This document shows, in pieces, positions 1-13,109 of a stretch of DNA of 13,109 nucleotides. Position numbers and translations under genes: made by a program. The notes below the pieces were generated by a model. The model did not search any database. It was not told the DNA's origin and worked only from the letters and a program-made list of their open reading frames with translations. This DNA is from Tupaia chinensis (Eukaryota): NCBI RefSeq assembly GCF_000334495.1, contig NW_006159661.1:881702-894810 (forward strand), in the 5' to 3' direction. Positions within the stretch are counted from its first letter, which is position 1. Each line of letters opens with the position of its first letter.

Positions 1-7811: not shown

Positions 7812-7822
7812 GCTGAGTCAGC
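7812..7822. promoter_or_regulatory. Palindromic MARE/NF-E2-AP-1 type motif GCTGAGTCAGC
   Basis: The sequence ggctgagtcagcc contains the TGAGTCA TRE core flanked by GC, as in the Maf recognition element TGCTGA(G/C)TCAGCA. It sits in a locally GC-rich patch (7740-7880). It could occur by chance. Confidence 0.3.
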
Positions 7823-8674
7823 CCAGCTGGATCCCTGGAGAGGAGAGCAAAGGACAGAGGCCAGCAGGCCTGGCACCTAAAGCCTTTGGACTTCAGTTTT
7901 ACTTCTTATAAAGTAAAGGTGGTTAGTCTTAATTATTTTCAAGATTTCATCCAGACATGGAATTCAATCTCTTCAATGTCAGGTCTACAGTTTATCTCAA
8001 GAGTTGGAAGGTAGCTTCCTTCAGCCTTTAAACAGTAAACAACACACTACACCACAACCAGTTCACACTGCGTTTCTCTTTCTGCCCCCCAGGAGGCACA
8101 CTTAGTCACTCCAGTGTAGACACACAAGTGAGTCACGACAGTGTGCTTTTTGCAAACACACAATGCACTGTGACTCTTCTCCCGGTCTGAAGTCCTTTCT
8201 ATTTCAGTCTAATGGCTGTGTTCTCATAGAATATACTGCACAGAGTGAGGACATTGTCCTGACACGGACTGGACAATCCGCCAGCTCCCAGACTTGGAGA
8301 AGACTGGGCGGGGTGGCTGGCGCCTCCCATCGCAATTTCTCCCGCTTTCCCTCCTTGCCTCGCTGTCAATCTTCTCTGCTGACTCTAACCGAGACCTGTT
8401 CCAAAGGCATGATGTTTATCACACAGTTGTTTATGGGATTTGGAAATACCTGGGGGGTTAATAAAAAGGAAAATTTTCCACCATTTCCCTCAATGTCACT
8501 CTGTAGCTTTTTCTTCTGCTGACGAGGTAAGCACTTGACTTTCAAGCAGAAGGTACAATTTGCAAATATTCCCACAGTCATCCTGTAAAACACAAAAAAG
8601 TTTTATGTCATAGTTTTTAAGAACTCTTTTCTCAGGGAATATAGGTGAGAGTGAATTTAGAATTGTTCTATACA

Positions 8675-8897
8675 GGACCAGTAATTGGTGTAATGGTTAT
8701 ATCACTGGACTCCCATGTAGTCAACCACAGTTCAAGTCCCGGACCTGGTGGCTTAAACTCACGCCAGGTGCATGTGCATGTGTGCCCAAGATCCCGAGAA
8801 GAGAGTGGAGGAGAAGGGATTGTGGTGTGGCCGTCTCCCCTGGGGGTGGTTTCTGGCTTTCTGTCTCTCTATCACAAAAAAAAAAAAAAAAAAAAAA
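8675..8897 (+). mobile_element. Long-family SINE, intermediate age, with a 22-nt poly(A) and TSD
   Basis: The head reads ggaccagtaattggtgtaatggttatatcactggactcccatgtagtcaaccacagttcaagtcccggacctggtggcttaaactcacgccaggtgcatgtgcatgtgtgcccaagatcccgagaagagagtggaggagaagggattgtggtgtggccgtctcccc. A22 follows at 8876-8897. The TSD agaattgttcta(t)aca sits at 8659-8674 and 8897-8912. Confidence 0.9.
8876..8897. repeat. A22 homopolymer (SINE poly(A) tail)
   Basis: The A-run can be read directly. Confidence 0.95.
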
Positions 8898-8931
8898 GAA
8901 TTGTTCTACATGCAAACTGGGAAAATAGGGC

Positions 8932-9209
8932 ATTATTTTATTTTATTTTATTTTATTATTTTATTTTATTTTATTTTAGACAGAGATTTTTGCTATAGGG
9001 CTTGTGCTATAGGGGGGAGAGAGAGGGAGAGAGAGAGAGAGAGAGAGAGCCAGAAAGCAATAAATCACTCCCCAGGGGGGATGGCCATGCTGCAATCCCT
9101 TCTCCTCTATTTTCCTCTTGGGATTTTGGGCACATACGCACACATGGTATGAATGTTAAGCCAACGGGTGGGAATTTAGCGACACAGCCATTACACCATC
9201 TGTTGGTCC
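8932..9209 (-). mobile_element. Long-family SINE, old copy with an (ATTTT)n tail complement and an internal deletion in the head
   Basis: The (attttattttattttatt...) tract at 8934-8978 precedes gacagagatttttgctatagggcttgtgctatagggggga(ga)n...ggccatgctgcaatcccttctcc...gcacatacgcacacatggtatgaatgttaagccaacggg...gccattacaccatctgttggtcc. Confidence 0.75.
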
Positions 9210-9240
9210 TGGGCATTACTTTCTAAAAAGATATTTTTAG

Positions 9241-9376
9241 GACTGGCAGGTGGTGTGGTGGTTGAAAAGCTTAACTCCCACGTGGTTGACCATGGTTTGA
9301 GCCCCAAACCTGGAGGCTTGCTTTCTCACTTTCTCTCTCTGGTGAGCATACATGCCCTGCAGCAAATTTTAAAAAA
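9241..9376 (+). mobile_element. Short-family SINE
   Basis: The sequence runs ggactggcaggtggtgtggtggttgaaaagcttaactcccacgtggttgaccatggtttgagccccaaacctggaggcttgctttctcactttctctctctggtgagcatacatgccctgcagcaaattttaaaaaataatac. Confidence 0.85.
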
Positions 9377-9744
9377 TAATACAATTATATACCTAATTAA
9401 AAATGTATTTTAATCATTATCTTAGCAAAAATTGAACTACTCTAGCTTACAATGTGTTTCTAGCTGTTAGACCAATATGACATCAAAAATCTGTATGGGC
9501 TCATAATATACATATAATCTTGTCAATAATATGCATATTAATGAAACATGACAGACTTCAGTTACAGATCAAGTTTGTGGCTCAAGAACATAGAAGCATT
9601 TATTTCTAAATTAAAATGTAATATTATATAATAAATAAATAAGTAAATAATTCTTCTGTGAATTCAAAGACTCACTTTATGTGGATATTTGTGAAGCCCA
9701 TTCTGGAGAAAAATTGGACAACTAGTAATAAAAACATACAACTT

Positions 9745-9998
9745 GGGACCAGCAGTTAGCGTAATGGCTATGTCGCTGGACTCCCATGTAGCCAACCGTG
9801 GTTCAAGTCCCAGACCCGGTGGCTTAAACTCACGCCGCGCGCTTGTGCGTGCGTGTCCAAGATCCCGAGAGGAGAATGGAGAAGGGATTGCAGTGTGGCC
9901 ATCCCCCCTGGGAGGTGATTTCTCACTTTCTGTCTCTCTGTCTCTCTGTCTTTCTGGCAAGCACATGTGCCCTATAGCAAAAATCCCTCCAAAAAAAA
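9745..9998 (+). mobile_element. Long-family SINE, young CpG-intact copy with a TSD
   Basis: The sequence runs gggaccagcagttagcgtaatggctatgtcgctggactcccatgtagccaaccgtggttcaagtcccagacccggtggcttaaactcacgccgcgcgcttgtgcgtgcgtgtccaagatcccgagaggagaatggagaagggattgcagtgtggccatcccccc...gcaaaaatccctccaaaaaaaaa. The TSD atacaactt sits at 9736-9744 and 9999-10007. Confidence 0.9.
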
Positions 9999-10105
9999 AT
10001 ACAACTTATGTTTAAGTGAAATTTATATTTGTATTTATACAGTTGACGCTTGAACAATGCAGGAGTTGAGGACACCAAAATTCCCCACAAGTAAAAATCC
10101 ACATA

Positions 10106-10343
10106 TAACCTGTTTTTAGTTTGCTAGAGGGCACGTGAGCTGGCCAGAGAAAGAGAAACAGAGAGAGAAAAAGCAACCCCAGTGAGGCACAGCCATGCCA
10201 CAATCCCTTCTCCATTTCTCCATTTGGTTGGGAGTTTGGGTACACACACACACATGCACCCAGTGTGATTTTCCAGCCTCTGGGGCCAGGACTGGAGCCA
10301 TGTGGGAACCCAGCTACCATAACCACCAGGCCACAGCTGGCCC
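10106..10343 (-). mobile_element. Long-family SINE, old copy
   Basis: The sequence runs tttttagtttgctagagggcacgtgagctggccagag...cacagccatgccacaatcccttctcc...ggtacacacacacacatgcacccagtgtgattttccagcctctgggg...ccaccaggccacagctggccc. Confidence 0.8.
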
Positions 10344-10616
10344 TGAATATAACTTTTAATCCCCCCCAAACTTAACTGCTAATAGCTTACTGTTGACTAA
10401 GCCTCACCTATGACATAAACAACTGATTAGCCCATATTTGTATGCTATATGTATATGTATCATGTACTGTTTCCTTACCACAAAGTAAGCTAGAGAAAGC
10501 AAATGCTATTCAGCAAATCATAAGGAAGAGAAAATACATTTACAATATTTACTGAAAAAAATCCACCTATACATAGGCCCACGCAGTTCAACCTGGTGTT
10601 GTTCAAGAGTCAAATG

Positions 10617-10618
<2 letters not shown>

Positions 10619-10656
<38 letters not shown>
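10619..10656. repeat. (CA)19 microsatellite
   Basis: The sequence cacacacacacacacacacacacacacacacacacaca can be read directly. Confidence 0.95.
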
Positions 10657-10657
<1 letters not shown>

Positions 10658-10667
10658 TAGAATGCAT

Positions 10668-10915
10668 TTGAAGCTGGCTCTGTGGCCTGATGGTTGAGGC
10701 AGTCTGATCCCACATGGCCCCATGGGGTAGTTAACCTCTCAGACCCAGAGTGAGTGAGGCCACATGACGGCATGCGTGCACATGAATCCCAAAATCCCAG
10801 AAGGAGGGACAAATGGAGAAGGGATCACAGAGTTACCACTCTCCATGGGGAGGGCTTCCACCTCTCCCTCTGTCTCTCTTTGACAAGCAAACGCACTCCC
10901 TAGCTAAAAACAAGA
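10668..10915 (+). mobile_element. Long-family SINE, old diverged copy
   Basis: The sequence runs ggctctgtggcctgatggttgaggcagtctgatcccacatggccccatgggg...ggcatgcgtgcacatgaatcccaaaatcccagaaggagggacaaatggagaagggatcacagag...ctccctctgtctctctttgacaagcaaacgcactccctagctaaaaacaagag. Confidence 0.75.
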
Positions 10916-11879
10916 GAATGAATTTGAAATTAATGTAATTTTTATTATACCATACATTCTCGCATATGGTAAATAAATACTTTTCAGAATGATAAGCATA
11001 TTTTGAATTAAAAGTATTTAACAATGAACTAACAAATGATGAGATAGGGAAATTAATCCCCAGTAGCTATTTGTCAGTTTTAAAAACCATAGTCACATCT
11101 AGCAGCTTCCTCAGAATAAGCTGCCCAGGTCCAATGCTGACTGAGGAGCAGGACAGACTCGGGTCGCACACTGCCCACCTACTTTCCATAGCCAGCGCCC
11201 GAGGTCTGCAGGGGAGCCTCGGGGGTCCTGAGAACGCAGGGCTAAACCAGGTATCGGAGCCTCGTTTCCTCTCCGCCCTGCCTGAGCTGAGATATCCCAC
11301 TCTTCCAGGCCTGAGGCTCGAGTCTTTCTTGTCCTTTCACCCTGTGGGTAATAGGTAGTGGCACCAGATTGCAGACACAATGCCACTGCCTCACTGACAC
11401 CTCACCAAATTTCACCTGCACCTCAGTCATGCAACGTTCCCACCTAGGCCTCAGCATTTCCTCTTGGAAGGTGATGGCTGCTGCCCAGCCTTCCTCGACC
11501 GCCCTGCAGACTATCCTTTATTCCCTAAGCCCTGCGGCCAGCGGCATCTTGGGCCATTACTGCACCTAAATACAACAATCTGTCCCACTGACGCTCTGGC
11601 TCAGGTGCCCCTCAGCAGGCTCCTGACTCTTTGCCCGCTTCTGCCCATCCCTGCCTCTAGTCTTCTCCACATTGTAGCTTGAGTATCACGTTTTTGGGAA
11701 AAAAATATATTTCAAAACAAACAGTGTCCTTATTAAAGCGTTCTCTAAATACAGAGTTCACAGGCATTCTCCACATGCTGATTATGTATGGAGAGAATTC
11801 GGCAGACATCAGGCTTGCGCTGGTTATACTCCAAGGCAAATCTGCGCAGGTCATTTCAGCCTGTCTTCCTGCCTAGCTC

Positions 11880-12135
11880 TTTCCCAAAACGACGCGTACC
11901 GAGTGTCTTCCATCCAAAGACAACCGGGCGCACTCAGCACTCCCGGCTGCTCTAGAAACGGTCAGAGCAAGCGGCTTCCTGCCCCACAGGTCCAGGTCCG
12001 TCAGGGGCGTTTCCCCCTCCTGGCGAGCTCCGGTGTCTCGCTCCTTCCAGGTCGTCCCGGAGCCCTCCTCTGATTGGCTTCCCTGTTTCGATCACACACC
12101 CGCTCTGCGATCATTGGCTGTTCTCCACCCTTTAA
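11880..12135 (-). promoter_or_regulatory. CpG-rich core promoter candidate with two NF-Y-type CCAAT boxes 40 bp apart
   Basis: On the + strand, ctgATTGGct sits at 12071-12079 and gatcATTGGctg at 12109-12120. On the minus strand these read aagCCAATcag and cagCCAATgat, which fit the RRCCAATSR consensus. They are surrounded by CpG-dense sequence (gacgcgtaccgag, ccgggcgcac, ggcgagctccgg) and a GC-box-like ggggcg. No TATA box is present. Confidence 0.5.
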
Positions 12136-12479
12136 CCACAACTTTTTCAGGAAGGCCACCCTGGGCGAAAGGCTGTGCCTAGTTTATGTTAATACACCTA
12201 GAATTCAGATCTCTTTTGATAAACAAGCATTAAAAAATGCTTAGTTACCAAAAACTCCTTCACACATGGATTAAACCCAGGGTTATAAAAAACCTTATTT
12301 ACATATTTGTACCCAAATGACATCCATAACGCACCTCCCTAACGGGATTATTAAACCCCTACAAAGCAGTTGGTTCCACTCCTGCCCCGGGGCAAGTCAT
12401 AGATAATGGAAGAATTTGCAACACATAAACTTTCAGAGTGAATTTATCCTTTATCATAACGCCACGTTTGGAATATTGT

Positions 12480-13109
12480 TGTAAATTTACTGTCTTTTAG
12501 CAGCCCAGAACCGAAAGCGTGAGCGACTATTTAGCTGCGCCGCGGTTTTCTACAAATCAGGATCTGGCGTCTCGGTTCTCTGGAAACCATCGGCCTTCCC
12601 CCTCATAACTTGCAGATTGACAATTTTGTGTGCTTGCTCAACAAGCACATCGTTTCTATCATTGTGATCCGATTACGACTTCAGGTTTCATTTCCTGATT
12701 CACCACCTCCGTCCTTTTGCACAAGAGTCCTAACTTTCAGAAAGAGGACAGGTAGTTTCGCACGTTGGAAACAAGCAGCACGCATCTACTGCGATCTTTG
12801 ATTCCCCAGAGGGCGAGAGAGATGCGGACACCGGAATCCGAGTGCCGGCTCCTATCTGCGCCTCAGCCCAGGTGTCAGGTCACAGGGAAGGCGCCGAGGC
12901 GCAGAGCCGCACTCCCGCTCCGACCTCGCTGCCACCTACAGCAGCTGACTGGCCAAGGACAACTGCGCGACCACTACAGCGAAGGCGCGGTGCAGAGCGT
13001 GTAGGTCACCTCCCGGCAACTACCAGGACCCTCGGCGGGGACTCGCCTGGGAGAGGAACTGCCAGCCACCCTGCGGCGCCCACGCACCTGCCAGAGGATC
13101 CGGCCGGCT
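12480..13109. promoter_or_regulatory. CpG island that continues beyond the window end; probable 5' region or first exon of a gene
   Basis: CpGs are dense throughout (gcgccgcgg, gcgtctcgg, gccgaggcgcagagccgcactcccgctccgacctcgc, gcgcgaccactacagcgaaggcgcgg, cggcggggactcgcc, ggatccggccggct). There are no SINEs. The ORFs here (e.g. 12765-13004) are Arg/Pro-rich compositional artefacts. Confidence 0.55.

What the first reader, a model, noticed from the sequence alone, without database searches (positions are those of the whole stretch)
11070..13109. SINE-free CpG-island block with twin CCAAT boxes: probable promoter, possibly of a minus-strand gene
The last 2 kb contrasts sharply with the rest of the window. 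It contains no SINE copies (against ~45% SINE content upstream), is GC-rich, and has dense CpG in two sub-blocks (11.88-12.13 kb and 12.48-13.11 kb). An AT-richer 300-bp spacer lies between them.

Two CCAAT boxes matching the NF-Y consensus sit 40 bp apart (12073-12077 and 12113-12117, reading CCAAT on the minus strand). There is no TATA box. This is the classic architecture of TATA-less housekeeping or cell-cycle promoters. Multiple CCAAT boxes are characteristic of G2/M genes, although no CDE/CHR element is evident here.

Repeat depletion itself is a hallmark of promoter CpG islands. Direction of transcription cannot be fixed from sequence alone, and it could be bidirectional.
Basis: partly seen in the sequence, partly recalled or inferred. 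Interest (0 to 1): 0.55.

Follow-up and report, generated by a model that had tools for sequence, protein, structure and literature searches.

The report
PARP4 promoter CpG island, intron side
The last 2 kb of the window is the start of intron 1 of the vault-particle gene PARP4 on the minus strand, including the downstream half of its ordinary CpG-island promoter; the two CCAAT boxes lie about 1 kb inside the intron and are poorly conserved, so they are not the core promoter.

Summary
Region 11070-13109 has no SINE and two CpG-rich sub-blocks separated by an AT-rich spacer. Two consensus NF-Y sites lie at 12071-12079 and 12111-12119 on the minus strand.

The window carries the 5' end of PARP4 on the minus strand:
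- exon 4: 482-548
- exon 3: 6534-6735
- exon 2 with the ATG: 8450-8582
- last 22 nt of non-coding exon 1: 13088-13109, with donor CAG|GTGCGT

A spliced transcript contig and the lemur, bat and degu loci support that donor. The transcription start and core promoter therefore lie beyond the right end of the window. Block 12494-13109 is the intronic shoulder of the PARP4 promoter CpG island.

The twin CCAAT boxes lie about 1 kb downstream of exon 1, in intron 1. Box 2 is kept only in lemur (bat has CCAGT, capuchin a deletion). Box 1 is kept in none. Orthologous core promoters have Sp1 and ETS sites and no CCAAT box.

The CCAAT block keeps CpGs (o/e 0.69) that have decayed in the orthologues (0.07-0.35). 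A lineage-specific intronic regulatory element or alternative promoter is therefore possible but unproven.

This is an ordinary, essentially known kind of feature.

The parts
13088..13109 (-). Last 22 nt of PARP4 non-coding exon 1 (AGCCGGCCGGATCCTCTGGCAG). The exon and the transcription start continue beyond the window end.
   Evidence: A spliced transcript contig (L001) reads ...GGATCCTCTGGCAG|GATG, joining this sequence to exon 2. The same exon end and donor are present in lemur, bat and degu genomic loci.
13086..13087 (-). GT of the exon 1 splice donor (CAG|GTGCGT)
   Evidence: Sequence read. The donor is conserved as CAG|GTGCGT in bat and degu and CAG|GTGCGC in lemur.
8583..13087 (-). PARP4 intron 1 (4505 nt). 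The whole finding except its last 22 nt lies inside it.
   Evidence: Its bounds are the donor at 13087 and the acceptor ttttacag at 8583-8590. It is colinear with intron 1 of bat, capuchin and lemur.
12494..13109 (.). Downstream (intronic) part of the PARP4 promoter CpG island, cut by the window end
   Evidence: This is the only Takai-Jones island in the window: GC 58%, o/e 0.88, 45 CpG. It is orthologous to the lemur island L011 4300-5300, which spans exon 1. It contains no Sp1, ETS or NRF1 motifs, as expected for sequence downstream of the transcription start.
12235..12535 (.). AT-rich 'spacer'. This is the best-conserved part of the block.
   Evidence: Identity is 72-80% to lemur, capuchin and bat in 50-bp windows, higher than the CCAAT interval. 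GC is 38% and CpG o/e 0.48 over 12131-12479.
11880..12130 (.). Small CpG-rich block inside intron 1 that holds both CCAAT boxes
   Evidence: GC 61.8%, 19 CpG, o/e 0.84. It passes only the lenient island criteria, as 11736-12230. Over the aligned segment 11760-12200 the window has o/e 0.69, against 0.28, 0.35 and 0.07 in lemur, capuchin and bat. About half of the window's CpGs there are TG or CA in those species.
12111..12119 (-). CCAAT box 2 (AGCCAATGA), about 0.97 kb downstream of the exon 1 donor
   Evidence: Lemur keeps ACAGCCAATGATTG, bat has ACAGCCAGTGATTG, and capuchin has a deletion.
12071..12079 (-). CCAAT box 1 (AGCCAATCA), about 1.01 kb downstream of the exon 1 donor
   Evidence: No orthologue keeps a CCAAT here: lemur GGCCCAAATC, capuchin GGAAGCCACCTGA, bat and degu not alignable.
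11070..11700 (.). GC-rich but CpG-depleted ordinary intronic DNA. It is not part of the island.
   Evidence: GC 55.3%, o/e 0.39. Parts align to bat and capuchin intron 1.
8450..8582 (-). PARP4 exon 2 with the start codon (ATG at 8579-8581), encoding MTVGIFANC...LLTPQ
   Evidence: ORF and splice sites read. The peptide has PARP4 hits and a BRCT domain. It aligns to transcript contigs and to degu.
6534..6735 (-). PARP4 exon 3 (CTHMILDNADVL...DQKTSSS), the rest of the BRCT domain
482..548 (-). PARP4 exon 4 (EVKTDSPSPDSDAEKENIMELS)
   Evidence: ORF. Aligns to transcript contig L001 424-547. Splice sites read.

Best explanation
The finding is the 5'-most 2 kb of intron 1 of PARP4 (vault poly(ADP-ribose) polymerase), transcribed on the minus strand, plus the last 22 nt of its non-coding exon 1 at the window edge.

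Block 12.49-13.11 kb is the downstream half of an ordinary TATA-less promoter CpG island. Its transcription start and core elements lie just beyond the window. In orthologues those elements are Sp1 GC boxes and ETS sites, with no CCAAT.

Lack of SINEs and retention of CpG are the usual marks of a germline-unmethylated promoter-proximal domain.

The two CCAAT boxes are intronic, about +1 kb from exon 1, and mostly lineage-specific. They are not the core promoter and are most likely of little or no function. At most they form a minor lineage-specific intronic regulatory site.

Shown:
- gene identity and exon/intron structure
- island statistics
- position of the boxes
- conservation pattern

Inferred:
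- transcription start position
- methylation state
- lack of function of the boxes
For: **Gene identity**
- The exon 2+3 peptide hits PARP4 proteins (E 7e-48).
- It has a BRCT domain.

**Exon 1**
- Spliced contigs L001-L004 join ...GGATCCTCTGGCAG to exon 2, and that sequence is window 13109-13088.
- The donor CAG|GTGCG(T/C) is conserved in degu, bat and lemur.
- Intron 1 is colinear with bat, capuchin and lemur.

**CpG island**
- The Takai-Jones island is 12494-13109 only.
- The lemur island spans about 430 bp upstream to about 570 bp downstream of the donor.

**Core promoters and the boxes**
- Orthologous core promoters have Sp1 and CGGAAG motifs and no CCAAT or TATA within -600 of the donor.
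- Window 12.49-13.11 kb has none of these motifs.
- The CCAAT boxes are not conserved, apart from box 2 in lemur.
- The CCAAT interval is less conserved than the neighbouring spacer.
Against: - No transcript, CAGE or methylation data exist for this unidentified species, so exon 1 and the transcription start are inferred from orthologues.
- A pair of full NF-Y consensus 9-mers within 50 bp is rare in shuffles (0.05-0.8%).
- The block around the boxes retains CpG (o/e 0.69) where lemur, capuchin and bat have lost it (0.07-0.35). That hints at lineage-specific protection from methylation and so at some activity.
- Box 2 is shared with lemur.
Confidence: 0.8

Rival explanations
1. The CpG-rich twin-CCAAT block (11.88-12.13 kb) is a lineage-specific, NF-Y-bound alternative promoter or enhancer inside PARP4 intron 1. 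NF-Y binding would keep it unmethylated. Transcripts could start near 12000 (minus strand), use the GT at 11900-11899 (CTCG|GTACGC) and splice to exon 2.
For: - Both boxes are perfect RRCCAATSR matches in the gene's orientation, and such a pair is rare in shuffles.
- CpG o/e is 0.69 here against 0.07-0.35 in the orthologous blocks. About 12 of 23 CpGs are TG or CA elsewhere.
- A GT lies at the same alignment column in capuchin and lemur.
- The ATG at ...GGATGGAAGACACTCG would be in frame with the exon 2 ATG (read).
Against: - There is no transcript evidence. The transcript contigs that reach beyond the start codon carry short 5' leaders spliced directly onto exon 2. The one that can be matched to the window (L001) uses the exon 1 at the window edge.
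- Box 1 is not conserved in any orthologue and box 2 only in lemur.
- The block passes only lenient island criteria, no better than young SINE copies.
- It has no Sp1, ETS or NRF1 sites.
- The candidate donor is weak.
Confidence: 0.15
2. One reading: the twin CCAAT boxes are the core of the main TATA-less promoter (housekeeping or G2/M type). That promoter would drive a minus-strand or bidirectional transcript starting next to them.
For: The CCAAT pair, the CpG-rich context and the absence of a well-placed TATA are real.
Against: - The gene's exon 1 lies 1 kb upstream of the boxes, at 13088 and beyond.
- Orthologous core promoters lack CCAAT.
- There is no CHR or CDE.
- The spacing is 40 bp, not the roughly 32-33 bp I recall for cell-cycle promoters (own knowledge).
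- The boxes are not conserved.
Confidence: 0.03
3. The island is a bidirectional promoter shared with a plus-strand neighbour gene beyond the window.
For: CpG-island promoters are often bidirectional (PMC1802594 gives about 10% of genes). The window ends inside the island, so the far side is unseen.
Against: - No gene is called upstream of PARP4 exon 1 in the stretch held for each locus. That is 7.1 kb in degu (with assembly gaps), 6.1 kb in bat (with an assembly gap) and 4.7 kb in lemur.
- MPHOSPH8 lies beyond the 3' end of PARP4 on the same strand, not head-to-head.
Confidence: 0.05

Closest known systems
PARP4 (vault PARP) 5' end and promoter CpG island, as seen in the fetched loci of Lemur catta, Miniopterus natalensis, Octodon degus and Cebus imitator
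   Same: - Same gene and same exon 2-4 coding sequence (about 75-84% amino-acid identity).
- Same non-coding exon 1 end and donor.
- A CpG island straddles exon 1 and extends about 0.5-0.6 kb into intron 1.
- Intron 1 is colinear.
   Different: - The species is not identified. No PARP4 protein retrieved exceeds 84% identity over the first 111 residues.
- Intron 1 here carries extra lineage-specific SINEs.
- An additional CpG-retaining block with two consensus CCAAT boxes lies at about +1 kb. It is CpG-poor in the other species.
NF-Y-dependent TATA-less promoters with multiple CCAAT boxes (for example the Mrps12/Sarsm bidirectional promoter, PMC1802594, and cell-cycle G2/M promoters)
   Same: Two consensus NF-Y sites lie close together in one orientation, in GC- and CpG-rich DNA without a nearby TATA.
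   Different: - The sites lie about 1 kb downstream of the gene's first exon, not within about 100 bp upstream of a start site.
- They are not conserved between species, whereas the functional arrays in PMC1802594 are conserved between mouse and human.
- There is no CHR or CDE, and no accompanying Sp1 or NRF-2/ETS sites.

Membership tests
Promoter CpG island | At least 500 bp with GC >= 55% and CpG o/e >= 0.65 (Takai-Jones) | tested here: met
   12494-13109: 616 bp, GC 58%, o/e 0.88, truncated by the window end. The criterion is not met for 11070-12493.
Promoter CpG island | Overlaps the 5' end (first exon or transcription start) of a gene | tested here: met
   The end of exon 1 of PARP4 lies at 13088-13109. 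This rests on a spliced contig and a donor conserved in three genomes. The transcription start itself is outside the window.
Promoter CpG island | Unmethylated in germline, with H3K4me3 and transcription start signal | not testable with these tools
   No epigenomic or CAGE data are available. The only indirect evidence is CpG retention.
NF-Y / CCAAT-box core promoter | CCAAT pentanucleotide with NF-Y flanks (RRCCAATSR) | tested here: met
   AGCCAATCA at 12071-12079 and AGCCAATGA at 12111-12119, both on the minus strand.
NF-Y / CCAAT-box core promoter | Box located about 60-100 bp upstream of the transcription start (established knowledge) | tested here: not met
   The boxes are 0.97-1.02 kb downstream of the exon 1 donor of the only supported first exon. 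No transcript start is known near them.
NF-Y / CCAAT-box core promoter | Conservation of the boxes in orthologous promoters | tested here: not met
   Box 1 is absent in lemur, capuchin, bat and degu. Box 2 is present only in lemur. The core promoters of lemur, degu and bat have no CCAAT.
G2/M cell-cycle promoter (CCAAT plus CDE/CHR) | CHR (TTYGAA), with or without CDE, shortly downstream of the CCAAT boxes | tested here: not met
   The only TTYGAA match in 11070-13109 is at 11711-11716, about 360 bp from box 1.
PARP4 gene | N-terminal BRCT domain encoded by the first coding exons, with best hits to PARP4 orthologues | tested here: met
   Pfam BRCT E 8.9e-15. PARP4 hits. Identity over the first 111 residues is about 75-84% to mammalian PARP4.

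The most novel reading that the evidence does not exclude
In this unidentified mammalian lineage, an ancestral stretch of PARP4 intron 1 may have become a germline-unmethylated, NF-Y-bound alternative promoter or enhancer. The lineage holds two consensus NF-Y sites in this stretch, one of them shared only with lemur. The stretch is CpG-poor in lemur, capuchin and bat but keeps its CpGs here. This would be a small example of regulatory turnover by motif gain next to an existing CpG island.
Probability: 0.13. Interest if true: 0.3.

Novelty: already known. Interest (0 to 1): 0.15.

Why it matters
The result matters mainly as annotation. It places the window at the 5' end of PARP4 and fixes the gene's strand and first four exons. 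It also shows that the CpG island at the window edge is the ordinary PARP4 promoter island. The eye-catching twin CCAAT boxes are intronic and evolutionarily unstable. If the minority reading were true, it would be a modest example of lineage-specific birth of an NF-Y-dependent element. It would not open or settle any long-standing question.

Tried and rejected
- **Rfam and tRNA scans.** Rfam found nothing at gathering thresholds over the whole window, or at E<=1 over 11000-13109. ARAGORN found no tRNA.
- **First protein search.** The 111-aa peptide returned only short or partial PARP4 entries. A second search with a longer human-like PARP4 query, written from memory and used only as bait, was needed.
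- **Locus look-ups that gave nothing.** P0005 and P0024 are not on record. The cat and star-nosed mole gene ranges exceed 100 kb, so no DNA was returned. Contigs for P0007 and P0008 reach only 0.3-0.8 kb upstream of the ATG.
- **Degu.** No detectable similarity to window 11100-13040 beyond the donor. Local alignment scores fall within shuffles.
- **Bat.** The 12100-11740 segment alone does not align above shuffles. It is placed only by the four-way alignment.
- **Species identification failed.** The SINE k-mers are absent from the paper library. No PARP4 protein retrieved exceeds 84% identity.
- **Literature.** No dedicated study of the PARP4 promoter turned up.
- **Lineage-specific insertion or LTR.** I considered this for the CCAAT block and rejected it, because the block aligns to lemur and capuchin intron 1.
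- **Head-to-head promoter with MPHOSPH8.** I considered this and rejected it, because MPHOSPH8 lies beyond the 3' end of PARP4 in bat and lemur.

Full report
**1. Observation**

- Reading 10800-13109 confirms ATTGG at 12073-12077 and 12113-12117. On the minus strand these read AGCCAATCAG and AGCCAATGAT. Both match the NF-Y consensus RRCCAATSR.
- Composition in 200-bp windows and over defined intervals:

| Interval | GC | CpG o/e | CpG count |
|---|---|---|---|
| 11070-11700 | 55% | 0.39 | 18 |
| 11880-12130 | 61.8% | 0.84 | 19 |
| 12131-12479 | 38.4% | 0.48 | 6 |
| 12480-13109 | 57.1% | 0.88 | 45 |

- The two CpG sub-blocks and the AT-rich spacer are therefore real. The first 630 bp of the finding is not island.
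- Under Takai-Jones criteria only 12494-13109 qualifies, and it is cut by the window end.
- Under Gardiner-Garden criteria 11736-12230 also qualifies, but so do four young SINE copies elsewhere in the window.
- BLAST of two representative SINE copies against the window finds no copy beyond 10879. An even longer SINE-free stretch exists at 6252-8674. My conservative estimate of SINE content upstream is 32%.
- A same-strand pair of bare CCAAT within 50 bp is unremarkable, occurring in 17% of shuffles of the block. A pair of full 9-mer matches is rare: 0.05% of block shuffles and 0.8% of whole-window shuffles.

**2. What the locus is**

- Stop-free stretches on the minus strand contain MTVGIFANCTFCLKVKCLPRQQKKKLQSDIEGNGGKFSFLLTPQ and CTHMILDNADVL...DQKTSSS. 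Both are flanked by splice signals.
- The joined peptide hits PARP4 proteins and has a BRCT domain.
- The exons on the minus strand are:
  - exon 2: 8450-8582, ATG at 8579-8581, preceded by the acceptor ttttacag
  - exon 3: 6534-6735
  - exon 4: 482-548
- Exon 2 begins with an acceptor one base before the ATG. A non-coding exon 1 must therefore lie upstream, at higher coordinates.

**3. Where exon 1 is**

- Four spliced transcript-like contigs (L001-L004) carry a 5' leader ending ...GGATCCTCTGGCAG, joined directly to G ATG of exon 2. They are probably pig, judged from a PRE-1-like SINE in the 3' part; that is my own knowledge.
- The minus strand of window 13109-13088 reads AGCCGGCCGGATCCTCTGGCAG, followed by GTGCGTGG.
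- The same exon end and donor occur in genomic PARP4 loci:
  - degu L006 about 7123: CTCCAGCAG|GTGCGTGG
  - Miniopterus L009 about 6141: GAATCCTCTGGCAG|GTGCGTGG
  - Lemur catta L011 about 4733: GGATCCTCAGCAG|GTGCGCGG
- Exon 1 therefore ends at 13088. Intron 1 is 8583-13087.
- The transcription start lies beyond the window. The L001-L004 leaders run 78-90 nt before the start codon, and only 22 nt of the equivalent leader fall inside the window.
- In lemur the island runs from about 430 bp upstream to about 570 bp downstream of the donor. The window's Takai-Jones island reaches 594 bp downstream of the donor (13088 to 12494), a close match.
- Block 12.49-13.11 kb is thus the intronic shoulder of the PARP4 promoter island.

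**4. The core promoter in orthologues**

- Within 600 bp upstream of the donor, lemur, degu and bat have Sp1 GC boxes (about -92 to -224) and ETS cores CGGAAG (about -59 to -253).
- None has a CCAAT or TATA there. The bat sequence has an assembly gap.
- The in-window part of the island has no Sp1, ETS, NRF1, E2F, YY1 or CRE motifs. This is consistent with sequence downstream of the start site.

**5. The twin CCAAT boxes**

- They lie 0.97-1.02 kb downstream of the exon 1 donor, in intron 1.
- Intron 1 is colinear with bat, capuchin and lemur. The CCAAT block is ancestral intronic DNA, not an insertion.
- Box 2, window ACAGCCAATGATCG:
  - lemur ACAGCCAATGATTG (kept)
  - bat ACAGCCAGTGATTG (lost or never present)
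  - capuchin deleted
- Box 1, window GGAAGCCAATCAG:
  - lemur GGCCCAAATC
  - capuchin GGAAGCCACCTGA
  - bat and degu not alignable
- Capuchin has its own CCAAT (L010 1083) where lemur has GCAGT. CCAAT motifs therefore come and go in this stretch.
- In a four-species alignment the CCAAT interval (12134-12060) is among the less conserved segments. The AT-rich spacer (12235-12535) is the best conserved, at 72-80% identity in all three comparisons.

**6. A residual signal**

- Over the aligned block 11760-12200 the window has 23 CpGs (o/e 0.69). Lemur has 8 (0.28), capuchin 9 (0.35) and bat 2 (0.07).
- At about 12 of the 23 window CpG positions the other species have TG or CA, the products of methyl-CpG decay.
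- The neighbouring 11070-11700 is CpG-depleted in this species too, so the effect is local.
- This is compatible with the block being protected from germline methylation in this lineage. The block could be an extended edge of the promoter's unmethylated domain or a lineage-specific regulatory element. GC-biased processes could also explain it.
- A GT at 11900-11899 (CTCG|GTACGC) lies 170 nt downstream of box 1, at a column that is also GT in capuchin and lemur. The ATG in GGATGGAAGACACTCG would be in frame with the exon 2 ATG.
- That is the only sequence hint of an alternative first exon. There is no transcript evidence for it.

**7. Neighbours**

- No gene is called upstream of PARP4 exon 1 in the stretch held for degu (7.1 kb), bat (6.1 kb) or lemur (4.7 kb).
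- MPHOSPH8 (chromo plus ankyrin domains) follows the 3' end of PARP4 in bat and lemur.
- A protein-coding bidirectional partner is therefore unlikely. A divergent non-coding transcript cannot be excluded.

**8. Comparison with known systems and verdict**

- The structure works like, and is, a standard mammalian CpG-island promoter region of a known gene.
- It resembles NF-Y multi-CCAAT promoters (for example PMC1802594) only in having two good motifs in GC-rich DNA.
- It fails the positional and conservation criteria for such promoters and lacks CHR and CDE.
- No Rfam family or tRNA lies in the block.
- The library holds no dedicated study of the PARP4 promoter.
Its interpretation is right about a minus-strand promoter island continuing into a first exon at the window edge. 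It is wrong about the CCAAT boxes being the architecture of that promoter.
- The feature is ordinary. Interest is low.

Noticed in passing
window 12235-12535: The AT-rich 'spacer' is the most conserved part of the region, at 72-80% identity to lemur, capuchin and bat. One example is GGGGTTTAATAATCCCGTTAGGGAGGTGCG...CATTTGGGTACAAATATG. It may be a conserved intronic regulatory element of PARP4. It is absent or undetectable in degu.
   Followed up: partly
window 11885-11925 (minus strand): GGATGGAAGACACTCG|GTACGC carries an ATG in frame with the exon 2 start codon, followed by a GT that is also GT in capuchin and lemur. It is a possible but unsupported alternative first-exon end downstream of the CCAAT boxes.
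   Followed up: partly
window ~4600-5700 (minus strand): A processed-pseudogene-like copy of a BTF3/NAC-domain gene lies in PARP4 intron 3 (Pfam NAC E 5.6e-19). It is split by about 300 bp that includes a (GT)n microsatellite at about 5140-5205.
   Followed up: partly
window 2081-2903: Three consecutive same-orientation SINE copies are each bordered by the same short flank (A)ACTGCTTGATTTTT, at 2081-2100, 2331-2350, 2609-2630 and 2888-2903. This looks like tandem duplication of SINE plus flank, or repeated insertion at one site.
   Followed up: no
window-wide, e.g. 741-997, 2354-2888, 5762-6018, 9745-9995: A young tRNA-like SINE family starts GGGACCAGCAGTTAGCGTAATGGCTATG and its copies are about 85-87% alike and CpG-rich. 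A second related family ends in ...TCTCTGGTCAAATTTAAA. I could not assign either to a named family or species, and their k-mers are absent from the paper library.
   Followed up: partly
window 7560-7651 and 7743-8034: Two segments of PARP4 intron 2 align to degu at 68-74%. The first has a plus-strand GACAG|GTAAGTGAG donor-like site and locally raised CpG (o/e 0.81 in 7501-7700).
   Followed up: no
window 12284-12289 (+): A TATAAA lies in the spacer, about 170 bp from the nearer ATTGG. It is not conserved in bat or capuchin and is probably chance in AT-rich DNA.
   Followed up: partly
L010 (Cebus) 60-160: The capuchin PARP4 island contains a tandem array of GGGGTGGGCGC units just inside intron 1. 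The window, lemur and bat lack it.
   Followed up: no
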